Shown here: one piece after another, positions 1 to 64,000 of the stretch
Layout of the letters: every line of letters starts with the position of its first letter
How positions within the stretch are numbered: the stretch's first letter is position 1
Made by a program: the position numbers and the translations under genes
Source of the DNA: Anolis carolinensis
Taxonomy: Eukaryota
DNA: 64,000 nt
Reading direction: 5' to 3'
Assembly: GCF_035594765.1 (NCBI RefSeq)
Contig: NC_085845.1
Coordinates: forward strand, 65,962,024-66,026,023
Notes under the pieces: generated by a model
Databases searched by the model: none
The model's input: the letters and a program-made list of their open reading frames with translations, nothing else
What the model was told of the DNA's origin: nothing

Positions 1-164
1 CCGCTCCGGCAGGAAGGTAACGGCGCTCCATGCAGTCATGCCGGCCACATGACCTGGAGATGTCTATGGACAACGCCGGCTCTTCGGCTTAGAAATGGAG
101 ATGAGCACCAACCCCCAGAATCGGTCACGACTGGACTTAACGTCAGGGGAAACCTTTACCTTAC
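1..164 (+). mobile_element. Sauria SINE, 3' part (cut by the window edge)
   Basis: ggaaggtaacggcgctccatgcagtcatg...gactggacttaacgtcagggga, then (ACCTTT) tail. Confidence 0.9.
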
Positions 165-664
165 TAACATGTTGCCATTGTGGCATATGCTGCTTTGAAA
201 TTGGGTCCATCGTTTTGAAACACTCTGTATTATTACTATTTTACCTCACGTTCTTGGATATAAACAATTAAAACACATTGCTTTAAGTTCAGAAGGCAGA
301 CCTGCAATGACCAGACTTCTTTTATTTGTAGTGTAATCCACATCATAGTATATCAACTTTCCATACTTGACAAAATATGTTCAGGAAGAGACTAGAAGTC
401 TTATCATGTAAAATATAATGTACGTATATACATCTGCATCTTGCACGATTCTTGTTTATTTCAGGATACATGGCTACTTGCTATATGCAAATAGAGCCAG
501 CCATAACAGTATAAAAAAGGCATTTCTTCCCAGTAATCAGTGGAATTTTGGCTGGGTTTCCAGAATTACCATTTCTAAACAGCATGCAAATGGATTTGTT
601 TCCATTGGTCTTCTGCCTCTTCAAACAGGAAAGTTTTTAATTGGTTCTTGAAATAAGACAGGGA

Positions 665-1089
665 GGTTTGGTATCTGCACAGTGGCCGATAGGAAGACAC
701 TCCAGAGGGTCACCACTTCCCGACCGCGAATCATTGCCACCCTCTTCCCTTGTTGGAAGAACTCTATAATTCTTGCTGCCTTAAGAAAGCTCAGAGTATT
801 CTTGGGGATCCATTTTACCCGGCATATTATTTTTTTATTCCCATCTGGCAGATGGTACAGGGTGACAAGAACAAACAGACTGAAGGATAGTTTTTATCCT
901 AGAGCTGTGTCTATGTTGAACTCTGTGGAAACCATTGATGTGGCATGGGGGAATGTGTGATGGTGGTGGGGTGTGTGTGTGTGTGTGTGTGAAGGGATGG
1001 TTGTGTTGTTTTGTGGTGTGTGGGGGGGGGAGCATGTAATTTCATTGTGAAATAGCACAATGACAAATAAAGCTATTCTATCCTATTTA
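665..1089 (+). mobile_element. Rex1/Babar LINE, 3' end
   Basis: ADRKTLQRV...FPSGRWYR..RTNRLKDSFYPRAV C-terminus; caatgacaaataaag followed by a (CTATT)-like tail. Confidence 0.75.
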
Positions 1090-2309
1090 GCACCATCATT
1101 ATCCATGGTGTTTCTAGAGAGAGAGAAAAACCCAAGAAAAAACAGTTCCCTGCCCTTATACTTACAATCTAAAGACGGACTCACCAGGAACAGGGATCAC
1201 ATTGAAACAGGGAATTATGTCCAGCAGAAACTGCCACTCCTTCTCTGCCTTCAAGACCAGGGCAGTAGCAGTCTTTAGACTGATAGGTTGTCATGTTATA
1301 ATTTCAACATCAGATGAATAATTGCATTGTCTAAACCCATTGTAGAGTAAATAAAGATGCCATTTTAAGTGACATATGCAACAGTGTAAGCTAACCTTCA
1401 GTACATATCCTTTCCTCTATCTGTCATGGACACAGAGTATTAATAAATAAGTTAGAATGGATTTGCCCGGAAAAAGTATAAACCTCCCTTGGTAAGATCT
1501 TGCTTCCAAAGGCATAGTTCACTGCAGTCATTTAAAATGTTCAGAAATGTTCTTCTTAATCTCAAAGGGAAGAAGATTGAGTAAAGCCCAAATCATTGTT
1601 GAAAACTAAAGGAAGAAAAACAGCAACTCCGTTTTCAGCTGGACTTAAGTGAGGATCTATTGTACCTTTTCCCCCAGAACATTTATAAGCCTAAAATTCT
1701 GGTGCATTCAAGCATCCACAGTAATAGATGTGTGTGTTCTTTCCCTTAAAAAACATTTTTGGCTGTGCATGTCTGTTTTTTAAGGGACTTTTTAATTCAA
1801 TGCTTTTGAAATATAAACCGTTTGTCTACTTTGTGGAATTGTGCCTCTGGCAAGGTATTGTCCTATCCACAGAGGAATGAAAAAATGGTCTTTAAAGTAA
1901 ATGCTAGCAGCTTTTTTCACAATGTATGCATCAAGGTACAATAGCAAGCAAGCAACACTATTCAGATGAGGATGAAAATAAGATCCAATATCCAATATCA
2001 AGAGCTTTTTGGATTAGAATGTTCAAAAATCCTGCAAATTGAAGTTCCATAATTGGAGTAGTTTTCACAGTCATGCATTGACAGCCCAACTTTTCTGCTA
2101 CTGAAGGTGAGAAGAGAGGTATATTGCTTCCATCTGCTTTATACTGTTGCTTCCTCTCATAGCAAACACTTTAGCCTTTCCTGCCATCCCTTGCTTCCAT
2201 AATTACCCCCCCCCCCCCACCACAATATACTTCTCTTCTCATTTTCTAAATGCTGGTATCTTTGGAACCCAAAGAACCAGGTATTGTCAGTAGTAAATGT
2301 TGGTGGTAT

Positions 2310-2423
2310 AGATGTGTTGTCGAAGGCTTTCATCACCAAAATCACTGGGTTGCTTTGAGTTTTCCGGGCTGCATGGCCATGTTCTGGAACATCGCTATAC
2401 AGCCCAGAAAACTCACAGCAACC
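2310..2423. mobile_element. Miniature inverted Penelope remnant (hairpin)
   Basis: Same left terminus (atgtgttgtcgaaggctttc) and right terminus (...cagcaacc) as the large element; arms about 2348-2384 and 2387-2423; TSD TGTTGGTGGTAT at 2298-2309 and 2424-2435. Confidence 0.88.
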
Positions 2424-2999
2424 TGTTGGTGGTATTGTTGATGGTAAATGTTCTCTCGGTTGACCTAGTCATTCCATATTTATTCTTAGGGATTTTAATA
2501 TCAACACTGACTTTTATTGTAAACTTTTCATTTCCTTCCTCATATATCTCTATTCTTTGGCTTTAATTTTTTCTAGTATTCCCACTCACCCACCCACTCC
2601 ATTGGTCACTATTTTTGGTTAACTTTTCATGAAGGTTTGTAATATTATCTGCTTAAACATTCAGCAACTTTTAATACTCTTACCCATATTTCTTTTAAAA
2701 TATTTAAAATATTTTAAAATATTTAAAATATTTAAGGTGTCAGGTGCAGGCAGTTATACTTAGATTGAAATCAGTGGTACTCGTTAGATATGTGTGTGGT
2801 CACCATTTCTCCCATTTCTTCTGTTCTTTCGCACAGTCTTTTTTATTAATCCCCGAGCAAACAAAAAGTAAACCCTCATTTACTCTCCTCTTCCACAAAG
2901 TCATCTCTCTTCCTTATCTGAAAATGAGAAGCCTTGTTAAAATGCCTTGGAGAGTGCGTGGTGACCAAGGCCCTCTCCTCTTCCCTCCTCCTTGGCTCA

Positions 3000-3233
3000 T
3001 GGAGCTGCCACCTTGGGTCGTTGCTGCTGCTGCTGCTCTGCTTAGCTGGGCGCCTTCCTCTCCTCTGAATCTCCTCCTCCATCTCTCATCAAAGGAAGAA
3101 GGACTCAAAGGAGGAAGAGGAGGGGGGCTGGAGGCGCCTTTCTTGCATGAGAGATGGAGGAGGAGATTCAGGAGGAGAGGAAGGCGCCCAGCCAGGCAGC
3201 AGCAGCAAGCAACGACCCAAGGTAGGAGCTCCA
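3000..3233. repeat. Imperfect inverted repeat of about 90 bp inside a GC-rich unclassified repeat
   Basis: Arms 3000-3089 and 3147-3233. Confidence 0.85.
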
Positions 3234-4011
3234 AGACAAACCATGCCATTGCCCAAAATGATAGGAAGGAGAGGGGAATTCCCCCTCCTTGCCGCCAGTT
3301 AAAAAAGAAGTGAAATAGTGGGGCTGGGCACTGGGCTATGTGTGGTATGTGGAACATCTTTGACATTTGGCAGGAAGAAATTGTGCCCTGCCATCCTCCC
3401 TCCTGCTGCTTCTCCTGGAGAACATAGAGGGCAGGGTCAGCGGGGGGGGGGGGGGGGGGGATGTTTTTAAGGAGATTTTATTTATAGAAAGAAAAAAATC
3501 CCTAAAAATCGGGAGATAACCCAAATGTTATAGAACTTAGTGGGCTAAAAGTGGTAGATGTTCCCTTCATGTGTGGCAGTTTTCACCCCTCTAGCCCTAA
3601 AACTGAGGGGAAGGAAAGCCTGGGGAAGCCCGCCCATAGTGCCAATGGGTTGAAAATTTTCATATTTTTGGATGCAGAACAAAAACACCCATTCGGAAAC
3701 ACCCGTTTTTGGAAGGCTCTCCAAAACAAAAACGGGGGCCTTACGAATGAAACAAACAAAAATGGATAGCAATGCTATACAAATGCACAAGAGTTGGCTT
3801 GTTAATCTTGAATACATCTGGAACACCCAATAGCTCTTTTTTGTCTCAATTTTCTTTTTCATTTGAAGTTTCTTAAGACTTAATTCTCCTCTTTCTTTCT
3901 TCATTGCTATATGTTGCTTCTTTCCAGTCTCTTTTTATTCTCCTGACTCACAGTATCTAGGGTTTTAGCTCATGTGTTCTATTCCTTTCTTCTCTGCCCT
4001 TTGTTCAATAA

Positions 4012-4432
4012 TACCATATATACTCCTGTATAAGTCCACTTCATCTATAAGTGGAGGGCAGGTTTGGGGGCAGAGCAAAATTGTGGATTTTGATATGACC
4101 CGTGGATAAGTTGACAATTATTATATGGAGAGGGGAAAGAGCATTTGCTACCCAGAAAACCATCTGCCCCTTACAGCCACCACCTTTTTCCCATCCAGAC
4201 ATCTTAAAAAAGCCAAAAATTGTTCTGTGGTGGAGAGAGTAGAAGTATTGGTGCTTGCTTCCTTTGGGTTCTCCCATGATGGACTGAGCTTTAGACTTTC
4301 ACCACTCTACTCATAGAAATGGATGACTCCATTTATAACAGTTGGGGTAGATTACTCACATTGACCATGGGTAAGTCGATCCAGGTTTTTAGGTCAACTT
4401 TTTGATTAAAATTTCTAAATTTATACATGAGG
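4012..4432. mobile_element. Tc1/mariner-type MITE
   Basis: taccatatatactcctgtataagtc start; subterminal taagtcga repeats; ...ttatacatgag end. Confidence 0.5.
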
Positions 4433-5988
4433 GTAGTTCCAATTGTCTTACAGACATTATCTTCTTTGATCTTACATCATTATCTTCAAATCATACAAGG
4501 CAGAATTTACTGTGTTTCTCTCTCAAACCTTCATTTCTGTCTTTTCTTTCTCTTTCATTTGACAACATGACATTTCAGATTACTGAGAAACCTAAGGAAG
4601 CGAGACGTTACAACACTCCAAATTGTTTTATGAAATATGGCAGCATTTTATTTCTTATGTTAGCAGAAAGGATATTTATTGGACTCTTATCAGCACATAC
4701 TAACTTATGGAGGGACCTGTTATTGTGGTTACCCGCTATGTATGTGACAAGTAAAAATACTTTTATATGTATGCGTATTTTTTAGCATTTTGTTTCCTTT
4801 TTTATGAATCTGATTATATACTATTGCAGATGTTTATTATCGCTAATGTGTGATTTTACGTATGTGTCATTTGAGATCTGAATAATACTGTAAGAGCATA
4901 AATATCCTCAAGGTGCCAGATCCTGGTTAATAGTTAGATGGGATATTACCAATTAATTCCTGGTGCTGTAGGCTACATTTCTGAGCAAGGAACTGGAAAA
5001 AGCACCTCTGAATATTCCTAGCCTGAAAAAAACATAAATGCATGAGAGTGCCATTGTGATTTATAGTAAATGGGGAGGGGCACACCTAAGATTTAGTGTA
5101 TTGTCTTTTGATCTTTCTCTGTATTATCTGAGCTCACTCAACTGTTTTAGCTACTTTGTCAATCCTCTTGTAGCATTGTTAACATTTGTCATTTTTAGTG
5201 TTACTAAAACTCTTTATTTTATTCAGGCCTGAATACTACTTTGCGATGGTTGTAGAAATATGATGTCCATCAACCTTCATGTTTTCAGCTTTATACCAAT
5301 GAAATCTGTCCTCAGATGATATTCTTGTTTATTTTTACATTACTTTTCAATCATATTTCTCTATATATTTCTCTTCACTAGCTTCTTCTACTGTTTCACG
5401 TTCTTAACTCTTCCTTTTTTCTATTTTCTTTCCTGAATTCACCAAGCACTAATCTTCTTAAATCTCCAATCTTTTGTGCGGTTTATTGGGCCATATTTTT
5501 CTGACTTTATCCTTCAGAATATTTGATTGGCCTCTCTGCTTCATTGCACAATATTCAAATCATATTCCATATTTTCCACTCTGCGTTATTTTTTAACTTT
5601 TTTAAAATTCCTTTCTACTTCAAGGTTAATTCTTATGTTTGAAAATTCTTTCTATTTCTTTTTATCCCTCTCTGAGCTAACACAAAATGTTCCTTTCAAC
5701 TGCATTCTCTTTTTCTATATTGGCTTCTTTAGACATGAGCCTGAAGGCAAAAAGTTGCGTTTTGCGTAGGTGATGGGACTTTAATCACATAATGCATTTT
5801 AGGTGGTTTTCTATGCTAAAGGAAGTTCCGGTAGAAGCACAAAGAACAGAGATCACAATGGTTAGAAGTTGCAAGGAAGAGGCAAACTGGATCCAATAGG
5901 GAGCCAGATTGTGGAAGCTTGAAGTTTATGGAATTTCTTGTTGGGTTGTTTTGGGGTGGGTTCTGGATCATATTAGCTTTGAACACAA

Positions 5989-6218
5989 ATACAGTGGACT
6001 CTTGGTATCCACTGGGATTTGGTTCCAGGATGCCCCTCACCCCATGGATACCAAAATCCATAGATACTCATGTCCTGCGATATACAATAGCATAGTAAAA
6101 TGGCCTTCTATAAAATGAAGATATGCCTTTTGGAATTGTTGTTATTACTAAATATTTTCAAACTCTAGATGTTTGATCTCGTGGATGAAGAATTTGTGGA
6201 TATGAATGGCCAACTATA
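5989..6218. mobile_element. Tigger-like MITE
   Basis: tacagtggactcttggtatcc...ggatatgaatggccaactata. Confidence 0.5.
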
Positions 6219-8879
6219 TATGTATTTCAAGGAAAGAGGTTTTGGTGGTTGACTTCTAGAATATGATGGAGCAAGAAGATCTAGGTTTTTTCTGATGGCT
6301 GTTCAGAAATATGTAGTAGCTATATTCTGTTAACTACTGTGAAATAATGGCATGAAATGGCGTCAACAGTAAGATTGTTCCAAGGCATTTTCTCCTAATG
6401 TTGTGCCAGCACAAAGAAACGGGGAAATATAGTGGGAAGCGTGACAACAAAAGAGCAGTTGGCTTTTATATTATGCCAAGACAAAAGAGCTTCCCTAATT
6501 CAGTTGTAGGAGGGGGGAAAAGTCTCCCTTGAATCAAAAGATATTAAACAGAGAATACAAGGGCTTGTTAACAAAATTGGATTCATTTGTTTGAATTTAT
6601 TTCCCAAGCCATAAAGCATAACTATCAACACAAAATTGTTTACATGTACAGAATGGGGTAAATGTCCGACATGCTAATGAAAAACTTAAAACACTTGGAA
6701 TTGAAAATGAGGAAATCCAATTTGCCCTGTAGCAATACTTAGTCAAAGCCATTAAGAAAAATACAGATTTAATTAAATCTTAATTTTTATAATTAGCCAC
6801 ATGTAAGTAACAAGTTACTTTTACATTTAAAAATAAATCAAAATGATCTGGAATGGCCCGTAACCCTCCTACGATCACCCACTGACAAAGCAACAAATTA
6901 AAATAACATGAAACATTAAGCATTACTCAGTCTGGTAACAACTTTGTTGCTTAATGATTAAAATCATTGTCAAAGTATTTAACAAATTAGGAGTAATTAA
7001 TTTTAACAAATAATTTTGAAGCTCTGAGTTAAATCATTTCCAAGAGCATTGCTGCAGCTGATTCTTGTGCCTAGGAAGCTGTGCTTACCTGACACTTTCC
7101 CCCCTAAGGAGAAACTCAGGATAGGTAAATTTGATTGCTGTTATCTCTGATTAGACCTTGGAGACGGTTCAAGGGGTTGGTCTCAAGGGGAGGAGATGAT
7201 CAAGATGAGGGCTTTGCCCTCCAAAATAACAATTATTTTCCTCCAAACATTCTTTTAAACAACAGTGCACACCTTCTGTAGCTATAACACATTTGGGAAA
7301 TAATATGAGAAAAATGATCTTATAATGTGGATTTTTTTTTTGCAATGGCAGCCTTTACAACGTATGTTGTAAAAATTTTATTTCATAAATTTTCATTATA
7401 ATATATAAGGGAATTGACTACTTTCACATAGGTCTTGGGTGCCTGGGTATTCCTTTTTGAGATAGGGCATGTTCCCAGTCAGGATAACTAACGGGAGAAC
7501 GAGATTGTTGTTGTCACGTGCCTTCAAATAATTTCCAACTTGTAACTACCCTGTGGCCAAAGTGTCCTGGAGTTGAGAATGTATGAATTGCCCAAAACCA
7601 TGCAGTGCTTTCTTTTTCCAAGCGAGGAATTGAATCCTAGTCTTCAGAGTCATAGTCTGATGCCCAAGCTAGTTAAGCACATTGGCCTCACCTAAATCCA
7701 GAAGTCCAGTGAAGCTTATTAGAGCCTAAGGTATCTCAGATAGGAGAATGTCAAGGTAAACATACATAAAGGACTATCTAGAATTATCTGATATTATAAA
7801 GGTTTTAAAAGAAATTCAGAAAAATGCAACGATTTTAGATCATTAGTCTTATTGTGTAATTCAAAACACAATTCAAAGTACTAATTTGACCTGAAACAAC
7901 TTTAGTTTAGATTACCTGAATATTGCCTTCTCCCATAGTTATGCAGGATCTACAGAATTATTTGTCTCTGTAGATATTGTAAGATGACAGTATATGATTA
8001 GGCCTTCTTCATGGCAGTACTTCACTACCAGTAGTGCCTTGTTTCTGGTAAATCCATGTCTGCTTATCTGCATGTGTTTTGATGGTCAGATGTACCTTTC
8101 TTAGTCAGCCATTTGAGCTCGGCTAGATATTTGAGCGCTTGTGAATTTTACTTTTACTGATTTTCAGCTTTTGTACATGCCACTCTTATTATTTTCAATT
8201 ATAGCCGTGTAGACATGATTTTAAATTAATTAATTAATCTGAGCCTTTTTCTCTGGTAGAAACAAGTTTAGTCAAGGAAACAGTCTTGCTGGGCTATCTA
8301 CATTTTACTCAAGCATGATAAATTCATATCCCAAGTTATGCAAGAGAAATTGAAGGCACAAATTGCACTGAAAGTGCCGTCTGTACAGAGCTATAGTATA
8401 AATATCGTTGGCTATCAATAATTCATCTACCTTCGTACAAAAGACAGACCCATGCTTCTTCGCTGTTTAGGGTTTTATCACTTTTGTGATATAGACATCA
8501 TAAGGGAGGATTAAAAGCACCAATTTAGTACATTAAGTATATATTGAAATATGTTCCTATAAAGAAGAACACTTACATTCCCAGCTCCACAGGCTTTCCA
8601 GTGAAATCCATAATGCTACAAAGATATTTCTTGATTTCAAGATGAGAAAATAGTATTTTCGGATTTTACCAAGGGTAAATAAGATTAGGCACAGCTTGTG
8701 CCAGTTCAGGCAACACGGCAAGTTGCATTTAATCCAAAACCGAAATGCAGGCTTTTGAACTTTTTCATGTGACCATGCTGGAAACAAAGGAGATTCTGGG
8801 GATGAGCTGGAAATGAGCCTGGAGAAAGGCTACGATCTTACTCGCAATGCTGAGCTAAAGAGCGCCCACATGTTTTTGT

Positions 8880-9040
8880 GATCCGAATGTTGGCCTGGGG
8901 TGAGGTTCTGTTCCCCATTGCTTCATAAACTCACTGGATGACTATGGGCCGATTGCTCCCTCTTAACCTGACAGGCCTCATAGGGTTATTGTGGAATTGA
9001 AAGTGGGGAGCAGAAGGATTATGTACACTGACACAAGTTC
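8880..9040 (+). mobile_element. Old CORE/MIR-like SINE
   Basis: actcactggatgactatgggc...cctcatagggttattgtgg core-like sequence. Confidence 0.5.
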
Positions 9041-10844
9041 ATTGGAAGGAGACAGGGTGAAACATTGTCTCTTGGCTTTTTTAAGTTAACCGCCCTTATA
9101 CTCAGATCATCCCAATACAATACCTTTGGCTATTTTTCTAACGAAAAGAAATGGGATTGCCATTCTATGTAAGGTGATCCTCCTTGAGAACAAGATATCT
9201 TGACAGGTTGTAGCTCGCCTTCAGTTACAGGCTGCATAAAGTGTGTACTATCTCAAGAAATTCTTCAGCTATTAAGCTATATTTGCAACTGAGACTTATA
9301 TCAAAACAAAGTCATCATATACTATTGCCATCGATCTTGATCACTTAGCTACGGGTTTTTCTCCTTTGCAAAGAAACCAAGAAGAACCTTTTCCCAGCCA
9401 ATGTTCATTTGGTTTGTGGAAGCAATGTCAAGGCAGCCATGGGGAGGCCAACCCCATCCAGACTCCCATGTCTGTGATCCGTTTCTATGTGTTTGTTCTG
9501 TCTCACTTTGGTCGCATTCATCAATGTTTTATATTGTCACATAAGCATGTTTTGGAAATGAGGCATCTGCTCATGCTAACTAACTTAGCCAAAACCCGGA
9601 GGAATTTAGAAAATTCCAATTCATCTTTTTTTGCCTATTGACTCCTTGAAATAAATCCTGTAAGTTCAGAGGAGATCTGACCTTGAATTGTTAAAAGAAG
9701 ATTTTTTATGTTCAAATTAGAATTTTAAGATTAAGCTGCTTGATGTGCCTATGGAATCTGAATGGTGATTTTTGTCTTTTGTACAAGGTTGTTATAGAAT
9801 AAACCTATGATTTTATATCTCTGTTTCCTCTCCTCAAAACGAACTACAGAATGGATAGGTTTGTTGATTTAGTCAGGGAAATCTGCAGAGGTTGATCATT
9901 TCCTTCTGCTCTGTTTTTCTAGTTGAAATTCTTCAGCTGGTTGCTATTTTTTCTGTTGATGGGGGAATATAGGCACCTTTTTCATGACTGCAGTTTCCCC
10001 CAATGAAGCAAATGACTCTCTGTTTAGATTTTGTCAGGCTTGAGAAACTTAGCTGCTTTGCTATTTTCTTGGCCACATTAGTATTTCCATCACAAAGATA
10101 TGTGTGTGAGATTATATAGAAAACATTTTTGGGAGGCAAAAATGCATTTTGCCCAATGAAACATTACACACATATTCTAGTAACTCCCTGCTTGATATTC
10201 ATCTTTGTGATGCGAAATGGACATTGCTGGGGAGAGATGTAAGGAAAAACGTAAACCTAATATTTGAAGACCCTCGGCGCTTTCTACTGAAACAATTTCT
10301 CCATTTGTTTCTAGGTCTGTCCTAATGGAGCATTTAGTAGATTATGCTTCAACATAATCTTCGACATGTATAGTCTTCAGTGTGTATTAAAATGCTACAC
10401 TAAAGTGGGGGGCCTTCACCCCTCCTTTAAGATGTCTACATCACAAAGAAAATAAACTTTAGTGGTAAGCCCCCTAGAGCTTATGTGTCTGTCTTGGATG
10501 CACAGAAGAACCTTTGATAGGGCCTGTGCATTTGAAACTTCATCTTGTATCTGTATTTCAGAGACAAGCTTCCCAAAGGAAAAGTTTCTAAAGCAAGTTT
10601 AAACTTTTTTTAGAGGCTAACGTAATTTTTATTCAGTCAGTATCTGAATAACCCATGGTAAAAAAGCAACTAAAGAACAATAGTGTGGTTTAGATGAATT
10701 TTAAAGACAATAGAATGGAACTAGGGAAAATTGTTTTAATATGATGTGGAGTTTGTATACGAGCACTATAGTGGAAGAAAAGGCCTGATTCTTTAATTTA
10801 AAATGTCAACATGTTAAGTCTATAGCGGGAAACATTATTGTGTA

Positions 10845-11685
10845 CTAGCACATGCATCCAACGTTGCCCGAGTGTCGGAGGGGTTGTTGCTCCCTCCTTT
10901 TCTCCCTTCTTTCTCTTTCTTTCTTCCTTTCCCCTCATAGCCTTTTCCCTTTCCTTTTTTTCCTCCCCTTCCCTTTTCCCTTCCTTCCTTTCTTTTTCTT
11001 TAAATCTTTAAAATTCATCTAAATGAATCTTTAAAGCCATGCTATTGTTCTTTAGTTGCTTCTCAGTTTTCAGAAGAGAAGGCTGGGAAGAGACATGATG
11101 GCCATGTATAAATATGTAAAGGGAAGTCATAGGGAGGAGGGAGCAAGCTTGTTTTCTGCTGCCCTGGCTTCAAACTACAGGAAAGGAGATTCCACCTGAA
11201 CATTAGGAAGAACTTCCTCACTGTGAGAGCTGTTCAGCACTGGAACTCTGCCCCGGATTGTGGTGGAGGCTCCTTCTTTGGAGGCTTTTAAGCAGAGGCT
11301 GGATGGCCATCTGTTGGGGGTGCTTTGAATGCGATTTTCCTGCTTCTTGGCAGGGGGTTGGACTGGATGGCCCACAAGGTCTCTTCCAACTCTATGATTC
11401 TATGATTTTATGATTCTTCATTCCCCTATTCCATTGCTCCCTTCTTTCTCCATTCCTTTCCTTCTTCCCCTTCCCCTCCCTCCCTCCCTTCCCCTTTCTC
11501 TGAGAGGACCTACCTCACAATGTCTCCATTTAACATGGCTCTCTTTGTGGCTCTTACCTTCCTTCCTTCTTGCCTTCCCCTCATACACATGTCACCTTTC
11601 TTTCCCAGTGACATCACAGAAGGCCACCTCACCTAGCAACTGCCTTTGTGGTACAGACAGACAGCCTTTGACTTTTATATAGAGA
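10845..11685 (-). mobile_element. Possible non-autonomous Helitron hosting the CR1
   Basis: On the - strand it starts TCT(C)TATATAAAA and ends ...gggcaacgttggatgcatgtgCTAG|T; pyrimidine-rich interior. Confidence 0.45.
11068..11417 (+). mobile_element. CR1 LINE, 3' end
   Basis: gagaaggctgggaagagacatgatggcc...ttccaactctatgattctatgatt; (TTCTATGA)n tail. Confidence 0.92.
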
Positions 11686-11764
11686 CATTGAAATGCAGGG
11701 TGCACATTAAATTAACATACATTTAGTTTTCATAGAACAATATACAATATGATACAGTAGAGAT

Positions 11765-12357
11765 TAGGCTTGTGCAATTCAGCTAGAGGGCGATCTGTTT
11801 TTGGTATCCGAATTTCATTAGGCACCCAGATCCATTTTCAGGAACCTACTGAAAATCGGCTAATGGAAATATCTGTTTTTGGCTAGGCAGCCGAAAGATC
11901 TGGCAAGATCTGGCCAAGTGGCGACAATGGGGAACTTACAAGGCTTCCCTTTCTGTTCCTGAGATCCTTTCCTGTCTTGCCTTCAAGGGAGTCTGAGTTT
12001 CAGCAACGAGGTTAAGGAAGCACCCTTCCTGGGACCTTTTCCTTTTTTGCCTTCAAGGGAGTCTGGGTTCAGCAACGGGGTTAAGGAAGCACCCTTCCTA
12101 GGACCTTTTCCTTAGACGTCACTGCGTCCTTCTATTCTGATTGGCCCGACAGGGCTCACAGGGAAACCCATGTGAACACCATGCAGCAGCCTTTCTGCAC
12201 CGTGTGGTGCTGAATAGGGGAGGAGGAGCAGATTGGTTGCCACGTGGTCCTGTAACGGATGAAAAAGTATGATGGTTGGGCCCTTACTGTTTCTGCCATC
12301 CGGCCAAGCCGGATTGGCCGAAGAGAACTGACCACTTTGTATCTGTGCACAAGCCTA
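11765..12357. mobile_element. Non-autonomous hAT (Ac-type TIR) element with an internal tandem duplication of about 69 bp
   Basis: TIR TAGGCTTGTGCA / TGCACAAGCCTA; 8-bp TSD GTAGAGAT / GTAGAGGT. Confidence 0.85.
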
Positions 12358-15300
12358 GTAGAGGTTTCTAATCTTTCCTAGGTTCCCTGTGGGCCTGTGA
12401 TGTCCTTACACAAGGTCTGTGATGGTTTGAAGAAATGTAATGAGTTTTACATTTTAAAAAAGAAAGTCTTGCATTGATCTCAAAGAACAGAAGGCATTTC
12501 CCATTGATAGACATCATTTGTACAAAGTTTCAATCCAATATCTCAAACAGTTCAGACATTGCAAAAAAATAACTGTTTGCTATTAAAAAATGTATTTGGC
12601 ACTTGCTGCTTTTGCATGTGATGATAACACGCAAGTGAATGACACTGTGTGACTGAGAAAAAGTATGTGACATTTCTCATTGTCTCACATATAACCAGAA
12701 ACGGACTTCATATTTACATCAGACTCTAGCGTTGTCCACGTTGTGCCTCCTCGTTCTCGAAATGTCTGTTGATTTCTAGAATTCTGTAGCTTTGTCAAAA
12801 ATGTTCTCGATATTAATATATAAAAGGAGGAGCGTATTCTCAGAAGATTGCTGAAGTTGTATGAGTATTTGAATGGACGTTGGAATGCTAGCTGTCAGTT
12901 ATTGAAAATGTCAGATTTCTCCTTTGTTTTCTGTGGAAAAAAAAGTGTTATTGATAACTGTAGGGCTATTCACAATAATTATGTTTCTTCTTCCATTTCT
13001 GAAAATAAAATATTTGATTATTTTTGAAGAAGTGATCTTTCAATGTTATCGCAGTGAATTTCACAATATGTTTTGACTGAGCCTCAGAATGGACCTCCTG
13101 CAGCATTTGAAATGTAAAAGTACTGATGATGTTCATAATTGTGCAACATGTTCAAAGGAAAATGAATTCTCTTTCAGAAATCTTGAAAACTACCACCATT
13201 ATACCAACAAAAACCTGTCAATCAGCTTCACATGTACAATCCCTGAAGACAAGCAGTTATCACAATGTTGTGTTATGATGTATTGTCCAGTGAGCCATGA
13301 AAACATCATAATTGTGAAGACATCTTGATATTAAACATAAAAAATATGCCCCAAAGAGCATTTTGTTTTCAAAAGTAAGCAACAGAAGCTTCAGGAAAGT
13401 AAGAAAAAGACTTGGTTGTATGAATGACAGTTCAGTCTGAGCTTCATTTGAAGGTACTCAAATAATAGCAATAAACAGAAAACTACACACAGTAGTTGAG
13501 GAGCTTATATTACATGCTGCAAAAAATTATTGTTTCTACATTAATCAACAAAAAAGCTGCCAAGGATCTTTCCTTAATACCTTTTTCGAATGACACAGTT
13601 AAGGAGTGAATTGACGTTTTGTCAGCCAATATCAAGGAACAGTTATTAGAAAGAATTTACATGTCTGCCTATTTTGCTCTGCAATTGAGCAAAAAGCAGA
13701 GACATAAACAAACAAAGCAACGTTATTGTGCAACTGTACACATAAACACCAGATGAATATTTTTGAAGACTTACTTACTGTTCATCCCACTGGTACACAC
13801 GATAGCTGAAGAAATACTAAACAGCTTAACTGAGTTTATAAAAGCTGATGCTTGATTGAAATACATTGGAATAAGCACTGACAGGGCACAAGTAATATCT
13901 GGAAAGCTTACTGGACTTGTAGCATGGATTAAGAAAATCATACATAGGGATGCTCCATTTGCTAAGAAGATACCAGAAGAACTAAAACAGACCTTATATA
14001 AATCAGTCAAAATTTTCAATTTTATAAATAAGCAAATCACTGAATTTAAGACTTTTGCAATTTTGGAAAATGGAAATCTCCATAACCTTTTGGAGATATT
14101 ATGATGTTTGGAAAGGCATGACTTTGTTAGAAGTCAACCTTTTTGAAAAAGATGCCATAACCTTTGGGGAAAATTGCATTCTTGCAAGGCAATTAGGCTT
14201 CATAGCTGTTAAACTAATGTACTACCTAGATATATCTTTGAACTGCTAGGTACAAAGATATGCCAGTGCACAATCAATACACGCACACATATATAAAGCA
14301 GAGTTTCAGAAGTGTTATTTTTAGTTGCCCCAAAACATCTACTCTCCCTTAAAATATATTTGCCTTTAAATCATGTTCTCAAGAGACTAAAAAACAAGTA
14401 GACTTCTTTAAAAGTTAACATAGTTGGTTTACTCACAAATTTAATGTATTCAGGTATTTTGCATATCAGTCCAGTTACAGATAGGATTTGAAGTAGTTTC
14501 TCTTTGTAGGTAACACAGAGCATTTTTCTTAGAAAGTCTATGGCTTCTGTACAGCATTCTATTCCTACTGACTTCTAAACGCATACAGTTTTAGAGAAGT
14601 ATCTAAGCATACATCTGTTTCTACTGAAGTCTGAAAGCATACTGTTCCTAAAATGGAGTCTGAGTCCTGAACAAGCCCAGATCTGATCACATGATCTGCA
14701 GCCCCTCCCATAACAAATAGTTAAGGAAAACTGCATACCAATATACACCTATACAATACAGTAAGCAATCTGAATTATATACATAACAAATAACTAGTGG
14801 AGGCTTGAAGGAGGTTGCCATTTCCAACATGCAAAGACATGGACAGTGAACACATTAGGTTTCGCCATACTGTGAATTTTTTTGGCTATCATGAGGTATA
14901 CTTTTGTCTCACTTTAGGGAATTGAGAAATGAGATGAAATTATTCATCCTGGAGCAGCAATTTCACCTCAGCAATCATTTGACAAATTTTTCCTGGTTAG
15001 TAAAATTAGCATATGTATCAGATAGCTTTACCCATTTGAAATGACTGAACTGAAATCTTCAAGGGAAAATGTTACAGTTTTTCAAAATCGAAGCAATGAC
15101 GAAAAATTGTAACTGTGGCATCGTCTTTTGAATCAAGCTGTGAGACATTTCCAAATCTCAGAAATGTTCTTGGTTTTACCATGATGAGGAGGGCACATCC
15201 TTTATTGCATGGCATTTGAAATATTCACTGCTTCATTAATATTTTTCTATTTTTGGTGCAAGCAAAACCTGGATTACAGCATCAGAGGAAGACAAGCTCA

Positions 15301-15449
15301 TAGAAGTATCCATGGATGATGCTCTGCAATTACAGTTGAAGGAAAGTCCCTTCCAAATTTCTGAAACTATTGAAGAAGACTGTAAAAGTATTGATATTTT
15401 TTGTGACAACATGAAAAAAATCATTCTGTGGGGCCATGATGGCGCAGCG

Positions 15450-15910
15450 GGGCTGTGGTGGCGCAATGCGTTAAACCCTTGTGCTGCTGAACTGCTGACC
15501 TGAAGGTTGGCAGTTCAGATCCATGAGACAGGGTGAGCGCCCACTGTTATCCCTAGCTCCTGCCAACCTAGCAGTTCAAAAACATGCAAAATGTGAGTAA
15601 ATCAATAGGTATCGCTTCAGCAGGAAAAGGCAAAAAGACGCTCCAAGCAGTCATGCCAGCCACATGACCAGGAGATGTCTATGGACACAGGCTCCTCGGC
15701 TTGGAAATAGAGAAAGAGCACCTCCCCCAGAGCCAGAGTTGAGCACGACCTCCAGAGCCGGAAATGAAAGGAGAAGTCTTTGTGTCTCATTGTATGTCAT
15801 TGTAGCAAGGCGTTGAATGTTTGCCCGTCTGCTTATATATACTGTAATCCGCTCTGAGTCCCCTCGGGGAGAAGGGCAAAATATAAATAAAGTATTATTA
15901 TTATTATTAT
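15450..15910 (+). mobile_element. Sauria-like SINE with an L2-type 3' tail
   Basis: ggtggcgcaatgcgttaaaccc head, Sauria-like body, then tgtaatccgctctgagtcccctcggggagaagggc and (TTA)n. Confidence 0.75.
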
Positions 15911-17574
15911 TGACACAACAACATTGTATGACACTTCAAACAAGATAGATATGCTGGATTTTGTATCACAGAATCACAAGTCGAACACTTCCCAAGCGTT
16001 TAGGACTTTGTGATGTATTTTCGGATGATGCGTGAAGATCCCAGTAGGGTGGCCTTTTGCAGTTGGCAGATTGTAATTTTGTCAATGTCTGTTGCTTCCA
16101 AATGCCGTCTGACATATTTTGGCACGGCACCCAATGTGCCGATCACCACCGGGACCACCAGTACTGGTTTCTGCCAGAGTCTTTGAAGTTAAATCTTGAG
16201 GTCCTGATAGCAGCTGAGTTTTTCCTGTTGTTTTTCATCAATGCGACTGTCACCAGGTATGGCGACATCAATAATCCAAACCTTTTTCTTTTCCACAACT
16301 GTGATGTCTGGTGTGTTGTGTTCCAGAACTTTGTCAGTCTGGATCGAAAGTCTCACAGTATCTTTGCATGTTCATTTTCCATTATTTTTGCAGGTGTGTG
16401 ATCCCACCAGTTCTTTACTGCTGGGAGGTGGTACTTGAGGCATAAGTTCCAATGAATCATTTGGGTCACATAGTTGTGCCTCTGTTTGTAGTCTGTCTGT
16501 GCAATTTTCTTACAGCCGCTGAGGATATGAACAATGGTTTCATTGGTTTCCTTGCACAGTCTGCATTTTGGGTCATCAGCTGATTTTTCGATCTTGGCCT
16601 TAATTGCATTTGTTCTGATGGCTTGCTCCTGGGCTACAAGGATCAGGCCTTCTGTCTTCTTCTTCAGTGTCCTATTCCTGAACCAGAGCCAGGTCTTCTC
16701 CTTGTCAGCTTTTCCTTCAATTTTGTCAAGGAACTTTCCATGCAATGTTTTGTTGTGCCAGCTGTCAGCTTTAGTTTGTAGTGCGGTTTTCTTGTACTGA
16801 TTTTTTGTCTGCTGTGCTTTAAGGAGTTTCTGATTTTTGACTTCAATCAAAGCAGGTTCTTCACTTTGCTTTACATATTCTGCCAGGGCATGTTCTTCTT
16901 CTTTGACTGCTTGTTTTACTTATAAGAGTCCTCTGCCACCTGATATTCTAGGCAGATATAGCCGGTCAACATCCTTGCGAGGGTGTAATGAATGATGAAT
17001 GGCCATGAGTTTTCTTGTTTTTCTGTCCAAATTGTCCAGTTCCACCTGTGTCCAATTTATAATGCCAGCAGTATATCTTATGACAGGTATGACCCAGGTG
17101 TTTATGGCCTTGTGGTGTTGCCTCCATTGAGGTTGCTTTTGAGAATTTTTCTGACCCTTTGTGTGTATTCTTTGCTGACCACAGTTTTCACATGTTCATG
17201 CTTGATGTTGTCCAGCTGTAATATGCCCAGATATTTATAGGCCTCTGGCTGGTGACAGTTTATTGTTTGGCCATTAGGCATATTTATGCCCTCACTTTCA
17301 ATGATTTTTCCCTTCTTCAATGCCACTGTCGAACATTTGTCCAAACCAAACTCCATGTTGATATCAGTAATTAAAATTCGGACAGTGTTAGTCAGAGACT
17401 GGATTTCAGTTTCAGTTTTCCCATACGGCTTCAGGTCATCTATGTACATCAGATGCGAAATTTTGTGAGATTTCTTAGATATTTGATAGCCGAGATTTGT
17501 TTTTTGTAAGATTGTTGACAGAGGGATCATGGCAATAATGAAAAGCAGAGGGGACAATGAGTCTCCCTGGAAAA
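15911..17574 (-). mobile_element. R4/Dong LINE (RLE endonuclease), 5'-truncated, frameshifted
   Basis: QGDSLSP, LMYIDDLK, YKYLG, CCHC knuckle, RHN motif; flanked by (TAA)n, the known Dong target. Confidence 0.9.
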
Positions 17575-17594
17575 TAATAATAATAATAATAATA

Positions 17595-17636
<42 letters not shown>
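17573..17636. repeat. (AAT)8 followed by (ATT)n: palindromic microsatellite
   Basis: Read directly; symmetry axis between 17595 and 17596. Confidence 0.95.
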
Positions 17637-18734
17637 TGCCTCCATTCGTCTTAATCATAGAGTCAAAACTCAGAATATAAATTTGAGCTATTAAGCCCAG
17701 TATAACAAAGTTTGTAAAGGAAATGCAATACAATCATTCTTGTTAATCAGATAATTAATTGAAATTACCAAGTAATATTATGCTTTGGCTCAGTGTTTAG
17801 GTATAGCATCAGCATCATCAACATAATTTTCATTGTTTTCAATTTGTATGGAATCAGTCTAATAAAATATTATCATAGGAAAATGTAGATTTGCTTATTT
17901 CTTCTTCTCTTCAGATATGAAGATCCTTGATGAACAACTTTAAATAAATATTTGATGCACTTTATGGTTATAGATCTTGAATTAAGTCTTGATGGTCCAT
18001 GGAACAAAACATATTTAAGGCGGGGGAGCGGGTTCATGGTAAAGGAAAAGTTAAGAACTGCTTTAGTGCAATATACAATTGCCAGATTAAAAAAAAATGG
18101 AACTTTTTCTTGTTTAATGAAAAAGAGCCGAACATCTGAATGGGAAATTGGGAGAGATGAAGGAGAAATAAACTATTAAGGCACACAACAAGAATTGAGC
18201 ACTTTCAAAGTAGCTGTTGAAGTCAGTGGAACTAACTGAGCAAGATTACATAGTAGGCTCTCACCAGAAGCCAATACATTTTTCAAGGTTATCTAAGAAT
18301 TAGTTTGGCTTAAGAGTTTGTAGGAAATATGGGAAGAGAAAAGAAATAAGGTGGACAGTTGTCTTGAGGATTTGTGTAAGTGTACTATCTACCTTCTCAT
18401 TACAATTCCTTCTTTGTTGCTCTTTTTCCAATATGCTCTACATTGCTAATAAATTGATCCTGCTTGATCACCTAATATCTGGTATTACATGATTACTAGT
18501 GTTAATCAGTATAACGATATAATGGAAACTGTACTTCTTCAGTACTCCTGATCGTCACTATTTAGATTAGGAAGTTGGTTGAATGTGAGCACTTTGCTGT
18601 TGTTTTCTACCTTGCATTAAAACTGTATTAATGGTTAAAGAGCTTTTAGGGACGTATCTTATCTCCCAGAGTGTTTATGTATTAGGAAATCCAAAGAGTC
18701 TTTAAAATGTAATTATTATTCTTGTATCACCCAG

Positions 18735-18824
18735 GTTAAAGCTGGAAGAAAGAAGAAGCAAATTAGTTCAAAAACTTCAAGAAACTAGTAAAGAAACAAC
18801 CAATTTGCATTTGCAGCTGAAGAG
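18735..18824 (+). CDS. WWC2: WWC2 exon, 90 bp, coiled coil (R)LKLEERRSKLVQKLQETSKETTNLHLQLK(S)
   Basis: ccag|G acceptor, AG|gtgaga donor; phase 2 joins the next exon. Confidence 0.93.
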
Positions 18825-20446
18825 GTGAGATTACTCTGTTTACACTTCAAAAGAAAAATGTTTGTCCAACAGAGTGGTGAATATATCTAGTTTTGAATCC
18901 TAATGTTTTGTTTGGGTTGTTTACACTGTTTAAACCTGAGGTTGCAGAGAGTATCTAGTTTTGAATAATACTGGTTTGTCTGGGGTGGAATTGTAATAAC
19001 TTGGAAGCTTTTCTTTGTATTCCACAGAAAGATAATAGCACCTTTGAAAAGTTTGGTTCCTTGCAGCCTGTTCTGATTCCATGCACATTATATATGATTC
19101 TGTTCTTAATGCCCTTTTCCAAGAACAGAAGGGGATAAGGATAGGAGATAAGGCGATAATTTTCTTTTCAAAAGAAGTAACAAGTAATTTTTGTAAATTT
19201 CTTTTCACTGCAAGAAAGTCTTCAAAACACCCAGATATCAATGCTTTTCTTCAAGTCAGAACATATTAGGCACAAAATTCATATGTGGTTCTTTGGCAAA
19301 GAGTATTTTTATGAAGAAATGTCATTTAAGTGTAGAAACAACTATTTTATGTTCAGATAATCCTTTGTGTGTGTTTTGCTTTTTGCAAAATAACCTTATG
19401 TAAACTAGTCCAAAAATGCTAAGGTTCAACTCGTCAAGGTTTCTTGATCCTCAGAAACATTTTGTCTGCTTTTCAAGCATTCTTTCTGTTCCTAAAAGGG
19501 AAATGATTAAACATTAACACATAAGTTTTTGCCAGAAAACGGTCTAACGGATGTAAAGATTGTCAGAATTGCAACTCTGTTCAGTTGGTCATTTCCCCAT
19601 TACATCTGAACTTAGATGTAAAATACAAGGTGCACAGAAAAATAGTTCCCAAACCTGGATCTGAAAAATAATGTCTGACAGTGCCTTTTTCTTGTTTATA
19701 CTCAACTTGTTTGTACATAACTATTGCACACAAGAGCAAGTCTGCATTCAAAGTTAATGGAAATCAATTGAAGCATAATCAATTTCAGTATTCAAGGAGA
19801 TGAAGATATCAGTATAATTGATGGGCAGAGAAGGCAACATTTCCTTAAACTAAAAAATGGCTATTTAACATTTCCTGTTATTCTTTTCACTGTTATAATT
19901 ATTTTGTCATGCATCTTCAGTTACGCAAGTAAATGTTCATGTTCTAATTCTCTACCAATGGAACAGAAAATACCAGAGGTAGAGGAATAAAGACTTCAGC
20001 AAGTGAACTAAAAAGAGGAGAAACTTTACAATAAATTTCAGACCGACAGTTATACAGAGCTAAGACCAAGGATATACTGAAAATCCCTGAACATAAAGTA
20101 ATCCAAAAATGAACAAAAATACTCTCTGATCCCTTCACAATTGCTTTGTCCTTGTGAGACTGAATTATATTATCAAAGATCTCATATATTTAATGAACTA
20201 CCTTGAAAAGCTTGTGTGAAGGTGTTATACTCAAGATGTGTTCCAAAAATGGTATAATATTTTAGTTTGTTTTTTTTACAGGACGGCAGTGTACTTGCCT
20301 ATCTCATAATTAATTGGGTTATATTTTAATAGTTTGTCTTTTGTTATACATTAAGTGTAATTGAAAAGATGTTTGAGCAAAGTCTTCCTTATTTTTATAT
20401 TGTCATTGTTGTTATCATTGACACCATCATTATTGCTTCCTTGCAG

Positions 20447-21060
20447 TCTCTCTGCCAGTACATTATCTGTCTCTTCAGGGAGCAGCCTGGGATCCCTGGC
20501 GTCCAGTCAGGGGTCCCTAAACACATCCAGCCGGGGATCACTTAATTCACTTAGCTCTACAGATCTGTATTATAACCAAGTGGATCAGCCTACAGACTTA
20601 GACTATCAATATAAGCTGGACTTCTTATTACAAGAGAAATGTGGTTACATTCCTTCGGGCCCCATCACCACAATTCATGAAAACGAAGTCGTGAGTTCGC
20701 ATGGGAGAATGGAATACAGTGGTTCTTCTGGCTCTTTGGCTGCAAGCCATGCTCCCAAATTAACTGAACCCCCAAAATCTGTGACATCCCTGTCTTCAAG
20801 ATCTTCCCTTTCCTCCTTGTCTCCTCCTGGATCACCTTTGGCTTTGGAAGGCACGTTCTCAGTGCCTCCTCAAGACTCCCCATTGCATCACCTCACCACA
20901 GATTTCGAAGACTGTGATTTACCCAGTGACTTTGCCAGCATTAGCCTCTGTGGCAACCAAATCTTGGACTCGGAAGCCAGAGTATCCTCTCAGTCACTGG
21001 CGGATGATAAAGACCTCAATGAAAGTCTTAACCAGACCATCTCACCTCCGAGAAATACAG
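20447..21060 (+). CDS. WWC2: WWC2 large Ser-rich exon, 614 bp
   Basis: ttgcag|T acceptor, G|gtaaaa donor; SLSASTLSVSSGSSLGSL...SRSSLSSLSPPGSP; lies within ORF 20361..21224. Confidence 0.96.
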
Positions 21061-22519
21061 GTAAAAAATGTTATAAGATCAAACCTACATATTTCGATGT
21101 TGGTATGTCTCATTGCTCAGACTTTACAGAGATTGCTCTTAAAACAAATATGTACCATGAACATGCAGATAGTTTTTTTAAAAAAAACCCAGAATGGATG
21201 TGCTTTTGTCAGCATGGGTTGTAAGTAGCTCTAAAAGTAGGCATTCTGTCGGGATTGCATCTAGAGCTGGGATGAATAGATGTTTCCTTTGATTTTTAGT
21301 GTACATTCTCTGTGTGAAAATACATTGAAATGGTCAGTCTGTTTACTTTATGGGCCATATGAATGTAATCAAAGGTGGTTGTTATTGAGATAGGATGAAA
21401 CAGGAGGACAAATAATACAAGGTGGACAGAAAAATGCTCAGGAGAATCGATCTACGGGAAGCATCTATTGCAAGCCAATAGTGGAGGGGGAAGGAAAAGG
21501 GGAGGGAGAAAAATGTGGCAATACTCTTATAACTGATTTTTATATTGGCACGAGTTTTTGTGGATATAAGTATACGTCTTCTGATGCAGTACAAAATGAG
21601 ATTAAGGCCTCAGATATAAAGTAAATGTATACTGTTGTAGAGGAGTGGGATAAAATGTAATAGTACCCAGAATGATACTACTCATGTCCCTTGCCTTAAA
21701 TTTTCAAAGGACTGGGTAAGATGATACTGGTCTTCCAAATATTTACAGTGGTCCGTTAATTTTGATGTGTGAAAGCAATACATCTGCTTACCAAAAGTCA
21801 GCTTCTCTGGGTTCAAAACTCTCTCTCAAAATTCCTTTTTTATGTGTTCAGTATAAAGGACTCTTGTATTATGTAGCATGCCATGAAATCATTGCTTGTG
21901 CTTATACTTCTACTAATGGATTGAAATTTGTGAATATAATTCAGTACCACTCTCTCTTTCAAGTCTGCAATTTATTTCTTCAAAGACTGTACTGTATGTC
22001 CAGGAAAATTGAAAGGATCTAAAACCATTTTGTGAATCATTTTGTGTTTTCAGCCAGTCTTGTAGTAGAGAGCTTCTGGATATCAATTTTGCCTTGCTAA
22101 TTTGATTTTTCATGTCCTTAAATGTGTATTGTAGTTTGAAAAATACCTGTTGTACATCCAAGAATTTGGAGCCTTTGTCTTATGGATCTGAGCAGATGCA
22201 ATTGTATCAGAGGATTTGACTGTAAACAATAGATTTAGTACTCTGGATAATAAGACCTACCCATAAAATAAGCTGTAGCAGGATTTCTAAGGATTTGCAC
22301 AATATAGGCCATACCCCGAAAATAAGACTTAATGATAGGTGTGGCTATGCAGCATGCGAGGTTGGCTCCCCCTGTCAGGTCCTGGTCATTCCGTTCGTGC
22401 TGCAAACTGAGCCATAAAGGGAGACGTAGAAAGTGAAAGTCTCCTCAGTGCGGAGCAGGACGCTCTGCTTTAGGTATTGTGTGTCCTCAGGAAGAAGAAG
22501 TAAAGCTATGGCTCAGCAT

Positions 22520-22640
22520 TGTGGGTCTCTCTCCCCCAGCACCAACCAGCAACAGTCTATGGGTCTCTCTCACCCCCCACAAACACCAGCACTGACCAGC
22601 AACAGTCTGTGGGTCTCTCCAACCCCACACAAACATCAGA
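22520..22640 (+). repeat. Degenerate minisatellite, about 3 units of 40-50 bp
   Basis: tgtgggtctctc...accagcaacagtc repeated. Confidence 0.7.
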
Positions 22641-24499
22641 GGATAGGGGAAAGCTTCAGCAGTATATTTAGCAGTCAGTGCTGTTTAGAAGCCCATTCTG
22701 CACAGTGGTGTCAAGAAAATTAATTTGTTGTGTGGATTGTTCCATGCTCAGTTGGATGGTAGGGTCGTTGTTGAAATCCTGGTTGAACTTTTCAAGTACA
22801 GTATATCCAAGGGGTGAGACAACAGGATGTGAGAGAAATCTATCCCTAGGAAGAGAAGTTCACTCCTTAAAGAGTTACCATGGGGAAAAGGTATCTCCAC
22901 TGAAGCCTTATCATCAATCCTTGTTTCTACAACAAGCCATTTTTTTTTCAAAATCCTGTTATCACAGGAACAAAAAGTGAGGTGAAATCTTCTGAATAAG
23001 AGCACAGACAGCAAAACGAACATCACAGGAGTGTTAATGTACCAGTTTCAACTTACATATAAATTCAACTTAAGAAAAAACCTACAGAACTGAACTTGTT
23101 CATAACTTGGGACTGCCTGCAATTGTTTTCCATAAGGCTAAATTACAAGGATGTCATCAAAAGATTACAGGCAATGGTTTGGAGGTGAATATGCTGAGGG
23201 AGCATTGTTCCAAGTCAGCCATAAAGATGTCTGCATTCTGTGATTCCATGAGGATGTCCACAACAGTGCCACTGACTTGGATGTACATGTTACAGGTTGA
23301 GTATCTTATATCCATAATTCTAAAATATGCAGATGCATGTTCTGGCTTTCTGAAGGGGTTCGTGTAAAGTTCTTTTTCTTGCTCTTGGAAAAATATTTGT
23401 GCTGTTGATGCAGTGACCATTGTCATGTGGTGCAGACTGAGGTGATGCTTCTGAGCTGTTGTTCTGACTGGTGTTTCTTGAAGCATAGCTCGTGGAAATA
23501 TTCCTTGAGGTATAGATAGTAGAAGAAAGTCTCCAGATTGCCACAGAACTGAATTATGTACGTAGGTTTTGATGGGCAGAAAGATAGTCCTTGTGAAAGG
23601 ATACATAGATAGACTCAAGCCAAGGCTCATTTGAATGTCGCAATGTGTGCTTTGATCACCATTATGAAAGAACTCTTTGAAAGCTTGGATCCTTAGTTGG
23701 ACATAATTTACCCCATATCTTTATCATCTGCTTGTTTTTTCCTAGTTATAGATGGTGAGGTTTTCATATCTCTTTGTAGTCTTCGGTATTGTAGTGTCTT
23801 GAAAAGTCATTGTAATGCTTGCTGATTTGTTTGAGCAAGGAGCTAAAACTCTTTAGAAACACTCGCCTTATGATGTTTGTTAAATTAACTGATCAAACAA
23901 GCTAAAATTTCGGGGCCGCGCAATGTCAGAAGCTCACTTAATTCTCATGAGTCTATTATAAATGTATTTGTTTACCAGCATCAAGAACTATATTTGCATT
24001 TGCAAGACTGAAATGATTTGCTGCTATTAGATGTGGCGAGGGATAGTTTGTTTTCAAAGGTTTGCCTCCAAAGGATAAAGAAAGGGCAAGAAATGCACAT
24101 GGTAGGAAATGCAATAATTCTTTAAGCAATTGGTATATCACTTAGGGGGGAGATCGGCTGTTTGGTGACTCCTACTGATATCTTCTTATGCGTCACCTGA
24201 ATATTTTTCATTAAGAACCTTGATTCTTTCCGTTCTTTGGTGAAGCTATGTGACAAAGCCTGTCCTCCTTTCTTCCCTCCTTGGCCTTCCTACATACAGT
24301 ATTGCTGCCACCTTCTGGTTCAGGTATTTATTTTTCACATACATTTTCCCTTTATTGGGATACTATTTTATGCAGAAATAGGTAGACTTTAATGTTCACC
24401 CAAGCAATTTCCAGTGCAATTTACAAAGAATAAAATGAAAGATCAAAGAAAATAATGTCCAGTCCTTATTACAGTAATTAAAACTCTGTTAAAAGGGCT

Positions 24500-24564
<65 letters not shown>

Positions 24565-24566
<2 letters not shown>

Positions 24567-25315
24567 GGAAACAGAAGGCCTGATCCTTGCAGCCCAGGAG
24601 CAAGCCATCAGAACAAATGCAATTAAGGCCAAGATCGAAAAATCAGCTGATGACCCAAAATGCAGACTGTGCAAGAAAGCTGACGAAACCATTGATCATA
24701 TCCTCAGCTGCTGTAAGAAAATCGCACAGACAGACTACAAACAGAGGCACAACTATGTGGCCCAAATGATCCATTGGAACTTATGCCTCAAGTACCACCT
24801 CCCAGCAGAAAATAACTGGTGGGATCACAAACCAGCAAAGGTCGTGGAAAATGAGCATGCAAAGATACTGTGGGACTTCCGAATCCAGACTGACAAAGTT
24901 CTGGAACACAACACACCAGACATCACAGTTGTGGAAAAGAACAAGGTTTGGATAATTGATGTCGCCATCCCAGGTGACAGTCGCATTGATGAAAAACAAC
25001 AGGAAAAACTCAGCCGCTATCAGGACCTCAAGATTGAACTTCAAAGACTCTGGCAGAAACCAGTACAGGTGGTCCCGGTGGTGATGGGCACACTGGGTGC
25101 CGTCCCAAAAGATCTCAGCCGGCATTTGGAAACAATAGACATTGACAAAATCACGATCTGCCAACTGCAAAAGGCCACCCTACTGGGATCTGCACACATC
25201 ATCCGAAAATACATCACACAGTCCTAGACACTTGGGAAGTGTTCGACTTGTGATTTTGTGATATGAAATCCAGCATATCTATCTTGTTTGCTGTGTCATA
25301 CAACGTTGTTGTGTC

Positions 25316-25316
<1 letters not shown>
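24565..25316 (+). mobile_element. R4/Dong LINE 3' fragment in a (TAA)n microsatellite
   Basis: CRLC..ETIDHILSCC, RHN, PDITVV...IIDVAIP...EKLSRY (PD-D/ExK); stop at 25225-25227; (AAT)n at 24502-24566 and 25316-25360. Confidence 0.93.
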
Positions 25317-25361
<45 letters not shown>

Positions 25362-26460
25362 TATTTTGCCCGAGACCCAGAAGAGAGCATAATATGCATT
25401 AGACAGGTTCTTTAAGGGAATTAATTCCACGAATAGGCTTCGTGATCAAGAAAGTCACCTAACACATAGCCCTACTTAATAATCTAGATGATGTGAGTGT
25501 ACCTTTTCCTTGCTCCAGATTTCAGATCATTGAAATTATAGGCCAACACCTTGCTTTTTATGCTCTAAGAGTTGGAACTCGGTGAAGGAGAGGAAAATTG
25601 CTAACTCCATTGCTTGTTTAGCCAGCAGAAGCAGGTTGATTTGGCCAGGTTTATTGAACTACTGTGCCAATTTGAACACATCTCATAGCATAGGCCATTT
25701 GTAGCAAAGAATGTTAGTTGTGTCCAAAGTGGATTTGTGACATACAATACCGATGGCCAGCTGTCATAGCCCAACTGGGCTCCCAGTGCTGACTGTCTAC
25801 CATCTGCTCACTTGCCCAAGTAAAAGTGGGGAAAACACATTTATAATACCAATGACAGTGCTTTGGTGCTTAACTCAGGCTTAACACATTGGTTTGAGTC
25901 TACTTGATATGAAATACTAGATTCTTTAGTTTATCACAAACGTGTCAGAAAATGTAAGGGTTGCAGATGGCCAAAAGAAAATACTCTTAAGATTACAGTA
26001 CAGTTTTACTCTCATTTAGTTCTCAGGGGAAGAAGGGGAGTCATATGCATCTGCTACAGACTGAATAAGACATCTATTGGCAAGCTTGTAATCTCCTCTA
26101 GTTCTTTTCCTATGCTACAGTTATCTAATAACCTTCCTAATATATGACATATACATATATGTTGGAAAGTCTGGATCTGTGTAGCTTTAATCTTGCCTCA
26201 AAAAGTGGAGATCTGATCCATGTGGAGAATCTGATTCACCCTACAAATGCTGCCTGTCTCATAGTAGTATGACACGTGTCTCATAATTAGTCATGGAGGA
26301 AATCGTTTGCAATACAAAGAAAGAGTCTAGCAATAATATTTTTACCTTTACCTATGTAACCCCAGTACAGGTTTATATTACTAGGGATATTTATTTGGTC
26401 TGTATATCCTCTTGTTCTTTACTCATAAATGGTTCAGAATTTGCATTTTGCTCTGCTTTT

Positions 26461-26470
26461 CTTCTTCTTC

Positions 26471-26521
<51 letters not shown>
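26461..26521 (+). repeat. (CTT)/(GTT)n microsatellite
   Basis: Read directly. Confidence 0.97.
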
Positions 26522-26523
<2 letters not shown>

Positions 26524-27484
26524 CTTACCCACCTCTCCTTATGGATTGAGGTGGGTTACAATGTAGTTAAAACACATAATCATTGGACTCAAATATACAC
26601 ATGTTTTTAAATTTTGTATTATATGTTTTTATTCTATATTGTTATTTTGATCTGTATAAACTGTTGTTTTAGTGCACTGTTTTTAGGCATTGAATTTTGC
26701 CAATTTATGTAAACCGCCTTGAGTCCCCTCGGGTTAGAAAGGCAGGGTAAAAATGCTGTAAATAAATAAAATAAATAATTGTAAACATTCTATAAAATAC
26801 ACATATTGCACAAATATACATAATATACAAATACGGTGTACCAATAGCTTAGTAATACCCCAGGATGGTAAGCATCGATTTATGAAGGTTATAACATAGT
26901 TTGGAGGGGGGGGGTGCATTTTTGCATGGTTGCCCTGTGTAAACCATCTTGAGTCTCCTTCGGGATGGAGAGAGGCGGGGTATAAATGGTATAATTTTTT
27001 TATTATTATTTTATACTTCTAATATATAGCAAGGATTGGGAATGTTTTAGCCCAAGGGTCAAGTGACCACAAACAAACACACATGTAAACAGGACCATCC
27101 CAGTGCTGGCATATGAATCCTATTTCAATCCTCCTCCTCTTCCTCCTCATCAAAAGTATACATAAGTAATACATTGACCCAACCCCATAAACATATACCA
27201 TATACACTTACCCATACGCACTCACACATTCCTCCTTTCCTGAAAGTTCTTCTGTAATGTGATTGACAAATTACATTGCACCAGTGACCAAACATAGCAT
27301 AAGGAGAGGGGGAGAGATAAGGAGAAGAGGAGAGATTTTTAATTTCCAATCAATAACTGATCAATACAACAGGTTTTTTAAACCTCGAAGGTAAAAGGGC
27401 TAAAGCCTTGGCAGGAACTGGCAGGCAAACTGATGATAACCATTGGAAATCCCCTCGTAGGCCATATCAGATCTTTAGGTTGAA

Positions 27485-28374
27485 CATTGCAAAACCCACC
27501 AGCCAATCCCTCTGCAATGCCATAAAAACAGCTTAATGGTGTAACTGTAGAAAATGTTGACTATTTCTGCTACCTTGGCAGCCACCTCTCCACAAAAGTC
27601 GACATAGATACTGAAATACAACACCGCCTGAACTCTGCGAGTGTAGCATTTTTCTGACTGAAGCAGAGAGTGTTTGAGGATCGGGATATCCATAGGGATA
27701 CCAAAGTGCTTGTTTATAAAGCTGTTGTCATCACAACCCTGCTATACGCCTGCGAAACATGGACTGTGTACAGATGTCACACTCAACTTCTGGAACAATT
27801 CCATCAGCGTTGCCTCCCAAAAATTCTGCAAATCTCTTGGGAAGACAGACAGACAAATGTCATCATGTTGGAAGAAACTAAGACCACCAGCATTGAAACG
27901 ATGCTCCTAAGCCACCAACTCTGCTGAACTGGCCATGTTATCTGAATGCCCACTCACCATCTCCCAAAGCAGGTACTATACTTCCAACTCAAGAATGGAA
28001 AACGAAATGTTGGTGGACAGGAAAAGAGATTTAAAGATCGGCTTAAAGCAAACCTTACAACTGTGGCATAGCTACTGAGAACTGAGAAGCCCTGGCCCTT
28101 GAGTGCTCTAGCTGGAGGTCAGCTGTGACCAGCAGTGCTGTGGAATTCGAAGAGGCACGAATGGGGGATGAAAGGGAGAAACGTGCCAAGAGGAAGATGC
28201 GTTATGCCAACCCTGATTGGGCCCACCTTCCACCTGAAAACTGATGTCCACACTGTGGAAGAACATGCGGGTCAAGAATAGAGCTCCACAGTCATCTACG
28301 TATCCGCCGCCAAGACACTACACTTGGAAGACCATCCTACTCTGACAATGAGGGATTGCCTAAGTAAGTAAGTA
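27485..28374 (+). mobile_element. RTE-clade LINE, 3' part
   Basis: YLGS, KVLVYKAVVITTLLYACETWT, ILQISWEDR; C-terminal C2H2-like CPHCGRTC..LHSH; (TAAG)n tail. Confidence 0.85.
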
Positions 28375-29996
28375 TATCTGATATCCAGTCTCTATTGCAA
28401 AACTCCTGGTTATATTCATGTTTTATATATTGGAAAAGCAATCCTTCAGCGCATAAATCTGGATCATTCAGACTGACATTCTTTTTGAAATTCTTATAAT
28501 ACCTGAATCGTGTTCCATTTTAGGCTAACTACTTCTAATCCTTTGAATTTTGGCAGGAATTTCTAGGCATTTTCTTAACTCTCTTTCCAGTTGAAATAAA
28601 TGGGATTTGACATCCTGGGAAAGGTAAAATGCAAGTAACATAGTCTGGAAATATACAGGTAACATCTGCATCTTTGTCTTCAAGCCAGTGAGCTTTGTCT
28701 TCACCCAAAGATTTCCCTGCGCTGAAGATCTCTTGCAATAACAGAGTTAGAATAACCACGAAGTTCTTCCACAGACAGTCTCTGTCATTGTCAAAGTCGA
28801 TTTTCGACTGCTGCGGTTATTCCTGGGGGTAATCAATAAATCATGTCATCACCTTCACCCCTCTCAAAGTGGTGGAAGAAAAAGCACTTCATCATCAAGG
28901 AAAAAGCATCCCCACTGCTAGAAATGAAAGGAGAAATGCAGCAATCAATCCTCTAATCTGAAGCCTTAAAATTTAAACATCTTAACAAGATGTAAAGTCA
29001 TGACTCAGGAGGGGGGCGTAATGCATACCAATACACTTGGCTCCTTGGCAGATGAAAGGACTCCACAGGCTTGCAACTTATTACATTACAGGATGCTGCT
29101 TATAGTGAATGTTTCTTGCTCTCTGCAGGAAAATCTAGTACACGGATAGGAGCTGAAGGTTGAAATTAAGCAAGGGTTGTCTCTTCAGAGCCCCTTACAT
29201 TTCAATACATTACATTACACTCCAGCATACATTCTTGTTGAATTAATACTTCTTTCAGGTATTTCAGAAGAAGGATTTCTTTCTACTGTCATAATAGTTA
29301 GTTGTGGGAGCAAAGGTACTTGTGGGTAAGGCTGAATGAAATCTTAATTTAGGACTTTCAGAAATTGGCCTAAATTCAGTTGTTTGTCCCAACTAGAGTA
29401 GACCCATTCAGTTAATGCCGTTTCACACACATGCTTTCTTATCTTATTCCCATGTATTAATTTGGATTTTGGCCACTGTGTTGTATAGCATTTCTCAAAT
29501 GTGACTGAATTCAGATATATGAAAAGTGAGAAATACATATATATGGTTAAGATTGAACATATGATAAAAGTGATAGAAAACTGTTTCCTAACCTTTTGGC
29601 AAGCATGAATTCATTTGAAAAACTGATGAATACTATAAGCCCTTCTACAATAATCCTAACTACAACTTTTGAAGTAACAAGAAGGAAGGTGAAGGGGAAA
29701 TGGTGTGTGTGTGTTGTTGTTCCACAGAGTTCTTCAAGCCACAACTGGAGAATCTATTTTAGGGGGCATATTTTATTGGATTTAGGAAGAAGAAAAATAA
29801 AGAGCTATGGTGGCTATCTTAATGAAGGAGAGGTGGGGTATAAAAAGAACAAATGAGGTGCAAAGTGGATTTTATTTTTAATAATATAGTAACCCTTTAT
29901 TTTTAGTTGTAGTGGAAAGTAGAATTTTACAGTCTCTCTCATCCTATAGGACAAGCTGTACTTAATAAATTTGATCTTCTGTATAAATTATTGGGT

Positions 29997-30958
29997 TATT
30001 TTATTTATTGTGTCAGAAGCGAATTGATGGTACAGTGATCATGTATTTAAAATCACAAACAAAGTTGAAAACTTGGCATTATACTAAATGTCCTTTGACC
30101 AGTAGCTGGCTACTTGGAGTGCCTCTGGTGCCACTGTAAGAAGGTTCTCCATTGTGCATATGTTGGTGGTCTGCATTGTAGTAGGTGGTCTGTGGTTTGT
30201 TCTTCTCCACGCTCGCATGTCGTGGACTCCAATTTGTAGCCCCATTTCTGAAGATTGGCTGTGCACCTTGTGGTGCCAAAGCACAGTCTGTTCAGCACTT
30301 TCCAAGTCACCCAGTCTTCTGTGTGCCCAGGGGGGAACCTCTCATCTAGTATGAGCCATGGATTGAAGTTGTGGATATTTAGCCTGCCACTTTTGGACTC
30401 TCGCTTGCTGAGGTGTTCCTGCAAGTATCTCTGTAGATCTTAGGAAGCTATTTCTTGATTTAAGGTTTTGGTGTGCTGGCTGATATCTGAACAGATATCC
30501 GATACGCCAGAGATGTCACTTCCTTGCTCCTTTCATTATTGGCTGCTATTTCCCGATGGATGTCAGGTGGTTCAATACCGACTAAACAATATAATTTCTC
30601 CAGTGGTGTGGGGCGTAGACATCCTGTAATAATGCGGGATGTCTCATTAAAAGCCACATTCACTGTTTTAACATGGTACGATGTATTCCACACTGGGCAT
30701 GCGTATTTAGCAGCAGAGTAGCAAAACACAAGGGCAAATGTCTTCACTGAGTCTGGTTGTGATCCCCAGGTTGTGCCAGTCAGCTTTTGTATAATATAAT
30801 TTCTAGCACCCACTTTTTGCTTGATAGTCAAGCAGTGCTTCTGAAAAACCTCCCCACAGGATCGTAACACATCCAGGTGTCCCCTGGGCAACGTCTTTGT
30901 TGATGGCTGATTCTTTCACACCAGAAGTGACTTGCAGCATGCAACCAACCAAACAAAC
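29997..30958 (-). mobile_element. Vingi (Ingi-related) LINE: 3' part on the - strand plus an inverted 5'-end segment (about 30845-30958)
   Basis: Degraded ORF (LTGTTWG, YACPVW, RIITGCLRPTP, WKVLNRL, KWGY...CE.GEEQT.DHLLQC); tail ...cgcttctgacacaataaata; TSD AAATTATTGGGT at 29985-29996 and 30959-30970. Confidence 0.8.
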
Positions 30959-31041
30959 AAATTATTGGGTGAACTCAAGGTTGGGTCTACCTGGATCTGA
31001 GGTGATTGAATGTGATTGTTATAGTGCAGTGTATAATTTGA

Positions 31042-31328
31042 CCAAAAGGTCCCAGACCGAAATGTCCCAGGTTCAAACCCCGGGAGCGGCCACTGTTAGC
31101 TCCAGCTTCTGCCAACCTAGCAGTTCAAAAACATGCCAATGTGAGTAGATCAATAGGTACCACTCTGGCGGGAAGGTAACAGCGCTCCATGAAGTCATGC
31201 CGGCCACATGACCTTGGAGGTGTCTCCGGACAATGCCGGCTCTTCGGCTTAGAAATGGAGATGAGCACCAACCCCCAGAGCCAGACATGACTGGACTTAA
31301 TGTCAGGGGAAAACCTTTACCTTTTTTT
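31042..31328 (+). mobile_element. Sauria SINE, 5'-truncated
   Basis: Same body as 1-164; TSD TATAATTTGA at 31032-31041 and 31329-31338. Confidence 0.9.
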
Positions 31329-31403
31329 TATAATTTGAAAGTAAAATGATTGGTTTCTCTATAACTCATAATCAAAGGACTTTTTTTCATTGCTTTTGCT
31401 CAG

Positions 31404-31524
31404 GTGTTGACTTGCCAAGAAGAGTGAGTCACCTGCTTGAGGAGAAGGCTGGATGTGTATCTGCTGCAGTATCTGATGAATCTGTCGCGGGAGACAGCGG
31501 TGTATATGAAGCTTCTGTAAAACA
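31404..31524 (+). CDS. WWC2: WWC2 exon, 121 bp, GVDLPRRVSHLLEEKAGCVSAAVSDESVAGDSGVYEASVK(Q)
   Basis: ctcag|GT acceptor, CA|gtaggt donor; conserved DSGVYEA motif. Confidence 0.95.
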
Positions 31525-32184
31525 GTAGGTTATCTTGAAATGAAATTCAGGCATCTTCATAATATCCAGATACTTGCATTAATTTGAAAAACTAATATGG
31601 AAAGTTGAGTCAAAATTACTTCAACTTGTGTTGTTTTCACTAAAACGCATCTATTGTCTGTGATTTAGGTAGTAGTAAACACACTGCAGTTCTGCATCTG
31701 ATGCCTTAAACAAAACCTTATGTGGTTGCCACAACACATCATTTTAACCAGAAGTGGACACCAACAAAATGAGAGTGCATACTGAAATATGCAAGAAATA
31801 AGAAAAAGGGAATTAAAAATATGTCACTTCAAAGGCAACCAAGATCTAGAAGAAACAAATGTTCACCTAGATGAAGTTTATAGAGCTAACTAGTGTAGGC
31901 CCATTCCATCAATTGTTGAATGGTAAACCAACACATAGATAAACCTTATGGATTGAATGGATCTATTCTAGTCAGGACTAAAATAGTATGTACACTTTTG
32001 GTGCATAATTTACATTAGAAAATTTTACTGGTTCAAACACCAAAGCAAAGTAAGTGTTGTGGCTGACTTTTATTTTCTAAAAGTTTTAATTTCAGAGATT
32101 TTTAAAAATGAAGAGGGCATGACACTCCGGCTGGAATCCTCTCAATGACATACTACCAAGAAGCCCTTTCCAGAACCAGCAGGG

Positions 32185-32245
<61 letters not shown>
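32185..32245 (+). repeat. (GATA)n microsatellite, about 15 units
   Basis: Read directly. Confidence 0.98.
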
Positions 32246-32246
<1 letters not shown>

Positions 32247-33093
32247 GGCCTCATCAAGGCATATAGGCAGCAGCAGGACAGCCTTTTCTCTGAACAGTCA
32301 CCATTTCCTATGCTGTCCCTCTGTCTTGTTGGTATTATGCCTCCAGCCATTTTGCTGCCTCCATTGATGGATTTATGCTGGCGAAAAGGATGACAGCTCC
32401 TTTATGCTGCGCTCAGCTTGTTTGAAAGAGATCATCTTAAAATATATAGAGCAATAATTTACAATCGTAACAGATGCAGTTAGCAATGATTCCTTTCAGC
32501 AAAGAAATAAGAGAAGAGTAAAAAAAGACTGACCCAATGTTTTATTGGCAATAGAAAATGCAGATATAATCTCATAACATGTATACAACTAAATCCAAAA
32601 ATAGAGGATTTCTTTCTTTTCTAGCTGTTGATGTGAACTTTTGTTTTGTTTTTAAACCTTTTTTTGCACCTCCCTTTATCTTGTCAAATTATGTCCAATT
32701 ATAATAATCCAAATAATTGAGCTAGTAGATAATAAAGAGGGATCAGTATTATAGAAAATTTGAAGCAAATTGTATACAGCAGTTTACCATTTACCTAAAA
32801 TCTCTTTAAGTTCATGATGGAAATTATAAATGATGATAGCACATTAAAACTAGGTTCTGAGACAACTTAACCATTTGTAAGATAAATGTTGGCATTACTT
32901 TTTCTGCCACTTTGGTAACTTCAGTACACATGTGAGGCTCACCAAGTTAGGGTTGGGGTGCATTTCCCATACTCCTTAACCACCATGATTGGGGGCAGAA
33001 GCAACAGGAGCTATTGCCCAAGCATATATAGGGAAAGTCTGCCTCTTAGTGCTGTTTTATAGCTATCCTCAGCTCTTTGTATCTGTTCTCTAG

Positions 33094-33174
33094 ACCAAAT
33101 GATGGTGAAGAAGTTGCATATAGTGAAGATGATACCACAGTTCTAGAGACAGCTCAAGTGCAAATAGGACTCAG
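33094..33174 (+). CDS. WWC2: WWC2 exon, 81 bp, (Q)PNDGEEVAYSEDDTTVLETAQVQIGL(R); start of C2 domain
   Basis: ctctag|A acceptor, AG|gtaagc donor; translated by hand. Confidence 0.93.
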
Positions 33175-33264
33175 GTAAGCCACCATATGTAGAAAGCATC
33201 TATTGACAATGTCCAAAGTATTACAAGTGCTTCATGCAGATCTCCTCTCCATCCTTCTTCACAG

Positions 33265-33351
33265 ATATGATACAACCAGCTCGAGTTTTGTGATCATTGT
33301 GGTTCGGTTACAAAATCTTCATGCCCTTTCTGTGTCACCTGGCTCCAAAGT
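33265..33351 (+). CDS. WWC2: WWC2 exon, 87 bp, (R)YDTTSSSFVIIVVRLQNLHALSVSPGSK(V); C2 domain
   Basis: cacag|A acceptor, GT|gtaagt donor; follows a 90-bp intron. Confidence 0.93.
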
Positions 33352-33924
33352 GTAAGTATAGTGCTCCTTAGATTATACTAGCATTGAGAATAGAGGGTTT
33401 TTGAGGAAAAAAGAAGACTTTTCAGGAAATCAAAGTGCATTTATACATCTTTGGTTGCATGGAACATAACTGTAACATTGAGAATTTGTCTTCTAGAATA
33501 GTAGGATCTTAAGTGCAATTCTCCCTCCTCGGTAGCAGGAAGGCATTCAGAGTGCAGAAGGTCCTAGAGCTCTTCCTGTCAATCAAAAGAAAAGAAACTT
33601 GCCAAGTTAAATGTCCCTTTATTCACTGTGGTCTTTGTGCAGCAAACATAGGAGATCTGCACCTATACAGAACCTTTTAGATCAGTGGTTCCCAACCTTT
33701 GAGCCTCCAAGTTTTTTGGACTTCAGTTCCCACAGTTCCTAACATCTGGTAAGCTAGCTGGGATTTCTGGGAGTTGAAGTCCAAAACACTATTTTAACAG
33801 TTTTAATCAACATAAACTTACCAGTATTTCAGTGGGAAGTGTGGACCTGCTTTTGGTTGACGAGATAGTCAAGTTAATTAAGATTGTTGTTGTTGTGTGC
33901 CTTCAAGTCTTCAAGGCGACTCTA

Positions 33925-34400
33925 TGTGGCGCAGCTGCTTAGTAGCCAGCTGCAATAAATCACTACTGACCAAGAAGTCATGAGTTCGAAGCCCGGGTCG
34001 GACTGAGTGACGACCATTAAATGGCTCCAGCTCATTTTTTTACTTAAGCAACCCAAAAGAAAGTTGCATCTGTCGAGTAGGAAATTTAGGGACCACTTAT
34101 GCGGGGAGGCTAATTTAACTGATTTACGTCACCATAAAAATGTCCAGCAGCGTGCGTGCCAGAAGATGAGGAAGTACTCCATCAAGGACTCAGTGTCATG
34201 GTGGTTGATGGGGCGGCAGCTCCTCCTGTGGCCGGAATCGAGCATAACCTCATAAAGACAGAGCCTCTGTGTCTCTGTCTCTGTGTGTCGTATGTCTATG
34301 GCATTGAATGTTTGCCATGTATATGTACATTATGATCTGGCCTGAGTCCCCTTCGGGGGGAGAAGGGCAAAATTTAAATACTGTAAATAAATAAATAAAT
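33925..34400 (+). mobile_element. tRNA-headed SINE with an L2-type tail (Anolis SINE2-like)
   Basis: gtggcgcagct...gagttcgaagccc A/B boxes; tail tgagtccccttcggggggagaagggc, then (TAAA)n. Confidence 0.65.
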
Positions 34401-34408
34401 GCCTAAAG

Positions 34409-34543
34409 CAGTAGTTCCCAACCTTTGGGCCTCCAGGTGTTTTGGACTTCAACTCCCAGAAATCCTAGCCAGCTTACCAGCTGTTAGGAATTGTGGGAGC
34501 TGGAGGCCAAAACACCTGGAGGCCCAAAGGTTGGGAACCACAG
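34409..34543. mobile_element. Palindromic hAT-Charlie MITE; partial sister copy at about 33682-33790
   Basis: CAGTAGTTCCCAACCTTT...AAAGGTTGGGAACCACAG; TSD GCCTAAAG / GTCTAAAG. Confidence 0.85.
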
Positions 34544-35472
34544 GTCTAAAGTTTAGGGCAGGCCTTAGTTTGGGGACTTCTGAACTAGATTCAGACTACT
34601 CTTCTCAAAACAGGCCATCCACACCATTTCTACCACGACAATCTTGGTACTGAAACTGACAGTTTGCAAATCCCTATGAGTTTTCACAAGGCTTCCTTTC
34701 CATATTTGTGAGGCTTTTGTAGGTGTATTTTCAAAACTTTTCAATTCCAGTTTTCATTCTGTAGGGCAACCATTTAACTCCTTAAAAGGGGAGGAAATAG
34801 AACAGATAAAAGACTATACTTCTCTCTTATAGCACTGCACTGCCATGTGACTGGAGGGTTTGTTGTTTTTTCTATTGCGTTTTACTTTTGAAGGATTTTT
34901 TCCCCCTTTGGCAAGAAGCACCCTCTTTTCCCAAAAGCAAGCTGTCACCTCCCACACATAGAAAGAAACAGCAGAGTTCACCCCTGGGTCTCCTAGATTA
35001 GGAGATTTTGTATGGTGGGATTTCAAACAGTTTTGCCTGCCTATGTACAGTTAGGAAAGTGAACATGAATCCAATCAGTTGAAAAAAAATCAGGTTTCTG
35101 AGCTTTTAAAACTTTTTTTTTATCAAGGAGGTTTTAGACTTTTTGGCCTTACCTAAAATGTACTCAGGTTCCAGAAAATCTCCTTGATACAGCTCCATTT
35201 TTCTAAGGATTCATCTGATAGTTGGGCAGAAATTCATCCTCAGAAGAACTGACTTTAACATAAAGTTGAGTTGTCTGTAATATTCATCCCCGGCTATGAG
35301 ATTTTTCAACATTCATTGGATGTGTGGGATTTATTTGCATTTCAAAGTAATTGCGGTTTCACTTTCTCATTTCATCAGTGGAGTAATGTTTTCTTTGCAT
35401 ACGCATGAAATGCCTCTTTTACTGGGAGTGCTTGTTTCAGGCAAAGTAGTTTAATCTGAGGAAAAATATACA

Positions 35473-36224
35473 TACTATGCTATTGCCCCCAAAATAAGAC
35501 CTTACCATAAAATAGGCCCTAGCATGATTCTTGTAATATCAACCCTACCCCAAAAATAAGCCCCAGTTAAGATCATCAGCCAGATGGACGGGTTTAGTAT
35601 GTCTGTTGCAACACACGACAGACGATTGAATTTAAAAATAATAGTATAATATTAATCTATAATTAAATATAAATAAATAATATTATTGGGTTGCTGTGAG
35701 TTTTCTAGGCTGTATGGCCATGTTCCAGCAGCATTCTTTCCTGACATTTCACCCACATTTATGGCAGGCATCCTCAGAACTTGTGAGGTTTGTAGGAAAC
35801 TAGGCAAGTGGGGTTTATATATCTGTGAAAGGTCCAGGGTGGGAAAAAGAACTCTTGTCTGTTGGGGGCAAGTGTGATCACTTTAATTAGCATTGAAAAG
35901 CCTTGCAGCTTCAAAGCCTTGCTGATTCCTGCCTGAGGGAATCCTTTGTTGACTGATGAGATAATCAAGTTAATTGACATAATATTATGATAATGTTCCA
36001 GAAGAAGATGGCATGTCTGTATTTGAATAAAGGTAGATAGTTGTACGTGAATCAATGTAGAACTTTGTACATCAATAAATGAATACATGTAGATTGTTGT
36101 ACATCAATAAATGCAGATTGCCGTACATGGAAAAAGCAAGACATTCCCTGAAAATAAGCTCTAATGAGTCCTTTGGAGCAAAAATTAATATAAGACCTGG
36201 TCTTATTTTCGGAGAAATGTAGTA
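35473..36224. mobile_element. Tc1/mariner-type (Tc2/pogo-like) MITE hosting the Penelope fragment; related piece at about 22245-22330
   Basis: ta..cccccaaaataagacc / ggtcttattttcggagaaatgtagta termini; internal degenerate repeats of about 24 bp. Confidence 0.55.
35688..35951 (-). mobile_element. Older Penelope 3' fragment with a decayed hammerhead (35740-35780)
   Basis: Aligns to 41891-42150; hammerhead GAAACGTC has become GAAATGTC by CpG decay. Confidence 0.85.
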
Positions 36225-37229
36225 CATGAAATTCATGAGGTCTCCATAAAACAACAGGCAGTTTGAAGACACATACATTCATGCAACATAAGTCAGCATC
36301 TTTATTTATTTATATCTTTCTTTCCCAGCTTTTTCGTTGTTTGGGGTTCAAAGAAAGCTCCAACAAATTAAAGAACACATTGTTAAAAATTCACAAGATA
36401 CAAAAGTTAAAACAAGATTAAGCAATAAAAAAATTAAACCCGATTAAACGTACACCGTTAAGCATATATGCACACACCTCAGCACACCAATAATAAGTTC
36501 AGAAACATTGTTTAGGTAAGAAGACCGATATAATTACTCATTAGATGCTTGTTGAAATAGAAAAGTCATTATAAAAATGAAAAGAAAGTAGGGAAGTTGC
36601 CCGTCTTGACTTCTCTGAGGAGCAAGCAGAGGCAGGAATAAGTGAGCTTCCAATGTAGTTGAACTGAAATGCCCTTTAGTCCATGCTTTCAGAGAGGTGA
36701 CTGGAGTTGTAGTTCCACTGCCATCTGGAAGATGGCATGTTCCCTATTCTTGCTGAAGGAGCTCATTTCTGCCATTGGGCGTATTCCCACAAGATGCTTC
36801 ATCTTAGGAAAACAGATCATAGGTGCAAATAAAAAGGTAGAGAGATTGCTGACTCATCCTTATCATCTGCCATTATTCATGCAAAGTTTTGCCCTTCCCA
36901 CTTTATTTTCAGTCATGACACAGATATCTGAAGAGCACTCCCGTGTTGTCAAATTCTAATGTGGGAGGAAGCAGCCTAATAAACATTTGTTGAGGAGGCG
37001 GAAGTGGAGGAAAGGGCTAAAGTGACTTTGATTAGTTCTGAAGATTGTATTCACATACAGTTAGGGTTAAACACATTTTCTCCTAGATGTAATCAGATCA
37101 AAGCAATGCCAATTGGCCTGGGTGAACTAAAGTTTAAATATTCTGAAACATTTCATTATTTTCCTCTGCATTTCGTTTGCTTTTTTGCTTGTTCAGAGTA
37201 CTGTTCTCTACTTTGTGGAAGAGGGTTTT

Positions 37230-37517
37230 TTTTTGTGTCAGGAGCGACTTGAGAAACTGCAAGTCACTTCTGGTGTGAGAGAATTGGCCGTCTGCAAGGA
37301 CATTGCCCAGGGGACGCCTGGATGTTTTTGATGTGTTTACTATTCTTGTGAAAGGCTTCTCTCTTGTCGCCGCATGGTGTTGGAGCTCATAGAGGAAGCT
37401 CATCCACGCTCTCCCTGGGTTGGATTCGAACCAGCAACCTTCAGGTCAGCAACTCAACCTTCAAGACACCATTCCTGCCGGCACAAGGGTTTAACCCAAT
37501 GCGCCACCGGGGGCTCC
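37230..37517 (-). mobile_element. tRNA-headed SINE: Sauria-like head plus Vingi 5' and 3' segments
   Basis: Head ggagcccccggtggcgcattgggttaaaccc...ggttcgaatcc (A/B boxes); body matches 30845-30937; tail agtcgctcctgacacaaaa matches the Vingi 3' end. Confidence 0.8.
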
Positions 37518-37646
37518 TTGTCAGAGAGATGATTCAAATGAAAAGAATTAAGCACCATAATGCAGCCTCTTGCGTTTCCATTAGGATAGCAAACTCCAAT
37601 TTTTCAGGTTTCTCAGTCACTGGGTCCACTTGCTTCCATTATGTTA

Positions 37647-37961
37647 AAGGTAAAGGTTTCCCCTGACGTTAAGTCCAGTCATATCCGACTCTGGGGGTTG
37701 GTGCTCATCTCCATTTCTAAGTCGAAGAGCAGGCATTGTCCATAGACACCTCCAAGGTCATGTGGCCAGCATGACTGCATGGAGCGCCGTTACCTTCCCA
37801 CCGGAGCGGTACCTATAGATCTACTCACATTGGCATGTTTTCAAACTGCTAGGTTGGCAGAAGCTGGAGCTAACAATGGGCGCTCACTCCGCTCCCAGGA
37901 TTTGAACCTGGGATCAAGTTCAGCAGCTCAGCACTTTAACACACTTCGCCACCGGGGCTCC
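37647..37961 (-). mobile_element. Sauria SINE, full length
   Basis: TSD CATTATGTTA at 37637-37646 and 37962-37971; (AAAGGT) tail on the + strand. Confidence 0.9.
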
Positions 37962-38040
37962 CATTATGTTACCAAGTAATAAATTTACTTTTAAATTGGG
38001 AGATCCAGTTGAAGTTTATAATTGTGAGATACATTTATTA

Positions 38041-38073
38041 CAGTTTCTAAAGTCGCTCCTGACACGAAAAAAA
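38041..38073 (+). mobile_element. Extremely 5'-truncated Vingi-SINE tail
   Basis: cagtttctaaagtcgctcctgacacgaaaaaaa. Confidence 0.6.
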
Positions 38074-38370
38074 TTACTCTCTCTTATTTTGCTCACATCT
38101 ACTCCACTTCTTTCTCTTTTTTACCCTTTTTGTCCATTCATGCATTTCAGTTTTCCTGCCCTTTTTTTTCAAGGTCATTTACCAGTTTCTCCAATAACTA
38201 GTTAGTTGACAGACACGTACTCTTGGCAGCTATAATCCAGCAAGTATTGGAGCTTTTGAACATGAAAATTGGGTAGAAAAATACTAAGGCAAATTATGAA
38301 ATTGAAGAATACAACAAGGATTTTGTCCTGCAAGTTTTAGTATTTTTTTTCACTGCCTTCCCACATCTAG

Positions 38371-38563
38371 GTATTTTAGAGTTGCAGTTCTTCCATCTTC
38401 GGCTGACATCAGCTGTCTGTTCCGTACGAAGGTCTATTCTGCTGCTGAAACTATTTTATTTAGTGAGATGTTCAGAGTATCTATTTCCCAGGCATCTTTG
38501 CATCAAAAAACTTTGAGAGTGGATGTCTGCTCCGTCAGTAAAACTCGTCGGGAAGAATGCCTA
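38371..38563 (+). CDS. WWC2: WWC2 exon, 193 bp, (V)YFRVAVLPSS...QKTLRVDVCSVSKTRREECL; C2 domain
   Basis: tctag|G acceptor, CTA|gtaagt donor. Confidence 0.95.
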
Positions 38564-40221
38564 GTAAGTATTCTTTATTATTGGTTTTGTTTGATGTTCT
38601 TATATTTAGAAGGTTTTTTTTCCCCATGCTGATAGATAGACAGCCTCAATGCTGTGCATTAGTAACCTCCAAAGGACTGAATATACTCATCTCTGATATT
38701 GGATGATTGCAGAGTTTAGACTCTCTTTTGATCAGAGTATTACAGAGGTAGACAATTTGTTCAGCTCTGAGGGCTTCATTGAAAATGCATCATGAGCCTG
38801 AGGGCTGCAGCTAATATACATATTTTAGATACATGTAATAAGAGTAATTTGCATTCCATTAGAATGGATGTGGTGAATGACAAATCAGAATGCGAGATAA
38901 TAATGTACTCCTCTGTGTAGATTCCACATTGTAGAAAAATTTGGTGTAGTCCTTCAACTGAATTATACATATATTGGCTTGGAGGTTTAAAAAATTAAGA
39001 AGTTTGGACACTTGATTAGTTGTTGCTTCTGATCTATTTGCATTTGTTTGTCGTGTTCCCCTACTTCTCACTAGAACAGAGTTGGGCAATATGGGGACTT
39101 CAGGGGCAGCCTACCTGCTTTCGTAGTTCTTGCACTCCTGGACATCTCTAGGGATGGGATTGGCCAGGAAATTGAGAGTATTTGCTGCAAGAAACACCAA
39201 GTAACACTGATTCTCCCTTAAAATAACATTCCCCTGCCACACCTTGTGACAACTCCCAAAAAGGGGGGGTTACAAACTTGGAAATGGATTTCTAGCTACT
39301 TCTGAGTTCACTTTTATGGTGCGATGCAAGAACTAGCCTGTGAAGCCTGGAGCTTAACCAGACATGAGGGCCAGCATCAATGTTCTAAAGATCTCCTAGC
39401 TGTTTTTCCTAGCAGGGCATCACTTTTTATATGTGTGAAATTATCCTCAGCAACATCCAGAAAATATATAAAGGTTACAGGAGAAATGGCCTTCAATATA
39501 AATGTTGCGTTGATGCAGTTTCCTAGCTGTCTTTTATACTGATATTTGTTGTGGTGAATAGTGTCAAGAAAGCAACATAGAAATGAAACCAGAGAATTAA
39601 AAGTAATAGCTTCCTTCCATTCAATATCGTTTCACTATGTGAAATTGTCATATATTATATCACTCCACAGGAAAACAAAGTGCTTGTCTACGCGAATGAT
39701 ATAACCCATAAATACAGTGAGTTGGGTCCTAGCTGTCCCCAAGACATTCCCGCACGTCCAATAGGAATCATGAGGTAAACCAGGTTAAATTGGTTTGAGG
39801 GGATCCTCCAGAATATCCCTGATACTTCAGAGCAATGCCACCATTTTGTGGCACGATTAGATCCAATTTGAAGCAGTCTGCTGTCCACACAGGGCATCAC
39901 CAAAATCCCCTTTCCGCTGCACACTCCATGGCAGGGAAAAGGGGATGAACTGTGCCTGGGTTGCTCCCACTCCCAGACAGCCACACAGCTCTGTGTCCGG
40001 TCCTGACTGTCATGAGCATCCCATACTGACACTTCTTCCCTCCTTCCTGGTCACACGGATCCTAATGCCCCCTTGCCAAAACAAAAAACGGGCATCTGGG
40101 ATCAGCCATGGTGACAAAGATGGTAAGGCGACGGTCCAGAGAGCCAATGTAGTCTTGGCCAACCTGCCACTGGCATGGGTTCAGGACAAGGCTTGTTACT
40201 GCCTCTGTGTTAGTCATACGC

Positions 40222-40476
40222 TTTTTTTCATGTCAGGAGCAACTTGAGAAATGTGTGTGCTTCTGGTGTGAGAGAATTGGCCATATGCAAGGACATTACC
40301 CAGGGGACGCCCGGATATTTGATGTTTTACCATCCTTATGGGAGGCTTCTCTCATGTCCCCACATGGGGAGCTGAAGCTAACAGAGGAAGCTGACCCGCT
40401 CTCCCCAGATTCAAACTGTCGACCTGTTGGTCAGCAGTTTGCCGGCACAAGGGTTTAACCTGTTGCGCCACCGGGG
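40222..40476 (-). mobile_element. Second copy of the Vingi-tailed SINE
   Basis: Colinear with 37230-37517. Confidence 0.8.
40269..40362 (-). ncRNA. HDV-like ribozyme fold inside the Vingi-derived SINE; further copies at 37276-37372 (-) and partial about 30848-30918 (+)
   Basis: P1 GGGGAC/GUCCCC(U); P2 UGAGAGAA/UUCUCUCA; P3 GCC/GGC; L3 UCC pairing with P1.1 GG; J4/2 GCCAA with the catalytic C; nested double-pseudoknot order as in HDV and CPEB3. Confidence 0.62.
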
Positions 40477-41942
40477 TAGGTGGTGGTGGAGGAGGAATCC
40501 ATCACACACATTGATTGATCAGTTAGTGTAGACATGGCCAAAGTTGCCTAGTCTGAAAGAAGTTCTTTCTTTAAGTCACCTGCCAGGAGACGTTCCCCGG
40601 CCTTGTTGTAGATTTTGTATGTAAACGGACTAGACCCGAAACAATCCCCATAATGTAGAGTATCTATTCACCACAGAGCTGTGGCTTCATCTGTCCATCC
40701 ACAGCTCAGCGAAAAAGGTGTACCAGGCAAAATTGTCAAATTTATCTTGAATAATAATATCATGATAAGAACCTGATGGCTTTTATTTTCTTTATACTTC
40801 TGTTACCCCAGCAGTTGCTTGGGAGCATATTGATTAATAACTGTAGACACAGCCAGAGTGTAAAGTAATGGTGCCTGAGGCATGCTCACAATTGGGTTCT
40901 CAAAGCCTCCAGATAGAAGGCTGATTTTTCTTTCCTTGCATATAAAACCGGTTTCCTTCTCCTGAAGAAGATGGACTGAGGCCAACTATATTTTGCCCCA
41001 GGCATCAACTTAGCCAGTACCCTCTCTTGCATAGATCTATTATATTTAATTAGAGATTTAAAATATAGACAGGGTTCTCCCCACCCCACCCCCGCATTAT
41101 CTGTCTGAGCTTCAATATTTATAGATTACTCACTTTTAGGAAGTACACTCATTAAGTCCTATGGCCCTTATACTGAGGAATCAAGAACAACATTGTGCCT
41201 TGAATTGCTTTGCTCTTTCTGTCCTACAAGCTTAAGTGCTCCCCCCAAAGTGTATTCTAAACCAGCATCATTTCTGTGCCATCTGCTCCAAACAAATACT
41301 TAGAGGGCTTTTAATCTCTTTCTATGGCTTGTCTTCTCCGTCATGCAAATAATGTAATCAGTGTTACACAGAGACATTTATGCATATAAATAAATCCACT
41401 TGATGCAATTGCCCACTCCTGTAGACACTTTTGAGAAGTGGAAGAATTGGTTAGGCGGTTGAGCCTCCAAATAGAGTGCCCCCATTATACATTATATGTG
41501 CAGTGGAATGGAGAAGGACAAATCCAGTAAGTATATGAACTTAGCCTGTGTTTACTTCAGTTTGAATATTGCTGTTTTACTTGAACCAAAAAGGTGTGCA
41601 GGTATAGTGGATGTGTTTAATTGCAATGAGATAAGAGGCATTTGGAGAGCCAATGTAAGACAATGTTCCATGGCAAAACTACTTCAACATATCTAAACTA
41701 TTTCATCATTCTTTACATTAAAGAGTGACATAAATGCAATTTTAGAGTGATCTCCCACGGAGTCATAATATTGGCTTAGCAAGTTCACATCATGTCACTC
41801 AGGGCCCTTCCACACAGCCATATAACTCAGAATATCAAGGCAGAAAATCCACTATATGTGTTGTCGAAGGCTTTCATGGCCAGAATCACAGGGTTGTTGT
41901 ATGTCTTTCGGGCTGTGTGGCCATGTTCCAGAAGCATTCTCT

Positions 41943-41983
41943 CCTGACGTTTCGCCCACATCTATGGCAGGCATCCTCAGAGG
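41943..41983 (-). ncRNA. Minimal type I hammerhead ribozyme, Penelope 3' repeat
   Basis: CCU CUGAGGA U GCCUGC-loop-GUGGGC GAAAC GUC^AGG: hammerhead core, 6-bp helix II, palindromic ACGU in place of helix III, as described for PLE hammerheads. Confidence 0.85.
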
Positions 41984-42101
41984 TTGTGAGGTATGGATAA
42001 ACTAAGTCAGGAAAGGAAAGAATATATATCTGTGTAGAGTCCAAGGTGTGGCAAGAGTTCTTTGTCACTGGGAGCCAGCATTAATGTTTCAGTTAATCAC
42101 C

Positions 42102-44612
42102 CTAATTGGCACTGGAAATGTTTTGTCCCTTGCCTGGGGGCATCCTTTGTTCAGTCAAGTCCTCATTGTGTTGGTTCCCATCTACTGTTTTGATTTTGGA
42201 GTTTTGTAATACTGGTAGCCAGATTTTGTTCATTTTCATGGTTTCTTCCTTTCTGTTGAAGTTGTCCACATGCTTGTGGATTTCAATGGCTTCTCTGTGT
42301 AGTCTGACATGATAGTTGTTAGAATGGTCCAGCATTTTTGTGTTCTCAAATAGTATTCTGTGTCCAGGCTGGTTCATCAAATGCTCTGCTATGGCTGATT
42401 TCTCTGGTTGAATTAGTCTGCAGTGCCTTTCATGTTCTTTGACTCTTGTTTGGGCGCTGCGTTTGGTGGTCCCTATGTAGACTTGTCCACAGCTGCATGG
42501 TATCCGGTAGACTCCTGCAGAAGAGAGAGGATCCCTCTTGTCCTTCGCTGACCGTAGCATTTGTTGGATTTTCTTCGTGGGTCTGTAGATAGTTTGTAGG
42601 TTGTGCTTCTTCATCAGCTTCCCTATGCGGTCAGTAGTTCCCTTGATGTATGGTAAGAACACCTTTCCTCTGGGTGGATCTTTGTCTTGACTCTCATGGC
42701 TTGTTCTTGGCCTTGCAGCTCTTCTGATGTCTGTGGTGGAGTATCCATTGGCCTGTAGAGCCCAGTTTAGGTGGTTGAGTTCACCTTGGAGGAGGTGAGG
42801 TTCGCAGATTCTTTGTGCACGGTCTGTCAGGGCTTTGATTGTGCTCCTTTTTTGACTTGGGTGATGGTTGGAGTTTTTATGAAGGTATCTATCTGTATGT
42901 GTAGGTTTTCTGTAAACTGTGTGGCCCAATTGTTGATTGGGTTTGCGGATGACCAGAACATCTAGAAATGGCAGTTTTCCTTCCTTTTCTTTTTCCATGG
43001 TGAATTGGATGTTTGGGTGGATGCTGTTAAGATGGTCCAGGAACTTGCTGAGTTCTTCCTCTCCATGGCTCCAAATTGTGAAGGTGTCATCTACGTATCT
43101 GAACCAAACAGTTGGCTTTTTTGGTGCTGTTTCTAGGGCCTGTTTTTCAAAGTATTCCATATAGAAATTTGCTACTACTGGGCTGAGAGGGCTCCCCATG
43201 GCCACTCCATCCTTCTGTTCATAGAATCCAGTGTCCCACTGAAAGTAGCTAGTGGTGAGGCAATGGTGAAACAGGGCTGTGATGTCTTCTGGGAAGTTTT
43301 GTTTGATTAGTGTGAGGGTGTCAGCTACTGGGACTTTGGTAAAAAGGGACACCACATCAAAGCTGATCAGGATGTCCTTGGTGCTTAGATTGAGGTTGCT
43401 GATCTTTTCTATAAAGTGTGTAGAGTCCTTGATATAATGTGCAGTGAGCCCAATGTGGGTTTGTAGCTGTGTAGCCAGAAATTTTGCCAGGTTGTAAGTC
43501 GGCGATCCAATGGCACTTACAATGGGTCTGAGTGGGATGGAGTCCTTGTGGATTTTGGGGAGTCCGTAAAGCCTGGGTGGGAGGGCTTCTGATTTGCACA
43601 GCTGTTGGCGTATGTCAAAGTTAATGGAGGAGTTCTTGATTAGAGTGTTAGTTTTTCTGGTGATTTTGTTAGTGGGGTCTTGTTTCAGTTTCTTGTAAAT
43701 TGTGGGATCTAGAAGTTGTCTGATTTTTTCTTTGTATTGTTTTGTTTCCATGATTACTGTGGCATTCCCCTTGTCAGCTGGAAGAATGATGATTTCAGGA
43801 TCTGAGTTGAGATCTTTGATGGCCTGTCTTTCTTTTCTCGTTATGTTGCTGGGGGGGAGTTTTGCATTTCTCAGGATCCTTGCTGTTTCCATTCTTACCT
43901 CCTCTGCTTCTTCCTCAGGGAGCTGATAAATTGCTGATTCAACATTGGCAATGATGTTTTCTACTGGGATCCTGGTGGTGGTGACTGCAAAATTTCCTCC
44001 TTTTTCTAGAATGGATACTTGGTCTTCAGTGAGTTGTCTGTCTGTCAGGTTGATGATGGTCCGTGATTTATCCAGTTCTGGCTTTGGCTGTTGCTTACGG
44101 CATTTGTCAAATTTTTGTTTTTGTCTCTTGGTGTGGAGAACCATGTCTTTCTCCATTTTCTTGTAGGTAAGGCTGTCTATTTTATCCCAGTCCTGGGTAT
44201 TCATCTTTTGGCTGATGTTGATGTGGAGGTGCAGCAGTTCTTTGTCTGTGTTTGCGAGTTCTTTACGGATGGTGTGGATTCTCTCTCTCAAGAGGTTGCG
44301 TTCCAGGCGGTTGTAAATGCGACGAGCCTGTGGTGTTTTGAAGGTCCTTTTGGCTGCAAAAAATTGTGGGATGGTATCTGTGTCTCTGCAGCGTAGAAGG
44401 AAGGTCAGGGAGCACAGTAGATGTGCTTTCCTGGTCCTTAGTTTTTCCAATCTCCGTGTGTCTTGGAACAATTTCTCCCCGTAGAGATGTTCAATGTGTT
44501 GTCGAAGGCTTTCACGGCCAGAATCACAGGGTTGTTGTATGTCTTTCGGGCTGTGTGGCCATGTTCCAGAAGCATTCTCTCCTGACGTTTCGCCCACATC
44601 TATGGCAGGCAT
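42102..44612 (-). CDS. Penelope-like polyprotein: reverse transcriptase + GIY-YIG endonuclease, 836 aa, intact
   Basis: RT motifs YGLPKIHK, LRPIVS, SFDVVSLFT, GVAMGSPLSP, RYVDD, LPFLD; endonuclease GVYRIPCSCGQVYIG...SAIAEH...REAIEI; no stops or frameshifts. Confidence 0.96.
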   Translation of the reverse strand: MPAIDVGETSGENASGTWPHSPKDIQQPCDSGRESLRQHIEHLYGEKLFQDTRRLEKLRTRKAHLLCSLTFLLRCRDTDTIPQFFAAKRTFKTPQARRIYNRLERNLLRERIHTIRKELANTDKELLHLHINISQKMNTQDWDKIDSLTYKKMEKDMVLHTKRQKQKFDKCRKQQPKPELDKSRTIINLTDRQLTEDQVSILEKGGNFAVTTTRIPVENIIANVESAIYQLPEEEAEEVRMETARILRNAKLPPSNITRKERQAIKDLNSDPEIIILPADKGNATVIMETKQYKEKIRQLLDPTIYKKLKQDPTNKITRKTNTLIKNSSINFDIRQQLCKSEALPPRLYGLPKIHKDSIPLRPIVSAIGSPTYNLAKFLATQLQTHIGLTAHYIKDSTHFIEKISNLNLSTKDILISFDVVSLFTKVPVADTLTLIKQNFPEDITALFHHCLTTSYFQWDTGFYEQKDGVAMGSPLSPVVANFYMEYFEKQALETAPKKPTVWFRYVDDTFTIWSHGEEELSKFLDHLNSIHPNIQFTMEKEKEGKLPFLDVLVIRKPNQQLGHTVYRKPTHTDRYLHKNSNHHPSQKRSTIKALTDRAQRICEPHLLQGELNHLNWALQANGYSTTDIRRAARPRTSHESQDKDPPRGKVFLPYIKGTTDRIGKLMKKHNLQTIYRPTKKIQQMLRSAKDKRDPLSSAGVYRIPCSCGQVYIGTTKRSAQTRVKEHERHCRLIQPEKSAIAEHLMNQPGHRILFENTKMLDHSNNYHVRLHREAIEIHKHVDNFNRKEETMKMNKIWLPVLQNSKIKTVDGNQHNEDLTEQRMPPGKGQNISSAN

Positions 44613-44621
44613 CCTCAGAGG
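44581..44621 (-). ncRNA. Minimal type I hammerhead ribozyme, Penelope 5' repeat; contains the ORF ATG
   Basis: Identical motif, 2638 nt upstream of the copy at 41943 on the - strand. Confidence 0.85.
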
Positions 44622-45650
44622 TTGTCCAATTCACCATGGAAAAAGAAAAGGAAGGAAAACTGCCATTTCTAGATGTTCTGGTCATCCGCAAACCCAATCA
44701 ACAATTGGGCCACACAGTTTACAGAAAACCTACACATACAGATAGATACCTTCATAAAAACTCCAACCATCACCCAAGTCAAAAAAGGAGCACAATCAAA
44801 GCCCTGACAGACCGTGCACAAAGAATCTGTGAACCTCACCTCCTCCAAGGTGAACTCAACCACCTAAACTGGGCTCTACAGGCCAATGGATACTCCACCA
44901 CAGACATCAGAAGAGCTGCAAGGCCAAGAACAAGCCATGAGAGTCAAGACAAAGATCCACCCAGAGGAAAGGTGTTCTTACCATACATCAAGGGAACTAC
45001 TGACCGCATAGGGAAGCTGATGAAGAAGCACAACCTACAAACTATCTACAGACCCACGAAGAAAATCCAACAAATGCTACGGTCAGCGAAGGACAAGAGG
45101 GATCCTCTCTCTTCTGCAGGAGTCTACCGGATACCATGCAGCTGTGGACAAGTCTACATAGGGACCACCAAACGCAGCGCCCAAACAAGAGTCAAAGAAC
45201 ATGAAAGGCACTGCAGACTAATTCAACCAGAGAAATCAGCCATAGCAGAGCATTTGATGAACCAGCCTGGACACAGAATACTATTTGAGAACACAAAAAT
45301 GCTGGACCATTCTAACAACTATCATGTCAGACTACACAGAGAAGCCATTGAAATCCACAAGCATGTGGACAACTTCAACAGAAAGGAAGAAACCATGAAA
45401 ATGAACAAAATCTGGCTACCAGTATTACAAAACTCCAAAATCAAAACAGTAGATGGGAACCAACACAATGAGGACTTGACTGAACAAAGGATGCCCCCAG
45501 GCAAGGGACAAAACATTTCCAGTGCCAATTAGGGTGATTAACTGAAACATTAATGCTGGCTCCCAGTGACAAAGAACTCTTGCCACACCTTGGACTCTAC
45601 ACAGATATATATTCTTTCCTTTCCTGACTTAGTTTATCCATACCTCACAA

Positions 45651-45691
45651 CCTCTGAGGATGCCTGCCATAGATGTGGGCGAAACGTCAGG
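45651..45691 (+). ncRNA. Minimal hammerhead ribozyme in the inverted copy, sense to WWC2 pre-mRNA
   Basis: cctctgaggatgcctgccatagatgtgggcgaaacgtcagg. Confidence 0.82.
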
Positions 45692-45754
45692 AGAGAATGC
45701 TTCTGGAACATGGCCACACAGCCCGAAAGACATACAACAACCCAATCCACTATA

Positions 45755-46409
45755 TGTTGCCCCCCAGGCCTGAAGCCATCTATGACCATAGCATCGCACA
45801 GGAGTCCAGAGTAAAGGCAAACAGTTTATTGCAAAACACACAAAAATATAAAGAAAAAGCAGGGATAAGGAAATAAGATAAAGAATCCCAAAAGTCAGCA
45901 ATCAATTGTCTCTGGTAAATCCAAAAGCAAACTTTCAGAATGCTTGAATTCCCCCCCCCCCCCAAAAAAAAACTTGAAACAGGAACCAGAGAACCCAGGT
46001 CTAGCCGTACTTCAAAGCCACGTTGCCTGAACTGAAATCAGAGTGTCTGTTAGCTCCTAATAAACAGACATGAAAGCATTATGTCTGCCCTGAATTTTCT
46101 GTTTCCCATGAAGCCGTATTGATCTACAAAGCTTGCTATCTGCTCTAATCTGCAAATGTGCCTCCTTGCTGAGATCAGTATCACTAGTTGCTTTCCCATC
46201 AGAGTTTCTCATCAATTCATCTTCGTTAAACTCCTTACCTAAAGAGGATGATTCCAATTCTTGTGCCTGGCTTTTAGGTTCAGAAGCATCTGTGCCTACA
46301 TCTCTATCTAACACGGTTTCACTTTCTTGGCCTGCATCAGAAGGAATCCCAGGAAAGCCCAAAGTCCAGTTTGACTCTTGGCTGTTGTGACTGCTTCTGA
46401 ACTATAACA
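45755..46409 (-). mobile_element. Solo LTR (Gypsy/BEL-like)
   Basis: TGTTG...TAACA termini; AATAAA on the - strand near 45825; 5-bp flanks CTATA / CAATA; interrupts a MITE. Confidence 0.6.
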
Positions 46410-46588
46410 CAATATCTGCTTTGAGCTGAGTTATCTGAGTCCACACTGCCATATATTCCAGTTCAAAGCAGATAATGTGGGATTTTATTCAGCTGTGTGG
46501 AAGGGGCCTGAAGTTGAGTTGGGACTTACACTTGAAACTATGCCTTCACATTACAATGACCAAACTCATCTTTTGCATTTTTCTGTAG

Positions 46589-46747
46589 GCTGGAACTCAG
46601 ATAAGCCTGGCAGACTTGTCACTTTCAAATGAGACTTCTACTTTGTGGTATAATTTGCTCGCTTACAAGCAGATTCATGGCAAAAAGAAGCCAAAGGAAG
46701 ATCCTGTGTTTGTACCAAACAGTGAATCATCTGACTCCTTGGACTTG
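46589..46747 (+). CDS. WWC2: WWC2 exon, 159 bp, AGTQISLADL...LWYNLL...SDSLDL; end of C2 domain
   Basis: tgtag|G acceptor, TTG|gtgagc donor; 53 codons. Confidence 0.94.
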
Positions 46748-47145
46748 GTGAGCAATGTATGACAATGCCTGGGGAGAAATCTAGGAATAGTAGGAGTTTA
46801 GGTAGTGATTGTCATAACTCTAGGGTCTATATTTTTGGTCCATCCTGCTGCCTTTAGTGGCCAACTGCCATATAACCCAAGGTTCACATCAAAAAGAAGC
46901 AGTGTTAACATTTCCTGTGGATAAACTACTAAGGTCATGACTAGAAGGCAAGATTATAACCATTCTTCGTAGGATCATTAGCTTTCCCGATGCAGAATAT
47001 ATTTCTTTTTTTTCTTTTTCATGGAAGAACATTTGAAATGCAACTTGCCCTGCTCATTTACTGTTCTTTGACACTTATTTCAAAAATAAATAGGGAGGTT
47101 GGATTAGGTAGTATCCTGATCTGTGTGCAGTAGAGAACAAGAGTA

Positions 47146-47407
47146 GCAGTACATATGAAAAAGATCTTGGAGTACTCATGAACAACAAGTTAAACATGAG
47201 CCGACAATGTGATGCTGCAGCTAAAAAAGCCAATGGGATTTTGGCCTACATAAATAGGATTATAGCATCTAGATCCAGGGAAGTCATGCTACCCGTCTTT
47301 TCTGCCTTGGTCAGACTACACCTGGAATACTGTGTCCTACTTCTTGGCTGGGGGTTGGACTGGATGGCCCACAAGGTCTCTTCCAACTCTATGATTCTAT
47401 GATTCTA
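47146..47407 (+). mobile_element. CR1 fragment with a large internal deletion
   Basis: EKDLGV..NKLNMSRQCDAAAKKANGIL...LVRLHLEYCV fused directly to the 3' UTR and (TTCTATGA)n. Confidence 0.88.
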
Positions 47408-47943
47408 AGAGTACACTTGACCTATTTTGTGAGGCCTGTCCTACCTGACTGATGTTTGTAAAGGTATATGCACGTAAAACGGTACATATATCAAATTATA
47501 ACTGTCATATGTAAACTACAAAGGCCTTCATCCTTAAGAATGTATGAATGTAGATATTTATGATCTTACACCGATGTGTGAAATGTCCAAAATAGTCAAA
47601 GTGGGCTCTACAGGTGATCAATGAGGGGCACTTGTTGGGAAAGGGATGTGATTTCCACAGGAATACATGAAATCTTGAAGGGTAACATGGAAATATTATG
47701 TCAGCTATGTGTTTGAATAAGCCCTGAGTATCTGATGATATTACACTGCTCATAGGAATGTGCCCCTAAAGATGTTTTCAAACTCAATAATTTGAATTTG
47801 AAAAATTAATATAATGAAATAGATAATGACTTTCTTGTTTAGCCAGGTTTTGTCAGTATCCACAACTGTTGATGGCTCAGGTTATACATTATAATATACA
47901 GTATATAATAGTGACAGAGATATCTCTCCAATGTCTCTGCTAG

Positions 47944-48020
47944 GATGCTGTGTCAGCACTACTAGAAAGAACATCAGCTGAGCTGCAGGCTGTAGAACAA
48001 GAATTGGCAAAGGAGGAAGA

Positions 48021-48054
<34 letters not shown>

Positions 48055-48092
48055 AAGGATGCACAAGACCTCCAGAATGTTGAGGAAGACTG
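47944..48092 (+). CDS. WWC2: WWC2 exon, 149 bp, DAVSALLERTSAELQAVEQELAK-E14-KDAQ...ED(W)
   Basis: gctag|G acceptor, TG|gttagc donor; phase matches the next exon. Confidence 0.9.
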
Positions 48093-49336
48093 GTTAGCTG
48101 AAATCTGTTTGTTTTTTTTTAATTCAGATTGTTTTTTTGAAAACACTATTTAACCCAAAAGGCATGAAACAAAGCGGGCCATGGCAAGAAACTATTTCTT
48201 GCCATCTGCTGCTTGTCCAAACCAAAATATTTTTTATCCATTTGGACATATTGGAGAATAAGTGCATTTGCTTTACATGCTGTTTTCCCTCCAGCAGCAT
48301 CCCCACTGCTGGAAAGAAAGGTTGTTGTTGCTGTTGTTTTAAAGAAAATTAAAATAACAATTTGTTTCTTTGCTAGAGCTGCAGCAAGAAGAATAATGAA
48401 TGATCTAATGTGTTATTCATATATTCACTTCTGCACACACAAACACCCATTGTGGTCTGGGGGCATGTCAGCACTGGGAAAAGTCTTCCAAATGTCCATG
48501 AGCGGAAAAGCTTACCCTGATGAGGGTAAGAGGCAATGCATATTTAGAAGGCTTCCCTTTTGCAGACATGCCCTCAAAGCATGAACTTTTTGCATTCAGC
48601 CTTGTGTTGCCCACAATAAATATAAGGTCGATGTAATGAATCTTTCGTTACACTTGTAATCCAAGATGAGTTCATTGTTTTGTTTGAGATCCAATGTAAA
48701 AAGACATTAGTGATGCAGTGTTTTTTCCCCTGGAAATTCACCATCTTCTGGGAGAATGAGAAGCTTTACCTAATCATATTGAGAACACAATATAAATTAA
48801 CCTTACTTGCTAGTGTAGATTAATAATCCAGAAGGGAAAACATAAGCTTGCATCACTCCATTTGAATAATTTGGCTGCTAAACGTGCTATGTGATGTCTT
48901 TAAAAAAGTATATTACTCAGAGTTATGGTCCACAACCAATGCCAGTCTATAAGCCATTGGTTGCCAGTCTGCAGTGAATTTCCGAGCGATTATTCTAATA
49001 ATATAAAGAAATAGCACCAATATAGTGCTGGACCCTGGCACAGTTTTGGGAGGGGAGATATTGGTCTGCCACATCAAGTAGCTTATGAAGTACTATTTTA
49101 GGAGGGCGGATTTATAACTGAATTTAATTTTTTTTGAGCAAATGACAAATGTAATGGATCATCCTATTGAATCATGAAAGCATTTTACTGAAATTCAAAT
49201 CTGCTTCTGGCCAAGATAATGTGTTGACGATAATGCTTCTTTTATAGAAAGTTCATATCCAAAATTTGCCCGTTTTTTTCTTGTCTTTGGGCTTTCTCAG
49301 TTCAAGGGGTTAGTTTGGGTTCCTTTATTGTCACAG

Positions 49337-49526
49337 GCTAGGAATACATGCAGAGGCATCCAATGCCATTGTGACAGAGGAGGAGGGTGCTGTTAAAAAT
49401 GCAGAGGAAATTGGAGATGCAGATTCCTCTACTGAATTGGTGGAGACAGAAGAAATCAAGGACGAGGAGGACAGCAGTTGTACACATGTGGATCCCAATG
49501 AAGAAATTGCAGCATTGCCGACACTG
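49337..49526 (+). CDS. WWC2: WWC2 acidic exon, 190 bp, (W)LGIHAEASNAIV...IAALPTL
   Basis: cacag|G acceptor, CTG|gtgagt donor; ends PTL before VDKETNT as in WWC2. Confidence 0.88.
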
Positions 49527-50427
49527 GTGAGTAATTCAGATGAAGAAAATATCCTAAATATGACTCTGGCATCTTTTCACTGTTTCTGGACCATTAGTAG
49601 TGTGTTAAAGTGAAGAACCTGACATCATGAGAAACTCATTTTTGTAATATTTTCACTATATAATGTCACTTTAGCGTTTAGCCTCCTCATGTGCTTTCAA
49701 ACACATTCTTTACTGTATACTAAAATGATATCTTTTGCTTTGATATATTGTAAAGGAGATAAGCAAAAAAAACCCACCCTTAAATCCATAAGAGATGTAT
49801 TCTACTTGCTAGTTAACATTTAATGTTTATTTGTTAGATTATTCATGTATAATAATGAATCTATTAAATATTTAGTAGGTTATTTAATGTTGAAGCTGTA
49901 CTTGCATCCATGTATGGCTTACTTTTTTGGTTTAGCAATTGTTTATGAAGTTTTAATAACAAGAACTGTGTTTTTCAAGGCAGTGCTAGAAATGTTTGTT
50001 TGTGTATGTGTTAGAATAGATGGATCACTTTTTTCCCAGATGGTAGATTTTGCGCATGTTCATCCTTAGATATGTTCTGAGACATTCCCGCAGGGTTTTT
50101 TTGAATTTGAAACCATGGGAAAATTCGTGTTTAAATATAAATCTGGAGTATGTTTTCCTCCTAAAATATTCATTTCTAAAATTGCATCTTAAAATATGCA
50201 TTTTGCAGATGTATGGGCACATTTTTTTTAGTTGAGAAGTGTATTCCAGAAAAATGCAAAGTCTAAATAAGACTTGCATCCTGAATTAGGGCTCTATCAT
50301 ATTGCCCAATTATAGCACTATGATTCCACTTTCAAGTACTATTGGCAACATCCTGTGAAATCCTAGAGTTTGTAGCTTGGTGAGGCACTAGAGCACTCTG
50401 ACTGAGAATTATAAACTGTTGTTCCAG

Positions 50428-50600
50428 TTGTTGTGTGCCTTCAAGTAATTTCTGATGTATAACAACTTTAAGGAGAACTATCCATGGGATTTTCTTTGCA
50501 AGATTTGCTCAGAGAGGATTTGTCTTTGTCGTCTTCTTCTTTGGACACTGAGAGAGTATGACTTGCCCAAACCCTCAAGCCACTACATCACACTGGCTCT
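50428..50600 (-). mobile_element. Old SINE family with a ...ttgaaggcacacaacaac tail; other copies at about 7505-7690, 33885-33910 and 55475-55640
   Basis: Recurrent gttgttgtgtgccttcaag...gacttgcccaa motif. Confidence 0.5.
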
Positions 50601-51365
50601 CCAGAATTATAAATAACAATCCCTAAACTTCCAGTTCCTGGATTCCATAGATTGGAATCATATCAATATATATGTGCGATATGAAATGACCCTTAGTTTG
50701 AGAAGTATTAGGTCAATTTGCTTCAAAATGCAGGCAAAATTAAATCCTCAATTGTCTTGTGTTTATGTCTTCTTGTCCTGAGCATGACCTGTTGTTCTTC
50801 TGGATGACCTGCTCATCCTTGTCCTTCTTCCCACCTGCTCTGTTCCTCCGTCTCTTTTCCTATTATTATTTTACTTTCCATATAATCAAAATGAGTGCCT
50901 ATTAGGTAGCAGAGTATTATTTCATTTGACATCACAGTTTCCGTAGGGAAAAAAACAAACAAAATAGATTAAGACATTCTCAATTGATATAGTGCCTCTT
51001 TTGTAATAATTCGCAAAGCCATTCATTTTATAGTGTTCGACAGGCCATTTTTATTTATAGGCTGTGTGTGTGAACATAAAAGAGGAAAAAAGAAGACTCT
51101 TTGACAGAACAGTAGGATACCGTAAAGAGGTTTAGAAGTTTGATTCAACAATTTGATTAGTTTTGCCAGTTCTTCTAAGTATGTTTTGGTGTATGCGTAT
51201 GTGTTACAGAATGGTAGAGCATACGATTTGCATTTTACAAGTCTTCAGTCTACAGTATTTCCAGGTATGAAATCCATGCGAACTGCTGTCAGTCAGTGTA
51301 GGATCTTGGAACTGAGTAGACCACAACAGCAGATGTATGTTTTGTCAAATGCTATATTAGTTTTA

Positions 51366-51669
51366 GGTAAAGGCAAAGGTTTCCCCTGACGTTAAGTCCA
51401 GTCATGTCTGACTCTGGGGGTTGGTGTTCATCTCCATTTCTAAGCAGAAGAGCCGGCCTTGTCCGTAGATACCTCCAAGGTCATGTTACCTTCCCACCGG
51501 AGCGGTACCCATTGATCTACTCACATTGGCATGTTTTCGAACTGCTAGGTTGGCAGAAGCTGGAGCAACAGCGGGCGCTCACTCCGCTCCCGGGATTTGA
51601 ACCTGGGACCTTTCGATCTGCAAGTTCAGCAGCTCAGTGCTTTAACACACTTCGCCACCGGGGCTCCTG
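51366..51669 (-). mobile_element. Sauria SINE with an internal deletion of about 27 bp
   Basis: TSD TATATTAGTTTTA at 51353-51365 and 51670-51682. Confidence 0.9.
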
Positions 51670-52079
51670 TATATTAGTTTTACACGTCTTCATAACCATA
51701 AACAGGATGGTTTTTTGCCATAGAGTTAATTAAAAACCTTTATTTATTTAAAATGGGATTTTTATTTATTTGAAAATCAACTCCATATTTCAGTATAATG
51801 TGGAGATGGCAAATGGTTATTCATGAAGATCTACACACCCTTCAGATTGGTAAACGTGAGGTGCTTTGTCTCGTAAGTTGTACAGGTGTTACCATTTAAG
51901 AATCGCATCCTCTTGAGGAGCAGAGCACGCCTCTGTTTTTACTATATGACAAGACAAATGCATTTGGATCCCTTGTCTTTGGTTTGATCTTCACTAATTT
52001 GTGTCAAGATGGTACAAAGAACAAGCACAGTTAATTGGTTTTTGTATTAAATGAGAACAATTCATTATGTGCTCAACAG

Positions 52080-52241
52080 GTTGATAAGGAGACAAACACA
52101 GATGAGAGGACCGAGAGTGTGGCTGTGCGGCCCAAGGACAGAACCAGCCTAAAGTCTCAACAGCATCCTTTTGTCAGGAACAGCATGATCGTGCGTTCAC
52201 AAACCTTCTCTCCAGGAGAGCGGAACCAGTACATCTGCAGG
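52080..52241 (+). CDS. WWC2: WWC2 exon, 162 bp, VDKETNTDE...VRSQTFSPGERNQYICR
   Basis: aacag|G acceptor, AGG|gtaaga donor. Confidence 0.95.
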
Positions 52242-52921
52242 GTAAGATAAAGAGGGTTCTCCATGAGGTCCTATTAAGTAAGGACTCATTTAATTTCTTT
52301 GGCAATGGCATATTACTGGCACGGAGCCATATCCGGAGTAGGCAGTGTCCATCTGTCAGCTGTTAAACTGTGAGAAATTCACACTTGTGGAATACATGTG
52401 GAAGCTCACAATCCTTTCACAGTATATTGTTTGGATATTGAAACTCGCATTTTCATATCGAACTGAAATAAACTTTACTGTGTTGACATTCTGTGCCTCT
52501 CCTCCAATCTTGTGCCCATATACATAGCACATCTACATTGACTACTTATTATGGAAGGGATGTATAAGCAGCTCTGTGGCAACCAAACACCATAGATCAG
52601 CTCAGGTAGCCCAGAGACATGGAATGGCACTTCCTGCCACTTCCGTTCTCCATGTTGCAGCAGACTCCACCCACTATATGGGTCTTGTTGGTCAGCCATT
52701 ACTTGCAGTAATTTCTCCCCTCTCCCTCAGTTGTCCCGCTGTTGTGCTGACCAAATCACTGCAGGCCAACCAGTAGAGCCCATATTGCAGCCGAAAACCA
52801 CTACAACATGGATGATGGAACTGTCTACTGGTGCAATACTACATTGATTGCTGATGGCTGGTCAGGACCCCCTCACACCTTTGCAGCAGCTGGGAGGAGT
52901 GACTGTGGGAACCATCCCGGG

Positions 52922-53693
52922 TGTTGTAATACAGCAGCCCATGGTTGTGGCTGATAACGATGTAAATGGGGAAGTGGATCATGGGAGCTCAGGGCCTGCG
53001 AGCCAACATGAGATTTAAGTCCTGAAAACGATTAGTCTGTATCTCCAGCCGTTAGTGAAGGTCACATTCCAGAGAAGTGTGGAGATAGTACAGAGGAGTT
53101 GTTCTTTGGGGAAACTAGTTTAGAGTATGAAATCCCAGGTGGAGATAATAATGAGTTGCAAGATAATGAGCTGGTTAATAGGAGACTTAGTGTTAGTAAA
53201 CTTTGCACTGCTCAACAGAATCTCCGAAGGTGACAGCGCTTGTTACAGAAGAGACCTGTATCAGGCAGTCTTATGAAAAAACATGATTTCATGTGTATAT
53301 TAGAGAGGCCGGGGGTTTTGCCAGCCAGTCTGGTCAACATGGAGAAACAGCTTATCAAGTCTTAGTCAAGCCTGTTAAGGAACTTGTAGTTCCTTGTCTT
53401 TGTTCATGTTTCTTACTTCCAAGTTTGAAGGATAGTTCCCGGAATTTTTGTATGAAACTGCATTTTTCTGGTTTTCTTGTATTCCTGTGCTGGATGTTTT
53501 ATTGCCTTGGGATTTTGGATTACTCTTGTACCTTGAACCTCATGGACTATCTTATGTGTATAGACGTTGGAATTTTTTCGTATTTTTCCTGATGTGCTTT
53601 TTATATAACCTTTAATAAACTGCTTTGATGATTTAACTTGGACTGGAGTGCGGTGGTTAGGTCCAGAGGTGTTTACTGGCCTGGAGTGCTACA
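52922..53693 (+). mobile_element. Solo LTR (Gypsy-like)
   Basis: TGTTGTA...GCTACA termini; AATAAA about 80 bp from the 3' end; same layout as 45755-46409. Confidence 0.55.
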
Positions 53694-55939
53694 CTAGGGC
53701 TGATTCAGCTTACGCCACACCAGATCAGCCCTAGGACAGTGGGTCAGTGTAAATCTACCCAGACAGTAAGTCATGGTGCAGTCTATAAGAATTACTACTG
53801 AATAGACATGCTATAGCTAATGTCTGCTGGTACTGTTTGCTGGAGACATAAAATTTGGTTTGATGTATATTTGAATTAAAAATAAATCTTAGTTGTTGTG
53901 AGACAAATGATCTTACCCAATCTTACTAGATGTCCAATTTATACTATTAAGTGTTTGATTTTAAATGTTTCAGTGGTATGCTTTCCTTTTGACATTCCTT
54001 TCTGTGATCTAACTTGTCTCTTCAAAATTTCTTAAGGGGGGGTGTCATTTGGACTAGGTCAAAAGCCTTCTCCGCTGAAAATAAGGTTGATCTGGAACAA
54101 TTAATGTATAATGATAAAAAAATGTCTGAATGTGTATCAGCCTTTCCCCTCTGACAGCTATAACTCACTGGGACATTTTCCTATCCGGCTTAAAATTTGA
54201 CCGACTGCTTTTAGATGTCATCCAAGTTGCAGTGCTGAGTCGCAAATAGAAAGTCTAAGTTTTTTACAGAGGATCAGTAGAAGTTTAAAAAATCAATTGA
54301 GGTGGGGAGGCATAATTTATCTGGAAATCATAATAATTACTTCTGAACTTCTGTTAAAACGGCAGCATCCAGCAAAAGATGGAGGCTCTGTGACTTATTG
54401 GAGTATCATGATGGACACTGCAAAATTTGACAGTTGTCTTGTTTGTCATCTGAGTTGCAGTGGTGGCCAGTGCTGTGCTAAGGCTTTTAAGGCAGGAAGA
54501 AAAGTAGAAAATCAAGGCTTCTGAGCTTTAAAAAGGGCAAGGAAACCAGAGAGGATGCTTGGTGATGCTGCTGGAAAGATTCCTGAAGTTTAAAAAGTTT
54601 AGGGAGTGGAACAAGAGGCTCCATGGACCCATTTCGAGTGTTAAATAAAGACCTGGGCAAAGGCAGGTACACTTCAGTTGTTACTAAATCTATTTTGGCT
54701 GTTCTAATTGCACCGTCTGCCTCTAGATGATTTCAGATTGTTTTAGTATTCTTTGCATTGTTCATTCTCCATCTTACTTATTCTTTTGTGAAATAGTGCA
54801 GTGGGAAGCCAGCGTCTGTTTCCATTTGTACCCCCTCAAATGCACAAGTGAAATTTAAGCACTAACATATGCCCATTACCATTGATGATCACTTAACAGT
54901 TCACTTCCTGTGGTAGGAAAATGAATGTCTCTTTGGGGAAAGAGAAGCCGAGATCACACAGCTATTTTTCAAATGCTAGGTACGTCGGCATATCTTTAGG
55001 CACGGAGCTCGTTAATTATTGAAAGTGCTGTGGTATAATTCTTGTAAATAATGTTGTTTAATATGCCTTCCAGAAGAATTGAGGTGGTTTATCTTTTTTC
55101 CAAATTTTTAATATGACATTTTTGTTCTATAAATGCAAAGCACTCTTTCAACAATGCTGTGTCTTGCCCATTCCTTTTGGAGACCATTCTAAGGCAGATT
55201 TTCAGCGTGGAAAGTGTGAATTTGTCAGTAATAGCTGGCTGAGGTTTGGAGGAAGGCGTAAATAGCCCATCAGAGTTGCCCATTCCAGATTTGTTGTATT
55301 GTCTCATTTGAAAATATAATTATGTGGTAGTGGCTATGAACACAGTGCTGCATTTCCTAAGTGAAAGTACCAAAGTGATGCACAGAAAAGTGTTTAATTT
55401 TTAAGGTGTATGTTTTCCCCTTGATTTTTTATGTTTAAATTGGTGATGTTGCTCTGTAGCATTTATTGTTTTTGTGTGTGTGCCTTCAAGTCATTTCTTG
55501 CATGTGGCAACCCTATGGTGAACCTGCCAGAGAGTTTCCTTGTAAAGATTTTTTTCAGAGTGGGGATTACCATTGTTTCCTCTGAGGCTGAAAGTGTGAC
55601 TTCCCAAGGTCATCCAGTGGGTTCTTACAGCTGAATGTGAAGTTGAACATTGGTCATATTCTAATCATAGGACCTCATTACAAAGGCCCATGGAATCACC
55701 ACCCATTGTGGCAAATCCATGGGCTCCCAGCAGGGGGCATGGAAAACCCATCACTCCACGACCCGCATTGCCCGCCTTACTATTACCCCATCTCAAGGGG
55801 GGAAGTGTTGCCGCCCGCTTCCGTCCATTGCTGGCAAGGCAATATGGGAAGGCTCCCATGTTGTAGCTACAACGGCACATACACCACTCCCTCTCCTCTT
55901 TCGGCATGGAGCCCAGCTGACAGTCCCTGTGCATCATCT

Positions 55940-56545
55940 AATTTATTATTTATTTTATTTATTTATGGTACTTTTACCCCCCTTTCTCAACCCTGGAGGA
56001 GACTCAAGGCGGCTTTACAACATGGCAACAATTCAATGCCTTTAAAAACAGAATACAAAAACAACCATTTAAAAAGTGAGCATTAAAATACAATTAAAAT
56101 TTAACTCTGGACAAGAGAGTAAATCACATGACCCATAGGCATAGTCCGGGCCATTCCATTAGTCAATTCCATATCTTTATATCTATTACTGCACCAAATT
56201 TCTGAAGGCTTGGTCAAAGAGCCATGTCTTCAGTTTTTTGCAGAAGATCAGGAGGGAGGGGGCTGATGTAATCTCCCTGGGAAGGGAGTTCCAGAGCCGA
56301 GGGGCCACCGCCGAGAAGACCCTGTCTCTCTTCCCCGCCAGTCACACCTGCGAAGAGAGTGTGACCGGGAGCAGGGCCTCCCCAGATGATCTTAGACTCC
56401 GAGATGGTTCATAGAGGGAGATATGTTTGGACAGGTAAACTGGGCCAGAACTGTTTAGAGCTTTATAGGCTAAAGCCAGCACTTTGAATTGTGCACAATA
56501 GCAAACTGGCCACCAGTGGAGCTGGCGCAACAGGGGCGTTGTGTG
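55940..56545 (-). mobile_element. L2 LINE, 3' end
   Basis: HTTPLLRQLHWWPV...FKVLALAYKALN..GPVYL...RSLRS; (TTTA)n tail. Confidence 0.85.
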
Positions 56546-57073
56546 CTGAAAGTGGAGAGGAAGCGGCATACAACAAGTAGATTGGCTTGTCTGATGAGGT
56601 AGATACACATTGCTTGCTCCATACAAATATGGCTGTAGTTCTTATTAAATCCGTGCAGCCTTAAAAGGCTATTGAAAAGAACTTTTCTATAGAGTAGTAA
56701 TGATGTTCTGTCACACTATCCAATGTCAACAATTGTTACTTTAGCCACTGATAAAACAGGCTTTCCTTTGAAGAGCCAGACAAAGGCTTACCTTCAGCAA
56801 GTGACAGATGTTCATGCTTTGAAACGAGAAGGCAAGGAAGCAGTTGGTGGTGTCTGTGCGAGTACCGTGGAATCATTTTCATAATGAATTATGGACAATT
56901 GATCTGTGGCTTTCTAACAACTTTGCTTTGATGAATAGCGTGCGAGAGAGAGTATGGTCCATTGCCAAAACTACATACAGTTGGTTACTCTTGGCAACTT
57001 TAATGTTAATGCTTGTCTGTTTCTGATCCAGCCACCTCATATTATAAATCTTCTCTGTTCCTTGCCTTGACAG

Positions 57074-57166
57074 TTGAATCGAAGTGATAGTGACAGCTCA
57101 ACATTGGCCAAAAAGTCTCTCTTTGTGAGAAATGCCACAGAGCGGAGGAGCTTGAGAGTTAAAAGG
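57074..57166 (+). CDS. WWC2: WWC2 exon, 93 bp, [31 protein letters not shown] (aPKC/PKMzeta-binding region of KIBRA family)
   Basis: gacag|T acceptor, AGG|gtatgt donor. Confidence 0.95.
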
Positions 57167-57717
57167 GTATGTGCTGTTTGACCGTTTGCTCACTTTTTTG
57201 CCATTCTTTCCCATTGTTCAGCAGATTTAAAAATATGAAAAAGCTATGCATCCAGAAAAAAGCTTCATCCCTGAAATGTTCTGTCTGAAATGCTAGACTT
57301 CCAAGTGACAGAGGGTTTTGTATAAAAAGAAGTATAATCTAATCCTATTGCTTGTGTGCATTTTTAAATGTGAAAATGAATTCACCCCTGTTCTGTAGTT
57401 CTTTAAAGCTAGATCTTGGAAAATATAGGATGTTGCTTTAGAATATTGGTGTTAGCACTAATGTTGGCATATTAGCATTAGATTGCTAACATAAATTGAT
57501 CAGTCTCTTGAGAAAAATAATAAAAATGAGTAACCAGTTCCTTAGAAGTTATTTCAAATGATTGAAACCTGTAAAAATTAAAGCAGCAGGAAACTTTAGT
57601 CATTACTCAATAATCAGGTCCCAATGAAAATAACAGAATTTTATATTGTTGCTGGATAGTTTTAGGAACTGGGAGTGGGGGTAATTTAACTAATTTTGAA
57701 GGTCAGCCACTGAATTA

Positions 57718-59790
57718 TACTACACAACAAAATCTGAATTTTTTTTTCAGTTCCTGGTTTGAAAGTGTTATTTCCTGTTTAATTATGCAGTACTTACTTT
57801 GAAAGTAGTTGTTCTACTCCAGAAACTTAGTTTTTGTGGCTGCCAAAAACTATGTTGACTTGTTTGTGACTCTATGAGATATTCCTTGAAAAACTATAGC
57901 AAAATGTGCTGCAGGATGTCCCTCCCGCAAAATGTTTTTGCAATTTAATAAACTTTTTTTCCATGTTTTAATGATAGAACCAATTAGGAAATAATAGTTA
58001 TAACTCAATTTAAGCAAAAATTGTGTTTCATAGTGCTATTTATTTCCAGGCTGAGGTTGAATATTTACTTTATCTCTCCTTTCCAAGTCCAAGTTCTGGA
58101 AACTTTTTTCTGTGACCAGAAAAGGCTTGCATCTGTATATAAATTCCACTTCTTTTTTGCATCCCACAATTGAAGAATGAGTTACTAATATAACCAGAAT
58201 TCATCATGACACTGAAACTTTGAGAAAAGTAGTTTGTTTCAGAATATGATTATCACATGCAAGCTGCTTTCAATCTTTGGTTTCAAATCCTGGCTTGTTT
58301 TGAAACCACAGTTCAAACTAACCAGTTTTTTTTTTTTTTTGGAATAACAATATACAGGCAAGTGTGTTCACTTTAAAAATGGAAACAGAAGCTTTTTATC
58401 TCTTCTGGAATAAATAAAGACAAGAAGGGAACATGTAAATGGAAGGCTCACTTTGATTTATCTTCTTTCAGGAAGCCATAGTTCACCATTATATCTGATG
58501 CAAATCTATGACAATATGTGGTGCTTAGAATTTTCTATCTGGAAAACCATGGACAGAAGTACTGTAGAAGTTACAAGACAGACATTGGATGCAATCCGGC
58601 ATCCCTTCAGTTTAACATACATGGAGACAGGCACTACCCCCATGGAAAATGGCACATAGTGCAAAACATATCAGTGATTAGATGGTATTGCATTATAAGC
58701 AATATAGAATACACAGTTTCAATGCACAACCACAGTATGCAAAGAGAAAGCATAGAGAACCATGTTGCCATTACATCTCTACTTCTGATCACATCCATTG
58801 CACAATGGTGACTTTTTTGACCTCAAAGTCTTAGTGCAACTGGATACCTGCCACAGAATGGAAAATCCCAGATATTGCTAAGTAGATGTAAAATGATTGG
58901 TAGAAGCCCCAGTTTACTGGGGAGAGTTGTCAAGAGAGTATTTAAATGTCTTACTGATGTTTTTTGCCTGTATCTATCCCATTCAGCTCAAACATGCTTC
59001 CCCCTCTCCATGACATCTGTTCTAGACTTTGTTTGTTAAGTGTACATATTGTACAATGACATACAAATATGTAAAAAAAAATCTGGCATTAGGGGCATAA
59101 ATAATAGGATCCAGAATGGGTAGAAGCTGCTCAGTGCTAGAACAATGGTCACATATGGAGCGTGCACTTCACAAAGGTATCCCAGGCAAAGAATGTCAGG
59201 AGTAGAAAGCAGACTCTATAGAACCCTGAATCCAGACCTCATCCTACACATCCTGTTTTCCCTAAATGTGAAAAATACCTATCTGGGATCCTTAAATGAA
59301 TGTGGGTTTTGCAGGAAAAAAACAACGTCAATGGAAGGGGTGAAAAGACACATGAGCCCGATTGCTTATCTTCTGCAAATGGTACCCATTCCTGCTCTGT
59401 AGTTCTTTGACAGCAGCGGATATTCCTAGGCCTGTCAGCGATCAAACATCTAGCTGTGCCTAATTTCTCATTAGAAATTAGTCATAGTTTGTTTAGGTCC
59501 TTGTGATTCTTCAAAAATCAAATATCGATTTATAGTGCACCTAAGTATTCAGAATTTAAGGAGCATAGGTAACACTATATAACACGACTTTTCTTCCTGG
59601 GTTATAAATGTCATTTTCTAATTAGTTCTATCATAAAAACATGGTAAAAGTTTATTAAACTGTCTGCACAAAGGTTAAAAATGGTAGCCACAAAAACAGA
59701 AGTTTCTGGAGTAACTACTTTTGAAGTAAGTACCGCACAATTCAACAGGAAAAAACACTTTCAAACCAGAAACAGATTTTTTTTCCAGGT
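57718..59790. mobile_element. Two inverted copies (about 57718-58035 and 59573-59790) of a non-autonomous DNA element, possibly Chapaev3-like
   Basis: Mutual reverse-complement similarity (ggtttgaaagtgttatttcctg / caggaaaaaacactttcaaacc); CACTA / TAGTG ends. Confidence 0.5.
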
Positions 59791-60197
59791 ATTGTTTTTT
59801 ATGGGGACAGTATTGGGAGGATATACATTTGCATCCTAAATCTGTAATAGAAAGTGTTTTTTAATAGAACATGTTGTTGAATTAGTTCTTAACTGACAAT
59901 GAATGATTTTTGTCTTTTAAAAAACTCAACTTATTAGGCAAACTTCACAAATAGTCCAGTTTGAGAAATCTAAGTAAAGAGTAGTGATCCTGTAGCATTT
60001 AGCAGAGTTACAACTTTATTTAAGTAAATCCTACATATCTGCAAACATGGTGTGTACAAATATTTTATATGTATGCACACACAAAAATAATTTGAGATTA
60101 TTCAGGTAAGTACATTAACAGAACCTAGTGATGTTTTCATTCATATTCTGTTCTACTTTATTTGATTTTTTCCCCAAAACATTCTTAAATACCATAG

Positions 60198-60440
60198 CCT
60201 GCTTGCCAGCCCAGTATGCGGCGAGCGACTCGGGAGCACCTTGTCCGCACCTCTCTTGACTTGGAGCTGGATCTCCAGGCTTCTCGGACACGGCAGAGTC
60301 GCCTGGATGATGAGCTACAGATGCTTCGCGATCTTAAGCAGAGGCTCGAGGAGATGAAAGCCAGGGGAAAGACCGAGCTTCCTCCCTGTGTTTTAGAGGA
60401 TGAAAGATTCCAAAAGCTCTTGAAACAAGCTGAAAAACAG
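60198..60440 (+). CDS. WWC2: WWC2 exon, 243 bp, PACQPSMRR...RTSLDLELDLQAS...FQKLLKQAEKQ; coiled coil
   Basis: catag|C acceptor, CAG|gtacaa donor; 81 codons. Confidence 0.94.
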
Positions 60441-61211
60441 GTACAAACATCAAACCACACTTCTCTATATGAAAGAGGAGGACCCATGTGAAATGACAGT
60501 GTCTACATGATTTTAAAATGTGCAGTCTTGAAGTTGCATGTGTTCAAATTAGGTTGAAATGCTTAGCATCTGGACTTCAGAGATATAGTATCTGTAGGTC
60601 ATTTAGATTTGTAAAGCTTTCTTTTCATCTTTGTAACTACAGATGAACTAATCCAAGATGTTGTTAGCTCATTTTTAATATTTGACGTTTATAACATCCT
60701 CAGATCATTCCATTTACTGCAATATGGGATGAATTTGTTTCATCTTGTCTTAAAGTCTTCTCTCTATAAGTTCAGGTGTCTCCTGTGTGCTTGTATATAA
60801 GAGTTAATCACTTTCCTTTTATTACTATTCCCATGCCTTTCATTATTTTGTAACCTCTCATCTCACCAGCAGCTTTTCCCAGTTATTTTTCTTCCTAAAT
60901 GTGAAGCGTAGCTGGGGAACCTCTGACTCTTCCAATGTTGTTGAGCTCCAGATTGCATCAGCCCTGTCTATATGGAGTAAGGCTCTGGCAGTAGTAGTTC
61001 ATCTATATTTGGAGGGCAGCGGTTCCTCACCTCTCGGGTTCATAAACGTTTTCAAATAAAGAAAATGGTTCAATTGAGTTTAAAACCCAATTGCACATTG
61101 TATGGCAGAAAACGATGGACACATTATTTTCCCATACTGTTTCCCTGTTCTGTGCAGGAAGAAATCTTTCCTGTGAAAAATGAGTGTGCTACAGTCATGG
61201 CTACAGCATAA

Positions 61212-61252
<41 letters not shown>

Positions 61253-61256
61253 ATAA
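61212..61256 (+). repeat. (TAG)n microsatellite
   Basis: Read directly. Confidence 0.97.
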
Positions 61257-61950
61257 TTTATATCCTGCCACCATCTCCCCAAAGGGACTTGGGACGGCTC
61301 ACAAAAGCACTCCAAAGTGCCGCACACATAAAATACACACTACATAAGCATATAAAACGATAACATAAATTTACACAACGCTTTCACCTAAAAAGGTCAC
61401 ATAATAAAATTTAAAATTCCATAAAATGCAGCAGTACCTGCGGATAAAAATTGTTGTCTTTAAATATCAATCTAAAGTACCAGAGTGAAGCAATCACTAA
61501 GTCCTCAAATCTAACCACTAAAATTCTAATCAAGGTCAAAAGCCTGTTTTTAAAAAACATGTTTTCAGATTAGATCAGAGAACCTAAAGCATGGGGGCTA
61601 GCCTAATCTCTCTAGGGAGGGAATTCCAGAGCCGGGGGGCCACCACCGACAAGGCCCTCTCTCTTGTCCTCACCAACCGTGTTTGGGATGGAGGTGGGAC
61701 TGAAAGAAGGGCCTCCCCCACAGATCTCAGAGCCCGTACTGGTTCATAGAAGGAGATGTGGTCACAAAGATAGGTTGGACCCAAAGCGTATAGAGATTTA
61801 TAGATAATAACCTGCAGTTTGAGTTGGGCCCGGAAACTTGTCGGCAGTCAGTGGAGCTGTTTTAATAGGAGTGTAGTATGCTCCCTAAAGCTAGCCCCAG
61901 TTAGTAATCTGGCTGCTGAAACTGCAGCTTCTGAGCCATCTTCAAAAGCA
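61255..61950 (-). mobile_element. L2 LINE, 3' end, next to (TAG)n
   Basis: GPTYLCDHISFYEPVRALRS...RALSVVAPRLWNSLP. Confidence 0.8.
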
Positions 61951-62532
61951 GTTAAGTAATGAAGTAACCTTTCCTAGTCCAACTATTCCCTGGCCTAGTG
62001 GAAACTTCATTTACAATGGCTCTCCTTCACCCATGCAGCTGTTGCCTAGTAAAGTAGGTTGTGGTGAGAGTTGTGGTCATGGCAATAGCAGCAATTGTGA
62101 AGACAGAACAAATATAAATGGGTAAATATAGGTATTTGTTTTGTATTTATGATTACTGCTTGGTCATGATTATTACACTGTTGTCATGATCATAGCTCCT
62201 GCCCTATGGCAAACCTAATTGATTAGGAATGAGCTCTGAGATCCATTCTGCCTCTGACTGAAGGGCAGATGAATGTCTTTTCCATCAGATCTGGAAAGGA
62301 CGAGGTTTCAGATCAGGAGAGGTTAGTTAGCTAACTACAGTCTAACTACTCCATATCCACAGGTTCTGCATCTATAGAAGCTGGACATTCTTTTAATCAA
62401 AAGATTAATCTTGATTTTGCCCGTGACAGCATTTTCCTATGTCATTGCATCTAATTGGATTTGAGCATCCATGTATTTTCTTATCCATTGAGTTTGGTAA
62501 CCAAACTCCAGCAGATAAAAAGAATCCCAATA

Positions 62533-63586
62533 CAGTGAAACCTTGACTTCAGTGGTTCCCAATCTGTGGGCTGCGGCCCACTGGTGCACTTCGAGACCTA
62601 AAATAAGGTACGCAAGACATGCAGGGAAAATCAGCTCTAGATTATTAAATATGGTTTCTGTGAGTGAGCAGATGGCGACTACTGGATGGCATATGTTCTG
62701 TATCAGAAACTAGGGCTGATGTGGTCTATCCAATGCAATTTTGTGAATCAACATCCTTAATAACCAAACCGAATCTAAAGTTGACTAAAAACTGATTTGT
62801 AACCTTTTTGGCACTAATGTTTGAGAGTGGTGCCTTGTCAAAGTGGTCCCCGGTCAGGTAGTCCCCAGTCAAAGTGGTCCCTGGTCAAAAAAAGGTTGGG
62901 AACCACTGATTTAATTTGTTTGATGACCAAGTTCTTAACTAAAAAAACCTCTTATCTCAAAGCAATTTTTCAATTGAAATGAATTAAAATCCCATCTCCC
63001 AACCGCCCATTCATTTTTGTTACATGTTTTTAAATAGGAAAATGTACTTTATAAATAACAAATAATGTGTAAATGCACATTTACATGGAACAACAAAAAA
63101 GAAAGGTCAACTTCAAAATGGTAGAAGCCTAAAGTTGTGGCAAGCAAGCACAAAGTAAAGAGGCAGAAGCATCATTTTCTTCATATTGTCCTCATCCCAG
63201 CCTCCCTCCCTGTCTTGCTGTCCCTTCCTCTCTCTCTTCATGAAGCCAAACATACCAGGAATCAAAACCATACAAAATCAATTAACCCAAGCTCCTCAAA
63301 CTGGACAAGAGCAATGCAGACGGCAATCTCCCAAAGCGGACGAGAGAACAATGCAAAGAGGCTGCCCCCTGAAGCCCTAAAAACCTGTACTCTCACGCAA
63401 GCACTCCCTCTGGTGCTAACTCATAACACAAAACACTGCTGTTATGTCAAAGCGAAACCCAGGCTGAGCAACAGCTCTTAACTCAAAACACCCTTAAGTT
63501 GGGATACTCTTAAGTAGAAGTTGAGTCCCCCATTTGGGGTGAGAAAAGTGGTATACAGGTGAAGTATAAATAAATAAGTTTCACTG
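62533..63586. mobile_element. Tc1/mariner (Tigger-like) non-autonomous element containing a hAT MITE (62550-62908) and an L2-type tail (about 63522-63577)
   Basis: TA|CAGTGAAAC...GTTTCACTG|TA; inner TIRs CAGTGGTTCCCAA / TTGGGAACCACTG with 17-bp tandem repeats. Confidence 0.7.
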
Positions 63587-64000
63587 TATACTTAATGAAG
63601 TAGCTGATAAATAATTCCACTCAATAGTTATGAAATAAATGTAACTATGACTTTTAATTGAATAGCTTTATATTATATTAATATTAATATTTCTACTACT
63701 GCTCAAGAATTAGCTGACTCACTGTGTCTTATTTTTGAAAACAGTGCAGTGTCCTGAATCTTCAAAAGCTTTCAGGTGTCATTCTCTGCAGTTGCAGTAT
63801 TTTTTTTCCGTGAAGCAAAACTACGCCTGCCGTAAAAAATACTGCTTCCATTAAAATGTAAAAGTCAATAGCCACTTTAAGGCTTTTAGTATAGTAATGT
63901 AAACAGTTACGACAGGCACTAAGATAGCAGTACCTTTATTAACACAACGGGAAGGCATTTAATAAAACTAATGAACATCACAGGCAGTAGATAAATGGAA

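What the first reader, a model, noticed from the sequence alone, without database searches (positions are those of the whole stretch)
41856..44625. Circularly permuted Penelope unit: one 2638-nt ribozyme-to-ribozyme monomer plus 132 nt
Seen: two identical minimal hammerheads on the - strand are exactly 2638 nt apart. The integrated copy starts 42 nt before the first cut site and ends about 90 nt after the second, inside the ORF start. Known: these helix-III-less hammerheads (palindromic ACGU) are thought to cleave as dimers, and retrozymes replicate via circRNA. Inference: a linear cleaved monomer cannot template both overhangs, whereas reverse transcription once round a 2638-nt circle plus 132 nt can. 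An uncleaved tandem transcript is the alternative.
Basis: partly seen in the sequence, partly recalled or inferred. Interest (0 to 1): 0.75.

Follow-up and report, generated by a model that had tools for sequence, protein, structure and literature searches.

The report
Penelope retrotransposon primed twice, template re-read
This is a young copy of a known lizard jumping gene made of two back-to-back arms; it was likely copied from an uncut linear RNA rather than a circle, but longer copies elsewhere in the genome were likely made by re-reading one repeat unit several times, which makes an old question about how these elements copy themselves testable.

Summary
The two hammerheads 2638 nt apart are real, but the finding covers only part of the insertion. 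The full insertion is 41856-45743: a 2770-nt arm, a 1119-nt inverted arm with a third hammerhead, and a 13-14-nt target duplication. The '-42' end is the arm-to-arm junction; the '+90' end matches a published internal reverse-transcription start. The element is a sister subfamily of Poseidon_Ac (Frangieh 2024), and the circle model was proposed in 2014. This copy does not need a circle: its end (ORF -13) lies in a pile-up at -12..-35 that fits an uncleaved transcript's 5' end. Family data add something I did not find in print: 49 of 49 young two-arm insertions pair one +84 end with one +118 end, and tandem units within an insertion differ at 2 of 1151 polymorphic-site comparisons (23% between insertions), in arrays up to 4.4 units. 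One unit is therefore likely re-read, by strand transfer (about 0.45) or on a circle (about 0.35). RNA ends could not be tested. The scan noted similar short Penelope layouts in other genomes.

The parts
41846..41859 (+). Target-site duplication, left copy (13-14 nt; last 3-4 nt shared with the element end)
41856..44625 (-). Long arm, 2770 nt: ORF position -13 through one full 2638-nt unit to +119 of the next
41856..41890 (-). 'Tail' (ORF +85..+119), present on the long arm only; lies between the two reverse-transcription start sites
   Evidence: PMC11167929 equates the tail with the sequence between the two start sites
41946..41980 (-). Minimal type-I hammerhead core, downstream copy; predicted cut after 41946
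41990..42028 (-). TATA-like (42022-42028) and two initiator-like motifs (41999-42005, 41990-41996), kept in both subfamilies; absent upstream of the 5' hammerhead in this copy. Promoter function not tested; the initiator consensus is recalled
42102..44612 (-). Intact 836-aa ORF: reverse transcriptase plus C-terminal GIY-YIG-type endonuclease; its ATG lies inside the hammerhead and the predicted cut is in codon 10
44494..44625 (-). 5' copy of the 132-nt repeat; one difference from the 3' copy (44515), unique in the genome
44584..44618 (-). Minimal hammerhead core, upstream copy; predicted cut after 44584
44625..45743 (+).
45654..45688 (+). Third hammerhead core, in the inverted arm
45744..45757 (+). 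Target-site duplication, right copy

Best explanation
This is a young Poseidon-type Penelope insertion of two head-to-head arms inside one target duplication, likely made when the element's protein primed both cut DNA strands at two fixed internal sites of its own RNA, the long arm likely running to the 5' end of an uncleaved linear transcript. Shown in sequence: two divergent arms ending at ORF +119 and +84, a 13-14-nt duplication, a 1-nt junction overlap, an intact ORF. Shown in vitro by others for the sister subfamily: both strands are cut and extended, synthesis starts inside the RNA at two sites, and ribozyme cleavage is not needed. Inferred: (1) one protein dimer uses both sites, one per strand; (2) the transcript starts about 20-30 nt before the ATG and ends beyond +118 of the next repeat, so it is terminally redundant; (3) at the RNA 5' end the enzyme either stops, as here, or transfers to the matching 3' repeat and re-reads the same unit, which rebuilds the upstream pLTR and gives multi-unit arrays of one haplotype. 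This copy lacks the TATA-like motif upstream of its ORF and is likely a dead end.
For: Pairing: 49 of 49 young two-arm insertions have one end at +81..90 and one at +115..127, with target matches of 12-17 nt (one 21-nt match in an AAT repeat) and both arms from one subfamily. One source unit: arms of one insertion differ at 5 of 799 shared non-CpG polymorphic sites against 14321 of 62331 (23%) between insertions; different tandem units differ at 2 of 1151 in 36 insertions. Eleven variants private among 75 insertions are fixed across different units. One occurs at exactly 4 places in the genome, all in one insertion; another at 5 places in one array plus one truncated copy. In L033 and L060 one arm stops in this zone while its partner passes it. 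In L036, L099 and L134 both arms and an internal jump end at about the same point upstream of the ATG, and L154 has tandem -134/+82 junctions. [quoted passage not shown]
Against: 40 of 48 passes cross the zone without a scar, and no full-length array showed a duplicated tail junction; a circle gives this with no extra step. Six long arms stop at +28..+45 and five at +81..+96, as cleaved RNA and a full turn of a circle would give. The transcription start is inferred from insertion ends and motif likeness only. The cluster windows were chosen after seeing the data. Only 2 of 49 long arm pairs end within 10 nt of each other (p=0.045), weak support for one RNA molecule; several transcripts of one source unit would give the same haplotype result. 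Exceptions: L031 is chimeric (3 of 19 sites), and L045, L100 and L101 have one discordant site each.
Confidence: 0.55

Rival explanations
1. Rolling-circle reverse transcription (the first reader; Cervera and De la Pena 2014): the two hammerheads cut out a 2638-nt monomer, it is ligated, and the enzyme reads round it more than once. The ORF (2511 nt) plus 127 nt of UTR is whole only across the ligated junction.
For: One haplotype in all units and both arms; arrays up to 4.43 units; 40 of 48 seamless passes; five stops near one full turn (+81..96). Six stops at +28..45, and short arms ending at +30 (L119, L136), suggest that cleavage happens in vivo. No long tandem master among 100 of 103 listed junction hits. 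Protein-assisted cleavage was shown in vitro (PMC11167929); small non-autonomous relatives form circles (PMC7229834, passages).
Against: It does not predict the -12..-35 pile-up that holds this copy. Arms that stop at +28..45 had an uncut downstream ribozyme, so those templates were linear. Ribozyme mutants insert normally and no reads end at the cut (PMC11167929). No circle of a full-length Penelope element turned up in my searches. Probability about 0.25 for this copy and about 0.35 for multi-unit arrays.
Confidence: 0.3
2. A long tandem master locus (or a DNA circle) is transcribed into a multi-unit mRNA that is copied once, as outlined by Frangieh 2024; arrays look uniform because the source was uniform or was later homogenised by gene conversion.
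For: Tandem arrays exist. It needs no new step. L101 shows two variants shared by both repeat copies of one arm but not the other arm, as conversion would give. The assembly is one haplotype, so a source may be missing.
Against: One-pass copying can only shorten arrays and should pass on unit-specific differences; 2 of 1151 comparisons are discordant. Array-wide variants have no multi-unit source elsewhere in the assembly. Eighteen single-unit private variants survive in multi-unit overlaps, so conversion or assembly polishing has not erased differences.
Confidence: 0.1
3. Self-priming or snap-back: one cDNA folds back and copies itself to make the inverted arm (related to the self-priming model of PMC3846280).
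For: It would explain shared variants between arms and the short palindromes at some junctions.
Against: The copied (+84) arm could not reach further than its template, yet it does in 30 of 49 insertions, by more than 50 nt in 28. The antisense-RNA version of the model was not tested.
Confidence: 0.05

Closest known systems
Poseidon_Ac / PAc (Frangieh et al. 2024, PMC11167929; main text parts 1-3 of 4 read, supplementary figures and the GenBank file not seen)
   Same: ATG at the start of stem II, cut 26 nt after the start codon, ends at the two start sites, tail between them. By eye, the template printed in its Methods matches the window's hammerhead and ORF start and matches subfamily B's UTR. 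The best protein hit is 99% identical and labelled Anolis carolinensis.
   Different: The window copy is subfamily A: 2638-nt rather than 2664-nt unit, a different 3' UTR, 836 rather than 846 aa with 800 of the first 810 identical. In the parts read, the paper saw no strand difference in start sites and proposes a multi-copy mRNA; it does not report strict one-site-per-arm pairing or haplotype sharing.
Canonical EN+ Penelope insertion layout (PMC8557442 and PMC3846280, passages; PMC2377424, passages and Discussion)
   Same: Partial tandem, adjacent inverted 5'-truncated copy, 30-40-nt tail on one end, target duplication, TATA and initiator-like motifs in the pLTR.
   Different: [quoted passage not shown]
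Circular-template model for PLE hammerheads (Cervera and De la Pena 2014, PMC4209133; parts 1-2 of 4 read)
   Different: It was proposed without in vivo evidence. This copy's ends favour an uncleaved linear RNA; the arrays are compatible with it.
Non-LTR retrozymes (PMC7229834, passages; bioRxiv 10.64898/2026.07.22.740005, first part and passages)
   Same: Type-I hammerhead, tandem units, likely moved by PLE proteins.
   Different: They are 170-400-nt non-coding units with circles shown for canonical ribozymes; this is a 2.6-kb autonomous coding unit with a minimal ribozyme and no circle shown.
L1 twin priming (recalled; only search listings seen)
   Same: Both target strands prime cDNA, giving an inversion inside one target duplication.
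   Different: Here both arms start near the same 3' point at fixed non-complementary sites and duplicate the same sequence, rather than splitting one RNA into two adjacent parts.

Membership tests
Penelope/Poseidon EN+ PLE | Single ORF with RT and C-terminal GIY-YIG endonuclease | tested here: met
   836-aa ORF; RVT_1 E=1.6e-13; VY-IG motif with Cys/His residues read at aa 701-745. Pfam GIY-YIG itself did not reach threshold.
Penelope/Poseidon EN+ PLE | pLTR partial tandem with 30-40-nt tail | tested here: met
   132-nt direct repeat; 35-nt tail on one arm
Penelope/Poseidon EN+ PLE | Adjacent inverted 5'-truncated copy and target duplication | tested here: met
Penelope/Poseidon EN+ PLE | Minimal hammerhead in the pLTR | tested here: met
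   three cores; Rfam has no matching model hit
Penelope/Poseidon EN+ PLE | Clade placement by RT phylogeny | not tested
   No tree built; assignment rests on the by-eye match to the PAc template and the 99% protein hit
Poseidon_Ac Repbase consensus | Same UTR as the published consensus | tested here: not met
   The printed UTR matches subfamily B by eye; the window carries the divergent A UTR. Sister subfamily.
Retrozyme / circular-RNA retroelement | Non-coding, non-autonomous unit of 170-1000 nt | tested here: not met
   2638-nt unit with an intact ORF
Retrozyme / circular-RNA retroelement | Ribozyme-to-ribozyme monomer accumulates as circular RNA | not testable with these tools
   Only assembled contigs were offered; they cannot show ends or circles
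Retrozyme / circular-RNA retroelement | More-than-unit cDNA from one monomer | tested here: inconclusive
   Re-reading of one unit is supported, but strand transfer on a linear RNA predicts the same

The most novel reading that the evidence does not exclude
An autonomous vertebrate Penelope element replicates through a 2.6-kb protein-coding RNA circle made by its own hammerheads: a dimeric enzyme primes both target strands on the one circle at sites 34 nt apart and rolls round it up to 4.4 times, and the start codon is restored only across the ligated cut. Insertion ends at +28..45 would be fossil evidence of cleavage in the germline.
Probability: 0.33. Interest if true: 0.8.

Novelty: new member of a known kind. 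Interest (0 to 1): 0.47.

Why it matters
How Penelope-like elements, the sister group of telomerase, rebuild their pseudo-LTRs, tandems and inversions is called open in the 2008, 2021 and 2024 papers read. The single locus does not settle it and is an ordinary copy of a studied family. The family census does narrow it: each two-arm insertion uses both start sites once, and multi-unit arrays descend from one unit. That argues against plain read-through of a tandem master and against cDNA snap-back, and leaves two mechanisms (circle or repeated strand transfer) that an existing in vitro system for this same family can tell apart.

Tried and rejected
Rfam scan: no hammerhead model hit. RNA runs: no RNA holder on record, only contigs; laying four guessed-RNA contig sets covered the unit but cannot show ends, circles or strand, and showed no well-supported splice joint in the ORF. 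Using the one difference between the two 132-nt repeats as a circle test: it is unique to this locus, so it is a copying error or later mutation and decides nothing. Looking for tail-versus-internal differences that separate circle from strand transfer: too few variants in 150 nt. Same-point stops of long arm pairs: 2 of 49 within 10 nt, none in excess within 100 nt. Cofolding two hammerheads did not return the swapped dimer as the lowest-energy fold; the ACGU duplex alone is -3.1 kcal/mol, so dimer cleavage is neither shown nor excluded. No solved structure of a close relative. A third array-wide variant had three extra hits, which proved to lie on other haplotypes. An ungapped count of first-pass ends gave 19 of 30 rather than 17 because it stops at indels; the gapped figure is used. 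Term search in the 2024 paper's readable supplements found nothing.

Full report
Observation. The two hammerhead cores lie at 44584-44618 and 41946-41980 on the - strand, 2638 nt apart, inside 132-nt direct repeats that differ at one base. An intact 836-aa ORF runs 44612-42102; its ATG is inside the ribozyme and the predicted cut is after ORF nt 29. The next in-frame ATG is at +409, so a cleaved linear monomer would lose the N-terminus. In ORF coordinates the long arm runs from -13 to +119 of the next unit and the inverted arm from +1604 to +84. The '132 extra nt' are 13 + 119.

Identity. The best protein hit is 99% identical and labelled Anolis carolinensis. Frangieh et al. 2024 (PMC11167929, main text parts 1-3 of 4; supplementary figures not seen) studied this family: both strands are cut and extended, reverse transcription starts inside the RNA at two sites that bound the tail (the main one at +111..118), the ribozyme cuts only with protein, ribozyme mutants insert normally, and no RNA-seq reads end at the cut. 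Their printed template matches by eye my subfamily B (2664-nt unit); the window is subfamily A (2638 nt, different 3' UTR). The partial tandem with inverted copy and one-sided tail is the standard layout (PMC8557442, PMC3846280; passages). The circle model is in the Discussion of PMC4209133. PMC2377424 calls pLTR regeneration unexplained.

Census. An exact 33-mer of the tail occurs 10,444 times; the junction that continues into the ORF occurs 103 times, 100 listed. I fetched loci and mapped arms. Of 47 young full ORFs, 43 are intact. For counts I kept arms at least 97.5% identical with outer ends at +78..128; single-arm, older and complex insertions, and a minor class ending near +151 (for example L089, L105, L115, L130), were left out of the pairing count.

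Result 1, pairing. All 49 two-arm insertions that met these criteria have one end at +81..90 and one at +115..127, none with two of a kind (p about 2e-15 if arms chose freely), with target matches of 12-17 nt and one 21-nt match in a simple repeat. Both arms are of the same subfamily in 49 of 49. The +84 arm reaches further in 30 of 49, which rules out its being copied from the other arm's cDNA.

Result 2, one source unit. Arms of one insertion differ at 5 of 799 shared non-CpG polymorphic sites (47 pairs), against 23% between insertions. Different tandem units within 36 insertions differ at 2 of 1151. Eleven variants seen in only one of 75 insertions are fixed across different units. Genome-wide, one is found 4 times, all in one insertion; one 5 times in a 4.4-unit array plus one truncated copy; a third 4 times in one insertion plus three hits on other haplotypes. 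Copying a tandem transcript once can only shorten arrays and should pass on unit-specific differences, so a step that multiplies one unit is inferred. Against: L031 is chimeric, L045, L100 and L101 each have a discordant site, the assembly is one haplotype, and several transcripts of one source unit would look the same as one molecule.

Result 3, where long arms stop. Of 60 passes through an upstream ORF start (51 arms), 5 stop at +81..96, 7 at +22..43 (6 at +28..45) and 8 at -12..-35; 40 of 48 go on past -39 without a scar; beyond -40 the rate is 0.4-0.9 stops per kb. Poisson p values are 5e-4 to 5e-3, 6e-5 to 1e-3 and 1e-6 to 7e-5 for two background rates, with windows chosen after the fact; the first cluster is weak. 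TATA-like and initiator-like motifs at -54/-51, -31/-32 and -22 are kept in both subfamilies. I read the -12..-35 zone as the 5' end of an uncleaved transcript, and the +28..45 zone as RNA cut at the upstream ribozyme only, or as pausing at a predicted hairpin there.

Mechanism. For this copy, about 1 of the 8 stops in the zone is expected from background, so an uncleaved linear template is favoured (about 0.65; circle 0.25). For multi-unit arrays, strand transfer across the terminal repeat explains the stops, the partner arms that pass the same point (L033, L060) and short elements with jumps from that point (L036, L099, L134); a circle explains the seamless passes more simply but needs a mixed pool of linear and circular RNA. 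I put these at about 0.45 and 0.35, the rest on tandem or DNA-circle sources. Both need strand displacement if one RNA is read twice (that PLE enzymes lack RNase H is recalled). RNA ends could not be examined: only contigs were offered.

Novelty. The element, its layout, its start sites and the circle idea are in print. Five searches found no paper reporting strict one-site-per-arm pairing or haplotype sharing in arrays; subscription papers are not in the library and the 2024 supplementary figures were not seen, so this may be partly known. Earlier scan notes on short Penelope insertions in other genomes reach similar 'standard layout, circle not shown' readings; they are unchecked and not counted as support. 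Verdict: real but incompletely described; first reading partly supported; interest 0.47.

Noticed in passing
window 41799-41850 and 46406-46511: Two halves of an older palindromic (MITE-like) element: inverted arms at 41799-41825 / 46485-46511 and a 30-nt hairpin at 46408-46479. The Penelope copy and about 650 nt of other sequence lie between them; contigs continue from 41850 into sequence like that at 46408.
   Followed up: no
window 35688-35841 and 2312-2384: Two older, 78-85% identical pLTR fragments of the same family; the first ends at the +84 site and the second at the +118 site.
   Followed up: no
window 44515, 44360, 44323, 43926: Four variants private to this copy all fall in the first 690 nt of the ORF, none in the last 1670 nt; two turn CAT into CGT. 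Cause unknown.
   Followed up: partly
L089, L098, L105, L115, L130 and others: A third, minor outer end near ORF +151, so the ends are spaced about 34 nt apart (+84, +118, +151); it may reflect the geometry of the protein on the RNA.
   Followed up: no
L003, L019, L022, L024, L154: Short tandem arrays of 135-220-nt pLTR units, retrozyme-like, whose junctions join a point upstream of the ATG to a start site rather than to the ribozyme cut.
   Followed up: partly
L059, L054_55, L096, L056 junctions: Short templated insertions of 6-19 nt at arm junctions near the ribozyme cut; in two cases a re-copy of sequence ending at ORF +55.
   Followed up: no
protein of window 42102-44612: Insect-labelled proteins are 56% identical over most of the length (ladybird, weevil) and unnamed contigs up to 62%; horizontal transfer is possible, no tree was built.
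   Followed up: no
subfamilies A and B, ORF +2434 onward: Two co-active subfamilies share a nearly identical ORF and ribozyme but have diverged 3' UTRs and C-termini; no two-arm insertion mixes them.
   Followed up: partly

Follow-up and report, generated by a model that had tools for sequence, protein, structure and literature searches.

The start codon of a Penelope-like element of Anolis carolinensis lies inside its hammerhead ribozyme, upstream of the predicted cut, as in related arthropod elements

If the start codon of a retroelement lies inside a self-cleaving ribozyme and upstream of the cleavage site, cleavage would part the message from the codon that opens it. A 64,000-nt stretch of the Anolis carolinensis genome (the window in the rest of the text) raises the question of how the protein of such an element is translated, and whether the arrangement is maintained in its relatives. 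The region spanning 41856-45743 of the window is a single Penelope-like insertion (Table 1), whose 836-aa ORF codes for a protein sharing 99% identity with an A. carolinensis protein entry. Like other members of the Penelope/Poseidon clade, the element contains a single ORF with a reverse transcriptase (RT) plus a GIY-YIG endonuclease at the C-terminal end, along with partial-tandem repeats (pLTR) with a tail and the inverted 5′-truncated copy that is frequent in the clade; a target duplication is present as well. This domain set is common to its relatives, in whose alignment the GVY..C.C..YIG stretch is invariant or nearly so. Judged by its sequence, the element is Poseidon_Ac (PAc), the Penelope-like element of A. 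carolinensis: compared by eye, the published PAc RNA template (PMC11167929) has the same hammerhead and the same ORF start with few changes, including the AUG at stem II and the cut 26 nt after the codon. The ends of the insertion at +119 and +84 relative to the AUG match two RT starts or tail boundaries published for PAc (+119 and about +85). The window copy differs from the published one by a 3′-UTR variant and by its 5′ repeat, which is truncated at −13 by the inverted copy. The latter corresponds to the 3′ part of the element and abuts the 5′ end of the ORF unit at 44625. The two copies of the direct repeat differ by a single base, at +98. From cut to cut the PAc unit of the window measures 2638 nt, and the insertion amounts to one unit plus 132 nt, spanning both cut sites.

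Table 1. Features of the PAc insertion, in window coordinates; signed positions are relative to the A of the AUG.
Feature	Position	Strand	Remarks
Penelope-like RT + GIY-YIG ORF, 836 aa, intact	42102..44612	-	ORF list, RVT_1 match, relatives
Start codon ATG (hammerhead A9 + inserted U + G10.1)	44610..44612	-	
5′ minimal type I hammerhead, truncated at −13	44581..44625	-	
Predicted cleavage after GUC, 29 nt from A of ATG	44583..44584	-	cut 44584/44583
5′ copy of 132-nt direct repeat	44494..44625	-	spans −13 to +119 relative to AUG
3′ copy of 132-nt direct repeat, hammerhead complete	41856..41987	-	AUG 41974, cut 41946/41945, ends at +119
Inverted 5′-truncated copy, 1119 nt, one mismatch	44625..45743	+	ends at +84
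Third hammerhead, inside inverted copy	45651..45691	+	AUG 45660
In-frame TAG, 10 codons upstream of AUG	45630..45632	+	complete repeat
TATA-like box, 54 nt upstream of AUG	45606..45612	+	complete repeat; consensus match
Target-site duplication, left, 10 nt	41846..41855		
Target-site duplication, right, 10 nt	45744..45753		

The initial annotation of this locus had placed the ATG (44612-44610) at the junction between the hammerhead core and stem II, the cut after GUC 29 nt downstream (44584/44583), an in-frame TAG 10 codons ahead of the ATG in the complete repeat, and no further in-frame Met for about 136 codons. All four positions were confirmed: the TAG (45630-45632) is exactly 10 codons away, and after the ATG no in-frame Met occurs before residue 137. 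The core occupies 44618-44612, with GAAA at 44591-44588, and core A6 supplies the A at −3 of the start codon. G10.1 of the ATG is also the first base of stem II (44610-44605 with 44597-44592), and stem III is palindromic. Clipping of the 5′ hammerhead at 44625 (−13) by the inverted copy has left stem I with 3 bp (44621-44619 with 44583-44581) and removed the upstream TATA-like box. With such a short stem I, this copy may not cut, and transcription by a TATA-dependent route may also fail, the inversion having cost it the TATA region. The AUGs first met after the cut (+38 and +51) are out of frame. The annotation's premise that a cleaved monomer lacks its start codon holds as sequence logic, as does the corollary that in a circle the 3′ repeat would give the AUG back.

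The overlap between AUG and ribozyme in PAc is already known. Frangieh 2024 (PMC11167929) reported that the ORF starts at hammerhead stem II, with cleavage 26 nt after the start codon. Cleavage in vitro, shown for the consensus, was seen only when PAc protein was added, and the smallest RNA with activity extends over the first 172 nt of the ORF. Insertion in vitro is normal with core mutants and mainly uses uncut RNA as its substrate, and RNA-seq reads with an end at the cut were not seen on either side. That paper proposes no translational role or control for the hammerhead, and conservation beyond Anolis is not discussed. The initial annotation knew of no description of the coupling of ATG and ribozyme, but for the overlap itself there is one; no paper was found that links the AUG to a switch. 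A literature search combining Penelope, hammerhead, AUG and translation initiation, with subscription journals mostly outside its coverage, likewise returned nothing. What appears new is the conservation within one branch, together with two alternative positions of the AUG, both described below.

The hammerhead fold is real. The motif has the CUGANGA and GAAA cores, an NUH triplet and covarying stems I and II of a minimal type I hammerhead, and over 10 related elements eight of nine pairs were altered on both sides (covariation score 0.85 compared to 0.25 for shuffled sequences, with the structure derived from the same sequences on which it was scored). It also shares an extra base at 9/10.1, a G10.1-C11.1 pair, a palindromic stem III and the presence of one motif per repeat with the minimal dimeric type I hammerheads of metazoan Penelope elements, among which PMC4209133 gives the 9/10.1 base as a conserved feature. 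The results and discussion of that article leave start codons inside the motif unmentioned and propose a circular template. No family reached the gathering score in an Rfam scan of the window; minimal Penelope hammerheads were originally described with a relaxed descriptor. In free folding of the monomer and of the dimer the hammerhead was not the minimum-energy fold, an outcome that would be consistent with a need for folding help and is not evidence either way.

To follow the AUG across elements, relatives were collected, the hammerhead was located in each and the elements were placed on an RT tree. PAc falls within a branch in which every other named element comes from an arthropod, with 56-62% identity to the closest ones. 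DNA was sought for 12 proteins; P0006 and P0025, which count as protein-only support, were excluded from the branch count; L115 (3′ copy unlinked to the ORF), L059 (one-base shift) and L048 (truncated) were also left out of the counts. Among the 11 traceable elements of the branch, nine have an AUG before the cut that shares the frame of the ORF and reads through to the conserved domain: the window element, L001 (ladybird), L002, L003, L042, L116, L117, L121 (cockroach) and L120 (bee). The A9-U-G AUG, 29 nt before the cut, serves in eight of them. In the bee element (L120:2998-3031) the inserted base is A, stem II with its loop is one base shorter, and the start is an AUG inside the catalytic core (A6-U-G), 31 nt before the cut; a second Met lies in loop II, likewise before the cut. 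The cockroach element was read from its intact 3′ repeat, as a C-to-A change at the cleavage base of the 5′ repeat (L121:2950-2990) creates a stop in the hammerhead frame.

Distances between the AUG and the conserved domain (81, 84, 84, 84, 90, 96 and 102 nt) are every one divisible by three, across spacers that are only 41-60% identical. The chance of an open in-frame spacer would be about 0.07-0.14 per element for independent elements, and shared ancestry means that these are not fully independent. Selection also bears on the count, as L001, L002, L003, L117 and L120 were chosen after the motif had been seen in the protein. L042, which came from an unbiased scan, fits the in-frame pattern; of five candidate counter-examples, L116 and L121 fit, L115 probably does, and L118 and L122 do not. 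Six of the nine in-frame elements have no in-frame Met between the cut and the conserved domain, and the other three (L001, L116 and L121) have a spare Met after the cut. Unit lengths are multiples of three in L002 (2616 nt) and L121 (2700 nt) and are not in the window element, L001 and L120; since they are not uniformly so, they reveal no constraint for rolling translation round a circle.

The closest non-Anolis relatives of the PAc ORF (42102-44612), namely P0004, P0005, P0006 and P0009, are 56-62% identical to it, the named ones coming from beetles, and fish Poseidon is distant from PAc on the tree. This pattern suggests a possible horizontal transfer between arthropods and anoles; no paper on such a transfer was found. 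A scan of viral contigs contained no relatives.

Outside the branch, a hammerhead could be traced in 12 elements, 10 of which have their start after the cut. The same A9-U-G AUG is present in six outside elements and opens the ORF in none of them. Fish Poseidon (goby L119; proteins P0121-P0131) shares the hammerhead type and an upstream TATA-like box with PAc, and L119 also has the A9-U-G AUG; unlike in PAc, this AUG opens a 4-codon upstream ORF (uORF) in another frame, and the main ORF starts after the cut. In the sister elements L069 and L072, stem III contains an AUG that is in frame and precedes the cut by 5 nt; they would represent a second route to an AUG before the cut. They form a separate clade in which the only in-frame AUG (L069:263-354, L072:9-94) lies in the stem III palindrome and is followed by a hydrophobic N-terminal stretch. 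Among approximately 140 relatives with an intact N-terminus, most begin with Met at the conserved domain, according to gene-caller starts. The position of the AUG changed at least four times on an RT tree that predates the reading of L120-L122; as this tree is unrooted, gain and loss are indistinguishable. The initial annotation had asked whether the hammerhead AUG stays in frame across squamate and fish families. The frame is kept in the arthropod-plus-anole branch and differs in a fish, the goby, an outcome that the annotation had itself named as counting against its model. With 9 of 11 elements of one branch on one side and 10 of 12 outside elements, fish included, on the other, the coupling between AUG and ORF is specific to the branch and not general among Penelope elements. 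Penelope-type loci were also detected in bacterial genome bins (L084-L114), where they are probably contamination from host animals.

A TATA-like box is found 44-93 nt upstream of the AUG in eight relatives, and its match to the consensus leads us to infer a transcription start near −20. No out-of-frame AUG separates this predicted start from the hammerhead AUG in the in-frame elements. As the box lies upstream of the hammerhead, no other AUG probably precedes this one on a capped, uncut mRNA. We slightly favor the explanation that the PAc RT-endonuclease truly starts at the hammerhead AUG and is translated, with no circle needed, from a linear mRNA that is capped and uncleaved. The mRNA would start in the upstream repeat, about 20 nt before the AUG. 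Metazoan Penelope hammerheads often carry an extra base between A9 and G10.1. A U in this place automatically creates an AUG, with a purine at −3, as a by-product of the ribozyme, and this AUG would usually be the first of the mRNA. Most lineages would have left this AUG as a short uORF, or have another base in its place, and start after the cut. The arthropod-plus-anole branch would have taken it as the start codon, such that the ribozyme overlaps the first 30 codons or so and the frame comes under selection. Translation would proceed without ligation or circle. Cleavage, seemingly rare and dependent on the protein, would strip cap and AUG together and end the life of the RNA as a message, the loss of the AUG adding little to the loss of the cap.

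Assembled contigs from sequencing runs, which are not on record as RNA, indicate that the PAc family is high-copy and diverse. Among the 15 joints listed from these contigs, seven touch −12 to −20, and none of those listed touches the cut; related subfamilies diverge at about −18, and the joints at −12 to −20 were thus given little weight. We also considered insertions ending at the predicted transcription start and dropped this idea, as relatives reach −60 or further, beyond the TATA-like box. Regarding known promoters, that of Drosophila Penelope is located in the repeat and is TATA-less in D. virilis, where the element has an intron (PMC2377424).

The favored explanation leaves out part of the picture, since strong covariation implies that the ribozyme fold is under selection and that cleavage does something further. 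A protein-triggered off-switch, compatible with the favored explanation up to the purpose of the cut, is a possible answer that we hold only tentatively. The PAc protein would bind the first 172 nt of its ORF, assist folding and cleavage, and thereby strip the cap and AUG from its own mRNA, resulting in negative feedback or in a hand-over from translation to a later step, again with no circle needed. The dependence of cleavage on PAc protein and the extent of the minimal active RNA, which takes in the first 172 nt of the ORF, both argue for it. So do the six in-frame elements lacking an in-frame Met between the cut and the conserved domain, and the occurrence of an AUG before the cut in three registers (A9-U-G; A6-U-G in the core of the bee element; stem III in L069 and L072). 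That the core AUG of the bee element and the stem III AUG of L069 and L072 all precede the cut hints at selection for an AUG in this position. However, cap loss alone would silence the RNA whether or not the AUG was lost, a spare Met follows the cut in three of the nine in-frame elements, and 10 of 12 outside elements start after it; cut ends are also absent from RNA-seq, although cut products may decay fast. We consider it possible, if rather unlikely, that the AUG has been kept upstream of the cut in the arthropod-plus-anole branch, and separately in L069 and L072, because an RT-triggered cut silences its own mRNA.

The initial annotation had proposed instead that cleavage and ligation act as a translational switch, with cleavage at both repeats followed by ligation into a 2638-nt circle that contains the AUG, and with translation confined to such circles and to uncut RNA. 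The unit does close seamlessly, restoring hammerhead and AUG, and the extent of the insertion, one unit plus 132 nt through both cut sites, is what a circular template allows. Ligation of Penelope RNA into circles that serve as templates was proposed by Cervera and de la Peña 2014 (PMC4209133), and circle formation is reported for retrozymes, whose hammerheads are also of type I. Yet an uncut tandem transcript accounts for the insertion equally well, there is no report of a circle or a cut end for PAc, and a circle would lack a cap, with no internal entry site known. Furthermore, the start of most relatives follows the cut, so that no rescue is called for. Given that no reads end at the cut, that core mutants insert in vitro and that a capped uncut transcript would supply the AUG, the ligation switch finds no support and we consider it improbable.

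Least probable of all is a start elsewhere, on a spliced exon or at a near-cognate codon after the cut (e.g. ATA, codon 25) with the protein beginning at the conserved domain: conservation of the protein does begin near residue 30, where most of the approximately 140 relatives with an intact N-terminus start, and the upstream TAG, which follows a pyrimidine run, could be a splice acceptor comparable to the end of the D. virilis intron at helix I given in PMC4209133, but splicing at this acceptor, itself upstream of the AUG, would leave the AUG in place, none of the joints listed is intron-like, and it is hard to see why else nine elements with diverged spacers should all have a frame that is open from the hammerhead AUG onward. 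The corresponding segment of the window (45606-45640, plus strand), with its TATA-like box, pyrimidine run and TAG, lies just upstream of helix I and could form a 3′ splice site.

A 5′ self-cleaving ribozyme is tied to the translation start in two other systems, the HDV-like ribozymes of non-LTR elements, reported in Ruminski 2011, and the type I hammerheads found in RNA viruses of fungi and plants (PMC13725137), and in both of them cleavage promotes translation. Coordinates are given for one case, in which cleavage falls 7 nt upstream of the start codon. In PAc, by contrast, the ORF itself contains the cut, which would stop translation. An off-switch, if true, would be a form of ribozyme-based autoregulation opposite to the HDV-like and viral cases, and a protein-gated ribozyme feedback loop in a eukaryotic retroelement. 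The role of the hammerhead in Penelope-like elements is an open question in the literature, on which the close relatives of PAc provide a natural experiment, as the same ribozyme AUG is a start codon in some, a short uORF in others and absent from the rest. With PAc protein already purified and core mutants available, the off-switch is easy to test.

Older fragments of the PAc repeat, 82-87% identical, occur elsewhere in the window (35688-35802 and 2312-2384), with a degenerate hammerhead core at 35777. Exon-like stretches on the plus strand at 20361-21224 and about 60187-60440 show a putative resemblance to a gene of the WWC/KIBRA family. Pfam and PDB searches of these stretches gave no match; if the resemblance holds, the PAc element would lie in or near a WWC/KIBRA-like gene, with its ORF antisense. 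ORFs of other non-LTR retrotransposons are present as fragments at 16353-17557, 24499-25227 and 30110-30891, the second of which has a weak zf-RVT match.
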